Shown here: one piece after another, positions 1-64,000 of the stretch
Numbering within the stretch: the stretch's first letter is position 1
Layout: the number at the start of each line of letters is the position of its first letter
Assembly: GCA_951406725.2 (NCBI GenBank)
Contig: OX597831.1
Span: forward strand, 44,268,001-44,332,000
Length of the DNA stretch: 64,000 bases
Reading direction: 5' to 3'
Origin: Octopus vulgaris
Taxonomy: Eukaryota
Program-made: the position numbers and the translations under genes
The notes under the pieces: generated by a model
Seen by the model: only the letters and a program-made list of their open reading frames with translations
Told to the model about the DNA's origin: nothing
The model's database searches: none

Positions 1-102
1 TGAAGGGAATAACAAGCTACATAATGCAAAATTTTTACTTTTCAAAAATTCCAATTCCAGCGGGTCGAAACAAACCTGAGCAACGCCGGGCGATACTGCT
101 AG
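1..102 (+). mobile_element. Helitron 3' terminus (partial)
   Basis: GC-rich hairpin CCTGAGCAACGCCGGG followed by CTAG (99-102) and a T. Nearly identical to the 3' end of the Helitron at 50415-50810. Confidence 0.7.
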
Positions 103-136
103 TATGCATATAAATATATATATATAAATATGTACA

Positions 137-186
<50 letters not shown>

Positions 187-1312
187 AATATGTACATATG
201 TATATATACATCTATATATATGTATAAATACACACGCACACATACGTACGTACATACGCACACACAAACACACACAAACACAGATACACATACATATATA
301 TATATATATATAGATATATAGATATAGGTGTATCTATATACACACCTAAATGTAAATGAGGGTTTGATTATGCTCAGCGTTTTCCACATAACATCAGAAA
401 ATGTCTCTCACCGCAGTAGTGCCGGTAAATGTGAGGTTTAGAGTAAAAAATAAATAGACAAATAAATAAATCGATAAATAAATAAATAAAAACTAAGATC
501 AGCCAAAATGATTGCAGTTGTTATTTTACTTGTTTGCTTTTAATTTTGCCTCATAAACACAAACAAAATAAACAAGACTGCAGAAAACATCCCACGAAAA
601 CAACTCCATAAAAACGATTGCGCCCTCCTATAGTCAATCAGCCATCTTTGTTCTTCGCCTCTTGTAATAATGAGCAACATTGTATAGAGAGAGTTCAACA
701 GCTTCAATAAGTTTTATTGTTTCATTATTTGCAAATTATCATGTTTATTATATTATTCTATTTAGAGTTTCTCTCTTCTCCGTAGAATTTGCAATAATAA
801 TAATAATAATAATATGAAAAATAAAGAAACGAATAGTAAATAAACAAAAATCGCAACTGCATAGAAAATTCTTAACCAAATATTTCGTCGTAGAATCCAC
901 GTATCAAATGGAATTGATGAAGTGCTTCTCTCCAGTCTCAATGGATTTTCACTTTGTTATCTTTCAACTAATTCTTTGACAACACAAATTTTATTATCTT
1001 CAATTGAGATATACGAGTCCAGTGTGTTGTGCGGCTTTTATCAAGACATTTTGTTACGTCAAAAACAAAAACAATACCAAAAAAAAAATGTTTAATCAAA
1101 CGCCCTGTGCCAAATTCCACGGAAGGGATTTGTTATTAAGGTAAATTGTTCTTATAATGCTGTAGCAACATCGTCATTTACTGTAATAAACTTCAACGAA
1201 CTCTCTTTTTGTTAAATCTATATTAACACGAAAAAGAAAAAGAAAATGAAATAATGCAAAATCCTTACATCTTTATATACATGTGTGTGTGTGTGTGTGC
1301 ATATCCATATAT

Positions 1313-1359
<47 letters not shown>

Positions 1360-1377
1360 CCTCTCTCTCTCTGTATA

Positions 1378-1414
<37 letters not shown>

Positions 1415-1719
1415 ATATATATATGGTCTTTTCATTTTATGTTTTACTGGACATCGGCTGTTAGTGTTTCATTTGAATATATATACTTTATTTCAGCTGT
1501 AATTATTTTATCTTTCTCAGTTTATCGAATAGTTAACTCTCATTAGGGGTCGTAACTTGATATATACAGAATATGTGTGTGTGTGTGTGTGTGCGTATGT
1601 GTGTGTGCGCGCCCATATATCTGTGTGTATATGTATATATATATATATACACATACACAAGCTTACACACACAGAGGTTTTAACTTCTATTTTCAAATTT
1701 GCATCTCCAAACCTCTCTC

Positions 1720-1783
<64 letters not shown>

Positions 1784-1896
1784 CTAATTGTATACAAAAT
1801 GTCTTTATGAGTTACTAATTAAGACCTTGTTTTTTTTTTAAGTTTTGCAATTTTTACATCAGATAATAGAAAAGTTTAAAAACACGTGTGAGGACT

Positions 1897-2117
1897 CATG
1901 AGGTGATACCGAATAGTTCCTGGTTCTGGGTAAAAGACAATACAGAGGGAATTAGTTAATTATGATTTTATTCCACATATTCTCCTCTCAGATTCATACA
2001 CTTATTACAGCAGTCCTTTTGTTTTTCTACGGCCTGTAAAAGAACTCGGAAGGTTGGGCCCCCAAGCAGGCCTTTCGCAATACCCTTAAAGCCAGGAACT
2101 TTCAGCACCCCCTCGTA
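1897..2117 (-). mobile_element. mariner-derived MITE
   Basis: Imperfect TIRs (ATGAGGTGATACCGAATAGTTCCTGG / CCAGGAACTTTCAGCACCCCCTCGTA). The minus strand keeps a transposase C-terminus, CNKCMNLRGEYVE*. Confidence 0.7.
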
Positions 2118-2185
2118 AATGTAGAACAGAAATTGGAGCAATTCGCAAAATTAGACACTCAGTATCTTAATATTCTATGTGTTTA

Positions 2186-2771
2186 AGGCAGCGAGCTGGC
2201 AGAAACGTTAGCACGCCGGGCGAAATGCGTAGCTGTATTTCGTCTGCCGTTACGTTCTGAGTTCAAATTCCGCCGAGGTCGACTTTGCCTTTCATCCTTT
2301 CGGGGTCGATAAATTAAGTACCAGTTACGCACTGGGGTCGATGTAATCGACTTAATCCCTTTGTCTGTCCTTGTTTGTCTCCTCTGTGTTTAGCCCCTTG
2401 TGGGCAGTAAAGAAATAGGTATTTCGTCTGTCTTTACGTTCTGAGTTCAAATACCACCAAGGTCGGCTTTGCCTTTCATCCTTTCGGGGTTGATTAAATA
2501 AGTATCAGTTACGCACTGGGGTCGATATAATCGACTTAATCCGTTTGTCTGTCCTTGTGTGTCCCTTCTGTGTTTAGCCCCTTGTGGGCAGTAAAGAAAT
2601 AGGTATTTCGTCTGTCTTTACGTTCTGAGTTCAAATTCTGCGGAGGTCGACTTTGCCTTTCATCCTTTCGCGATCGATAAATTAAGTACCAGATACGTAC
2701 TGGGGTCGATCTAATCGACTGGCTCCACCCTCCCCCAAAATTTCGGTCCTTGTGCCTAGAGTAGAAAAGAA
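2186..2771 (+). mobile_element. tRNA-derived SINE family B, one head plus three tandem bodies
   Basis: Head GGCAGCGAGCTGGCAGAAACGTTAG, B-box-like GTTCAAATTCC, core GTCGACTTTGCCTTTCATCCTTTCGGGGTCG repeated three times. Confidence 0.8.
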
Positions 2772-3132
2772 CATTTCCATGTGTTTGTGAAGCAAACGGC
2801 TTGTAAAAGTTAAACAATGGATCAAAAACAATTAGTTTCTTGATATATATAAATCCAAAAGCCACATTGTAACGATGTTCTTTAAAAGAGCTCTCGACTA
2901 CAGGAAATAGAAAACAATGAAAGTAAGGCAGGACAGAAGCAAAGAAGTCGTATAAGCAGTATAACTATAACAGATTTAGTGATGTTAATGCATACAGTCT
3001 CGAGTTCAAATCTGCTTATAGAACTCTTAGAAAACTATGGAACAATGCAAAATGCGTGTGATGAGTATCTGTGATGATTAAGAAATAAAAGCATGATATC
3101 GTGAACAAGAAAACCTGTAGTGAATCGTTAAA

Positions 3133-4425
3133 TACGAGAGGCGGCAGAAAGTTCATAAGCTGACCAAGATATTCTCATGGGATATAACCAAATGAAGTTT
3201 ATTTTTCAATATAGTTCCCCTTGCAGTCCACATATTTTTTCCATTAGTGTTGCAGTGCTTGGATCTTATTGGTGAAGAAGCTTTCACCCTGTTGCTCAAA
3301 AAATTCATCAACAGACATGACGTCATCGTCACTGCGATACTACTTCACAGCCAAGTGTTTTTTTCATGTTGGGGAATAGATGACAGTTTGACGGGGCCAA
3401 AACAAGGAAATAGGGAGGTTGATCAACCAGTTCAAGGCCACAGTCATGCAAAGCAGCCATTAAAACCATGGACTTGTGTGCTGGGGCATTATTCCTATGA
3501 AACGAGACTCCTTTCGTCAGTTTTCCTGAGCTGTTGGTCTTGATAGCCTTTCGTAGCTGCCTCAGCAAGATGGCATAATACTCTCCATTGATGGTGTGGC
3601 TCTTTTAAAGATAGCCAATAAACACAATGTCTTTTGCACCTCAAAAAACTGAGGTCATTACCTTCCCTGCAGATGAAACGAATTTGGCCTTCTTTGCTGC
3701 TGGAGAGGAGGGATGTTTTCACTGCATTAATTGTCTCTTTGTCTCTGGCTCAAAGCGATGAACCCAACACACATCCTCGGTTAGGAAGCATTCAAGGAAA
3801 CCATCAGGCTCTACTTGAAACAATGTCAGATTTTCTCGTGATATGATCAGCCTGGTGTGCTTTTGATCAGATATCAGAAGACATGGCAACCACAGAGCAG
3901 AAACCTTTGTCGTACCAAGTTCTTTGTGCAGAATATTCTCAAGTGTCTCGCGGGATATGCTAATAACATTGGCTGTTCGATTTATGGTCAAACGCCTGTC
4001 ATCCATCACCATGTGGTAAAACGATCAATATCAACCTCGGTTGTCGGACGTCTAGACTTTGAATCATTTTTAGATTCTCCCTTCCCCTCTAAAATTCAGC
4101 TGTCCACTTTCGTACTCTCGATAAAGCTGGAGTGTCGTTCCCTATTGTAGCAACCATGTCAGCATGAATGCCCTTGGGAACTAAACCTTTCCCCCCTTTT
4201 TTTGCAGGTACTTCCTAACACCACAATGCCAAATTTTCTCGATTTTCAAGAGAAGTCGCAACCAGTTACCTTTGAAGTCTTCCTTGAACAGTCAAGTGTC
4301 TGTTTACCTAGAAAAAAAAACAATGTAGATATTAATAAGAGTTAAAATTAATGCATGAAAGATTTCACAGCTCTAGCAATACTCCTTCGTAGTCAGCCTG
4401 TGAACTTTTCAAACCTGCCTCGAAT
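3133..4425 (-). mobile_element. Full-length degenerate mariner element; transposase pseudogene at about 3199-4240
   Basis: TIRs TACGAGAGGCGGCAGAAAGTTCATAAGCTGAC / GTCAGCCTGTGAACTTTTCAAACCTGCCTCGAATA. Fragments KVSALWLPCLL (WVPRLL), FHRNNAPAH (HDNAPAH) and PPYFLVLAPSNCHLF (PPYSPDLAPSD) with stops and frameshifts. Confidence 0.9.
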
Positions 4426-4599
4426 AGTCGTTTCACCGGCAGAGTGCTATTTAGATCAAATGAAATTATTAATTCATATAAAGATTGTACTGAAAATATT
4501 GCAAAAGTAGAGTATAATTATTTTTATTAAATGAGGTGGGTCGTTCAAATTACATATGCGGGCAGAGTAACTCTTTCTCCATAGTAACTCGCCATCATT

Positions 4600-5910
<1,311 letters not shown>

Positions 5911-6873
5911 AGTATAAATTAAAATGGAAAATGATAAAGCAAAACATGATATCACTCGAACAAACATTTAAAATTTGTTAGAAAATATACGCAGATAGAT
6001 TCTCTTACCGCTGTTTCTAGAATAGTCAAGCAAGTAGATCGTGATATTGAGTAAGGATTCCATAAGCTGAGTACTCTGTCATCGGAGAGAAAGAAGTCAG
6101 AAGACATAAAAATGAAAAATATCCCCGGTAAAGGATACTTATACTTTCCGGTTTGTCGAGAAATGAAGGAAGGATCAGAATGAAAAATATATGCGTTAGA
6201 GTTAGGTAGTTCCATGTTTGAATAAATACTGAAGTTATAAGTAAAGTCCATTATCAATTCCATAGGTAAATATTTCTTGATAATGTATTTTATTTTGCTA
6301 TGGATCATCTCCAAATATTCGCCTTTGTCAATGATAATAGGCTTGTTAACTGATGATATCCTCAGGAAAGGAAAAGCCGATACAACGTGACACCGGTATC
6401 GTCGTAGGCATTGCCTTCAGATGTAAAAAGCCAGAACAAATCGGGTAATGCGTCTTAGCCGACGCTTTATCAGTTCAGCCAATCCTGCACTCCTAGCCGG
6501 TACATTTTTTAACGATCTCCACCGCCGTCATCCGGCCAAAGATAGCCAGCAAATGGGTGAATTTGGACAATATATTGGAAGAAGTAATGGTTGTGTTGGA
6601 CGATGACTAAGACGTGGGGAAAACATACATAGAAGCGAGACACTTCTATATTCGGCCTGCATGGAAAGACAGAGTCGACCACGGTGAGATCTGAACAAAT
6701 ATCACAAGGCAAGGTAATCTATCCTGTCTTACGCTCCAACAGTTCACTTCGTTATACATTTATACATACATACGTACATACATACATACAAACATACATG
6801 TATACATACACAATATATATATATGCATTCATATATATATATATATATATATATATAGGCGCAGGATATAAGT

Positions 6874-7270
6874 AGGCGCAGGAGTGGCTGTGTGGTAAGT
6901 AGTTTGTTTACCAACCACATGGTTCCGGGTTCAGTCCCACTGCGTGGCACCTTGGACAAGTGTCCTCTACTATAGCCTCGGGCCGACCAAAGCCTTGTGA
7001 GTGGATTTGGTAGACGGAAACTGAAAGAAGCCCGTCGTATATATGTATATGTATATATGCGCGTGTGCGTTTGTGTGTCTGTGTTTGTCCCATCCAACAT
7101 CGCTTGACAACCGATGCTGGTGTGTTTATGTCCCCGTCACTTACCGGTTCGGCAAAAGAGACCGATAGAATAAGTACTCGGCTTACAAAGGATAAGTCCC
7201 GGGGTCGAGTTGCTCGATTAAAGGCGGTGCTCCAGCATGGCCGCAGTCAAATGACTGAAACAAGTAAAAA
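6874..7270 (+). mobile_element. tRNA-derived SINE family A
   Basis: Head AGGCGCAGGAGTGGCTGTGTGGTAAG (A-box-like), GGTTCAGTCCC (B-box-like), internal TA/TG tract, tail TGACTGAAACAAGTAAAA. Many copies in the window. Confidence 0.85.
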
Positions 7271-7394
7271 AAAAGATATATATATATATAAACACACACA
7301 CATATATGCTTGTATGTGTATGTATATATATATACATTTTCCTTTTTCTTTAATATATGTATACATATATATGTGTGTGTGTTTATATAGGTTT

Positions 7395-7630
7395 ATTCCT
7401 TCTCGAGCCACGCTGGCTCATAGGGCCGGTTTCCCGGTTTCCTTCGCGTATAGGTTCCCCACCTGGATGGGACGCCGGTCCGTCACAGGTGAGCTGCAAG
7501 ATGCAGGAGGAAAGAGTGAGAGAAAATTGTGGTGAAAGAGTCAGCAGAAGTTCGCCCGGTTTGAGATTCGAACCCGCGATCCCTCGACCGCGAGTCCGCT
7601 GCTCTAACCACAAGGACATGGGCCTCCACG
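7395..7630 (-). mobile_element. tRNA-derived SINE family C
   Basis: The minus strand reads GTGGTTAGAGCAGCGGACTCGCGGTCGAGGGATCGCGGGTTCGAATC, the same head as 41406. Confidence 0.75.
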
Positions 7631-7656
7631 TGATTATATGTGTATGTGTGTGAATG

Positions 7657-7702
<46 letters not shown>

Positions 7703-7713
7703 CACAGATAGAT

Positions 7714-7815
<102 letters not shown>

Positions 7816-8222
7816 ACATACACACACACACGCAGAAATAGAGAAAAACGAGAAGGAGAAATGGAGATTCCGTTACGTAAATGAAAGCAATGTGTGAGCA
7901 AGTGTTAATTAGATCTCTATATGTTAACTTTAAAAAAAAATAATAATAACAAACAAATCGAAATATATAAATCAATTACGACCGAGTGAATTACGTAGTC
8001 TCTTGATTATATTCCGCTTTAACCATATAATGGTAACACACAACGTCATATCATATACCATAAAGCTATTTGCTATAAAAAAAAAGATTGTCTCATCTAA
8101 TACAAATTTATATTATAATTTAGAAATCGACTGGAGGAAAAAAAAAATGAATAGAAAACTTGTGTCTAAGGAATGAAGTGAACAGGTACAGCCTTTGAAG
8201 CACCGGTGTAGCGACCTCAAGA

Positions 8223-8457
8223 TACCTATTTCTTTATTACCCACAAGGGGCTAAACACAGAGGGGAGAAACAAGGACAGACATAGGTATTAAGTCGATTA
8301 CATCGACCCCAGTGCCTAACTGGTACTTAATTTATCGACCCCGAAAGGATGAAAGGCAAAGTCGACCTCGGCGGAATTTGAACTCACAACGTAACGCAGA
8401 CGAAATACCGCTAAGCATTTCGCCCGGCGTGCTAACGTTTCTGCCAGCTCGCCGCCT
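8223..8457 (-). mobile_element. SINE family B, monomer
   Basis: Reverse complement of the head, core and tail seen at 2186. Confidence 0.85.
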
Positions 8458-8731
8458 TCGACCCAGGGTATAAGATGTTTTTTCACAGCTATTTTGTTAC
8501 TGCCTATTTGACGCCAATTATTTGGCACTGCCTAATTGGCGCCGCCTGTTTGCCGTCGCCTATTTGCAACTGCGCAGTAGTATGGGCAAATGTCTTTTAC
8601 TATGGCCTCACAAATGCCTTGTCAACGAATTTGGTAAATAGAAACTGTGTGGAAGCCTCCTCCTTTATATGTGTGCGTATATGTGAGTGAGTGTATGTTT
8701 GTCTTTGTGTGTCCCTGAAGTGGTTCGACAG

Positions 8732-9045
8732 AGTGCCAAACACCGACCTTTGGGAAAGGGCCAACGTTCAGATTAGACGAAAGAAATGGAGATGGATCGG
8801 ACACACACTGCGGAAAGAACCCTCAAATGTGACACGACAAGCACTTGACTGAACCCGAAGGGGAAAAGGAAGCGAGGACGCCCGAAGCAGACATGGAAGC
8901 GGAGCATTTTGGAGGAGCTCAGGACCATGGGCTGACATAGGAAGCAGCCAAGAAACATGTCAATGACCGCGAAAAGTGGAAAACAACTGTTGATACACTA
9001 TGCTCCACAAGGGGAAAAAGGATTAAGGAAAAGAAGAAGAAGAAC
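8732..9045 (+). pseudogene. RTE-clade LINE 3' fragment
   Basis: Translates to IRRKKWRWIGHTLRK...RQALD...KGKRKRGRPKQTW...DREKWK...LCST, a typical RTE ORF C-terminus, with a (GAA)n tail. Confidence 0.8.
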
Positions 9046-9129
9046 ATATATATATAATAAGTTAATAAATAAAATAAAACATATGCATATATACATACAT
9101 AGAGATGGAGAGACAGTAAGGTAGAAGTC

Positions 9130-10318
<1,189 letters not shown>

Positions 10319-10327
10319 ATATATATA

Positions 10328-10535
10328 CTGTAATCTCTCGCTATATCGCGGTTTATTATTTAAGCATCCGTCGATTCCTCCGTGGTGGTGTTTTGCATTC
10401 ATAATAAAATAAATATATACAACTTATTAAAATAGTAAAATATATATATACACGCAGTACTGTTTCTACTTCGCAGATTTTCTCCTATTTCGGGGTGGGG
10501 GGTGGAACGTAACACCCGCGATAGTCGAGGGATTA

Positions 10536-10538
<3 letters not shown>
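10328..10538. mobile_element. pogo/Tigger-like MITE
   Basis: TIRs CTGTAATCTCTCGCTATATCGCGG / CCCGCGATAGTCGAGGGATTACTG, flanked by TA. Confidence 0.75.
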
Positions 10539-10584
<46 letters not shown>

Positions 10585-10652
10585 GACACACATTTATATA
10601 TATGTATGTATATATGAATATATATATATTCATAAATACATTTATACATATG

Positions 10653-10688
<36 letters not shown>

Positions 10689-10746
10689 AATTCATACATA
10701 CACACATAGATACATAATGCGCACACACATACATATATATGCATAA

Positions 10747-10838
<92 letters not shown>

Positions 10839-11437
10839 ATTCAGGCGAATTACTTCATAGCTTCTCTGTTGAAGACACACCAGTCTAAAAATATGTCCTA
10901 TGTTAGATACGGGAACCCAGGTAATCCGAACTCAACAAGCTATCACTCGTCAAATTTGTAAGTCTGCGGCGTGGTTCCAAAGTAAAATTGGTATTTTGCG
11001 ACAGAATCACAAGAAAAATATACACACCCATAAAAGGTTTTGTGCATTTATCTAAGGCTTATGCATGTTTCCAATAAATACTGGAGCGACTCAGTTTCCA
11101 ATTCAATCGTATTAGTCAATAGTTCAATCATCCTATTGATCAATTGATCTACACGATTGAGCTATGGAACTGGACTCCTTCATTATTTATCGGAAACATA
11201 TGTAAGCCATTAATAAATGTATAAAATCCATTATCTATGTGTATTTCACATATATGTGTGTGTGCGCATGTGTGTATGTGTGTGTTTGTGCCCGAACTCT
11301 GAGTAGCAAGACTCGACCGAAATAAAATACTAATCTCTCCCATGGTATCGGATACTTTTTTCCCGACAGTCTACACTAAACAACTATATAGATATATACA
11401 CGTATACACACACATACACACACACACACATATATAA

Positions 11438-11666
11438 AGGCGGCGAGCTGGCAGAAACGTTAGCAGGCCGGGCGAAATGCGTAGCCGTATTTCGTCTGTC
11501 GTTACGTCGTGAGTTCAAATTCCGCCGAGGTCGACTTTGCCTTTCATCCTTTCAGGGTCGATTAAATAAGTACCAGTTACGCACTGGGGTCGATGTAATC
11601 GACTTGATCCGTTTGTCTGTCCTTGTTTCTCCCCTCTATGTTTAACCCCTTGTAGGCAATAAAGAA

Positions 11667-11668
<2 letters not shown>
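11438..11668 (+). mobile_element. SINE family B, monomer
   Basis: Complete head, core and tail ending CCCCTTGTAGGCAATAAAGAAATA, inserted in a TA tract. Confidence 0.85.
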
Positions 11669-11706
<38 letters not shown>

Positions 11707-13176
11707 ATATGAATTATGATATCTTTGTCGGATGATAGAACTTCATTTGAGGGAGATATATGTACTATTTCTAGTACACCAAGACACCGCGTAGAAGCGC
11801 TAGCCGTTGGTAATGGAATTCAAGGATTGGCTTAACGATTGCCATTGTAACTCTTTCATATTTGGTTTCTTTCGAAAATATTGGTTTGAGATGTTTGCAC
11901 AAGGCCAGCTATTCGCTATTACATCGACCCCCTAAGGTCAACTGGTACTTATTTTATCGATCCCGAAAGGATGAAAAGCAAAGTAGACACCGGCGGAATT
12001 TGAACTCGGAACGTAAAGACAGACGAAATGTCGCTGATAATTTTATCCGGCTGGGTAACAATTTGGCGAACTCGCCATCTTGGTTACTTTTGAAAACATA
12101 GGTTTCAAATTTTGTCACAAGACCGGTAATTTCGGGTAGGGGTAAGGTTATGTCGATTCCATCGGCTCCCAAAGGTTAACAGGTACTTATTTTATCGACC
12201 CCGAATGGGATGACAGGCAAAGTCGCCCTTGACAAAATTTGAACTCAGAACACAAAGCCGAACGGAATGACGCTAATGATTTTTTCCATCTCACCGCCTT
12301 GTTTTCTTTTTAAAATATTACCGCAATAATTGAAATAGCTTCGAATGAGAACCGAACCTGGTTCCAGGCGACTCATCACTGCCAAAATCTCGCTACACCC
12401 GGTGCAACAACCAACGTTGTTCCACAAATGACTGATAAGTGTGTTACTCTGATAATCAGCAGCTTTATGATTTAATCGTCTTTAAATAGATGAAATATTA
12501 ATTCTGACTTACGCGAACGACGTTTTCCATTTTTCTTCTTTCCTTATTTTTTTTCCCCTCACTAATCTTGTAGATAAGCAACATAATATATTAATACCAT
12601 ACTTTTCTCTCTGTTTGATATATTTCTACTCACACATACCAAGAAAGTTATTATCAGTATCATTATTATTGTTGTTGTTATTAAGATAATCAGTAATGTA
12701 TTCGATGGGTTCTCAGATGAACTTTCGGCGCATTTTTGCCAATATCAATGCTTTTAAAGTCGAAAATGTTGTTAATATTTAACTAATTTTCCCTTGTCCT
12801 TCATCCACTCGAAACATCTAAACAGAAAGTGGAATAATAACTTCACTATGAGAGAATTAAATCACAGCATTGTAAACTACGGTGAAAGATGAATAACGAT
12901 CCATAGCTAAAACGGTTAAGTCAGCTTTGCAGAAACTTGGTGCTAGGGTATAAAGGAATAGTGGCAGAGGCAGTTGTGATGGTGGCGGTGGTGATGAAGA
13001 AACTAATCCCTTGCTTTCCAAAGTGCACCTATCGGTAAATTCAGGGCTTATCTCCAACATCCAACCTCCGATCTCTATATATTTTAGCGAGGAACACATA
13101 GCTCGCGTCTCTTGATAAGCATGCAAGTATGATGGGTAAATTTAACCGCCGGAGAAATTGTTTTTCAACATACTCA

Positions 13177-13472
13177 GAGCTAGGTGAACTACCACCAACC
13201 CTTTCTACCTACATAGAGCTAAATGAACTAGACCAAACTGTTTTACCTACATAGGTTAAGTTCACTTAACCAACCTCTTTTACCCGGAAGCACTAGATGA
13301 ACTGAGCCAATCTGTTCTACCTACATTGAGTTAAGTGAACTATACCAACCTATTCTCCCTAGAAGCACTAGATAAACTATGGCAACCCGTTCTACCTTCA
13401 TACACCTAAGTAAACTAGCCCAGCCTGTTCTACCTACATAGTTTTAAGTGAACTATTCCAACCTGTTATACC
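13177..13472. repeat. Degenerate ~37-39-bp minisatellite, about 8 units
   Basis: Recurring unit close to GAGCTAAGTGAACTAGACCAACCTGTTCTACCTACATA. Confidence 0.7.
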
Positions 13473-14756
13473 GCTGCTGGTGACACTCATCAGCTGAATA
13501 ACCGAGTGACTATTCGCAACGTTGATGAATGTTTAATTCGTTGTTTTCCATATATCAGAGACGACGAATTCTCGTCCGAGAATGTGGTTGGCTGCGAATA
13601 TGTACTATTGAAAATGCCCCAAAAGGCCGAAATGCATCTGATGCTCTCGCTGGTCACTGCTGGAACAATTTTCGTCTGCCTCTGATATTTATTATGTTTT
13701 TAACACAGCACGTCCATAACCGACATTATGTCGGGACAAATACCATAGTCAAATGCCATTGTCTACTGACAATGTGTCTGCATTAAGTATGGTACATGGT
13801 TATTTTATTTCAATATTACCTTGTGTTTAATGGAATAACGTATGGCACAGGAGATGTATTAAAAAGAGAGAAATCCTTTTTTTAAAGTCGATATTAAGGA
13901 AATCCTGTTTAGGATTGGTCGTCATATTTTTACAAATGAATAGTTATTTAACAGTGTAGTGAGTTCTTTATTCAGTCGATGTTGGCTGATTTTATGTATA
14001 ATTCAAAACTTCCATGATTAAATAATGTTTCACGTATGTAGGGTGTGGTTTGAAGAGTGTGCGTAGATATACATACATGCATACATACGAAAATGCATGC
14101 ATATGTACATACACACACACACACACATATATATATATACACACACATACACACAAATATGTATAACTCTCTCCTCTCTCAGCATGTATGTGTGTGTGTG
14201 TGAGTGTAACTATGTTTATAAGTAGTAAAATAACATTTTGGTAAAAATACATTGTAGTATGCTATGCAAGGCTCGTCCACATTTATTGGCTACCAGATAT
14301 CAACATACAGAGTAAATGCTCTCGCTGCGGGATACTTACCAGGAATTCCATAACATCCGTAGAGTTTATATTAATAGACAAATGAAAGAGAATAGAATGA
14401 GCGACATTTTTTATTTAAAACACTACAATTGTTTCGGCGCATTTTACACTAGTAGTACATTGGCAAGATGTTGTATAATCATTATCATCCATCCAAGGTG
14501 TAAAATGCATTTCGTCAGGTGATTATTTAAATAAGACCTTCGTAAGTTCCTACTCTATTTTCACTGAGTGAAATTGTAGTGATTTTAAGAAAAAGAAATT
14601 ACTTCATTCCATTTTCTACCATCTATGTAGGTTTTAATGTACTACGTACGTACGTACGTACGTACGTACGTATGTATGTATGTATGTATGTATGTATGTA
14701 TGTATGTATGTATGTATGTATATACGTATGATTGTTGTTGATGTTGCTGTTAATGA

Positions 14757-14970
14757 AGCGAGCTGGTAGAATCGTTAGCATGCCGGGCAAGATGCTTAGC
14801 GGGATTTCGTCCGTCTTTACGTTCTGAGTTCAAATTCAACAAAGGTCGACTTTGTCTTTCATCCTTTCAGGGTCGACAAATAAAGTACCACTGAAATACT
14901 GGAATCGATGTAATCGACTGGTCCCCTTCCCCGAAATTTCAGGCCTTGTACTTTTTGTAGAAAGGATTAT
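14757..14970 (+). mobile_element. SINE family B with alternative tail
   Basis: Same head and core, but the tail is CCCCTTCCCCGAAATTTCAGGCCTTGTAC...GTAGAAAGGATTAT. Confidence 0.75.
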
Positions 14971-15555
14971 CAATGTTGTTGTTGTTGTTATTGTTGTTGT
15001 GAGAGCAGCACATACCATCAAAGTGACTGACGCTGGGGCACAAATATACGAAGTCCAATATAACCATCATGGCTACCCGTCTGATAAGATTAAAGAAGGC
15101 ACAGGCATCATAACCATATGTGTGTGACATGGTGACCTCGCTTCACAATAAACAGCCCATGACCTTGCAGGTGGGGCACTATTAAAATTTTCTTCAGGTT
15201 GAGTAGCCTATTCTTCTCAAAAGGTCCTTGAATAAGAGTTTTGTAAGGATGTTAAACGAATCACCTATGTTTCCAGAGGTGAATTATTCAAACACCCAAT
15301 GATCTCTCTCAACACATGGCTATGATGCTTTCCCACTGGTCCTACTCGTGATTAAAGATGCACGTAACGTCAACCACTAAGGGACATGCCCGACTGGTTA
15401 AGGTCAAGCAACTAACAGGCAAAGCTGCGGTAATGTAGCCCATTTTTTTTACACTAAAACAAAACATGAACATGATTACACTTCCTATCAGTTAAGATCA
15501 GAAGCCATGAGAGCAAATATGTACGTACGTACGTATGTCTGTATGTATCTATGTA

Positions 15556-15590
<35 letters not shown>

Positions 15591-15636
15591 ATGTATGTAT
15601 GTATGTATGTATGTATGTATGCATGTATGTATGTCA

Positions 15637-16138
15637 TTATTCAGTTTATTTCAAGATTTCTTGCCAAAAGAGAAAGAACTGGTTTCTAACCTAGATCGAG
15701 GGTTCCTTCGTTGGAATTTCTGCATCAACAACAAGGAATGTTTGTATGTATGTATGTATGTATGTATGTATGTATGTATGTATTATGTATGTATGTATGT
15801 ATGGGCAGATTTGTATGTTTTATGTATGTATTCTCATGCTTATAGTTACATATCTAGACATGCTCATATATATTTAAATGATAAACTTCTGGAAAGTTAC
15901 AAATTTTTACAGTTCCAGTGATGGATTGGATCCGTAGTCTTCTCTTTTCTGGTTTTGAGAAGCCTAATTTCTCAATGCTGCTATTTAGGCAGTGTGTTAC
16001 ATATCTCAGGGCCTCAATAATTACAGGTATAAACCTGAAATTGTAATCTGGATAGAGCAACTGCAGATTTCTTAATAGTTCAGCGTAGGTATTCTCTTTC
16101 TCACTGATCCTCAGCTTTATCTTAACATCCGCTGGGCA
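15637..16138 (-). mobile_element. R4/Dong-like RLE retrotransposon 3' fragment with bipartite 3' UTR, in (CATA)n
   Basis: CPADVKIKLRISEKENTYAELLRNLQLLYPDYNFRFIPVII matches the copy at 59069. It is followed on the minus strand by UTR part 1, (CATA)n, and UTR part 2 containing AATAAA. Confidence 0.8.
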
Positions 16139-16399
16139 GTATGTATATATGTATGTATGTATGATTTGTATTTGAGTATTATTTAAGTATTTCTTCAGAG
16201 ACCCCAAGCTAGTCACTAACAGAGCTACAAGACTCTTTGAGTTAAGAGATTTCCCGGTGTTTGTAAATATGTGGTTGAGTTGGTACATTGATTAAATTGA
16301 CGATGCACACCCTCATGTGTGCATCTATTCACATAAGAATCTCAGATGCAGACGCTTACAAATCTGCAATTTGCCACCAGTAGATTGCATTTGGAAAAT

Positions 16400-16545
16400 C
16401 CGCGTCAGTTTATTTTGCAAGCGCTTCTAGGTTTTTGTAGAAACTTGTTCGTACATAACCTCTGATGATGAGTGTAAACAAGAATTCATAGTCAGGGTAC
16501 AAGAGCTGTAAGTTCCGCATTACTTCGCCATAAATGTTTTCTTTA
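16400..16545 (-). pseudogene. older fragment of the same RLE family
   Basis: KENIYGEVMRNLQLLYPDYEFLFTLII, abutting (CATA)n. Confidence 0.65.
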
Positions 16546-17027
16546 TGTATGTATGTATGTATGTATGTATGTATGTATGTATGTATGTATGTATGTATGT
16601 ATGTATGTATGTATGTATGTGTGTGCATGCATGTATGTATGTGTGTATGTATTATATATATGTATGTGTGTATGTATGTATTATATATATGTATGTGTGT
16701 ATGTATTATATATATATATGTATATGTGTATGTATGTGTATGTGTGTATATGTATGCATGTGTGTGTATGTAATTATGTGTGTATATATGTATTTATTAT
16801 GCATATGTGTGTACGTATATATTGTATGTGTATGTATGTATGTTTGTGAATCTATGTTTGTATATGTATGTATATATGTATGCATGCATGTATGTATCTA
16901 TGCATGCATGCATGCATGCATGTATGTATGTATGTATGTATGTATGTATGTATGTATGTATGTATGTATGTATGTATGTATGTATGTATGTATGTAGGTA
17001 TGTAGGTATGTATGTATGTATGTGTGA

Positions 17028-17131
17028 TTGTTCAGTTTTATTTCAAGATTTCTTGCCAATAGAAAAATAGCCGGTTTCTAACCTTGATCCAAAGTTCCTT
17101 TTGAATTTCAACATCAACAACAAGGTATTTT
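17028..17131 (-). mobile_element. isolated terminal 3' UTR piece of the CATA-associated RLE element
   Basis: Homologous to 15637-15742 and 33044-33150; flanked on both sides by (TATG)n. Confidence 0.7.
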
Positions 17132-17479
17132 TGTATGTATGAATGTATGTATGTATGTATGTATGTATGTATGTACGTGTGTATGTATGTATGTATGTAT
17201 GTATGTATGTATGTATGTATGTATGTATGTATGTATGCATGCATGCATGTATGTATGTATGTATGTATGTATGTATGTATGTATGTATGTATGTATGTGT
17301 GTGTGTGTGTAGTTTTAAACATTTGACCAAATGTATTTAGTAGTATGGTACCCAGTTACTTACCTCTCTCTATCTATCCATCTTTTTACTCTTCTTTTTT
17401 TCTAAGTACGTCAATTTGTATACACACACACACACACACATATGTATAAATTTAATGCGCAACATATAGATTGAACTAA

Positions 17480-18751
17480 TCTTATATATAATAAAACGGA
17501 AGATGTGTGTGTATACAGGCCTTTTTCTTGATCCCGCTTAAAATCAATATTTTTCATCCGATTTCGTTCAAATATACATCACTTATGTTCCAGAGATGGT
17601 CATAGGCTCTTCAAACTTACCACATGTAATGTCGCTCCTAGGGGACGAAAACACCTCATAGGTAAATAACAAATACCAACGATTGTTGCTTCAAGGGACA
17701 TTATTCTTGATGACATAGTTATGCTACTTTCACTTCTACTACAGTTTTACAATACCCATTCACTGCAAACCACCGATATTTGCATATTCACACTTCCTTC
17801 CGGTGGCCATGCAATTTAAATCAACTTTAATTACTTTTTAAATGCCTTAAGACAATGTTTAGCCAGAATGCCCAAAGGCTCAAACATCTCAACCCCTCCA
17901 AAGGCTATTTGTAACAATTTTCTGAATCCACTCAGCAAATGATAGTACGACAAACAACATTCAGGCATTCGGCTTAACCCTCTCTACTTTGGTCAATCGC
18001 TGAAAGTTGTCGGATTGGACTTTTAAAAGTCATGCTTTTCACATAGACAGTTCTACGTCGGTTGTTCCATAGTTTACCATCCAGACAACTTATTCATCTA
18101 TGCTCCTGAAGGAAAAACCAAAATTGTCGTCGACAAAACATCTCTATAGTAGTTACTCCTCTACCGCAATCTTTACATCAACGTTAAACGTTAGCAATCA
18201 GACTTCCTACAAGCATTTCATTGTTATTTTGCTTCATTTCCCTGATTGCTGTTAACAGTACATTACCTTCAATGACCCTTCTTACTTCACGTACGCTATT
18301 CGCTCATAAGCGTGTTCTGGCATTTCTTTTTTGTACATGCCATTATTCTTTTTGTGTGTTTGCTATAAATGTTTGCTTTAATTTATCATACATGACTTTC
18401 ATTGAAAAAAGCTTCAATGCAGTTGCGTCAGGCATTACGTGTAAAAAAACTACATGCTACAAAACGCACGAGGTAAGATATAGGACTCCTAATACCTACT
18501 GAAATTGCGATATCATTTCATGGACTTTCATTTATTACTAACTGCCAAATTTTTGTTCAAAAATATATATATTTATTACCTAGGTTACTTAATACCTATA
18601 ATAAACTGCTAACAAAATAGGAAATAATAATACGTTTTACGTTTATCAACCTGAAACGACTTCTAACTGCCAGCTGATTCAACTTGAACCGTCCAAAGGA
18701 GTGCGCCATTATAATAAATTACACCGTCCAAAGGACGGGCGCGTTTGCTAG
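17480..18751 (+). mobile_element. Non-autonomous Helitron with a helicase C-terminal remnant (17991-18149)
   Basis: A|TC start (TCTTATATATAATAAAAC), 3' hairpin CCGTCCAAAGGACGG, then CTAG|T. Internal GQSLKVVGLDF*KSCFSHRQFYVGCS...NLFIYAPEGKTK matches Pif1-like Helitron helicase motifs V-VI. Confidence 0.85.
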
Positions 18752-18988
18752 TCCAGTGATAATCATAAAAAGTTCCTTTTGAGAACCAGGATACAAACCA
18801 CATAGTAAACCAATACATAGGACAATAATGTAGAGCCCTATGCAGTTGGAATCCAGTAAATCCAATCGGTGAAGTTTATTTCATGGGGAGAATATGGAAT
18901 ATAAAGCAAGTCAGTAGGTATGAGATGAGTATAATTATTTCATCTTGTACCCCTGCCTTTCTTTATATTCTCTCTCTCTATCTCACAC

Positions 18989-19080
<92 letters not shown>

Positions 19081-19700
19081 CTCTCTATGTATATATATAT
19101 TGTAAACAAAAAACGTAGTGTATAGATGTACAGTGAATTCTGAAGGTAAGAATTACTTTTACATCGGTGCTACGCAAAGCTATATCAAAAAATGTATCTC
19201 TAATCACAATTATACATTTAATAATAAAAATAAGTCGTCTTAGTAAATTTATTTGGGACTTAAAGGACAAGAATAAAATGTTAACTGTAGAGTGAGAACT
19301 AATAATAATAAGCAGGGCTGGTCCCTATAAAATTGGCAATGCCTTTTGTTTTCCTTGCATAGAAGAATTACACGAAATCTTAAATTCCAAATGTAGGCTC
19401 CTAACAACAAGGAGGGAGAGTGGATTATCCTGTGCTCACGCCTATAAACATGTTTTCAAAAACTAGCATTAAATACAATGTAATAGTTACCAGGACTATA
19501 AATTTAGGCGGTATGTCAGGATTAATATACTAACAATTATAACTATAAAGATTAGGTAATTCTTAGTAGATATCATATTAATATTAAAATATAAAATAAA
19601 GGGCAAATATGAACATAAAGTTTTATTTACAGGCAACTGTATTATATAAGTGTTAAAAGTATTTTAATTTAAGTACATATCTTAGGAATTTGTGATCAAT

Positions 19701-19866
19701 AGGCGCAGGAGTGGCTGTGTGGTAAGTAGCTTGTTTACCAGCCACATGGTTCCGGGTTCAGTCCCACTGCGTGGCATCTTGGGCAAGTGTCTTCTACTAT
19801 AGCCTCAGGCCGACCAAAGTCTTGTGAGTGGATTTGGTAGACGGAAACTGAAAGAAGCCTGTCGTA

Positions 19867-19904
<38 letters not shown>

Positions 19905-20130
19905 TGTGTGTGTGTTTGTGTGAGTGTGTTTGTCCCCCTAGCATTGCTTGACAACCGATGCGGGTGTGTTTATGTCCCCGTCACTTAGCGGTTCGGCAAA
20001 AGAGACCGATAGAATAAGTACTGGGCTTACAAAAGAATAAGTCCCGGGGTCGAGTTGCTCGACTAAAGGTGGTGCTCCAGTATGGCCGCAGTCAAATGAC
20101 TGAAACAAGTAAAAGAGTAAAGAGTAAAGA
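19701..20130 (+). mobile_element. SINE family A
   Basis: Full-length match to 6874-7270. Confidence 0.85.
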
Positions 20131-20985
20131 GTAATATGTTTTAAAAAAAGTAATTGGTAATCTTAAGTTAAAGATACTACGTATTAATTCAATGGTGGTT
20201 TTAATTCTTATTAATTTCACTAATTTTGATTTGTTAACGTTTGAGCTTTCCTCAATTAAGCTCATGATTATCCTGCTCACACTATTATCTGCACAAATAT
20301 TGATGACGTAATATTCAGCTATGGTAATTAGTAAGCAGTTCTGATTCGTAATCGTCTAGTAGCTTTCAACAAATTAAGACACACACGAACAAATACGTAA
20401 TGAAAAAATTACATGTACGTAACTATGGTTTTTCAAATAAAAAATTATAATAACAATAATTTATTATTTAACTGTAATTTCTAGATTGCACCTGGGTGAC
20501 TTATAATTACATTTCTTAACTGATTAAATACTTTAATGGCATTTCGATCTATCATAAGTAAAAATATAATTTAGGAATGATGGTTTTTTAACTTTTAGTT
20601 TAAAGTAATCGTATCGAAATATCGTTTAAGCTATTTTGTTTTTATTTTTATGAACACATTACACGCGCGCGCACACAAACGCATTAAAGACGTTTGAATT
20701 TACATTTACATAAGTAACGATTTTCTTTTAAATACATTGGATGCTGAAACGCACATATCTGAGTCTATCAAGGGTCAACAACACATCGGAATGTAGCTCC
20801 TGATAAAATATCCAAATAACAATATTCGATATGGAAATTTAATTTAATTTAATTTAATTTAATTTTTCAATTTGATTCATTTGGGAATGGAAACAATTGT
20901 AGGTGAAACTGAGTTTGATATTGTTCAGAATTGTATTACGTTCAAGTAAATTTATGTCTATATGTTAGTTTCTCCGTTTCCCTCA

Positions 20986-21055
<70 letters not shown>

Positions 21056-21246
21056 TTTATACATTTATCAATTCAAATAAACAAACAATTCAAATAAACG
21101 AAGAAAATACGAAGAAAAAACAACGAACGTGAGGACGTGCACAAGAAGTATATTAGCTTGACGCTCGGTAAAAAGAGAGAGTTTGACGTTTCGAGCATAG
21201 CCCTTCGTCGGAAAGGAGGAAGGGAAAAGTTCTATATATACATATA

Positions 21247-22458
21247 TATATAGTCAAATCGAATGTTAAAAGTTGAGCAATCGAATATTAAGAATAACAA
21301 TAACAAAGCAAGAGGACGTACGCTTGGAATATATTAGATTCGCGCTCGGTAAAAGTGGAAAAAAGAGAAGAAAGAGTGGATTTTTAACGTTTCGAGTATA
21401 GCTCTTCGTCAGAAAAGAAAACAGAGAAGGCCAGAGAAGGAACAATTTTACGAACAGCGCGTGTATATATAAGCTCTCTGAACATCTGCATCAAGAAGCG
21501 CCCATCGTCACCACATCTTATTGCCGTGCTGTGTCAATAAATATCGGAAGATGAAAATTTGTCTCAACGGTGACCAGTAAGAATACTAGATATTTGTTGC
21601 CTCCGATATAGGAACTCGTTAATAATACATTTACTGATATTGCCAACAGCTGCCGGGCTGAATGAATAATTTGGTGAATGCAAATGAAGCAGTATTTAAT
21701 TAAAATAGACATCTCTGTATCAGATTTAATGTATATAAACACTGGCAAGTAATTTACTGCGGTTATTGTCTTAGATAAAATCGATAATGGATGAGCAGTG
21801 TTTAAAAATGCAACATATTGGAGGAAAACAAAGCAGCGAGGCGGCAGAATCGTTAACATGCCGGGTAGAATGCTTGGCAGTATTTCGTCCGCCTTTATGT
21901 TCTGAGTTCAAATTTCGACGCGGTCGACTTTCCCTTTCAACCTTTCCGGGGTCTATAAAATAAGAACCATTTGACAACTGGACCAAGTTCAGTTCTTACT
22001 CGAAGCTATTTCAATTACTGCAGCAATATTTTCAAAAAAAAAACTAAGGAGGTAAGCTGACAAAATTGTTACTCTGCCGGACAAAACATTAGCGGTATTT
22101 CGACCAACAAATATCTAGCATTCTTACTGGTCGCCGTTGAGACAAATTTTCATCTTCCGATATTTATTGACACAGCTAGGCAATAAGATGTGGTGACGAT
22201 GGGCGCTTCTTGATGCAGATGTTCAGAGAGCTTATATATACACGCGCTGTTCGTAAAATTGTTCCTTCTCTGGACTTCTCTGTTTTCTTTTCTGACCAAG
22301 AGCTGTACTCGAAACGTTAAAAATCCACTCTTTCTTCTCTTTTTTCCACTTTTACCGAGCGCGAATCTAATACATTCCAAGCGTACGTCCTCTTGTTTTG
22401 TTATTGTTATTCTTAATATTCGATTGCTCAACTTTTAACATTCGATTTGACTATATAT
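21247..22458. repeat. ~353-bp inverted repeat (21247-21599 / 22105-22458), ~505-bp spacer
   Basis: The arms are near-exact reverse complements, and each contains a Penelope-type hammerhead-like motif. Confidence 0.9.
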
Positions 22459-22652
22459 GTTCAAATTCTGAGTTCAAATTCTATAAATTTCCCGTCCGTA
22501 AATTTTCGTTCTGTTTTCCTGTTTACTTTGCTGTCGTCTAACTTTTTCTCCTTGTGTTCTGTCTGTTCAACCCTTGATCCATGTAGTGCAACGCACACCC
22601 TGTTTGTTTACTTTATTATAAAATGTATTCCTTGGATATTTATTGTGCGACT

Positions 22653-22689
<37 letters not shown>

Positions 22690-23422
22690 TTTATTCTGTA
22701 TCTCGCCCTCTCTCCGTACCCCTTTTCCTCTTACTCCATCTCTTTTTCCCCACATACTCTCTCTTTCCGCCCTTGCTTGCCTCCCTTGTAACTTTCTCTT
22801 CCCTCTCTCCAATCCATCTGCTCCTTCGTTCTTTCTCTCTCTTTCTCTCTCTCTTTTTCTCTCTCTTTTTCTCTCTCTCTCTCTTTCTCCCACTCTTTCC
22901 TTCTCAACACTTCCTCTTCTCTACCACGTGACTGGTGTCCGGCGAAGGCGGTATTCTTTTTCGCCCCGCCTTTGGCCAGACTGGTCATGATGGTCTGGGC
23001 TCCTGCTGCGTCCTCTAGGATTTACTCCAATTCATCTTTGCACATCCCCACTAAGTTCGTTCCATAGCTGCAATTACTATTTTTTTCTTCGGTTGTACAT
23101 AGCCGTAAGGCTTTGTGTTGTTATATATGCATAATCCTTTGTCTGTAATTATAAAATGTCTTGTTTGTTTCTCTCTTAGCATACATTCGCTAGTTTTTCC
23201 CAGTAGCTTAATAATAGCATTGACGTCTCCAAAATTGAGTAGTCTCAATGGTAATGGCGTGAAACCACTATGATATTTTGGGTCATTCACTGACGACGAA
23301 AACTCAGCTGCGAATATTCCGTGTATCGTGTCTTTATCTCAATTTCCCGTCCGTTAAGGTTTCGTCTAGTTTCCCGTTTCTGTTCAACCCGTGACATGTA
23401 TGTATGTATGTATGTATGTATG

Positions 23423-23505
<83 letters not shown>

Positions 23506-23667
23506 TTATCGCCATACTAATATGGCATTCTTATAAAAATAAGAATAAAGCTGACCGCTTATTAGCTCCATGAGGCCATCGCCTTAAGTTAGCTATTTGA
23601 TACACAAACTGTATCCATATAACCTTTGAACAAGGGAGGTCAGTCGCTCCACACTACTTAGCCGGCA

Positions 23668-23709
23668 GCTACAGACGCGTTTCGGGGTATTGCCCCTTTT
23701 CAATGCAGC
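23668..23709 (-). ncRNA. putative type I hammerhead ribozyme (U3-A8 variant)
   Basis: Reverse complement of the motif at 24191-24232. Confidence 0.7.
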
Positions 23710-24190
23710 GTAGCCAAACCAGTAGGTGTCGCTTCTGACAATCTCTGTTCAAAGGTTTTATTTACCTAGCTTCGGTGGAATACATCCACTTGTTTTCAAT
23801 AATAGAAATATTAAAATTACTAAGTCTCTCTAAAAGAGAACAACGGCAGCGTTCCCGGAAAATATTAGTTATCGCCATACTAATATGGCATTCTTATAAA
23901 AATAAGAATAAAGCTGACCGCTTATTAGCTCCATGTATCAAATAGCTAACTTAAGGCGATGGCCTCATGGAGCTAATAAGCGGTCAGATTTATTCTTATT
24001 TTATAAGAATGCCATATTAGTATGGCGATAACTAATATTTTCCGGGAACGCTGCCGTTGTTCTCTTTTAGAGAGACTTAGTAATTTTAATATTTCTATTA
24101 TTGAAAACAAGTGGATGTATTCCACCGAAGCTAGGTAAATAAAACCTTTGAACAGAGATTGTCAGAAGCGACACCTACTGGTTTGGCTAC

Positions 24191-24232
24191 GCTGCATTGA
24201 AAAGGGGCAATACCCCGAAACGCGTCTGTAGC
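24191..24232 (+). ncRNA. putative type I hammerhead ribozyme (U3-A8 variant)
   Basis: Helix I GCTGCA/TGTAGC; core TTGAAAA; helix II GGGG-CAATA-CCCC; GAAA; palindromic helix III ACGCGT; GTC cleavage triplet (C24226). Confidence 0.75.
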
Positions 24233-24553
24233 TGCCGGCCAAGTAGTGTGGAGCGACTGACCTCCCTTGTTCAAAGGTTATATGGATACAGTTTGTGTAT
24301 CAAATAGCTAACTTAAGGCGATGGCCTCATGGAGCTAATAAGCAGTCAGCTTTATTCTTATTTTTATAAGAATGCCATATTAGTATGGCGATAACTAATA
24401 TTTTCCGGGAACGCTGCCGTTGTTCTCTTTTAGAGAGACTTAGTAATTTTAATATTTCTATTATTGAAAACAAGTGGATGTATTCCACCGAAGCTAGGTA
24501 AATAAAACCTTTGAACAGAGATTGTCAGAAGCTACACCTACTGGTTTGGCTAC

Positions 24554-24595
24554 GCTGCATTGAAAAGGGGCAATACCCCGAAACGCGTCTGTAGC
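24554..24595 (+). ncRNA. putative type I hammerhead ribozyme, copy 2
   Basis: Identical motif, 363 bp downstream. Confidence 0.75.
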
Positions 24596-24916
24596 TGCCG
24601 GCCAAGTAGTGTGGAGCGACTGACCTCCCTTGTTCAAAGGTTATATGGATACAGTTTGTGTATCAAATAGCTAACTTAAGGCGATGGCCTCATGGAGCTA
24701 ATAAGCAGTCAGCTTTATTCTTATTTTTATAAGAATGCCATATTAGTATGGCGATAACTAATATTTTCCGGGAACGCTGCCGTTGTTCTCTTTTAGAGAG
24801 ACTTAGTAATTTTAATATTTCTATTATTGAAAACAAGTGGATGTATTCCACCGAAGCTAGGTAAATAAAACCTATGAACAGAGATTGTCATAAGCGACAC
24901 CTACTGGTTTGGCTAC

Positions 24917-24958
24917 GCTGCATTGAAAAGGGGCAATACCCCGAAACGCGTCTGTAGC
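24917..24958 (+). ncRNA. putative type I hammerhead ribozyme, copy 3
   Basis: Identical motif, 726 bp downstream of the first. Confidence 0.75.
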
Positions 24959-25184
24959 TGCCGGCCAAGTAGTGTGGAGCGACTGACCTCCCTTGTTCAA
25001 AGGTTATATGGATACAGTTTGTGTATCAAATAGCTAACTTAAGGCGATGGCCTCATGGAGCTAATAAGCGGTCAGCTTTATTCTTATTTTTATAAGAATG
25101 CCATATTAGTATGGCGATAACTAATATTTTCCGGGAACGCTGCCGTTGTTCTCTTTTAGAGAGACTTAGTAATTTTAATATTTC

Positions 25185-25263
<79 letters not shown>

Positions 25264-25654
25264 TTAATATACGCAATTACAAAAGTGTTACTAGTAGTTT
25301 CATGCTTTAAGATTCATTAAACTGGCAGATTTACCTAACATGCCATCTGTCTCCAAGCAATGTTTCAGGTTCAGTTCATAGCGTTTGATGCAGTTAAAAA
25401 CCAGGACACTGCTCTACGACAAAACATGAGCACGAACGACGTGAAGAAGCTTGATGCAAAAAGTAGGACGAGAAAAAAGAAAAAGAAAAGTAATTCAGAA
25501 AACCAAGATCTTTGTCGTTTTGACTGCAGTAATCACAATTAATGTAGCTGGAGCTGAATATTATAACGGAAGAGAGGCCAGAGTCTGTGAGATAGGTACT
25601 CAATTAGGAACGGATGGTGTCTTCCAGTTCGACAAAAGAAATTTGTCCATATAT

Positions 25655-26042
25655 AGGCGCAGGAGTGGCTGTGTGGTAAGTAGCTTGCTAACCAATCACA
25701 TGGTTCCGGGTTCAGTCCCACTGCGTGGCATCTTGGGCAAGTGTCTTCTGCTATAGCCCCGGGCCGACCAATGCCTTGTGAGTGGATTTGGTAGACGGAA
25801 ACTGAAAGAAGCCTGTCGTATATATGTATATATATGTATGTGTGTGTTTGTGTGTCTGTGTTTGTCCCCCTAGCATTGCTTGACAACCGATGCTGGTGTG
25901 TTTACGTCCCCGTCACTTAGCGGTTCGGCAAAAGAGACCGATAGAATAAGTACTGGGCTTACAAAGAATAAGTCCCGGGGTCGATTTGCTCGACTAAAGG
26001 CGGTGCTCCAGCATGGCCGCAGTCAAATGACTGAAACAAGTA

Positions 26043-26045
<3 letters not shown>
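25655..26045 (+). mobile_element. SINE family A
   Basis: Full-length match to the other copies. Confidence 0.85.
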
Positions 26046-26119
<74 letters not shown>

Positions 26120-26436
26120 CTAAACATTCCTCATCTGGAATAAAGTGGTGTGGTGGAATTCTTGGCCTGAAAGACTGTTTGGAGATACAAGGCATGTTAT
26201 ATAAATCTGCCAATTTAATGTATCTTAAGGCATGAAACTATTAGTAGCTCATATTTAAGTACTGTGTATATTAAAAATTATATTTATATTTCACTGGATG
26301 GAATACTTTTTTGTTGTTTCTACCCATAATAGATCTGTAAACTATGTATATACATATATATATGTATGTATGTATGCATGTATGTATGTATGTATGTATG
26401 TATGTATGTATGTATGTATGTATGTATGTATATATG

Positions 26437-26527
<91 letters not shown>

Positions 26528-26998
26528 TAAAATTTACAGAAAACAAAACATGAGGACAGTTGTAGGAACAAGCAGGTATATTAGGTTCACACTCGAGGAG
26601 AATGGAAAAGCCTTTTATGTTTCGAGCCTACGCTCTTCGACAGAAAGGATTGAAAGGAAAACAAAACAAAGAAAGAATGAAAAAATACGGAGTGAGAAAA
26701 TAATATGTAGAGAAAAAACGTATTTATATAGTCAAAAATATATATACAGTCAAAAATTGTGAAGCATGACTGTCACTACTACTACATGAACCTGAAGATT
26801 GCATAATTTAATGCATGAAAGTACTAGTTCAATCAGAATGAACATTTAACATTCTACTATTTTATTTTATTCTATTATATTATCTTATATTATATCATTA
26901 TAAGATTGTAAATAAAACGTGAAAATCAGACAAGGTTGGAATTCCTTTTATTAATATATTCTTCTATACACAATCACACACACCCGTATATATATCTA

Positions 26999-27080
<82 letters not shown>

Positions 27081-27394
27081 AGTATGTACGTATGTATATA
27101 TATAGCTTTCTTACAATGAGGTCTAATGCTCTTAGCTTCTCAGTCGAAAGACACCTGTTGTTATTTCTTGTTTGTATTCGTAATTATGTACCATGTTCTC
27201 TGTTTTTGTCTTTAGATCGAACCGTCTCAAGTGTAACTGCCCGAAATGCTCATGACTTCTAATACTTGACTGAAGAAAGAGGGCCACGAATGACCCGTCT
27301 TTTTTTGCCTGTCCTTCTAATTGTTGTTTCTCTTCTCCGCATTTGTATCCTCTATCTGTCCGAATGTTTTATTGTACTCTATTGTGTTTTTTCT

Positions 27395-27439
<45 letters not shown>

Positions 27440-27443
<4 letters not shown>

Positions 27444-28170
27444 ACATTAGTGAAGAAGATATAATACTAGCCATAGATAAAGGTGGACACAAATTCAGCT
27501 GCTGTCCCTGTTGGTTTCCTAGCAATCCTCCTAAAATCGTTTAAACATGGCAAGCTCCCAAGCAAACTGAAGGAGGGAATAATATGCCCAATCCATAAAG
27601 GATGAAGCAGAGCAGATGCCAAAAATTATAGGTCTATCTCTCTGACTTCACACATCAGCAAAGTCATGGAACGAATAGTCAGGGGGAAACAACTTGCTGA
27701 GTGATACCCAGCATGGTTTTCGACCAGGTAGGAGCTACATGACCCAACTCCTATAGCACTATGACTGGGTATTGATGCAGTTACTCGCCAACTCAAATAT
27801 GGACATAATATACCTTGACTTTGAAAAAGCTGTTGATAAAGTTGATCATGGTATGATATGCCACAAACTGCGTGACCTTGGCATAGCTGGTAAACTTGGA
27901 GAGTGGTTACATGACTTTATGAAAGATAGAAGTCAGGTAGTGGAGCCACCTCAAAGAAAACACAAATAGTGAGTGGTGTTCCACAGGGTACTGCCTTGGG
28001 ACCACTTTTCATAGCGGCCCTCTCAGATATGCTTTCAACTGCCCAGATAGCTACCCTTGCTAGCTATGCAGACGATATGAAAGTCTCATAGAAAATACAA
28101 AACCCTAGCAATGTTGCACGCTTGCAGCAGGAATTCGACGCAAATTACAGATGATCTGAGGACAATAATA
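27440..28170 (+). pseudogene. CR1/L2/Jockey-group LINE reverse transcriptase fragment
   Basis: NYRSISLTSHISKVMERIV, QHGFRPGRS, IYLDFEKAVDKVDH, SGVPQGTALGP and YADD in order, with stops and frameshifts. Confidence 0.85.
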
Positions 28171-28233
28171 TGGAGGTAGGTTGGGTTGTTGGTATGGCTG
28201 TTTTTGTATATGTGGAAGGTATTATAACACATC

Positions 28234-28289
<56 letters not shown>

Positions 28290-28789
28290 CCGTTTTCGTT
28301 TCTCGTCCAGTTCCACGTCTCTGTTTTTCTGTTGTAAAAAAATGGCTTTTCCGTTTTCGTTTCTCGTTGAGGTCTACGTCTAGTTGTGGTGTCCTGTACT
28401 CACGTATATATATTTATATATGCATGTATATATACATGTAGATGTAGGTACGTACATATATGTTTGTATGTATGCATATATTTTATTTATTACACTATTG
28501 TCTGACAGCGCTTTCGCGTCGGGTTCGTTTCGATTCGTCGCTTCGTTCCATTTCTTATGCTCCCAGTACTGTTTTATATATATATATATATATATCAAAA
28601 CACCAGACATATTTGCTTGACAGGGAGGGAGACAGAGAAGCAGGCGGAACAGGCAGACAGACAGACAGACAGGCAAATATATCTGCTTGTGGATATAGTT
28701 ATCCATCTGATAGATATATTTAAGTCGATATATGTATGTTTGTATGTATGTATGTACGTATGTATACATATATGTATGTATATCTATAT

Positions 28790-28832
<43 letters not shown>

Positions 28833-29155
28833 CACACACACAGAGTCACCCATACGCATACACATATTAATATGGACGTTTTTCAGTTACGTGAAGACCG
28901 CCAACATTTCCCTGATTGAAACCCTGAGTACAGGTAAATATGTATTTGTAAGGTAAATTGATATATTTGCCAAAATATAGCGATGTGTACAAAGCATCTT
29001 TCGAAATCAGTTTCTCGAACTATCAGCTTCGGTTCATATCAGGTCATATCTAGCGTGTATGTGAATGTGTGTACGTATATGTGCGTGTCTATGTGTACGT
29101 ATGCATGTCTATACACATACACACAGACACAAAAATACACACACACATATATATA

Positions 29156-29266
29156 CAGTCGTGGCCAAAAGTTTGGAACATTTTTAGTACTTAAAATTGC
29201 TATGCAAAAGTACAATTCGATTAACATATATAACAACATAGAGATGCAATTTTTTAGCCACGACTG
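29156..29266. mobile_element. Tc1-like miniature element
   Basis: TIRs CAGTCGTGGCCAAAA / TTTTAGCCACGACTG flanked by TA; only 111 bp. Confidence 0.75.
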
Positions 29267-29717
29267 TACATATATACATATGTATATAGACATATATATA
29301 TATTATCTTTATACACACATGTACACGTATATATATAGATGCACATACAAGTACATATACTCGTATATGTATATATGCATACATACATATACATGCTCAA
29401 ACACACGCACGCGCGCGCGTTGTGTGTATAGTGCAGGTGGTTTCGATTCCTGGACCGAGTGATTGTGTTCTTGAGCAAAACACTGCAGTCCACTTAACTG
29501 GCGAAAGTGAGTTATCTTGCATCGGGCCGGCGCTCCGTTCTGGGTGGTGGAATATATAAGCTACAAAATCCGGAGAACCGGCATTAAGAGGCTACGGCCC
29601 TAGAAGGACCTTTAATCTTTCTGTATTATATATATATATGCATATATATATATAAATATGTGTGTGTGTGTGTGTGTGTACATAAATATATGTATATATA
29701 TATATATATATATATTT

Positions 29718-29808
<91 letters not shown>

Positions 29809-30158
29809 GGTGAAAGAGTTGGTATGTGAAAGCACGTGGTTGGATGTATAAAAGACAAAATAGATTAAAAAACTACAGAAGGCTTGTGTTATATGGTTAA
29901 AGAATATGCTTAAATTATTATGTTGGAAAAATGTTAGAAACTTTTGCGTGTAGTAACATTGTTTTGGGAGAAATAAACGGTTTCGTATTTTTTTCTTTTC
30001 AAATTTCTCAAATGTCTTTACCTATACTGTGTCATCGCTTCGCTATGATGTAAAATATGGAGTTCCAGACAAGGGAATGACTACCTTTTATTAATTTAAC
30101 ATAATTTGATTTAGAAAGAATAGAATGTCACAAGTGGTTAGGTTTTGCTATATATTTT

Positions 30159-30238
30159 TTGAATGAAGATATAACGATTACGGAATCAGATAAAGGAAGT
30201 GCAGTGGTAATAATGGACACATTATACTATAGAAATCT
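30159..30238 (+). pseudogene. Penelope-like RT N-terminal fragment running into the gap
   Basis: NEDITITESDKGSAVVIMDTLYY matches the PLE 'DKG..VVIMD..Y' motif. Confidence 0.65.
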
Positions 30239-30338
30239 NNNNNNNNNNNNNNNNNNNNNNNNNNNNNNNNNNNNNNNNNNNNNNNNNNNNNNNNNNNNNN
30301 NNNNNNNNNNNNNNNNNNNNNNNNNNNNNNNNNNNNNN
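30239..30338. other. assembly gap (100 N)
   Basis: Run of N. Confidence 1.
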
Positions 30339-31919
30339 TAGCTAGGTTGTGAATTTAATCCGTTTTATCATCATCGTCTTGCTTGCTCTTAGATTATTTA
30401 GTGGAGTTCACTCTCTTGGTTGAACTCTGGCTAAGAGTTTAATCTGATGATAAATTCCTTCCTTCCTCCAACAACTCATAAAGCCCCCCCAAAGCCTTGG
30501 AAATTGTCATGGATACTGCTCTTCCTCTTTTGGCAATTTTATCTAGGCTATGCTCTTTTAAGGCATGGGACACTGGGCAGTTGTCTATTGGCCTCTCTTG
30601 TCTAAGGATTCGAGAAACTGATCTTTATGAGTCAGTATGACTCGAGAAGGAAATCTAACCAACACATCTAATCGTGTCGTGTCTCTGGCCTAGACGTCTA
30701 ACATCATTGTTCAGATAACTCAGAATCATGACTCCAAAATACATGTACAACTTGGAAGAAAGAAAACGAGAATAAGCCAAGACAATGTGAAATTGAAGTC
30801 GCGACAGATAATCGAAGGCAAATATTTGTAGCATTTGAGGATTATCGCTAGCTGATAGGTGATTAATGGGGTTTGGTGACCTGGTGATTATTCACGGATT
30901 AGCTAATATCTAAAGTAGTCATTATTCATGGTTGAGGACTTAAAAATCAAAAACTTTTTCTACGTGTAAGATTATTGCTGTTGCTGTTTTGCCTCAAGTC
31001 AGCTTTGATTGACCAGAAACTATCACCAAAGGTGGTCAACCTAAGAACTTTTCAGTCCACCCTCGTATTTGATGCCGGCTACTCTGAATTATTCCCCATA
31101 CCTCATTTTTGGTAACTTTATGCAAATTACCTGGGCCATATAACTGTCCTGCCCTTTTTGTATAAGTCTTAAGTCCCTTGGCTACTGAAGATAAGATAGG
31201 ACAATTTTGCTGGTGACGACCATTGAGTCAGAAACACGCACCTACGACTGTCCTCCAGAACAATAAGCTTGTCTTTTTCCGTAATGGCATGCCACCATTT
31301 GAGTATTCTTAACTTTTGATGTTATCTCTCCGCTCTTGATTTAGAAATAGCTTTTTACCAATTACACTGCGTAACAAAATTTTTAATTTTACTTTTTAAT
31401 TTCTTTTTTTTTTTTTTTGTCTTTGGTCAGAAAGTGCTATTTCCTATTTGCTTCTATCCAAAGATCAAAGGAAATTACAACTACTCTCTTCAGACTTTTC
31501 TTTTGTGACTTGGACAACAATGTTTTGAAACTGAGCAATTTTCCATTACATTTCAGACAGATTCAGCACTGAGTTGCTGAAGCAGAAATATCGTTATAGC
31601 AAATATTCTGCTCAATATCATAGATTTGCTTGTCAGATGTTTGACCTTAACTACTTGAGCATGTTCCTCAGTGGTTGACGATATGTACATCTTGATCATG
31701 AGCAGGAGTAGAGGGAGTGCATGATAAAGATGTGTTGATAAGGATTCCTTGGAGTTTGAATTATGTTATACAGTGTTATGATACATACTCGAGAAGCACA
31801 GATAATTTTAATAAACCATGAATTTATATTGTATGATATTTGGTATACCTGTATTTGTCTATGTTACTCTCTACGTAAAGGCTCTCTATCCTTAACCCAC
31901 AAGAAAAAATAATAAATGC

Positions 31920-32165
31920 GCCCTTTTAAAGCCTAACCAGGCTCATGGGCCCCGGTTTTCCGGTTTCAATGGCGTATGTGTTCCCCAGCTGGACGGGACG
32001 CCAGTCCATCGCAGCGTTACTCATTTTTGTCAGCTGAGTGGACTGGAGCATCGTGAAATGAATTTTTTTGCTCAAGAACACAACGCGTCACCCGGTCCAA
32101 GAATCGAAACCACAATCTTACGATAATGATGCTGACACCCTAACCACTAAGCCACGCGCCTCCAC
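31920..32165 (-). mobile_element. tRNA-derived SINE (family C-related)
   Basis: Minus-strand head GGAGGCGCGTGGCTTAGTGGTTAGGGTGTCAG...GGTTTCGATTC. Related copies at 56215-56450, 56986-57290 and 59745-59960. Confidence 0.7.
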
Positions 32166-32970
32166 TTTAACCCACTTACACGTTGGATATCTAGGATAAT
32201 TCAGTTGGGTGGGGGGTTCTACATGCCTTTACGAAAGATACTCATCTCGGATAATTTGAACATTGCTCAGCAAGCTAACAAGATTTCTTGTCATGCACAA
32301 TTTGCAAAGTAAACACAGCGATGTCACTCGAAACACTGCCTCGTGAAGGTCACTGCCTGCTCTCATCACGCACGCGACCGTGTGTTGTTATGTGATGGCG
32401 CACTCGTGTATAGTTCTGCAGTGGTTTACAGCACTGACATATACCGCCTCAAGGACTCTATTTTGATTTCTCAAAAATTAAAGCAAGTATACATTGGGCA
32501 TTGTTGAGTTAAACGCCTTTGGCGATGGTTTCCTGGTCAATCAGAACTGACATGAAGTTAAACGGCAACAACAACAATCTTATACGCAGAGAAAGTCTTT
32601 AATTCTTAAACCTTCAATCATTAGTGAATTATGAGATTCATGTAATAACTACTGTAGCCATTAGCTAATCCATGAATATTCGCCATGTCGCCAAAATATT
32701 CTGGTGAGCTATCTGCTAGCGATGATCCTCAGGATTAACAAATATTTATCTTCGACATATATTTATTTATTGTGAATTTAATTACACATTGTCTAGTCCT
32801 TGACATATATACATGCACACATGCACAGATTACAAACATATATGCATCATATACATGAGTGTATATATTTAAACATGTACGTGTATGTATGTGTACGTAA
32901 ATATATATATATTTATATGTACATATACAAACTTATACACTTACACGCATGCACTCAAGCATACGTACGT

Positions 32971-33024
<54 letters not shown>

Positions 33025-33043
33025 GTGTGTGTGTGTTTGTGTG

Positions 33044-34257
33044 TTACTCAAGTTTTATTTAAAGCCTCCTTGCCGATAGAGAAAGAGCCTGTTTCTAAAT
33101 TTAGATCCAAGGCTCCTTCATTGGAAGTTCCACATCTACAGTGTATTTTTGTTTGTATGTATGTATGTATGTATGTATGTATGTATGTATGTATGTATGT
33201 ATGTATTTATGTATGTATGTATGCATGCATGTATGTATGTATGTATGAATGCATGTATGTATGTATGTATGTATGCATGCATGTATGTATGTATGTATGT
33301 ATGCATGTATGTATGTGTGTATGCATGCATGCATGTATGTATGTCTGTTTGCATGCATGCATGTATGTATGTATGTATGTATGTATGTATTTATATATGT
33401 ATGTATGCATGCATGTATGTATGTATGTATGTATTTATGTATGTATGTATGCATGCATGTATGTATGTATGTATGAATGCATGTATGTATGTATGTATGT
33501 ATGCATGCATGTATGTATGTATGTATGTATGAATGCATGTATGTATGTGTGTATGCATGCATGCATGTATGTATGTCTGTTTGCATGCATGCATGTATGT
33601 ATGTATGTATGTATGTATGTATGTATGTATTTATATATGTATGTATGCATGCATGTATGTATGTATGTATGTATGTATTTATGTATGTATGTATGCATGC
33701 ATGTATGTATGTATGTATGTATGAATGCATGTATGTATGTATGTATGTATGCATGCATGTATGTATGTATGTATGTATGTATGAATGCATGTATGTATGT
33801 GTGTATGCATGCATGCATGTATGTATGTCTGTTTGCATGCATGCATGTATGTATGTATGTATGTATGTATGTATGTATGTATTTATATATGTATGTATGC
33901 ATGCATGTATGTATGTATGTATGTATGTATGCATGCATGTATGTATGTATGTATGTATGCATGCATGTATGTATGTATGTATGAATGCGTGTATGTATGT
34001 GTGTATGCATGCGTGCATGTATGTATGTATGTGTGTATGCATGCATGCATGTATTTATGTATGTATGTATGTATGCATGTATGTATGTATGTATGTATGT
34101 ATGTATGTATTATGTATGTATGTATGCATGTATGTATATGCGCAATATTTGAAGTCAGTGCATGTGCAGATTTGCATGTTTTGTCTTATGTAGGCATTTA
34201 TTATCATGCATATAATTGCATGTCAGGACATGCGCATACATAGTTAAATGATGAACT
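33044..34257 (-). mobile_element. 3' end of the CATA-associated RLE element with the internal microsatellite expanded to ~1 kb
   Basis: 34160-34257 is homologous (reverse complement) to 59438-59522, and 33044-33150 to 15637-15742. A TATG/TGCA array lies between them. Confidence 0.7.
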
Positions 34258-35024
34258 CACGTATGTATGTATGCATGCATGTATGTATGTATGTATGTAT
34301 GTATGTACGCATGTATGTATGCACGTATGTATGCATGTATGTATGTATGCACGTATGTATGCATGCATGTATGTATGTATGTATGTATGTATGCATGTAT
34401 GTATATATGTATGTATGCATGTATGCACGTATGTATGCATGCATGTATGTATGTATGTATGTATGTATGTATGTATGTATGCATGTATGTATGTATGTAT
34501 GTATGCATGTATGTATGTATGTATGTATGTATGCATGTATTTATGTATGTATGTATGTATGTACGTGTGATTTTCTTTGATTTCTCTCCCGCGTGCGTAA
34601 TGTCCGGTTTTTCACATCCTTCATCTTAGTTATTTCATGTCCTTCGTAGATTATACTTCGTACCAATTTCTTAGAGACTGCTTTACATCTTCTGGGCAAT
34701 CTCCTACATTCCGGACTATCAGACTATTTACCGCCGTTGTGTTATTTATTAATTAATTCATTTGTGTTATTTATGAGTATGACATAAAAGAAAATCATTG
34801 CTTTATTCACTTTAAATCAGTTGGGGATAGTGATGATATCTTTGGGGATAAAGATACCCATATTACCTTTATTTTATTCCTATACTCATGCTATGTTTAA
34901 GGTTTAATTATTTTTATGTGGTGGGAATATTATTCATTCTTATTGTGGTGCACAGAATATTCGAGATATTTACTAATTTCTTTGACTTTCCATCCATTCA
35001 CAAAATTCAGGCATTTTCAGTTTC

Positions 35025-35251
35025 TGCGAGCTGGCAGAAACGTTAGCACGCCGGGCGAAATGCGTAGGCGTATTTCGTCTGTCGTTACGTTCTGAGTTCA
35101 AATTCCGCCGAGGTCGACTTTGCCTTTCATCCTTTCGGGGTCGATAAATTAAGTACCAGTTACGCACTGGGGTCGATGTAAACGACTTGATCCCTTTGTC
35201 TGTCCGTGTTTGTCCCCTCTATGTTTAGCCCCTTGTGGGCAATAAAGAAAT
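35025..35251 (+). mobile_element. SINE family B, monomer
   Basis: Complete copy; tail TTTGTCCCCTCTATGTTTAGCCCCTTGTGGGCAATAAAGAAATA. Confidence 0.85.
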
Positions 35252-35827
35252 ATACATTATGCTGTCCCACTTTGTTAAAACGCGTTTACCCACCCCTGGG
35301 TTTCTTTGTTATGCACCTTGGCTCACATCAGTGAGATCTTCTACCTTCCTCTTGCCGTCCCATGTGCTTCATCAATACTCTCGCTCACGTTCTTACCTCC
35401 TCACATCTATGCAATCATACCATCAGCGACCCGATTCTACTGACTCTTTCGCCACAACTTTCTCTCTCTCTTTCTTTCTCCTCCTGCATCTATCAGCTCA
35501 CTTGTGATGGAACGGCGTCCCGTCCACGTGGGGAACCTATACGCCAATAACACCGGGAAACTGGCCCTTATGATCCAGGCATGGCTCGAGAAGGAACATA
35601 TAACAACAACAACAACATATCTGTATATATATATATATATATATATATACATTATGTCTATTTTGTATATGTCATATATCATACACACACACACACACGC
35701 ATATATGTACATACACACGCACGCACACACACATATACGACGAGCTTTTTTTCAGTTTTAGTCTACCAAATCTACTCACAAGGCTTTGGTCGGCCTGAAG
35801 CTAATGTAGAAGACACTTACCCAAGGT

Positions 35828-36200
35828 GCAGGCGCGGTTTTGCGATAGGTAGCTTGCTTCACAACCACATGGTTCCGTGTTCAATCCCACTGCGCTGCAC
35901 CTTGGGCAAGTGTCTTCTACCTTAGCCTCAGGCCGACCAAAGCCTTGTGAGTGGATTTGGTAGACGGAAACTGAAAGAAGTTCGTAGTATGTGTATGTGT
36001 GTGTGCATGAGTGTGTCTGTGTGTCTGTGATGTCCCCCACCGCCGCTTGACAACCGGTTTTGGTGCGTTTACTTCCCCGTAATCAAGAGATTGATAGAAT
36101 AAGTGCCAAGCTTTAAAAAAGGTAAGTCTTGAAGTCAAAACTCTTTAAAGCGGTACCCCAGCATTGCCGCAGTCAAATAACTGAAACAAGTAAAAGATAA
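35828..36200 (+). mobile_element. SINE family A (diverged), head-to-head with an inverted fragment at about 35735-35828
   Basis: Family A head, core and tail. The upstream fragment is the reverse complement of the core. Confidence 0.75.
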
Positions 36201-36727
36201 AGATAAAAGATAGATGATATATTATATGTATCATTTTATATATTATAAATGGAAATTTCTGTCTGTTATCATCTTAGTTCCTCAACCGGCGAATCAATAT
36301 TTACGAAACTTTGCATACATGTTACACTAACATCCAGTTCAATAATAGGCTAATTGGATTTCAATAAAAATCTATTATGTGCTCCCCAGGTGGGTTGGGC
36401 AAATTATATGATGAAACGAAAAAGGTGCAAAGAGTGTTAGTCAGAGGGAAACGCAGTAGCAGAGTAAGGGTGACTTATATCACGAAAAGGGAGAATTTCG
36501 TTATGTAAGCGACAAATATTATGTTACAATGGGATGGTAAACTTAATACAGCTGTCATATACACGTAACGCTGCAAGCTTACTTTCGTAAATACATAGAT
36601 ATAAAGCACACGCGCACACACAGAAATATGGGTGTGAGGAATACGTTGCTTCAAGGAGCGAGGGGTAGGTGGATTTTCTGATGTCCATCGCAAAGGAACA
36701 CACACACAGACACACATACAGAGATAC

Positions 36728-36780
<53 letters not shown>

Positions 36781-37796
36781 CATATACATACTATACACCA
36801 TTTTAAACGCCTGATTACCTTTGTGTATGTGTGTGTGTATGTGTGTGTGTGTGTATGTGTGTGTGTGTGCACGTGTGTGCGTGTGTGTGTGTATGTGTGT
36901 GTATGTCATGACCTATAACTGCCTGTCTCTCTACTTTTGCAGGATCTTCCCTGTTGCTGTCACATATTGCGAGATTTTAAAATTACATCAAAATTTTCAA
37001 ATTTGGTATGTTGAAATACTTTTCCACGTTAAATTCGATTTTGTCATTTATTTTTTCAAGAAAAATTACAGAAAAATGTTACTGAGTTTTAAAGTTTAAT
37101 CGATTTTACCTAATCAGAAAACAAGATTTAGAAGCTGACATTTTCTACATGACAGTTTCATGATAGCTCGCATTTTCTGAATGATAGTTATCTATCACAA
37201 AATGAAAGCAAAATCATTAGGAGGAGGAATTTTTTTTATTAAACAAATCAAAGCAAAGCATTACGACGACAAAGTTGTAAGAACTTCTGAAATTTTAATG
37301 AATAAAGTCATGTGAAATAGTCGAACAGACAAATAAATAATTTAAAAGAGGAAAAAATCCTCAACGAAGTTTTTTGCGAAAAATTGCATAAATCTGTCCT
37401 GCTCAAGAGGCCTATCTGTCGGGGAAGTCATGGTCTAACATGGAATAAACAAGAATTTCTACAAGACATTCTATTGTAAAAATTGCCTGGCAACGACAAG
37501 CTATTCAGTTGAAAGCCGCCCCCCACGTGACTGAAAGTGGACTAAATGATTTCAATAAAATAAAGAACTGAGTGAAGTGTTAGCGACAGTTGACAGTGTT
37601 GGTCGACCGTATTGGTTACTATGTTTGTGCGACGTGTGTTGTTTTAATGTCGTATCTACGTTCGAGCAGTACGAAGAGCGTTCTTTGTGAACATATATTC
37701 TGCGACAGATTATTCTAGATAACCACATTCCAAATAAGTATTTGAGTAATACTATATTTACACCCGACGTTCACACCCACGTCATAACAAGTGACA

Positions 37797-37866
37797 CAAT
37801 ATAATATAATATAATATAATATAATATAATATAATATAATATAATATAATATAATATAATATAATA
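37797..37866. repeat. (ATAAT)n pentanucleotide microsatellite
   Basis: Seen directly. Confidence 0.95.
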
Positions 37867-38457
37867 TTGTATAATATATGATGTGCATTTATGCATATAT
37901 TGTTAAGTGGCAAAAAATTCCTACTTCGGCCACGAAACCCTGGGCAACTGTATTTCTCAAAGCCCTCTGCAGTTTTTATTATATCTTGACACTTTTAGCT
38001 GATCGAGTGCTATACTACTTGTTCTATATATCGTTAGCAGTGGAATGTGACTGGTATGCGATAAGCAGACGCCTGCAACGGATGAATGACATGTACGCTG
38101 AAATCATGTGATCTCGCAGATCGCTCACCTATGCAAGAGGATTCTTGTATGGTAATAATATATTTGTGCCCTTAGCACTGTACGAGAGGATCTGTGTATG
38201 AGAGGAACTCTCAAGGGGAATATCGCAGTAATACGGCTTTCTAATAATACATCCATATAAGTATGATATTCAGATTACCATTCATATAAACAAAGTTTGG
38301 TATAAAATGTCTGTGTCATTTTCTATAGGCCCACATACATATACACACTTCAACACACGACACATTCACATGCACATATGTACACTTGTTTTCTATATAC
38401 ACACATGCACCTATACTCACTTAAACACAGGGAAAAGGTTGAAATGTATACAGATAT

Positions 38458-38925
38458 ACAGATACATTCCTCTTTGGTAGAGCTCTCATTGACTTCTTCA
38501 AGATTCACTTGAAAAGGAAATTGAGAGTGGAGAGGGAAGTGCTGTTCTCGAGTGAGTTTATTGGAAGGTGGGTGGAAGTTGCGAAAATAGCAAGAATGGA
38601 TGGTATCTCTCTAAGTGTAAACATGTGAGTCGGAGGGAATGAATTGAAGAGGGCACTTACTCCTGAGGTTTCAGGGAAATCTCGGACTGTGGGGTATCAG
38701 GAGGGTCACATCTCTATCATCCTCCACACCACTTTTTAAAAACCTTTGTACGCTATGCATATGTCCTTTCTTTTTCAGTGTATACCGTGTATACTTACTT
38801 TCTTTCACTTTCTTTTTCATCATTTCGTTATATGTCCACCCCAACACTTTACGTCTGTCTGTATTGATCCCCTCATCCTTCGCCCTTGTGGCAAATAAAT
38901 GAAATCATTATCATTATTATTATTA
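38458..38925 (+). mobile_element. Tx1-like LINE 3' fragment, sister family with an (ATT)n tail
   Basis: GRALIDFFKIHLKRKLRVEREVLFSSEFIGRWVEVAKIAR aligns to the ORF2 C-terminus GHSLINFFKYHLKRKVRMEREVLSRERFNKRWVNVAKMVR. Stop at 38626-38628; 3' end GCCCTTGTGGCAAATAAATGAAATCATTATCATTATT. Confidence 0.85.
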
Positions 38926-38990
38926 CATGAAAACTCACAGCATAGTTTGTTGGGTATGATGGAAAGTGTCAGCTGTCCACAACCAGCAGA

Positions 38991-39945
38991 TTATTATTAT
39001 TATTTATTGTCTTTGCACAGCTTCTAAGGTTGGAGACGTACTAATTAGTTCACTACCAATGAGCTAAGGTAACACTCCTTATTTTTCGAGCATCTTCCGG
39101 AGTATTCGAGCAATCCCAAGCAGTGCTGTTTTCTGCAAGTGCTCCACCCTTATTGCAGCCCTCATTTGTTCCATGTACTTCTCAAAATTTTTACTCACTG
39201 TTCCCAGGGCTCCGACAATTATCGGTACTATTACCACCTTTTTCATCGACCACAACTGCTTAACTTCACAAGCAAACTTGTCATATCTACCGACTTTTCT
39301 TTCTTCCTTATCGCATACCTTGTTGCTAGCTGGGCATGCTATATCTATGATCCAGCATAGTTTGCATTCTTTCTCAATTAACACTATGTCTGGTTTCCTA
39401 TTTTCTATCTCATGGTCGCACTGAATCATAAAATCCCATAGGATTTTTGCATTATCATTTTCGATGATGCCTTCGGGTTTATGATCGTACCACATCTTTG
39501 CTCAAGTCCATACTTGTTGCAAAGTGACAAATAGACAATCCTTGCTATATTGTCATGACGTCTCTTATATTCTTTCTGGGCCAGTGGCGTACAATGACTG
39601 GTAATATGCTATACGGTTTCAACATTTTGTCCACAAATTCTGCACTTATCACTTTCTAATGCGTTATCTATTCTGTATTTGATGTAATTGGTTCTTTATG
39701 CTTGCTCTTGGGCAGCACACATTAGAGTCTCCGTTTTCGGTTTAAATCACTTTTAGTCGTCCATAGCCGTCTTTTTTCTCTGTCTTATCTTCAAAATCCC
39801 TATGAAATTGTCTATGCATGCTTTTCTTTATCCACCTATTTTCAGTTTCATTCATTCTCAAGTCCTTGTCAAGTGCTTTATCTTTGCAATTTTCCATCCT
39901 ATACAAACCTGACCTTCTTACTTCCAATAATAGCGGGACTGTGGC
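38991..39945 (-). mobile_element. Dong/R4-clade non-LTR 3' fragment (CCHC plus restriction-like endonuclease) in (TAA)n
   Basis: AAQEQA, CRICGQNVETV*HITSHC, RRHDNIAR, KILWDF, RKPDIVLI...IIDIACP, K..RY and LQKTALLG. (TAA)n lies at both junctions. Confidence 0.85.
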
Positions 39946-39961
39946 ATTTTATTATTATTAC

Positions 39962-40041
<80 letters not shown>

Positions 40042-40204
40042 ATAGTAGTAGTAGTAGTAGTATCATTGTTATTATTATTATTATTGCTATAGAAACAATT
40101 GTTAAAACATAAAAGTTTGAATGCATTTTCCTTATTACATTAGCTATTCAAATACACACACACACAAACACACATTAATGTATCGTGTTTACTCAACCAA
40201 ACGC

Positions 40205-40249
<45 letters not shown>

Positions 40250-40585
40250 TTATATATATATATGTATACGTACATTCATGTATAATAGTTCCTATGTGTA
40301 CAGTTAGATGTACGACTGCTTTTGTGCTTATATATATATATATATATTTGTATATATATATGTATATATATATACATACATACACACACACACACACACA
40401 TATATATATGTGTGTGTGTGTGTGTATGTGTGTGTATGTGTGTGTGTATGCAAACATGCACACTTACATATTCATATACATCTATACATGAACACACGTG
40501 TTTGTTTATATACACACATAAACGTATATACAAGCACACACGCATACGCCCGCACACCCGCACACATGCACACACGCACACACAC

Positions 40586-40648
<63 letters not shown>

Positions 40649-41340
40649 TGCTTGAAACGAACACGTTCTGCTACATGACCTACAACACTTCTAGGATCAA
40701 CAGCTTTGATGAATTTTCCATCATCCGTAGCTTTCACTGCTGAATTGGCAAGCTCAGTTTAATAATCCACTACTCGTAATTCACTTACAAATCCGCTATG
40801 ACTTCACGAAAAAAATAATAAAACATAATTCCTGTTTATACACCTGAATTGTATTTTCATTGATTTTATTTGGTTTATTATTTTATTTTAATTAAGAATT
40901 ACAAAGGTGATAATACAATTGTAAATGAACGGGAAAAAATTGTAATGTTCAGGTCATTGTTTTAATGGGGTTTTTTCGAGGGCGTGAGCGACTTAAATGA
41001 ACGGAATTAAATTGTAACGTTAAAGGCTTGCGAGGAAGGGATGGCTTCCCTTTGCAAATACTCCAAGGACACTGATATTGTGTCTAAAACCAGCTAGAGA
41101 CGACGATCTCTTGGGGCTATAAAGCTACAGTAACACCCCCTCCCCAATGTGGTTAGCCATGATAAGATGGCTTCTATACTTTACGTTAAAGTCTTTGTTT
41201 AATGATTTTTCAAGGACATAAGCGACTTAAATCATTTGAAATTAATCGGCTGCGATCGGGAATGAAAATATTGTTGTCAAGAAACAAACATTGACCAAGT
41301 TGCCCACATGTACTCCAGTGACGAGGCTGTTTGTCTAGAT

Positions 41341-42106
41341 CAGTGGTTTTCAACCGGAGTCCGTATGGTCCCTGAGGATCCATATAAGATTTAGCGGAGA
41401 TAAGTGGAGGCGCAATGGCCCAGTGGTTAGAGCAGCGGACTCGCGGTCATAGGATCGCGGTTTCGATTCCCAGACCGGGCGTTGTGAGTGTTTATTGAGC
41501 GAAAACACCTAAAAGCTCCACGCGGCTCCGGCTGGGGATGGTGGTGATCCCTGCTGTACTCTTTCACCACAACTTTCTCTCACTCTTACTTCCTGTTTCT
41601 GTTGTACCTGTATTTCAAGGGGCCGGCCTTGTCACTCTCTGTTTCACGCTGAATATCCCCGAGAACTACGTTAAGGGTGCACGTGTCTGTGGAGTGCTCA
41701 GCCACTTACACGTTAATTTCACGAGCAGGCTGTTCCGTTGATTCGGATCAACCGGAACCCTCATCGTCGTAACCGACGGAGTGCTTCCAACCAAATCCCA
41801 GCGGGGATAAGGGTCCACGCAAAAAAGTACTAAATTAGGTATCCACAATAATATTTTAAGGGCCCCTGAAAAAAAAATTTGCTTTAGACATATGTATTGG
41901 TATTTATTTCAAGAAGCAGCAAAGCTCTCTTTCACTTACGTTTTACATAGTTCAACCTACACGAGTTGATGTGTGGAAAACAAATTAGGAATTTTGAAAG
42001 AAGTTTCTATAAAACTAGTTTTTAAACATTGAATGGCTATTGGGGTCCACCAGAATAAAATAGTAATCAAAGGGGTTCATAGATAAAAATTAGTTGAGGA
42101 TTCCTG
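41341..42106. mobile_element. hAT (Charlie-like) non-autonomous element containing a nested SINE
   Basis: Ends CAGTGGTTTTCAACC / AGTTGAGGATTCCTG; 8-bp TSD GTCTAGAT / GTCTACAT. Confidence 0.8.
41406..41790 (+). mobile_element. tRNA(Arg-like)-derived SINE family C
   Basis: GGAGGCGCAATGGCCCAGTGGTTAGAGCAGCGGACTCGCGGTCATAGGATCGCGGTTTCGATTCC, with A and B boxes and a non-tRNA body. Confidence 0.8.
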
Positions 42107-42431
42107 GTCTACATTCCAAAAATGGATACTTTTTGATAAGACCCAATGCTAATGTCTACAGAGAGATGAAAACGATGGTTGAGTGGATGGATGGATGGAG
42201 GGAGGGAGGGAGGGAGGGAGGGAGAGAATGATGGACGGACGGATGAACGGACGGACGGACGGACGGATAGATGGATGGATTGGAGGTTATATGTGTGTGT
42301 GCATGATAAAAGCAATATAAAATGCATGCTAATTCACTGAACCTGGTAATTTAGTTGATCGAACAACTGACCAGTCGTGGTTGGAAATACCGACCGAGAT
42401 CTATCTATCAATCTATTTTATTTATATTTTC

Positions 42432-42536
<105 letters not shown>

Positions 42537-42633
42537 ATTATCTCTCTATTTATCTATCTATCTATTTTATTTATATTTTTATCTATCAGTCTATCTATCT
42601 GTTTTATTTATATTTTCTTCTATCTGTCTATCC

Positions 42634-42696
<63 letters not shown>

Positions 42697-42741
42697 CATC
42701 CATATCTATCTATCTATCTGTTTGTCTGTCTGTCTATCTAT

Positions 42742-43056
42742 AACACAAACACACCATCATCAAACCCCCCAAAAATGTTGACAGCCATAAACACAAACAA
42801 CCACGACCTAATGGAACACATTAGGTCAAACACTAACATTACTGAAAACGACATAAAAACAAGTAACCACCCACACACAACACCACCACAACACATTAAA
42901 ATAATACACGTGACACAGAACACATACAGCACCCTGAAATCTCTTTACCCTGATGCAGTAGGGAGATTTCAAAAGTACTCATCAAAAAAACTGTATAAAA
43001 GCCTCATAGAAGAAGACCGTGAGGTGAAAGACAAAGAACTTTCGGAAAACAAGTAA
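42742..43056 (+). pseudogene. probable C-terminal remnant of ORF1
   Basis: The frame is open from the 5' junction (NTNTPSSNPPKM...KELSENK*) and ends 42 bp before the ORF2 ATG. It is T/N/P-rich with no diagnostic motif. Confidence 0.55.
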
Positions 43057-43098
43057 CCTTTTCTCTCTCCTTTTCCTTTTTTGCACTTTTATCGGAAC

Positions 43099-46000
43099 AT
43101 GCTCAGAATAGGTAGTATAAATGTACGTGGCTTGGGGTCGCCTTGGAAACAAGGCTACCTGTTAAATGACATCAAGTCACTAAATCTGAATATAATAGCC
43201 ATCAGTGAGACCAGACTCCACAGCTTGCGGGCACTCCAGCACATTTTCGGTACACATTTCAACATTTATTTTTCTCCGTGTCTACCGAGAATGGGCGGAG
43301 GTGGCACCGCGGTGCTTATCCGGAAGAGTCTGGATCTCAAAGTAAGAGCAAATTTCCTAGACCCGGAGGGTAGGCTGGTCGTTTTGGATGTCGATGGCAG
43401 CAATGAGTGTGCTTTTCGACTGATAGCAGTTTATGCTCCGTCCTTAACAGGCCGACCAGATTTCTTTCGACGTCTAGAGTCTTTCATGGGAACGTCTCGT
43501 CCTTTACTTTTAGTGGGGGATTGGAATGCCACCCTGGACACGCATCTAGACTACGTGGGCAGAGATAGCAATAGAAGGGGATGCAAATGCCTCAAAGACC
43601 TGCTCAGACGTTTCCAACTGTCTGACAGGTACCGACTGGACCACCCGAATGTGCCAATGTGGACATGGAGTAACCGCATCGGGTCGTCCAGATCATACTT
43701 AGATAGAGTATTCTGTAGGACAATAGATAAAAATAGTGTAGGTTGTCCACAATTTCATATAGTCAGTTACACAGATCACAAGTTTGTGACTTGTACACTT
43801 GACTTAGATAAGACACATAGGCAGGGTCCTGGTTACTGGAAACTGAACGCGTCTTTTACAGCACGACAGGTTTACAGGGACCGGATCAGCACATTAGTTA
43901 AGAGAGCTTTGACGGGTACCATCATCAACAACAGATGGTGGTATTCCCTAAAAAAAGCGATTAAAGCAGAATCAGTCAGATACAGTAGAGCCCTAGCATT
44001 AGACCGAAATAGAGTAGAGGGAGAATTAGTTAAGGTTTTAGAAGAGGCACTTAGAACTGGCATCGCGTCCAACGTACTGGCGGCGAGATTGGCCCTCGAC
44101 CAACACCTCAACGCCAAACACGAGGGATGCGTTGTCAGAGCTAGGATGCGTGCTCTGAGGAACGAAGGAGTTGGAGCCGCCCAAGAGGCCCGAGTGGTGG
44201 AGACGCAACGAGGCAACAGAGCCACCATCAAGTCTCTTATAGATGAACAGGGGCGCGAATTACTCGAGCCTAAAAGGATGTGTGGGGTTTTTCAACAACA
44301 CTTCACCCAACTGTTTGGGACAAGTGGTGAGTCAGAAAGCAGAGTGGACTTTAGTGCCTACCTGCATGCCTTGCCACGACTCTCAGCAAGGGAGGTGGAG
44401 TCTTGTGAAAAGCCTATCACAGCTGCGGACGTACAGGATGCGATGGTAGGCTGCGCGAGAGACAAGTCACCAGGCTTGGATGGTCTGCCCTACGAATTTT
44501 ATTTTCATATGCCAGACTTGTTTGGAGGCGTCTTGGCAGCTGTCTACTGCAACTGGCAGCAAAACGGGAGTATTCCTGCTTTTGTAAAGCGAGGAGCAGT
44601 GGCACTGATCAAGAAATACCCAAACAAGGGGGACGTCATAGATAATTTCAGGCCCATCACTCTGCTCAACGCAGATTTGAAAATTTTGGCCAAGGTGTTA
44701 GCCGAGAGGTTGGCGCTTGTCATCAAGAAACTAATCGACAAGGCGCAAACATGCGCCGTGCCGGGTAGAAGTATTCATGACAACCTCCATCTGATGCGCT
44801 ACATCATAGACAGGGTAGTTAAAAATCCTGGCATGGGTGGGGCGCTGATCAATTTGGATCAATCAAAAGCCTTCGATAGGGTAGACCATCACTACTTGGA
44901 GGCTGTCCTCAAAGCGGCTGGTTTCGGTCCAGTTTTCCGCAGTTGGATCGCTGCCTTATACAGCGGCATCCGCTCAGTAGTTCGCGTAAATGGTCATCTA
45001 TCCAGACCTTTTAACATCATGCGTTCGGTTCGTCAAGGATGCCCCCTCTCATCGCTGCTGTATGTACTGACTCTTGAGCCACTACTGCGGAAACTGGCGA
45101 CGCTGAGGGGCATCCCACGAGAGCTGGGATGCGGGAGGAGCGTGTCTGCATACGCGGATGACGTCACCGTCATAGTGTCGAGCTACGAGCACATCGAGCT
45201 GGTCGGCGAGACACTGAAAGAATACGAAGCGGTAACGGGAGCAAAAATTAACCGGGAAAAGTCAGTGGGCTTGCGGCTCGGCACCTGGAGAAGCAAGCCC
45301 ATGCCGTCCAACAGCGTCTCCATCGTGGGACGCTGGACGGACGGACCGGTTAAATTGCTCGGGGTCTGGTTCGGTCCGGACCTCCAAATGGAGAAGAACT
45401 GGGGCGAGATAACGACTAGGGTGGCTACTCTCACCCAGAAATGGACTGAGAGAAAGCTATCCCTAAAAGGTCGGGCGGAGGTGGCGAACGCGTACATCGC
45501 ATCCGTCATCGAGTACCGTCTGACCGTCGTGCCTTGTCCCGACCCTACCATCACCAAACTGGAACGCATACTCTTCCGCTTCTTGTGGAAGGGAAACGTT
45601 CCGATGGTCAGGCGATCCATTTGCTGCCAACACCCGCTAAATGGAGGGCTGGGCATGCCGTGGTTGATGATGCGCAGACATGCGCTGAGACTGCGACATC
45701 TCCGGCGCTTCATAGACAACGGTGAACAGGGGTGGTCGCCTTTTGTGCGGCGCGCTTTCCCGCAGCTCGTCTCCTTGGACGAACTACAGTCATGGATCAA
45801 GCAGAGACCGAGGCTAGGCGAATGGCACCGTGAGTGTCGCGTTGCTCTCAAGCAACTCTGCCGTCCGGGATCGAACTTGTGCGACTCCATCACAACAAAG
45901 GCATTCTATAGAGGATTAGTGGAGGGGAGGTGCGACGACGAACTCGGGCAGAGTCTGGGCGTCGACGAGGAACACCTGACCCGCCTGTTCAGGACAACTT

Positions 46001-46536
46001 TCGGGCCGGGACCTATGAACAATCACCAAAGATCCCTGGCCTGGCAGTGCTATCGAGAAGCATTACCTGTTCGGGATAAGCTCTACAGACACGGTTCCAG
46101 ACACACTGGACCGACTTGCCCGAGATGCGGTCAGAGCGACGAAACCGTTCTGCACGCACTCGTGCAATGTCCAACCATTTCCGACCTGTGGGCTTATGCC
46201 GAACGGCTGCTGTCACGTGTGGGACGAATCCGCCTATCGGCCGAGTCTATCGTGAGAATTGCTCCGCCCCCTTCCCTCAACCGGGAAGGCAAGGCAGTTT
46301 TCATCGTACTGGTGGCCATGGTGAAAGAATGTGTGTGGTGGACTCGAGCGAAAGGATTAGAGACAAACACTTACCTCTCTGGCCATTCGCTCATCAACTT
46401 TTTCAAGTACCACTTGAAAAGGAAGGTGAGAATGGAGAGGGAAGTTTTGTCTCGCGAAAGATTCAATAAAAGATGGGTGAATGTTGCAAAGATGGTGCGT
46501 GCTAGTAACGAAACCATTTTGAGCATGATCCTGTAG
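43099..46536 (+). CDS. ORF2p: APE endonuclease, reverse transcriptase and CCHC zinc finger (Tx1-like)
   Basis: APE motifs NVRG, SET, YAP, GDWN, LDR, TDH; GPGYWKLN; RT motifs KSPGLDG, RPITLLN, DQSKAFD, RQGCPLS, YADD; LSLKGR, GGLG; CPRC-x8-H-x4-C. Uninterrupted; first ATG at 43099. Confidence 0.96.
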   Translation: MLRIGSINVRGLGSPWKQGYLLNDIKSLNLNIIAISETRLHSLRALQHIFGTHFNIYFSPCLPRMGGGGTAVLIRKSLDLKVRANFLDPEGRLVVLDVDGSNECAFRLIAVYAPSLTGRPDFFRRLESFMGTSRPLLLVGDWNATLDTHLDYVGRDSNRRGCKCLKDLLRRFQLSDRYRLDHPNVPMWTWSNRIGSSRSYLDRVFCRTIDKNSVGCPQFHIVSYTDHKFVTCTLDLDKTHRQGPGYWKLNASFTARQVYRDRISTLVKRALTGTIINNRWWYSLKKAIKAESVRYSRALALDRNRVEGELVKVLEEALRTGIASNVLAARLALDQHLNAKHEGCVVRARMRALRNEGVGAAQEARVVETQRGNRATIKSLIDEQGRELLEPKRMCGVFQQHFTQLFGTSGESESRVDFSAYLHALPRLSAREVESCEKPITAADVQDAMVGCARDKSPGLDGLPYEFYFHMPDLFGGVLAAVYCNWQQNGSIPAFVKRGAVALIKKYPNKGDVIDNFRPITLLNADLKILAKVLAERLALVIKKLIDKAQTCAVPGRSIHDNLHLMRYIIDRVVKNPGMGGALINLDQSKAFDRVDHHYLEAVLKAAGFGPVFRSWIAALYSGIRSVVRVNGHLSRPFNIMRSVRQGCPLSSLLYVLTLEPLLRKLATLRGIPRELGCGRSVSAYADDVTVIVSSYEHIELVGETLKEYEAVTGAKINREKSVGLRLGTWRSKPMPSNSVSIVGRWTDGPVKLLGVWFGPDLQMEKNWGEITTRVATLTQKWTERKLSLKGRAEVANAYIASVIEYRLTVVPCPDPTITKLERILFRFLWKGNVPMVRRSICCQHPLNGGLGMPWLMMRRHALRLRHLRRFIDNGEQGWSPFVRRAFPQLVSLDELQSWIKQRPRLGEWHRECRVALKQLCRPGSNLCDSITTKAFYRGLVEGRCDDELGQSLGVDEEHLTRLFRTTFGPGPMNNHQRSLAWQCYREALPVRDKLYRHGSRHTGPTCPRCGQSDETVLHALVQCPTISDLWAYAERLLSRVGRIRLSAESIVRIAPPPSLNREGKAVFIVLVAMVKECVWWTRAKGLETNTYLSGHSLINFFKYHLKRKVRMEREVLSRERFNKRWVNVAKMVRASNETILSMIL

Positions 46537-46839
46537 ATCGTAAAAAAGAAAGAAAGAGAGCATTTTTGACCTCATGTGTTTATTTCCTCCCTGACTGGGG
46601 TTCCCGTGGTCTTTTCTGTAGGCTTTTCTTCCCACGGATGAACCCAATCTTGTTATATCAATGTTTACACCATTATTTCTGTGATACACGATTTTCTTTT
46701 TTTCCTTTTTTTTTCCTCCTCTCGATCCCTTTTGATCGCAATCTTACATTTTTATTTTTTTCCACCCTCGAAAAGAAAAGCTCTGCATTTGTATTTGTCC
46801 CCTCTGTATTCAGCCCTGTGTGGCTAATAAAAGAAAGTT

Positions 46840-47700
<861 letters not shown>

Positions 47701-48702
47701 CATGTATCTATATCTATCTTCACCCATCCACCAATCTATATTGATCTCTCCATCTATTTACCTATTTATCCATTCATATATGTATATATGATTATCCGTT
47801 TATCTATCCATTTATCAATCTATCAATCTAACTAGCCATCAATCTACATCTTTTTTACTACTTGTTTTTACTTGTTTTATTTATCTCATATCTCTTCAAG
47901 AACATCACCATCGTACGTAGTTACTAGTTATATTTCCATGTCACGGAGACCGCTTCAATTAAACTTGCAAAAAATGTCATCAGCTTCATTAGACGTCATC
48001 AGTATAGCTTACTGTACATAGAAAAAAAACTGGTTAGATGTTGGCCGGTAGTTTTAGAGGTCATTTGTAAAACTTTAAACACAATAACACCGAATGACTC
48101 AGGTCTATGCTTTGCTCCTTCAGTTTTTCAATATTTTTCTCTCCTGCATTTATTTGTGGGACTGTACAATGCTATAGAGCTCTTGTTTCCCGGCTTTTTC
48201 TTGAAAAACAATTTATCTTTAACCTCCTAACACTGCTGCCTATCTTGATTTCAATAAGCAACATGCTTTCCTCTAAAACACCCCCCACACACATACACAC
48301 ACACACACGCACACTGATAATCGTCTGCTCATATATTTTAACCATACACTCAAACACACATCATCAACCCACCACACGCCTCATGCTGTCATCTTGCTCT
48401 TACCAAACCCATTCGCGTGAAATCTTTCTCATTTGACATGAGTCACGTGATAACCGGTGTAGGCTTCTTTTACGTCCGATAGAATAAGTTCCAGGCTTAA
48501 TTTAATTTGAATTCTGGAGTCGATTTGATCGGCTGAAAAAAATAAACCTTCAAAGCATTTCCCCAGCATGGCTGCAGTTCAATACCTGAAGTAAGAAAAA
48601 GCATAGACGCTGAATCTCTATTTGAACAAGTCTGGGCATTTTATTCAGTGTACTATTTTCGACAATTTTGGCTTTTTTGTTAAAGCCTATTCATAATTCT
48701 TT

Positions 48703-48810
48703 CCACGTTGAAAGCACCGGTTCTCGTCTGATCAACGAAGTTAAGCAACGTCGAGCTTAGTGAGTACTTAGATGGGTGACCGCTTGGGAAACCTAGGTGC
48801 TGTAAGCATT
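48703..48810 (+). pseudogene. 5S rRNA copy lacking roughly the first 12-13 nt
   Basis: CCACGTTGAAAGCACCGGTTCTCGTCTGATCAACGAAGTTAAGCAACGTCGAGC...AGTACTTAGATGGGTGACCGCTTGGGAAACCTAGGTGCTGTAAGCATTT is invertebrate 5S, with box A (AGTTAAGC) and box C. It is solitary, not arrayed. Confidence 0.88.
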
Positions 48811-48815
48811 TATTT

Positions 48816-49205
48816 AGGCGTAGGAGTGGCTGTGTGGTAAGTAGCTTGCTTACGAACCACATGGTTCTGGGTTCAGTCCTACTCTTCTACTATAGACTCG
48901 GGCCGACCAAAGCCTTGTCAGTGGATTTGGTAGACGGAAACTGACAGAGGCCCGTCGTATATATGTATATATATGTGTGTCTGTGTGTATATGTTTATGT
49001 GTCTGTTTGTCTCCCCCCAAAAAAAACATCACTTGACAACCGATGGTGATGTGTTTACGTACCCGTAACTTAGCGATTCGGCAAAAGAGAGCGATAGAAT
49101 AAGTACTAGGCTTACAAAGAATAAGTCCTAGGGTCGACTTGCTCGACTAAAAGGCGGTGCTCCAGTATGTCCACAGTCAAATGACTGAAACAAGTAAAAG
49201 AAATA
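48816..49205 (+). mobile_element. SINE family A (small internal deletion)
   Basis: The family A head begins 5 nt after the 5S end. Confidence 0.85.
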
Positions 49206-49214
49206 AAGGAGATT

Positions 49215-50260
49215 TTTGACACAAGGCGAGTAATTTGAGGGGAGGGAATGTTCAACTGTTACATATCTTTATCGATCTCAAATGGATGAAAGGCAATGTC
49301 GACCTTGGCGAAATTTGAACTCAAAACATAAAGAAACGGAAGAAATGCCGCTAAGTATTTCGTCTGACGCGCTAACGACTCGGGCAGCTCGCTACCTCAA
49401 AATCCATTCGCAATGGCTTCAAACTTTGGCACAAGGCCAGAAATTTTAGGAGAGTGGCTGTGTCGATAACATCGACCTCAGTGCTCAACTGGCCCTTATT
49501 TTAATCGATCCCGAAAGGGTGAAAGGCTAAGTCGACCCTAGCAGAATTTGACCACAGAACGTAAAGAGTCAAAAGAAATACTGCTAAGCATTTTGTCCGA
49601 CGCGCTAACGCCTCTAAGTATATTCATTATGAAAGAAAATACGATAATCTTTTCTACAAAAGTTGGAGCCCGAAATTTTGTGGGGAGGGGCAGTCGATTG
49701 CATCGATCCCAGTGCTCTACCGGTACTTATCTTTATCGTCCTCGAAAGGATAGAAGGCACAGTCGACCTCGGCAGAATTTGAACTCAGATCATAAAAACA
49801 GACGAAATACCGCTAAGCATTTCGCCCGGCGTGCTAACGTTTCTGCCAGAACGCCGCCTTTAATATTCTTTTCTACTCTAGGCACAAGGCTCGAAATTTG
49901 GGAGAAGGGTCCAATCGATTAGATCGATCCCAGTACGCAAAGGGTACATAATTTATCGAACCCGAAAGGATGAAAGGCAAAGTCGACCTCGGAGGAATTT
50001 GAACTCAGAACGGAAAAACAGACGAAATACCTATTTCTTTACTACCCACAACGGGCTAAACACAGAGAGGACAAACAAGGACAGACAAATGGATTAAGTC
50101 GATTATATCGACCCCAGTGCGTAACTGGTACTTATTTAATTGACCCCGAAAGGAAGAAAGGCAAAGTCGACCTCGGCGGAATTTGAACTCAGAACATAGC
50201 GGTAGACGAAATACCGCAAAGCATTTCACCCGGCGTGCTAACGTTTCTGCCAGATCGCTG
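49215..50260 (-). mobile_element. cluster of 4-5 SINE family B copies in the same orientation
   Basis: GAAAGGATGAAAGGCAAAGTCGACCTCGGCGGAATTTGAACTCAG and variants are repeated. Confidence 0.8.
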
Positions 50261-50414
50261 CATTAAAGATTCATTCATACTGGGAAAAAATAAGATAATG
50301 CGTTGTCGTTTCACAAAGCAAATCAAAAGTCTCAAATACACTGGTAGCCAAGCGATGATGAGGGAACAAAAACAAAGACGCACACACATCGATATATATA
50401 TATATATATACATA

Positions 50415-50810
50415 CTAGCAGCATCGCCCGGCGTTGCTCGGGTTTGTAAGGGAAATAACTATATAAGCATTTTTAGAGAGTTATAGCCAAAAAATAGCAA
50501 AAAAATGCATTAAAAATGGAAAAAAAATGATGGTAAATTTTTTTTTAAATCGTTGACTCATCGTAAACATTTTTAGAGAGTTACTTCCCTTATATAATAG
50601 CGAAAAATGCATTAAAATGAAAAAAAATGATGGTAAATTATTTTTAAAATCGTAGCCTCATCGTAGACGCGCGCTAATACCCAGAAGGGCTCGATATGAA
50701 TCACGACTATAAGATACCCGCTTTTGGTTCACTGCACCCCAAAATGTGGGAGTAGTTAGGAATCTAAATCGTAGGAGACAGATACACAACTTGACTTTTA
50801 TATATAAAGA
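50415..50810 (-). mobile_element. Non-autonomous Helitron
   Basis: Minus strand: A|TCTTTATATATAAAAG start, CCCGAGCAACGCCGGG hairpin, CTAG|T end. It has an internal ~100-bp duplication and is inserted in the TA tract of a family A SINE. Confidence 0.85.
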
Positions 50811-51373
50811 TATATACGACGGGCTTTCATTCAGTTTTCATCAACCAAATCCACTTATAAGTGTTTGGTCGACCTGAAGCTATAGTAGAAGGCACTTGAC
50901 CAAGATGCCACGCAGTGGGACTGAACCCGGAGCCATGTGGTTGGGAAGCAAGTTTCTTACCACACAGTCACGCCTGTATATATATTCATATATGGCGAGC
51001 TTCCACACAGTTTCCGTCTATCGAATTCACTCACAACCTATTGGACGGTTCGGGGTTATAGGAGAAGATATTTATCTAAGCTCCCTTCTTAACTACACAG
51101 TCATTGCTACCCCTAGGAAATTATTCTTGCCGTTTATTCTTTTACCAGATCGAATAATCGCGTAGAGGTTCCCGGTCAACGAGTAAACATTATGCATTCG
51201 CCTCCCTTGTTGTGTGACGAAACCTTTGACTTACTGGGTTTGTAGTAGCCCTTGATTCACTGGAAAATATGCCCATGCGTTATTTATCTTGGGAAAATCA
51301 ACAAGGCATAAGCCCATCCCCCCTCTCTCTCTCTTCTTTCTCTTTCTTTCTCTCTCCCTCTCTCTCTCTCTCT

Positions 51374-51428
<55 letters not shown>

Positions 51429-51829
51429 CTTATTACTTATTACTTACTTATTATATATTGATCATTCATTTTTATACTTTTTGTGATCTAGTTATATGTT
51501 TAAAAAAATATATTTTATTTTTATTTATGATTTGGTTTATGTCTATCATTGTTTGAATTGGATAATAGTGGTTTTTCTCTAATTTATATATATTATATAT
51601 TTCTATTGTGAAATTTGATTTAATACTAAATTGAATTTTTCCCTGTAAATTTGGAGTTATAGTCCCTAATATTATTATTATAATTATATATATATATATA
51701 TATATGAGAAACCTACGCATGCAGTGACCAAGTAAAAATCTTGACAGAGAGGAAGTGAGTGAATGAGTGAAAAATATTCCGGTGTGTTGTCTACCTTGGG
51801 AAAATCAACAAGACAGAGCCCATCCCAAC

Positions 51830-51866
<37 letters not shown>

Positions 51867-52139
51867 CGAGAAAGCTGTACATGCAGTCACCAAGTAAATA
51901 CCACGACGGAGAGGGAGATACGAAAATACGAAACCATTTACGAGGGATTAAACTTAGTGCTGCAAATTAACGAACCATTTGCCGACTTGCCGACTTTCCA
52001 AATGCTGTTGATGGTAAAGGCACAACACGGATTTTTCCCTATACCGATAATCCGGAAACCTTTATAATCCTCTCTAATTTACCCTAAAATTACTGGCAGC
52101 TGTATTTTTTATTTAATCCTTTTGCCGTTTATGTCTCAT

Positions 52140-52346
52140 CTTTTTCTTGTTTCAGTTATTAAAGTACGGCCAAGCTGGGGCACCGCCTTGAAGAATTTTT
52201 AGTCGAAGAAATCGACCCCAGTACTTACTTGTTAAGCTTGGTACTTATTCCACCGATCTCTTAAGCCGAACCGCTAAGTTACTGGGACGTAAATACACCA
52301 GCATCGGTTGTCAAACGGTGTTGGGGGACAAACAGGCACAATGACA

Positions 52347-52388
<42 letters not shown>

Positions 52389-52645
52389 CACACATACATA
52401 CATACATACATACATACATACATACATACATACATACATACATACATACATACATACACACACATACGTACGCACACACACACGACGCGCTTCTTTCAGT
52501 TTCCATCTACCCAATCCATTCACAAGGCTTTGGTCAGCCCGAGGATGACCAAAAGACACTTGCTCAAGGTGCCATGCAGTGAGACTGAACGCGGAACCAT
52601 ATAGTAGGGAAGCAATCTTCTTACCACACAGCCATACCCGCGCTT
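52140..52645 (-). mobile_element. SINE family A (diverged)
   Basis: Reverse-complement head, core and tail. Confidence 0.75.
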
Positions 52646-52794
52646 ATTTAAGTAAATTTAAGTTTTGCTTAATTTCGAGTATGCTGCCAAGGTAACCAGA
52701 CCTGTCTCGGAAAAATTCTGAAATCCAGAAAGGCTTTGGAGCCAAATGTTCCAGAAAACGTATGTTGTCGTTCTTATATCTAAATAATGTGTGA

Positions 52795-53388
52795 AGGTGC
52801 ATGGCTCAGTGGTTAGAGCGTCGAGCTCACAATCATGAGGTAGTGAGTCCGATTCCCGGACCGGGATCTGTATTGTGTTCTTGAGCAAACGCTTTATTAC
52901 ACGTCGCCCCATTTCACTCTGCTGTAGAAATGAGTTCTGGCTTCACTGGTGCCAAGCTGTATTGGCCTTTGCCTTTCCTTTGGATAACATCAGGGACATG
53001 GAGATAGGGAGGCTGGTGTGCATGGGCGACTGCTGGTCTTCCATAAACAACCTTGTCCAGACATGTGCCACGGAGGGTAACTTTCTTGGCCTTTGCCTTT
53101 CCTTTGGATAACATCAGGGACATGGAGATGGGAGGCTGGTGTGCATGGGCGACTGCTGGTCTTCCATAAACAGCCTTGTCCAGACATGTGCCACGGAGGG
53201 TAACTTTCTTGGCCTTTGCCTTTCCTTTGGATAACATCAGGGACATGGAGATGGGAGGCTGGTGTGCATGGGCGACTGCTGGTCTTCCATAAACAACCTT
53301 GTCCAGACATGTGCCACGGAGGGTAACTTTCTAGGTGCAACAGCATGGTCGTTCATGACCGAAGGTGGGTCTTTATCCTTTTTTTTTT
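52795..53388 (+). mobile_element. tRNA-derived SINE with an internal 3 x 123-bp tandem (52962-53331)
   Basis: Head TGGCTCAGTGGTTAGAGCG...GATTCCCGG. Units start at 52962, 53086 and 53209; oligo-T end. Confidence 0.8.
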
Positions 53389-54262
53389 CTATTTAAATAA
53401 GTAGACCAGGCATTTTGAAAGCTAAGTAATATACCCGCTGACTTGGTACGAACCAGCGACCTTTTGTTGACTAGTTATCCACCACACTATCTATCCTGCA
53501 CACTGAGCGATTTACAGTTGCTCATTCTTAAGAAACTGACAAGACCTCTTTGCGTGGCATTTAAAGACCTTCCCAAGGATTTCACAATGTTACTGGGATA
53601 TCGTTTGTGGTTTTTCAAGACTGACACATCATAAGAGATGCCCGCAGTATTAGAGACATATCGTAAAATATCTTCATTGTTAGTAAGACGTCATAGGCGT
53701 GTCCACGTTATTAGTGCTGGAGCATTATGAAGATCTGCAACATTAGTGACATGTCGTAATGTTATTCATTATTAGTGAGACCTTATAGGCGTGTCCACAC
53801 TATTAGTAAATCGTCGTAGGCGTGTCTTCGTTATTACTGAAATAGCATGAAGGGGTGTGAAGTGGAGGGGATGCACGGCGTTATTAATGAGACACGAGCT
53901 GCCGTCCTTTGGTGAAAAATGTACATCATAAGAGGCTCCCGTGTAACAGAACAAAAATAAAACGGGGGAGGTGCACCGCCTTAAAACAACGTAGGTTTTG
54001 TTCTCAACACCTCTGCCTTAAACAACTGCATTGTTGCTGCAACTGCTGATAACTAATGCACAATATGAGCAGATATAGTTAACTGCATAACTGCATTTGC
54101 AGCAAAGGGATAAGTGAAACGGAAAGAGTCTGCAGCAAACTGCTTTCCTTCTTGTATCCACTATACCAGTAGCCTGATACATGACATACATATATATATA
54201 TGCATATATATATACATATGTATATATATATGCATGTATATATATATATATATGTAAGTACG

Positions 54263-54297
<35 letters not shown>

Positions 54298-54316
54298 ATA
54301 TGTATGTATAGATATT

Positions 54317-54352
<36 letters not shown>

Positions 54353-54400
54353 CATATATATATATATGTGTGTATATTTATATATATGTATATATTTATG

Positions 54401-54436
<36 letters not shown>

Positions 54437-54563
54437 TATGTATATGTATGTATATATATAATATATATATGTATATATATATATGTATATATATATGTAT
54501 ATATATATATATAAATGTATATATATATATATATATATATAAATGTGTATATACATATATCTT

Positions 54564-54625
<62 letters not shown>

Positions 54626-54791
54626 CATATGGTGCAGTTCACAGTAGCAGAATTGTTAGCGCGCCAGGTATTCCTCCCGACACCATGTAGTCCGAGTTCA
54701 AATCCCTCCGAGGTCAACTTTGTCTTCCGTCCCTTCAGGAACCGACTAAGTACCAATCTGAAATTGTAGTCGTTTTCTCTCTCTCTCTCCC

Positions 54792-54844
<53 letters not shown>

Positions 54845-55455
54845 GTATATATATATACATGCATATATATCACTGTATCTCTCTCTCTCTCTCTCTTTCT
54901 CTTCCATCTCTCTCATTCTCTCCCCTCCTCCTTCCTGCTTTTCTTTCTCTATAATTAAAAAAGTGTCCAACACCGTCAAATAGCGGCGTCCACGTCGATT
55001 CGGCTTAAGTTTTAGCACTACGTATTTGATTCACATGCCTTTGGAATACCCAGCCGCTTCCATGTTTATTCATTCGATCGAACTACTATAAAGATGCTCA
55101 ACTCTGAAACCGGCGAAGAATGCACCAAACACTTTCATATTGTGCCACACAATAACGTGTTGCGTAATCGTACGCGGTATTCCGTGATACACGATGTTAT
55201 TTAACGAAGACTATACGGAAAGATAGCAGTGTGTGATTACACCATGCATTACGTAATTCGAATTATTGATTTCTAATCAAGCACATGACAAAAATATAAT
55301 CGAATGTATCGAGTGCAGTGCATATAGGTGCAGGCATAGCTGTCTTGTTAAGAAGTTCGATTTATAACCGAAAGGTTTCGGGTTCAGTCTCGCTGCGCGT
55401 CACATTCGGACAGTATCTTTTACAACTGGCTCAGGCCGACCAGTGCGCTGAGTGA

Positions 55456-55543
<88 letters not shown>

Positions 55544-55635
55544 CTGTTGTGTCTGGGAAGAGTCATTTTCTTTTTGTGCCTTATAATTCAACACACTCAC
55601 CGGTAAAATTTCCACTTATTTCTTATTTTTATTTT

Positions 55636-55674
55636 CCTAAAATTTTCGTTGCGTCTTGCAACCTTTTCAATAGT
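55636..55674 (-). ncRNA. possible minimal hammerhead motif (U3-A8)
   Basis: Minus strand CTA-TTGAAAA-G-GTTGC-AAGAC-GCAAC-GAAA-ATTT-TAG. Helix I is only 3 bp; the motif is enclosed by a ~23-bp inverted repeat. Confidence 0.45.
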
Positions 55675-55702
55675 CTTTACCGGTGTGTTAAATTATAATA
55701 TG

Positions 55703-55736
<34 letters not shown>

Positions 55737-55828
55737 TGTATGTATGTATGTATGTATGTATGTATGTACATATATATATATGTATGTATATATATATATA
55801 TACATATGCATATATATATATCTATGTA

Positions 55829-55893
<65 letters not shown>

Positions 55894-55946
55894 ATATATA
55901 CAGATATATATATATGTATGTATATATATACAGATACATATATATG

Positions 55947-56031
<85 letters not shown>

Positions 56032-56464
56032 TATAGGTAGTTAAGGTATAATAAAGCATTTCTTTCTCTGTCTGACGAATTTCTAATTGGCAATTCTTTA
56101 CTTTCTATATAACATGTAAGACTTGGTAAATCCTGTTAGCAGGTGGAGAATATATAATGCAAAAAAAATTCCATTTTTCTTGTATTGTTGTGTGTGTGTG
56201 TGTGTTGAAGCTGAAAACGCCAGGGGCCGATCACTCGGTGTCCATTGCGTATAAGAGACTGTGATCACAACATTTCCCTTGAATGGGACACCGGTCCGTA
56301 GCAGGGTTATCATTTACAGCTGAGTGGACTGGAGTAACGTGAAATGAAGTGTCTTGCTCAAGAACAAAACCCGCCGCTTGGCCCAGGTATCGGAACCCCA
56401 ATTTTGCAATCGTGAGTGCAACACCCTTAACCACACGGCTTTGCCACTTCACCGTCCTATATAA

Positions 56465-56527
<63 letters not shown>

Positions 56528-56847
56528 TATATACTGTATATATACTTATGTATGTATGTATGTATGTATGTATGTATGTATGTATTATTTTATTCTTGTA
56601 CTTGTTTCAGTTATTTGACAGTTACCTTGCTGGAGCACCTCCTTAAAGTGTTTTAATTGAACAAATCGACCCCAGGACTTATTTTTTAAAACCTAGTATT
56701 TATTCTATCAGTCCCTTATGCCGAACCGCTAAGTTACGGGTGTCATAAACACATGAACACGGATGTAGTCAAGCGGAGATGGGGAGCCAAACTCAAACAC
56801 AAAAGCACACACACCCACACACGTATACATACATACACACACACTCA

Positions 56848-56931
<84 letters not shown>

Positions 56932-57400
56932 CGACGAGCTTCTTTCAGTTTCCGTCCACCAAATCCACTCACAAGACCTTAGTTAAGGTACGTGGCTCAG
57001 TTGCCAGGGTATTTGGCTCATGATAGTAAGGTTCTGAGTTCAATTCCCAGCGATGCATTGTGTCCGTGAGCGTGACACTTCACTTCACATTACACCAGTC
57101 CACTCAGCTGGCAAAGTGAGTACCTGTATTTCAAAGGACCCAGCCTTGTCACATTCTGTGATTCTGTGTCACGCTGAATGTCTCTGAGAACTACGTTAAG
57201 GGTACGTGTGTCTGTGGAGTGCTCAGCCACTTGCACGTTAGTTTCACGAGCAGGCCGTTCTGTTGATCGTGTCAACTGGAACCCTCGTCAGAGTGTCAGT
57301 TTGGTTTAGATATTTATAACTTTCTCCTTCTTTCAGTGATTTTAATGTCTGATGATCTGGTAATTGAATGCCTTCACTGTTAACTATCTGTCCCTTTTTT

Positions 57401-57997
57401 ATACCTATTTTTGTTTCTTTATTGCCAACAGGGGGCTAAACACAGAGAGGAAAAATGAAGGGATTAAGTCAATTACATCGACTCCAGTGCGTAACTAGTA
57501 CTTATTTAATCGAACCCGAAAGGATGAAAGGGAAAGTCGACCTCGGAGAAATGTGAACTCAGAATGTACCGGTAGACGAAATACCTATTTCTTTACTACC
57601 CACAAGGGGCTAAATACAGAGAGGACAAACAAGGACAGACAAACGGATTAAATCGATTATATCGACCCCAGTGCGTAACTAGTACTTATTTAATCGACCC
57701 CGAAAGGATGAAAGGCAAAGTCGACCTCGGCGGAATTTGATCTCAGAACGTAGCGGCAGACGAAGTACCTATTTCTTTACTACCCACAAGGGGCTAAACA
57801 CGGAGGGGACAAACAAGGACAGACAAACGGATTAAGTCGATTATATCGACCCCAGTGCGTAACTGGTACTTATTTAATCGACCCCGAAAGGATGAAAGGC
57901 AAAGTCGATCCCGGCGGAATTTTAACTCAGAACGTAGTGACAGACGAAATACCGCTAAGCATTTCGCCCGGCGTGCTAGCGATTCTACCAGCTCGCC
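57401..57997 (-). mobile_element. SINE family B, one head plus three tandem bodies
   Basis: ~185-bp units joined at TACCTATTT (about 57402, 57582 and 57767), with a single head at the right end. Confidence 0.85.
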
Positions 57998-58812
57998 ACC
58001 ATTTTTTATGCCTAATATTGCACACAAAGAATAAGTCCTTGGGTCGATTTGTTCGGCTAACAAGCGGTTCTCCAGCATGACCACAGTCAAACTGAGTGAA
58101 ACAAATATAAGAATACAAGAATACTTGTCCTATACCAAATTCTAGACTTGTAACTTTGCTGAAGAGTCTTACAGTTTGTATCAAGGAATCTATTTTTTTT
58201 TTTTTATTCTTACTAAAAACTTCAAATCATCCATGAAGAGCAAGTGGTTAATTTTTCCTTTACTATCACTAAACTAATACCCAGCTTTTGCTTTTCTTAT
58301 TACTAAACTGAGGAGGGTTAAACATAACACAAATATTAGAAGGGATAACGAGTCTCCCTGGAAAATTCCCCTCTTGATATTAACTTTCCCTAAAGTTGTG
58401 TCACCTGAGTAGAGATCTACTTTTCATTATTAATGCAAAAGCTAATTAATTATCTTATGTTGTCTGCAATACTGAATATACTCAAGCATTCCCTTATCCA
58501 TGAGTGTGGAAGCATTTCATAGGCTTTATTATAATTTATCCATGCTATTGCTGAGATTTTCTTTCTAGAATTCACTTCTTGGAGAACTGTTGATTTTATT
58601 TTGCACTTTATGGACAAGAACGCTGTTAGTTGCAGGTTGAAATGGTTCAGTCCACAAAATTTATAACGTCAAAAGCGACAAGGAAGCATCTAAGTAACTT
58701 GGACGAAACAAATACTACCAAGGTATTTTGTTCGAGAGCTCAATTTTATCGCTTTTCACGCCGATGTTCATATCGTTCGGCATTATACATCAGTGGAATG
58801 CATCCACTGGCA

Positions 58813-58845
<33 letters not shown>

Positions 58846-59068
58846 TCATACATACATACATACATACATACATACATACATACATACATACATGCATACA
58901 TACATACATACATACATACATACATGCATACATACATACATACGTACATACATAAATACATACATGCATACATACATACATACATACATACATACATACA
59001 TACATACATACATACATACATACATACATACATACATACATACATACATGCAAACATACATACATACA

Positions 59069-59522
59069 AGTGGAATATACCAGTGAAGACTTCAATAAAA
59101 TGTAAGCACAACAGGCCTGATATAATGATTTGGGATAGAGAAGAGAAACTGTGCACAGTTGTGGAAATTAGCTGCCCAGCGGATGTTAACATAAAACTGA
59201 AGATCAGTGAAAAAGAGAATACCTATTCTGAACTATTGAGAAATCTGCAATTACTATATCCAGATTACATGTTCAGGTTTATACCTGTAATTATTGGGGT
59301 CCTGGGATATATAACACACTGCCTAAATACCAATCTTGAGAAATTAGGCTTCTCAAAACCAGGAAGGAGAAAGCTAATTCGAAGAGCACAGATCCAATCC
59401 ATCCCTGGAACTGTAAAAATCTGTAAAACTTTCCAGAAGTTTATCATTTAAATATATATGAGCATGTCTAGATATGCAACTATATGCATGAGAATACATA
59501 CATAAAACACGCAAATCTGCAC
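59069..59522 (+). mobile_element. R4-like RLE retrotransposon 3' fragment in (CATA)n
   Basis: WNIPVKT...HNRPDIMIWD...VVEISCP...EKENTY (PD-D/E-K type RLE), stop at 59449-59451, with (CATA)n on both sides. Confidence 0.85.
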
Positions 59523-59979
59523 ATACATACATACATACATACATATATACATGTATGTGTATATATATATATACTGTTGTTTGTTCCTTCTCAAGCTATG
59601 CCTGGCTCATAAGCGCCGGTTTCCCGGTTTCATTGGCGTATAAGTTCTCCGCCGCAGGTGAGCTGCTAGATGCAGGAGGAAAGAGTGAGAGAAAGTTGTG
59701 GTGAAAGAGTCAGCAGAAGTCCGCCATTACCTTCTGCCGGAGCTAAGCAGTTAGAGTGGTTTTACTGATGATCGTAAGATTGTGGTGTCGATTCCTTGAT
59801 GGGGCGATGCGTTGCGTTCTTGAGCAAAGCACTTCATTTCATGCTGTTTTAGTCCATTCAGCTAGCAAAAGAGAGTAATCCTGCGACGGACCGGCGTCCC
59901 ATCCAGGTGGGGTGGGATATATATACGCCGCAGAAACCGGGAAACTAATCCTAGGAGTTCTATATGACTAGAGAACGAG

Positions 59980-60064
<85 letters not shown>

Positions 60065-60131
60065 GACTCTACACACTGTCTCTCTCTCCTACATTTCTCT
60101 GCCTTTCACACTTTGCACTCTACTTTGATCT

Positions 60132-60194
<63 letters not shown>

Positions 60195-60872
60195 CTCCTA
60201 CTTTTCTCTTTTCTTGCCTCTGATTGTTTGGTCTACTCTTCCCCCCACTCTCTCACAATTCTCTGTCTTTCTCACTTTGCACTCACTAGCCCTCCTTGGC
60301 ACGCATTCTTTCTTCTCCCCTCTTTAATTCCTTCTTTCTCTCTCTTCTTCCCCCCTTTGTTGCCTTCGTCCCTCTTTCTCTCTCTCTTTGTTTCCTTTGC
60401 CCCCTTTCTTTTTTCTCTCTTCTCTCACGTGACCGCTGGTCAAAATCAGCCTTTTGGCCTCCGACCACTGCCGTGAGAACATCTGTTGTCTTCGTCTGCC
60501 GATAAAGGCATTTTCTCCAAATACGCCAGCTAAACTTGTTGTACTGTTTATTAGTCGTTAGACACCCGCTGTTTTTTGTCCTGTTTTTACCATTATTGTT
60601 TTTTGTATTTTATATTCGTGTGGCATCGTCCGTTTTTCTGTCCATGTTTCGCATACATTCAATCCTTCTTCCAAGAAATCTAATGCTCGTAGCTTAGTTT
60701 TTCCTTGGGGCTGGCCGGATCGGAGCGATCTCAAGGTTAATCAGCCGAAATTTGCTAGGATGATCCGGTTCTTGACTGAAGATTGAAGGCTTCGAATGTC
60801 CCGTTCGTGTTTTTTGTATCGTCTTCTAAATGTTTTACGTTCTTGTCCCAGTTTGTATTTTTCTACATATAA

Positions 60873-60926
<54 letters not shown>

Positions 60927-61013
60927 TATTAACTAAAAGGAAAAATTCAGTTGTCACTAGTTGTGACAGAAGGGTGTCAGGCGCTACGCGGTACCCACAG
61001 TCACAATATAGAT

Positions 61014-61186
61014 AGGCGTAGGAGTGGCTGTGTAATAAGTAGCTTGCTTACCAACCACATGGTTCCGGGTTCAGTCCCACTGCGTGGCACCTTGGGCAAG
61101 TGTCTTCTACTAAAGCCTCGGGCCGACAAAAGCATTGTGAGTGGATTTGGTAGACGGAAACTGAAAGAAGCCCGTCGTATATATGC

Positions 61187-61257
<71 letters not shown>

Positions 61258-61465
61258 TGTGTCTGTGTTTGCCCCCCACCCCCAATATCACTTGAAACCG
61301 ATGGTGGTGTGTTTACGTCCCCGTAACTTAGCGGTTCGGCAAAAGAGAATGATAGAATAAGTACTAGACTTACAAAGAATAAGTCCTGGGGTCGATTTTC
61401 TCGACTAAAGGTGGTGCTCCAGCATGGCCACAGTCAAGTGACTGAAACAAGTAAAAGAGTAAAAG
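61014..61465 (+). mobile_element. SINE family A
   Basis: Full-length copy. Confidence 0.85.
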
Positions 61466-61506
61466 AGATACATATAGAAAGAATTATAACTAAACATAAC
61501 AAACGC

Positions 61507-61564
<58 letters not shown>

Positions 61565-61584
61565 GCGTTTGTTATGTTCAGTTA

Positions 61585-61970
61585 TAATCCTTTCTTCTAT
61601 AGGCACAAGGCCTGAAATTTCGTGGGTGCATATAATTCGATTACCAGTGCGTAACTGGTACTTATTTCATCGATCATGAAGGGATGAAAGGCAAAATCGA
61701 CCTCAGCGGAATTTGAACTCGGAACGTAAAGACAGATGAAATACCTATTTCTTTGCTACCCACAAGGGGCTATGCACAGAAGAGACAAACAAGGACAGAC
61801 AAACGGATTAATTCGATTATATCGACCCCAGTGCATAACTGGTACTTTTTTTTAATCGGCACCAAAAGGATGAAAGACATAGTTGACCTCGGCGGTATTT
61901 GAACTCAGAACGTAGCAGCAGATGAAATACCACTAAGTATTTTGCCCGGCGTGCTAACGTTTCTGCCATC
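61585..61970 (-). mobile_element. SINE family B dimer
   Basis: Head plus two bodies, with the same GAAATACCTATTTC junction. Confidence 0.8.
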
Positions 61971-62426
61971 TCAGCGCATTTTGTTCGGTTATTAATTTTT
62001 TCTTTTAAATAGCAAAAATAAAACACCAATCTTACATTAATCTGATGCTTTACATTTGTACTTTTACAAAGTACAAGTTTATCGTTCTTGTATACAAGAA
62101 CGTTGTTGATAATCACTTCGAAATTTTGACTAGCTAAGCCATCATCAGATATATATATATATATATATAAAATTGAATAAGCATAGAAATTGATATTAAT
62201 CAATTAAAACCAGTGTCCTAGCATATTAAAAAAATCCGAAGATTAAAATATTTTTACATACAATATTTAAAGGACTGACCACTAAAAGTGGACGGTCAAC
62301 ATGCTAGATATAGACGTCAAAATCGCTATTTTCCTCGAAGAATGTGTTCTCAAATAAAAACTCAGCACAAACCAAAGTGTAAAAATAAGCAAGACAAATG
62401 AAAATGTACGAAATAATAACGATTAC

Positions 62427-62501
62427 CTATTTACCGATCAGTTTCGCTCGTTAATATCCACGCATATGGATACGTGGAAATCTGCAAGCTCATCAGCATA
62501 G
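62427..62501 (-). ncRNA. possible type I hammerhead ribozyme
   Basis: Minus strand CTATG-CTGATGA-GCTTG...(hairpin TCCACG/CGTGGA)...CGAGC-GAAA-CTGATCGG-TA-AATAG. Canonical core; one mismatch at the base of helix I. Confidence 0.55.
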
Positions 62502-63029
62502 TCTGTCGTATACAAATATAATTTCCAGGAAATTATATTTGTATACGACTTTATATTTATATAGTTAAAATGGTGGCACAGAAGGACGACAAAGGAATTT
62601 ACAGAGAACACATTAAAAAATAAGACAAAGCAGGTGCAGACAAGTTCCGGTCCTCATCAACTAATATTATTCAGTTTGATGGTGTTCGCAACCTAAGCTG
62701 TCATGTTTCTAAATTGTTTCTGTTTTCCAAATTATACTCACAGACCGGGTATTGATCAGTCTAGGCTGTGAAAGAAAACACCTTCCTATAATCCTTTCTA
62801 TTATAGGCATAAGGCCTGAAATTTGGGGGAGGGGGATAGACAATTATATCGACCCAAGTGCTCAATTGGTACTAAGTTTATCGACCCCGAAAGGATGAAT
62901 GGCAAAGTCGATCTCAGCGGAATTTGAAATACCCTCCTATAATGCTGTGCAATGAGATCGAACTGGAGTCCACGTAGTTATGGAGCGAACTTTTAACCAC
63001 ACATCCGTTCTTTGATTTGAACATCCGTT

Positions 63030-63173
63030 CTGTTGATGAACAAATCGACCCCAGGACTTATTCTTTGTAAGCCTAGTACTTATTCTATCGGTCTCTTTTG
63101 CCGAACCGCTAAGTTACGGGGACGTAAACACACTACCATCGGTTTCAAGCGATGTCGGTGGGGACAGACACAG

Positions 63174-63206
<33 letters not shown>

Positions 63207-63344
63207 CGACGAGCTTCTTTCAAGGCTTTAGTCGGCCCGAGACTATAGTAGAAGACACTTGCCCAAGGTGCCACGCAGTGGGAATGAACCCGGAACTATG
63301 TGGTTGGTAAGCAAGCTACTTACCACGCAGCCACTCCTACGCCT
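63030..63344 (-). mobile_element. SINE family A (internally deleted)
   Basis: Reverse-complement head at about 63270-63344. Confidence 0.8.
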
Positions 63345-63488
63345 TAAATAAATTGTATGTTAATTATTTATGTATTTCTCATTATATTAATTATAAAACC
63401 AAAGTGAGATCAATCTGAAGCAGCGAGATGAATCTGAGGCAACGATATCTAGGGCGGCAAAATCAATCTGGGGTAGCGAGAAATACAA

Positions 63489-63765
63489 GGAGAGCAGCAC
63501 TTCCCTTTCTACCCTCACTTACCTTTTCATGTAGAACTTGAAAAATTTGATGAGAGTTTGGTCGAAGAGGAAAGTATGTATCTCCAGTACTTACAACCAC
63601 GTCCACCGCACTACTTCTTTCACTATAACCACTAAACAGAGGAAAATTGTCTTCCCTTCCTTTAGGGCAGGGCCGTTCACTTCGATTTCCGAGATGTCCG
63701 ACACTATTACGGTGACGTTGTCCTCATAAGCCGACACGAACTTTCTGCATCCTAATTCTCACGAG
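63489..63765 (-). pseudogene. Tx1-like ORF2 remnant with an internal deletion
   Basis: RELGCRKFVSAYEDNVTVIVS...LKE is joined directly to GKTIFLCLV...VKEVVRWT...TLIKFFKFYMKR*VRVEREVL. Both parts align to the intact ORF2. Confidence 0.8.
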
Positions 63766-64000
63766 ATACTTATCAGAACATCCATGGTTTAGTAGAATAG
63801 TCATCAACAGAATGGAGGCAACAGAGAAAGCAAGGAGATGACTTTGACCAAAAAGTGAAAGTGACGTTAAATGGAATCAGATGAATGGTACTTGTATACA
63901 AGAAAAGTTTTGATCAATTTTAGTCGAGTCACCTATACTGCAAGACCCGGAAACACCCAGTGATTCAAGATTAATGTACGAAGAACTTTAACCGATTTTT

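What the first reader, a model, noticed from the sequence alone, without database searches (positions are those of the whole stretch)
23501..25190. Non-coding 363-bp tandem/inverted array with a hammerhead ribozyme in each full unit (retrozyme/Penelope-like circRNA candidate)
Seen: nearly identical 363-bp units with no ORF. Each full unit contains GCTGCA-TTGAAAA-GGGG-CAATA-CCCC-GAAA-CGCG-TC-TGTAGC at 24191, 24554 and 24917 (+) and 23668-23709 (-). This maps onto a type I hammerhead in which the C3-G8 core pair is covaried to U3-A8, with a palindromic helix III (ACGCGT) and a GUC site. Established: minimal type I hammerheads with palindromic helix III occur in Penelope-like pLTRs and in tandem animal retrozymes, cleave as dimers, and can yield monomer-length circRNAs. 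Inference: a read-through transcript would be cut after 24226, 24589 and 24952 into 363-nt monomers. Near-identity of the units suggests a young family. I do not know whether this family has been described.
Basis: partly seen in the sequence, partly recalled or inferred. Interest (0 to 1): 0.88.

Follow-up and report, generated by a model that had tools for sequence, protein, structure and literature searches.

The report
Hammerhead retrozyme pasted in Penelope-style
This is one copy of a widely scattered 363-base non-coding repeat that carries a predicted self-cutting RNA motif and sits in TA microsatellites as two back-to-back arms starting at two fixed points, a known kind of animal genomic parasite whose insertion pattern suggests a Penelope-type retrotransposon enzyme likely copies one RNA circle from both cut DNA strands.

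Summary
Observation confirmed; it is one insertion of a dispersed family, not a local satellite. The 363-bp ORF-less unit carries a type I U3-A8 hammerhead (784 exact core copies genome-wide, control 0) in four subfamilies up to ~19% apart, with compensatory changes in helices I, II and the palindromic helix III. Insertions sit in (TA)n with Penelope hallmarks: two fixed 3' ends 63 nt apart (u175, u238), variable 5' ends, head-to-head arms. In 55 of 57 classifiable inverted pairs one arm starts at each site. Both arms share one haplotype (36 of 40). Copying runs through the ribozyme site (60 of 61 approaches). Best reading: a non-LTR retrozyme, likely cut to monomers, circularised and reverse-transcribed in trans by a Neptune-type Penelope protein priming from both nicked strands. 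Intact Neptune-type elements here have the same hammerhead variant, tail and target, but no parent was found. Cleavage, expression and circles are untested; an uncut linear multimer remains possible. Known kind, new family. This scan noted the same pattern before on other DNA (21 findings).

The parts
23426..23502 (.). Left (TA)n target microsatellite
23499..23935 (-). Inverted arm, 437 nt (1.2 units): 3' end at the short site u175 (window 23499), 5'-truncated at u102
23668..23709 (-). Type I hammerhead (U3-A8), predicted cleavage after 23674
23934..23935 (.). Head-to-head junction of the two arms with 2-nt microhomology (u102/u70); the same junction occurs in L058
23934..25190 (+). Tandem arm, 1257 nt (3.46 units): 5'-truncated at u70, 3' end at the tailed site u238 (window 25190)
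24191..24232 (+). Hammerhead 1, predicted cleavage after 24226
24227..24589 (+). Predicted 363-nt monomer (u1-u363); u1-57 pairs with u275-333 and holds the two cut ends together; 40% GC
24554..24595 (+). Hammerhead 2, predicted cleavage after 24589
24590..24952 (+). Second predicted 363-nt monomer
24917..24958 (+). Hammerhead 3, predicted cleavage after 24952
25128..25190 (+). 63-nt Penelope-type 'tail' (u176-u238) present on one arm only
25188..25258 (.). Right (TA)n target microsatellite

Best explanation
This is one insertion of a dispersed, protein-free hammerhead repeat (a non-LTR retrozyme) that lies in a TA microsatellite as two head-to-head arms, and it was likely pasted there by a Penelope-like retrotransposon protein that would copy a circular 363-nt RNA from both nicked DNA strands. 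Steps: (1) read-through transcription of an array gives multimeric RNA (inferred); (2) neighbouring hammerheads pair through the palindromic helix III and cut after GUC (fold predicted, covariation shown, cutting untested); (3) the monomer's ends are held together by the long stem and ligated, probably by RtcB (inferred from PMC7229834); (4) a Neptune-type RT/GIY-YIG protein acting in trans nicks both strands of (TA)n and primes one cDNA at u238 and the other at u175 (end pattern shown, enzyme inferred); (5) each RT runs 5'-ward through the ribozyme site, often more than once round, and tends to stop in the long stem (shown from copy ends); (6) the two cDNA ends join through a few bases of microhomology (junctions shown, mechanism inferred).
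For: 3' ends fixed: 93 of 103 arms in 60 position-ordered loci end at ~u175 or ~u238; 83 of 99 outer 3' ends abut (TA)n versus 7 of 21 outer 5' ends. One-of-each rule: of 68 inverted pairs, 57 had both ends classifiable and 55 were u175+u238 (31/31, 11/13, 13/13; P = 2e-14 against 0.5). Same template: arms fully concordant at common polymorphic sites in 36 of 40 pairs (shuffled mean 0.18, max 0.41); divergence 0.56% within arms, 0.79% between arms, 2.5% between insertions in 63 subfamily-A loci. Continuous template: in 43 loci chosen without the ribozyme, 60 of 61 approaches passed the cleavage site and 0 of 76 5' ends lay within 3 nt of it; arms reach 7.5 units; arrays of 900 nt or more occur in 8 haplotypes. 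Ribozyme under selection: 7 of 43 pairs change on both sides, 98.4% of cells pair. Window dimer's minimum-energy fold is the double hammerhead. Helper class present: 16 of 19 fetched PLE loci hold a 781-aa RT+GIY-YIG frame with a U3-A8 hammerhead, palindromic helix III, two 3' ends, TA target, and one tailed plus one short end in 2 of 2 inverted copies.
Against: No RNA, cleavage or circle was observed. Genomic arrays cannot separate a circle from an uncut linear multimer, and in the one PLE studied in vitro cleavage was not needed and unprocessed RNA was the main substrate (PMC11167929). No parent PLE: blastn found no similarity between the unit and the PLE loci examined beyond 13-26-nt AT-rich matches and one embedded retrozyme copy (150 of 6136 GIY-YIG candidates scored). 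The double-hammerhead fold was the minimum in only 2 of 5 natural dimers. Subfamily B is less uniform (1.9-2.0% within, 2.9% between). Post-insertion gene conversion could also homogenise arms. Two pairs break the rule (L009, L028). In the ribozyme-ascertained set 8 of 135 5' ends lie in u363-u8, about 3 expected (hand count). Li et al. saw cleavage in 1 of 9 retrozyme dimers. The covariation shuffle control does not correct for relatedness.
Confidence: 0.6

Rival explanations
1. Same PLE-driven double priming, but the template is an uncut or partly cut linear multimer; the hammerhead only frees the RNA from host read-through transcripts or is a relic of the parent pLTR.
For: Read-through of the cleavage site fits this equally; PAc uses unprocessed RNA and tolerates ribozyme mutants (PMC11167929); source arrays are themselves uniform, so daughters would be too; mild excess of 5' ends at u363-u8 in one set.
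Against: Linear copying cannot lengthen arrays, yet long arrays exist in 8 haplotypes. Recurrent within-array differences fall largely on CpG sites or arm ends, as expected of later mutation. 32 unpaired arms share no adjacent unique 5' flank, only a common dispersed repeat. Two insertions with the same junction (L003, L030) differ in haplotype in all units, so neither is a copy of the other. No arm of 76 ends at the cut site.
Confidence: 0.28
2. The two arms arise by fold-back self-priming of a single cDNA or antisense RNA (model proposed for PLE inversions in PMC3846280), not by two target-primed events.
For: Explains shared haplotype of the arms; a few junctions are near-symmetric (L071, L079).
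Against: The two 5' ends lie within 15 nt of each other in 5 of 54 junctions, 4.6 expected at random. Fold-back does not explain why the outer ends are one u175 and one u238 (55 of 57).
Confidence: 0.07
3. A satellite or DNA-mobilised repeat (unequal crossing-over, Helitron/MITE-like) in which the hammerhead is incidental.
For: Tandem units can be multiplied at the DNA level; one local duplication of a whole insertion was seen (L222); two adjacent window units share a CpG change at u118.
Against: Fixed 3' and variable 5' ends, tail, RNA-level covariation and stops at an RNA stem (30 of 135 5' ends in u31-62, P = 2e-6) point to reverse transcription.
Confidence: 0.05

Closest known systems
Metazoan non-LTR retrozymes (Cervera & de la Pena 2020, PMC7229834; mussel 350-390-bp units)
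   Same: Short non-coding tandem units, one type I hammerhead each, GC under 45%, strongly self-paired monomer, many copies, coexisting PLEs.
   Different: U3-A8 core; circles not shown here; that paper only proposed PLEs as candidate mobilisers and has 0 hits for 'target site', 'inverted', 'microsatellite', whereas this family shows the full PLE insertion footprint.
Animal retrozymes as non-autonomous PLE derivatives (Li, Clavereau & Pollet 2026, bioRxiv 10.64898/2026.07.22.740005)
   Same: Same class and same proposed helper.
   Different: Their evidence is co-occurrence and pLTR homology in Xenopus, and they discuss local tandem amplification; here no homologous pLTR was found, and the evidence is insertion anatomy pointing to arrays made during reverse transcription.
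Canonical EN+ Penelope-like elements, Neptune type (Craig et al. 2021 PMC8557442; Arkhipova et al. 2013 PMC3846280; Frangieh et al. 2024 PMC11167929)
   Same: 5' truncation, partial tandems, inverted 5'-truncated copy, tail on one end, two internal RT start sites, microsatellite target, hammerhead.
   Different: No ORF; tail is 63 nt rather than 30-40; Frangieh saw no difference in start site between strands in vitro and no homology to the target, while here each insertion uses one of each site and both sites end in TA-like bases.
PLE minimal hammerheads (Cervera & de la Pena 2014, PMC4209133)
   Same: U3-A8 core variant and small palindromic helix III working as a dimer.
   Different: Canonical 4-bp helix II and 6-bp helix I extended into a long rod rather than the long helix II / short helix I of min-HHRs.

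Membership tests
Type I hammerhead ribozyme (dimer type) | Conserved core with a 3-8 pair, GAAA and UH | tested here: met
   U3-A8 core in 22 of 22 aligned copies; position 7 varies A/C/T
Type I hammerhead ribozyme (dimer type) | Helices I and II supported by covariation | tested here: met
   Helix I pair G-C/G-U/A-U; helix II pair G-C/A-U
Type I hammerhead ribozyme (dimer type) | Short palindromic helix III able to pair between copies | tested here: met
   Palindrome kept through a double change between subfamilies; double hammerhead is the minimum-energy fold in 2 of 5 natural dimers
Type I hammerhead ribozyme (dimer type) | Match to an Rfam hammerhead model | tested here: not met
   No hammerhead hit at E<=10; whether the models cover U3-A8 variants was not checked
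Type I hammerhead ribozyme (dimer type) | Self-cleavage | not testable with these tools
   Needs in vitro transcription
Metazoan non-LTR retrozyme | Non-coding tandem units of a few hundred bp, each with a type I hammerhead, GC under 45% | tested here: met
Metazoan non-LTR retrozyme | Many genomic copies, highly self-paired monomer | tested here: met
   784 exact cores, 1340 with a relaxed pattern; z = -6.2
Metazoan non-LTR retrozyme | Expressed as linear and circular monomers | not testable with these tools
   Only assembled contigs of runs not on record as RNA were available
Non-autonomous Penelope-like element | 5' truncation, partial tandems, inverted 5'-truncated copy | tested here: met
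Non-autonomous Penelope-like element | Optional tail on one end (two 3' ends) | tested here: met
   u175/u238, 63 nt versus 30-40 nt in PMC8557442
Non-autonomous Penelope-like element | Microsatellite target bias | tested here: met
   83 of 99 outer 3' ends abut (TA)n
Non-autonomous Penelope-like element | Sequence homology to the pLTR of an autonomous PLE | tested here: inconclusive
   No blastn homology in the PLE loci fetched; subfamilies C/D share the 7-nt core and helix III with helper family F1; only 150 of 6136 candidates were scored
Autonomous Penelope-like element | RT + GIY-YIG ORF | tested here: not met
   No ORF in the unit; none beside 20 of 20 copies

The most novel reading that the evidence does not exclude
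Each insertion is the footprint of one dimeric Penelope protein that binds one small RNA circle, nicks both strands of a TA repeat, and starts two rolling-circle reverse transcriptions at two different fixed sites 63 nt apart, one per strand. This would explain at once the PLE tail, the head-to-head inversion and the tandem arrays, and would make a 363-nt ribozyme circle the minimal cis substrate for Penelope retrotransposition.
Probability: 0.45. Interest if true: 0.72.

Novelty: new member of a known kind. Interest (0 to 1): 0.5.

Why it matters
How PLEs make tandem/inverted insertions and what their hammerheads do are stated open questions (PMC8557442 section 15), and the helper of animal retrozymes has only been proposed (PMC7229834; Li et al. 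2026). This family gives hundreds of young insertions with a near-strict end rule, a 363-nt candidate substrate, and intact candidate helper proteins in the same genome, so the circle-versus-multimer and one-site-per-strand questions can be tested with the existing in vitro PLE assay. The element class, the U3-A8 variant and the PLE footprint are each already described, so the finding is a good test case rather than a new kind of system.

Tried and rejected
Rfam scan: no hammerhead, only low-complexity miRNA matches. Sequencing runs: no RNA holder listed; contigs of four runs hold the unit but cannot show expression, strand or circles; the control on a flanking stretch returned no result, so RNA status stays open. 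Search for the parent PLE: a loose end seen in two runs proved to be a single-locus flank (1 match); C3-G8 version of the motif gave 12 matches against 6 in the control; Pfam PF26215 (accession recalled) is not in the library; GIY-YIG loci from about ten sequence clusters showed no homology to the unit; 20 of 20 further copies had no PLE protein nearby. L003/L030 as a duplicated composite: rejected, flanks unrelated and haplotypes differ. Fold-back self-priming and cleaved linear monomer as template: not supported. 5' transduction: not seen in 32 unpaired arms. Helper ORF1: no informative Pfam or Atlas hit. Luense et al. (PMC5785218) is not held, so tested activity of U3-A8 dimer variants there was not seen. 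Sequence look-up in earlier scan findings was blank.

Full report
Numbering: u1 is the first base after the predicted cleavage site (window 24227); the unit is u1-u363.

Observation. The element runs 23499-25190: a minus arm of 437 nt and a plus arm of 1257 nt joined head to head with a 2-nt overlap, between two (TA)n runs. The unit has stops in all six frames, 40% GC and folds far better than its shuffles (z = -6.2), with u1-57 paired to u275-333 so that the ribozyme caps a long rod. Rfam does not call it. My descriptor hit 2 of 3000 resampled units.

A dispersed family. The own genome (G000, 2.8 Gb) has 863 candidates for the unit (40 scored), 784 exact copies of the 35-nt core (control 0), 1340 with a relaxed pattern and 2334 copies of a motif at u145-172. 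Subfamilies: A (window; 92-99%), B (~84-85%), C and D (~79-84%); C alone has 2836 candidates. Unit length stays 362-366 nt. Contigs of 4 of 4 runs laid, from three coded organisms, hold it.

The ribozyme is under selection. In 22 copies picked by hand from A, B and C, 98.4% of cells pair, and 7 of 43 pairs change on both sides, against 0-1 for slid partners. Helix I has three pair types at one position, the first pair of helix II swaps G-C for A-U, and helix III changes its two central bases together and stays palindromic. That last pair can only form between copies. The copies are related, so these are few events, not 22. The window's natural dimer folds at minimum energy into the double hammerhead (-190.2 versus -184.2 kcal/mol); this held for 1 of 4 other natural dimers.

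Insertion anatomy. Three samples were mapped: 21 of the 30 top-scoring loci (the other 9 overlap the same insertions), 60 loci taken in genome order from the listing, skipping three already held, and 20 further loci found by a motif outside the ribozyme. 3' ends fall at ~u175 or ~u238 (93 of 103 arms in the second sample) and abut (TA)n (83 of 99). Of 68 head-to-head pairs, 11 had one eroded or atypical end; of the other 57, 55 had one u175 and one u238 end. The exceptions are L009 and L028; two of the 55 are a local duplicate (L222), and the window is one of them. Junction overlaps are 2-4 nt in 29 of 54 against 17% at random, though BLAST extension may inflate this. The two 5' ends are unrelated (5 of 54 within 15 nt, 4.6 expected), which argues against fold-back.

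One continuous template. Subfamily A has many haplotypes, but an insertion has one: 0.56% divergence within arms, 0.79% between arms, 2.5% between insertions (63 A loci; L074, L079 and L091 left out as mixed or too diverged). Arms agree fully in 36 of 40 pairs. Of 102 rare alleles at sites covered three or more times, 90 are in one copy, 8 in all copies, 4 in a subset. Subfamily B (16 loci) shows a weaker contrast. Because the first two samples required an intact ribozyme, I repeated the 5'-end test on 43 loci from C1:1-117 Mb chosen by the other motif (20 new, 23 already held): 60 of 61 approaches passed the cleavage site, 0 of 76 ends lay within 3 nt of it, and 27 of 76 lay in u10-57, the 5' strand of the rod. 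So the template is a circle or an uncut multimer, not a cut monomer. I favour the circle because linear copying cannot lengthen arrays, yet arrays of 900 nt or more exist in 8 haplotypes and reach 7.5 units, and no source flank or source junction is carried along. This is inference; gene conversion and unequal crossing-over were not excluded.

The helper. PF01541 gives 6136 candidates (150 scored). One family has a 781-aa frame with RT, a CxxxxCxxC linker and GIY-YIG in 16 of 19 loci examined; the linker marks Neptune/Nematis in PMC8557442. Its terminal repeat has a U3-A8 hammerhead with a 6-nt palindromic helix III, two 3' ends about 31 nt apart, a TA target, and one tailed plus one short end in both inverted copies found. 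Its 7-nt core and helix III equal those of subfamilies C/D. Another PLE family also has U3-A8 with a different palindrome. None shows blastn homology to the unit, so the helper is identified by class only.

Literature seen. PMC4209133: parts 1-2 of 4 (U3-A8 in Schistosoma, dimers, circle hypothesis). PMC7229834: passages and parts 3-4 of 6. Li et al. 2026 preprint: parts 1-3 of 5 (methods, results, discussion); its supplements were not seen and could list related families. PMC8557442: passages and section 15. PMC11167929: parts 1-2 of 4. PMC3846280 and PMC6765202: passages. PMC5785218: not held. No supplements were read. Searches for octopus + hammerhead ribozyme, retrozyme + cephalopod, octopus + Penelope + Neptune + retrotransposon, and Penelope + twin priming + inverted + tail returned no description of this family or of the one-site-per-arm rule; Repbase, Dfam and subscription journals were not searchable. 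That the genome is a cephalopod is my recall from its repeats, not a tool result. Hammerhead numbering and the L1 twin-priming comparison are recalled.

Earlier scan notes. One search lists 21 findings with these words (8 shown): other units of 310-593 nt, in this and other genomes, read the same way. I reached my reading before opening them; they are unchecked and not counted as support.

Verdict. Real, well supported as a non-LTR retrozyme with a Penelope insertion footprint; new family of a known kind. Its value is the quantified end rule and a ready in vitro test. Interest 0.5.

Noticed in passing
L137:768-2207 and 2126-4471 (+); also L138, L140: The active Neptune-type PLE family has two overlapping frames: a 479-aa ORF1 with no informative Pfam or Atlas hit, and the 781-aa RT+GIY-YIG frame. 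Canonical EN+ PLEs are described as single-ORF (PMC8557442 abstract).
   Followed up: partly
window 26745-26959 (+): 3' end of a second PLE family (92% to L151) inserted after a TA run; carries a hammerhead-like motif at 26787-26831 with another 6-nt palindromic helix III.
   Followed up: partly
L003, L030, L058, window 23934: Junction hot spot at u102: L003 and L030 share junction and both arm lengths (74 and 1375 nt) with different haplotypes and unrelated flanks; the window and L058 share another u102 junction.
   Followed up: partly
L155:3605, L156:3267, L158:2946: A further PLE family has a U3-A8 hammerhead with a third palindromic helix III variant; U3-A8 seems common among PLEs of this genome.
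   Followed up: partly
window 43057-46536 (+): Uninterrupted 1159-aa frame that looks like an endonuclease + RT non-LTR retrotransposon ORF2 (L1/Tx1-like by recall).
   Followed up: no
window 21246-21599 and 22105-22458: 354-nt inverted repeat pair, 97% complementary, 505 nt apart; possible foldback or MITE-like element.
   Followed up: no
window 13176-13472; 52962-53332; 2235-2720; 57461-57953: Other tandem arrays: 38-bp, 123-bp (98% alike) and two 184-bp arrays.
   Followed up: no
L091 (G000:C15:38604208): An old, 74%-identical copy whose unique flank also appears in contigs of runs X2 and X6 from two coded organisms, suggesting a shared insertion.
   Followed up: partly
window 30159-30338: Weak 29-aa PLE-like tblastn match next to a 100-base N gap starting at 30239.
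   Followed up: no

Follow-up and report, generated by a model that had tools for sequence, protein, structure and literature searches.

An Octopod Tx1-Clade LINE with TATC Repeats at Both Junctions and Its Apparent Preference for (TATC/GATA)n Arrays

Introduction

The window analysed here, 64,000 nucleotides of the Octopus vulgaris genome, contains a long Tx1-like retrotransposon copy lying between two (TATC)n arrays. Is TATC/GATA the target into which this element inserts, or is it a tail that the element carries with it? A first-pass annotation had proposed an intact element of a GATA-tetranucleotide-targeting family, with a target specificity not known to have been described. Two APE clades have site-specific members, and Tx1 is one of them (PMC6007223); the Tx1 targets in print include TC (Kibi), TTC (Koshi), and TTCC and TTTC in crocodilians (PMC4494074, PMC3812793). 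In the available text of PMC4494074, a Tx1 family is called target-specific when more than 20% of its flanks are of one type. According to the portion of PMC3812793 at hand, how APE-type elements choose microsatellites is poorly understood.

Results

Table 1. Coordinates of the element copies and arrays in the window
Feature	Position	Strand	Basis or remarks
5' part of compound (TATC)n array, upstream flank	42399..42741	+	TRF, decomposition
ORF1 C-terminal remnant, 104 codons, without zinc knuckle; 5' end of the main copy	42742..43056	+	homology to A0A0L8HAA8
ORF2, 1145 aa	43099..46536	+	ATG 43099, TAG 46536, no interruption
Endonuclease betaB6-betaB5 hairpin loop, T189-S199	43660..43695	+	alignments to 1vyb, 2v0r
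3' UTR ending AATAAA (46826-46831) + AGAAA	46537..46836	+	
3' part of compound (TATC)n array, downstream flank	46839..47846	+	TRF
Diverged 3' fragment, about 81% identity, opens with 52-nt hairpin	5456..5563	-	blastn
Compound (TATC)n/(CATC)n array around the fragment	5336..5910	-	in element polarity, TATC ahead of and behind the fragment

Organization of the main copy

The main copy (42742..46836) has the long uninterrupted ORF2 that had been read from the sequence, with its Pfam domains in place (Exo_endo_phos at residues 6-222, RVT_1 at 510-756 and zf-RVT at 978-1031). The APE endonuclease occupies about residues 1-235, the RT motif YADD residues 685-688, and a CX2CX8HX4C finger residues 1007-1024 near the C-terminus. 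AATAAA is followed by AGAAAGT and then by TATC, with no poly(A), so the tail is as first described. The term "intact" has to be withdrawn, since most of ORF1 and the 5' UTR are gone. The ORF1 remnant is 66% identical to residues 174-271 of the O. bimaculoides protein A0A0L8HAA8, a homologue of 271 aa, and starts at its residue 174. Two ORF1 relatives, P0196 and P0198, have a zinc knuckle and are longer at the N-terminus by at least 120 residues; the CX2CX4HX4C motif is present in P0198 and partial in P0196. We attribute the missing knuckle to 5' truncation. Among the contig matches listed, a near-identical public contig extends 648 letters beyond 42742. A short, knuckle-less ORF1 as the natural form had been considered and was dropped, because longer relatives with the knuckle were found. 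A search of the ESM Atlas with the ORF1 homologue gave no usable match. Lacking most of both, the main copy, judged from its sequence, is not full-length in ORF1 or the 5' UTR and is unlikely to be autonomous.

All of the endonuclease residues N8, E37, D141, N143, D202, D226 and H227 are conserved in ORF2, which agrees with the earlier suggestion of a potentially active APE endonuclease. The betaB6-betaB5 hairpin loop, the role of which is described in PMC1950540, has 9 residues between its anchors, equal to human L1 and 2 fewer than the Tx1L loop graft; the AlphaFold model has pLDDT below 50 at residues 189-199. According to the available text of the same paper, purified Tx1L endonuclease is sequence-specific by itself and the site-specific R1Bm has an even shorter hairpin loop (PMC1950540). 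The length of this loop is thus not diagnostic of target specificity.

Phylogenetic placement

The RT phylogeny that the first-pass annotation had called for was run with metagenome loci as anchors rather than with Repbase Tx1 families. In this quick tree, which has no bootstrap and no named Repbase reference and places Tx1 by U2-flanked proxies, the octopus ORF2 falls into a 71-row clade (SH-aLRT 95) with U2-flanked APE elements; the 5S-flanked elements are more distant. The octopus element has its own 21-row clade (SH-aLRT 100), made up of 3 rows (window, P0001 and Argonauta) and 18 ENA/JGI rows. This grouping with U2-flanked Tx1-type elements, together with the APE, RT and CCHC finger domains, upholds the Tx1-like assignment. 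The anchors were 80 loci from a metagenome scan, nearly all 24-34% identical, with two short segments at 44-45%, and none of them is a member of the octopus family. Rfam, run on 40 of the 80, detected U2 flanks at L001, L004, L007, L013 and L015 and 5S flanks at L016 and L021. The loci so flanked are about 28-30% identical to the octopus ORF2 and, by their flanks, are probably Keno-type (U2) and Mutsu-type (5S). ARAGORN detected 0 tRNA genes in 54 of the 80 loci. No named Kibi or Koshi protein occurs in the 120 protein matches listed or in the 80 metagenome loci. A protein scan of viral contigs returned 0 loci, and neither viral contigs nor prokaryote genome contigs matched a 21-nt pattern of the 3' end.

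Junctions of the main copy

The two ends of the main copy adjoin TRF-called arrays, so that both junctions do lie in (TATC)n. No snRNA or rRNA was found at either junction. A 198-bp block is exactly the same in both flanks (42491-42688 = 47063-47260), and about 250 bp ahead of the element (42491-42741) are repeated at 47063-47305, differing only in repeat number. Because the 198-bp block has the same rare interruptions on both sides, the flanks can be taken as one compound array. This recurrence could also arise if post-insertion duplication or mis-assembly had put a piece of the 3' array ahead of the element, and among the contigs listed none spans the whole stretch. We consider such a distortion very improbable: further duplications inside the 3' array indicate that such blocks are typical of it, the start of the 5' array holds sequence without a duplicate on the 3' side, and the second fragment described below independently shows the same arrangement.

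The final part of the 5' array is a degenerate TGTC/TATC end, with one TATC in the last 24 nt before the main copy. Neither a clean target-site duplication nor an empty site was seen at this locus. The block of about 250 bp was considered as a long target-site duplication; it is indistinguishable from the array's own duplications.

A second copy in a TATC array

The diverged 3' fragment lies inside a GATA array with the same polarity and junction as the main copy, and the junctions quoted for it in the first-pass annotation are correct. By blastn, 46749-46845 aligns with 5543-5449 on the minus strand at 81.4% identity (97 columns, E 9e-19), and in element polarity (TATC)18 stands ahead of the fragment and (TATC)28 behind it. 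Both close copies in the window (2/2) are thus bordered at either end by (TATC)n of the same polarity, although truncated at differing points; these two are the copies from which 5' junctions are known. Neither 5' array has another copy's tail ahead of it. Whatever lies 5' of a truncation point cannot come from the element, so a tail carried by the element cannot explain the 5' TATC.

The 52-nt hairpin at the start of the fragment has a fold z-score of -4.21, and 0 of 200 shuffles were equally stable. The LINE and SINE 3' termini fold no better than shuffles (z 0.31, -0.37 and 0.51), and a conserved stem-loop therefore lacks support.

As a measure of chance, we counted positions with at least three TATC in the 24 nt upstream. 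There are 1407 among 127,940 in the window (0.011), and 137 among 123,964 (0.0011) when the element-linked arrays are masked. The second fragment has such an upstream sequence; the main copy does not, though it lies inside a TRF-called array. TATC runs of three or more units amount to 1156 bp in the window, only 96 bp of which are outside element-linked arrays. ACAT, AT and AC repeats are plentiful in the window, and none flanks either copy.

These counts bear on the idea that TATC is a mere tail which seeds microsatellites, the 5' arrays having grown by slippage out of a short duplicated target, having been there by chance, or being places where copies survived because the repeat is neutral. 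That both copies came to notice through their arrays, that no empty site was seen, and that the many-contig evidence given below covers the 3' side only would all fit this idea. However, the 5' arrays are compound and long, at 343 bp and about 340 bp, the independent fragment would have a TATC flank of the same polarity by chance with a probability of at most 0.011, and passive survival should also have made use of the commoner ACAT, AT and AC tracts. We judge it decidedly improbable.

The 3' end in public contigs and in related elements

From the loose ends of matching contigs in X1 and X9, public contig sets of two organisms, we built a consensus beyond 46831. It is TATC-periodic in both sets (149 contigs and agreement 0.55 in X1, 180 contigs and agreement 0.57 in X9), with SINE ends mixed in, and it is not a per-copy table. 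The X1 consensus begins with TA repeats, and contig set X8 (7 contigs) has a SINE-type end in place of TATC. Among the loose-end rows listed, which leave out 7,880, there is none at this place for set X2 and no 5' junction of a further copy. In a toy simulation, a TATC-periodic consensus required at least about 20% in-phase TATC, and either 30% in-phase or 60% phase-scattered TATC gave agreements of 0.57-0.58. An association of TATC with the 3' end across the family is supported by these contigs; taken by itself, the consensus cannot tell a tail from a target.

The last part of the main copy's 3' UTR, about 50 nt, recurs in the second fragment, in an older Tx1-like copy and in a SINE. This older copy, a distant piece at 38458-38904, ends in (ATT)n, and another distant piece at 63450-63760 has no tail, so that two of the four Tx1-like pieces in the window are located in TATC. 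Ten complete ends of the tail-sharing SINE were found in the window. None continues into TATC, nine continue with TA, and one SINE lies between TA repeats (11438-11669). With two 5' flanks only, an older copy ending in (ATT)n and 0/10 SINE ends in TATC, the case for strict specificity is weakened.

The different sequences beyond one common 50-nt end raise the possibility of a real preference that is guided not by the enzyme but by the RNA. An endonuclease of loose specificity would nick simple repeats that contain TA, and good priming would be limited to transcripts with a 3' TATC that pairs with the nicked GATA strand. Each subfamily or SINE would follow its own tail (TATC; ATT for the older copy; for the SINE, TA or TAGGTAT). 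The TA continuations of the SINE and the L1-length loop are in keeping with this, and a tail-guided model has been proposed for RTE elements (PMC6007223). Yet the AATAAA just ahead of the junction suggests that the RNA can end before TATC, the SINE may be mobilised by a sister family with a different endonuclease, and the intrinsic sequence specificity of purified Tx1L endonuclease (PMC1950540) speaks for the enzyme. We regard guidance by RNA as rather unlikely.

Discussion

We lean towards the view that the main copy is young, has lost its 5' part and belongs to an abundant Tx1-clade LINE family of octopods, for which existing (TATC/GATA)n arrays are a preferred but probably not an exclusive insertion target. 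The proposal of a GATA-targeting family holds in part: TATC on both sides of two copies and the TATC-periodic 3' consensus are in its favor, whereas strictness of the target, and the endonuclease as its cause, would go beyond what these data show. The agreement of just 0.55-0.57, the L1-length loop and the degenerate 5' junction of the main copy were counted against our preferred explanation.

L1 and Tx1 elements retrotranspose by target-primed reverse transcription. In a preference for existing arrays, ORF2p would nick the GATA strand, and the freed 3'-OH would serve as primer for the cDNA, copied from the 3' end of the RNA (...AATAAAGAAA). Synthesis or joining would stop early, in the main copy within ORF1. 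Site choice would come mostly from the endonuclease, and pairing of the nicked GATA strand with a transcript that reads through into the downstream TATC may sharpen this choice. The element would gain an abundant, mostly harmless insertion target, as for Kibi and Koshi.

More speculatively, a separate octopod Tx1 lineage may have gained microsatellite targeting independently of Kibi and Koshi, with subfamilies for GATA and, in the older copy, ATT. Its conserved 50-nt 3' end would also drive a very abundant octopus SINE, and the GATA subfamily would be active with a truly GATA-specific APE endonuclease. We hold this whole scenario to be doubtful; if true, it would offer a natural series within one genome for asking if a change of target comes from the enzyme or from the RNA tail. 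Related LINE ends and a SINE with one 3' terminus land in different contexts, and the question of enzyme versus tail is therefore testable with natural variants.

If the preference is true, GATA, a mixed purine/pyrimidine repeat, joins the Tx1 targets, and microsatellite targeting by Tx1 reaches into the cephalopods, where this family is large and includes near-identical copies. Flanks shared with a mobile element may then occur at GATA microsatellite markers of octopus, and a Tx1 partner is indicated for a common octopus SINE. No GATA-targeting Tx1 was found in the literature searched, which lay largely outside subscription papers and Repbase Reports. The novelty is narrower than first proposed, as Tx1 families with the tetranucleotide targets TTCC and TTTC have been described before (PMC4494074). 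As Tx1 targeting of TC, TTC, TTCC and TTTC is in print, GATA would be a fresh target for a known kind of element, and this is neither a new mechanism nor a new class. A curated Octopus vulgaris repeat library has 80 L1-Tx1 families, 13 of them recently active with 421 insertions (PMC13282606). The family described here is probably among the 80, for which the available text of PMC13282606 gives no target-site analysis.

By both sequence (E 6e-61) and fold, the closest solved relative is human LINE-1 ORF2p (PDB 8sxt, 9k6i), which gave the best PDB fold matches to the AlphaFold model of ORF2. The human L1 endonuclease (1vyb) has the same catalytic residues and an equal hairpin-loop length. However, human L1 carries a poly(A) end and favors TT|AAAA (PMC6007223), whereas the octopus element has no poly(A) at its DNA junction. 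The probable Keno-type elements (U2 snRNA) share the 71-row RT clade and the probable Mutsu-type ones (5S rRNA) are more distant, but the octopus copy lacks snRNA and rRNA at its junctions. Waldo (ACAY), Mino (AC), Dong (TAA) and Togen (TG) likewise insert in simple repeats, but they belong to other clades and have other targets, none of them GATA in the available text of PMC3812793 and PMC4640811. A close parallel in behavior is with the Tx1 elements Kibi at (TC)n, Koshi at (TTC)n and the crocodilian families at (TTCC)n and (TTTC)n, which, as far as described in the sources above, are APE-RT elements with both junctions in a microsatellite, like the octopus element. Their targets are pure pyrimidine repeats in fish or crocodilian hosts; the flanks of the octopus copies are TATC-class, hence none of those four targets, and the host is an octopod.

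Results

ORF2 of the main copy, the Tx1-like LINE at 42742-46845 (+), is open from the ATG at 43099 to the TAG at 46536 and encodes 1145 aa, in agreement with the uninterrupted frame of about 1145 aa described in the first-pass annotation. The endonuclease residues N8, E37, D141, N143, D202, D226 and H227 are all kept, as are D587 and YADD of the RT; the finger follows the pattern CX2CX8HX4C. Human LINE-1 ORF2p is the best solved relative both by sequence (E 6e-61) and when an AlphaFold model (mean pLDDT 70.5) is compared by fold. The specificity loop of the endonuclease has 9 residues, the same length as in L1 and 2 shorter than in Tx1L. Loop length is not decisive, because site-specific R1Bm has a loop 2 residues shorter than that of L1, according to the available part of PMC1950540. 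The 3' terminus has AATAAA (46826-46831), then AGAAAGT, then TATC instead of poly(A), as the annotation had also read.

The description of this copy as intact does not hold. Only 104 codons (42742-43056) lie upstream of ORF2; they align with the C-terminus (residues 174-271) of O. bimaculoides A0A0L8HAA8 at 66% identity. A search with A0A0L8HAA8 gave 7 matches, 3 of them named O. bimaculoides. Among relatives, P0198 contains the knuckle CX2CX4HX4C and P0196 extends about 120 residues further at its N-terminal side. In most of the long distant metagenome loci listed, an ORF of about 390-620 aa containing 1-3 knuckles lies upstream. In sequencing run X8, one contig matches 42742-44805 with 3 differences and extends 648 letters beyond 42742; the simplest reading is a longer copy of the element. 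Because only a C-terminal ORF1 remnant is left, whereas relatives and a near-identical contig are longer, the main copy is a young, 5'-truncated insertion with ORF2 whole. Across the 5' junction (42733-42750) the frame reads SIYNTNT and the O. bimaculoides homologue reads SINTNT; judging from this protein comparison, a TCTAT-like microhomology that the cDNA shared with the array may have determined where the copy was truncated.

Features of the window and domains of ORF2
Feature	Position	Source or remark
SINE, abundant, ~235 nt	2186-2720, 8224-8457, 11438-11669, 35026-35252, 49254-50261, 57414-57996, 61644-61972	window
363-bp tandem repeat	23934-25190	3.5 copies, 99% identity
TATC array, upstream of main copy	42399-42741	adjoins element
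APE-type endonuclease	ORF2 aa 6-222	Pfam
RVT_1	ORF2 aa 510-756	Pfam
zf-RVT	ORF2 aa 978-1031	Pfam
TATC array, downstream of main copy	46839-47846	adjoins element
5S rRNA-like sequence, single	48689-48808 (+)	72.9 bits; 1.8 kb downstream of element; SINE-like repeat directly after
Tx1-like piece, degraded	63450-63760 (-)	internal deletion joins RT and C-terminal segments; neither tail nor TATC flank

The (TATC)n reported at both junctions was found there. The diverged second fragment (5456-5563, minus strand; 81.4% identity over 97 columns) also proved to lie independently in the same type of array, with (TATC)18 before and (TATC)28 after. These two close copies have different truncation points, yet each has upstream TATC in element polarity. 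Such upstream TATC cannot come from a tail, which argues that TATC is the target; the 3' end of another copy precedes neither upstream array. Tail-only seeding or passive survival is an improbable explanation. TATC is scarce elsewhere in the window (96 of 1156 bp outside element-linked arrays), and other repeats are common (ACAT 1484 bp, AT 1400 bp, AC 690 bp). At the second fragment, a 5' flank of this kind would occur by chance with a probability of 0.011, or 0.0011 once the linked arrays are masked. A hairpin of 52 nt and 18 pairs (z -4.21) opens this fragment (5512-5563, -) and is either a fold-back from the 5' junction or a 3' UTR stem of a subfamily.

Both flanks of the main copy share an exact 198-bp block with the same rare interruptions; thus the element splits one compound array. 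Local duplication or mis-assembly is a very improbable source of these flanks. A compound block of about 250 bp before the element (42491-42741) recurs at 47063-47305, 224 bp beyond the 3' end, and could conceivably be an unusually long target duplication.

Loose ends, the contig sequence past the part matched to the window, gave a TATC-periodic consensus behind 46831 in runs X1 (149 contigs, agreement 0.55) and X9 (180 contigs, agreement 0.57). A toy simulation of 13 mixtures, rough since the agreement measure may be defined otherwise, showed how much TATC such a consensus needs: with 20% in-phase TATC, 98% of draws were periodic, with 10% the figure fell to 29%, and mixtures lacking TATC never gave periodicity. 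Mixtures with 30% in-phase or 60% phase-scattered TATC roughly fitted an agreement of 0.57-0.58.

The proposal of a GATA-targeting family stands as regards TATC on both sides of two close copies; several observations speak against a strict specificity. Only two 5' junctions are known, the main one falling in degenerate TGTC/TATC, and the loose-end rows listed contained no 5' flank from other copies. The X1 consensus begins with TA repeats, X2 had no row at 46831 among those listed, and the loose ends of X8 (7 contigs) corresponded to the SINE end. Neither a target-site duplication nor an empty allele was readable. An older Tx1-like 3' fragment (38458-38925, +) shows 61% aa identity over 46 residues, a different 3' UTR and a similar terminus. 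Its Tx1-like piece (38458-38904) ends in (ATT)n, not TATC, and it is possibly a sister subfamily with another repeat. The other more distant Tx1-like piece, at 63450-63760, likewise lies outside TATC and lacks a tail.

The SINE, often arranged in 184-bp tandems, has its last ~50 nt in common with the LINE, which suggests a Tx1-type partner; the available parts of PMC4758252 and PMC3747384 give none for an octopus SINE. We read its head as probably tRNA-like from A/B-box-like motifs; Rfam gave no tRNA match. Ten of 23 BLAST matches represent complete SINE ends: six continue into their own SINE body at GGTA, and one each into unique TAGGTAT, (TA)n, TATAC and CAAAAATAGGTAT. None of the 10 enters TATC. 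Two readings are open to this: the SINE is moved by a sister family, or the endonuclease is less strict than "GATA only".

Among named proteins, the nearest come from Argonauta hians (65%) and O. bimaculoides, which makes the host an octopod. Twenty of the 24 runs listed (9 studies, two organisms) contain 0.75-0.84 of 427 sampled words. At 80% likeness, 34,750, 30,782 and 21,913 contigs, which are not copy numbers, were matched in three DNA runs, covering every identity band from 99+ down to under 90. These numbers and this spread show a large, diverse family with near-identical members.

For the RT tree, 191 candidate proteins gave 175 RT regions and 101 rows after thinning at 80% identity, with loci lacking an ORF of at least 600 aa left out. 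A quick IQ-TREE run (LG+G4, SH-aLRT only, with a long-branch warning) grouped the window RT with relative P0001 and Argonauta (SH-aLRT 99); the three join 18 unnamed ENA/JGI proteins at ~41% identity (SH-aLRT 100). A wider 71-row clade (SH-aLRT 95) takes in this group and the U2 snRNA-flanked loci L001, L007, L013 and L015; the 5S-flanked L016 and L021, the latter entered through its near-twin L020, fall further out. From their flanks, the first-pass account and the available part of PMC4494074, we read these as Keno-type and Mutsu-type, respectively. Tx1 membership of the element is well supported in this tree, whose rows include no named Kibi or Koshi. Among the metagenome loci, a U1 snRNA match follows a Tx1-like element (L031:9076-9230), a possible U1-associated family, and (ATTG)n ends a distant L1/Tx1-like element (L048:4174-4209), a possible microsatellite tail or target.

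Discussion

L1/Tx1 elements insert by target-primed reverse transcription. Here ORF2p would nick the GATA strand, cDNA would be primed at the RNA 3' end, and early termination would leave a copy ending inside ORF1. We lean toward an endonuclease that sets most of the preference, possibly with read-through TATC pairing to the nicked strand. The main rival, in which the RNA tail directs an enzyme of loose specificity, seems unlikely, and tail guidance has been proposed for RTE elements in the available part of PMC6007223. With the enzyme-set and tail-guided readings taken together, a GATA preference by one mechanism or the other is probable.

The words GATA and TATC do not occur in the available main text of PMC4494074, which gives TC, TTC, TTCC, TTTC, U2, U5, 5S, satellites and transposons as Tx1 targets. 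In the parts available, PMC3812793 gives ACAY, AC, TC, TTC and TAA, and PMC4640811 adds TG. PMC13282606 counts 80 L1-Tx1 families in O. vulgaris, of which 13 were recently active and account for 421 insertions; its available parts contain no analysis of targets. The word Tx1 is absent from PMC9115989 and PMC12988792. A GATA-targeting Tx1 was not found in the literature searched. The family may already be catalogued in sources beyond that literature, such as Repbase, Dfam, Kojima and Fujiwara 2004 and Fujiwara 2015, though we think this less likely than not. Tx1 elements are already known to switch from one microsatellite target to another, the copy is truncated, and the 5'-flank count covers two copies, not the genome, so the finding weighs less than the first-pass annotation held. 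The feature is real, and GATA/TATC is likely a new target within an element type that is itself well known.
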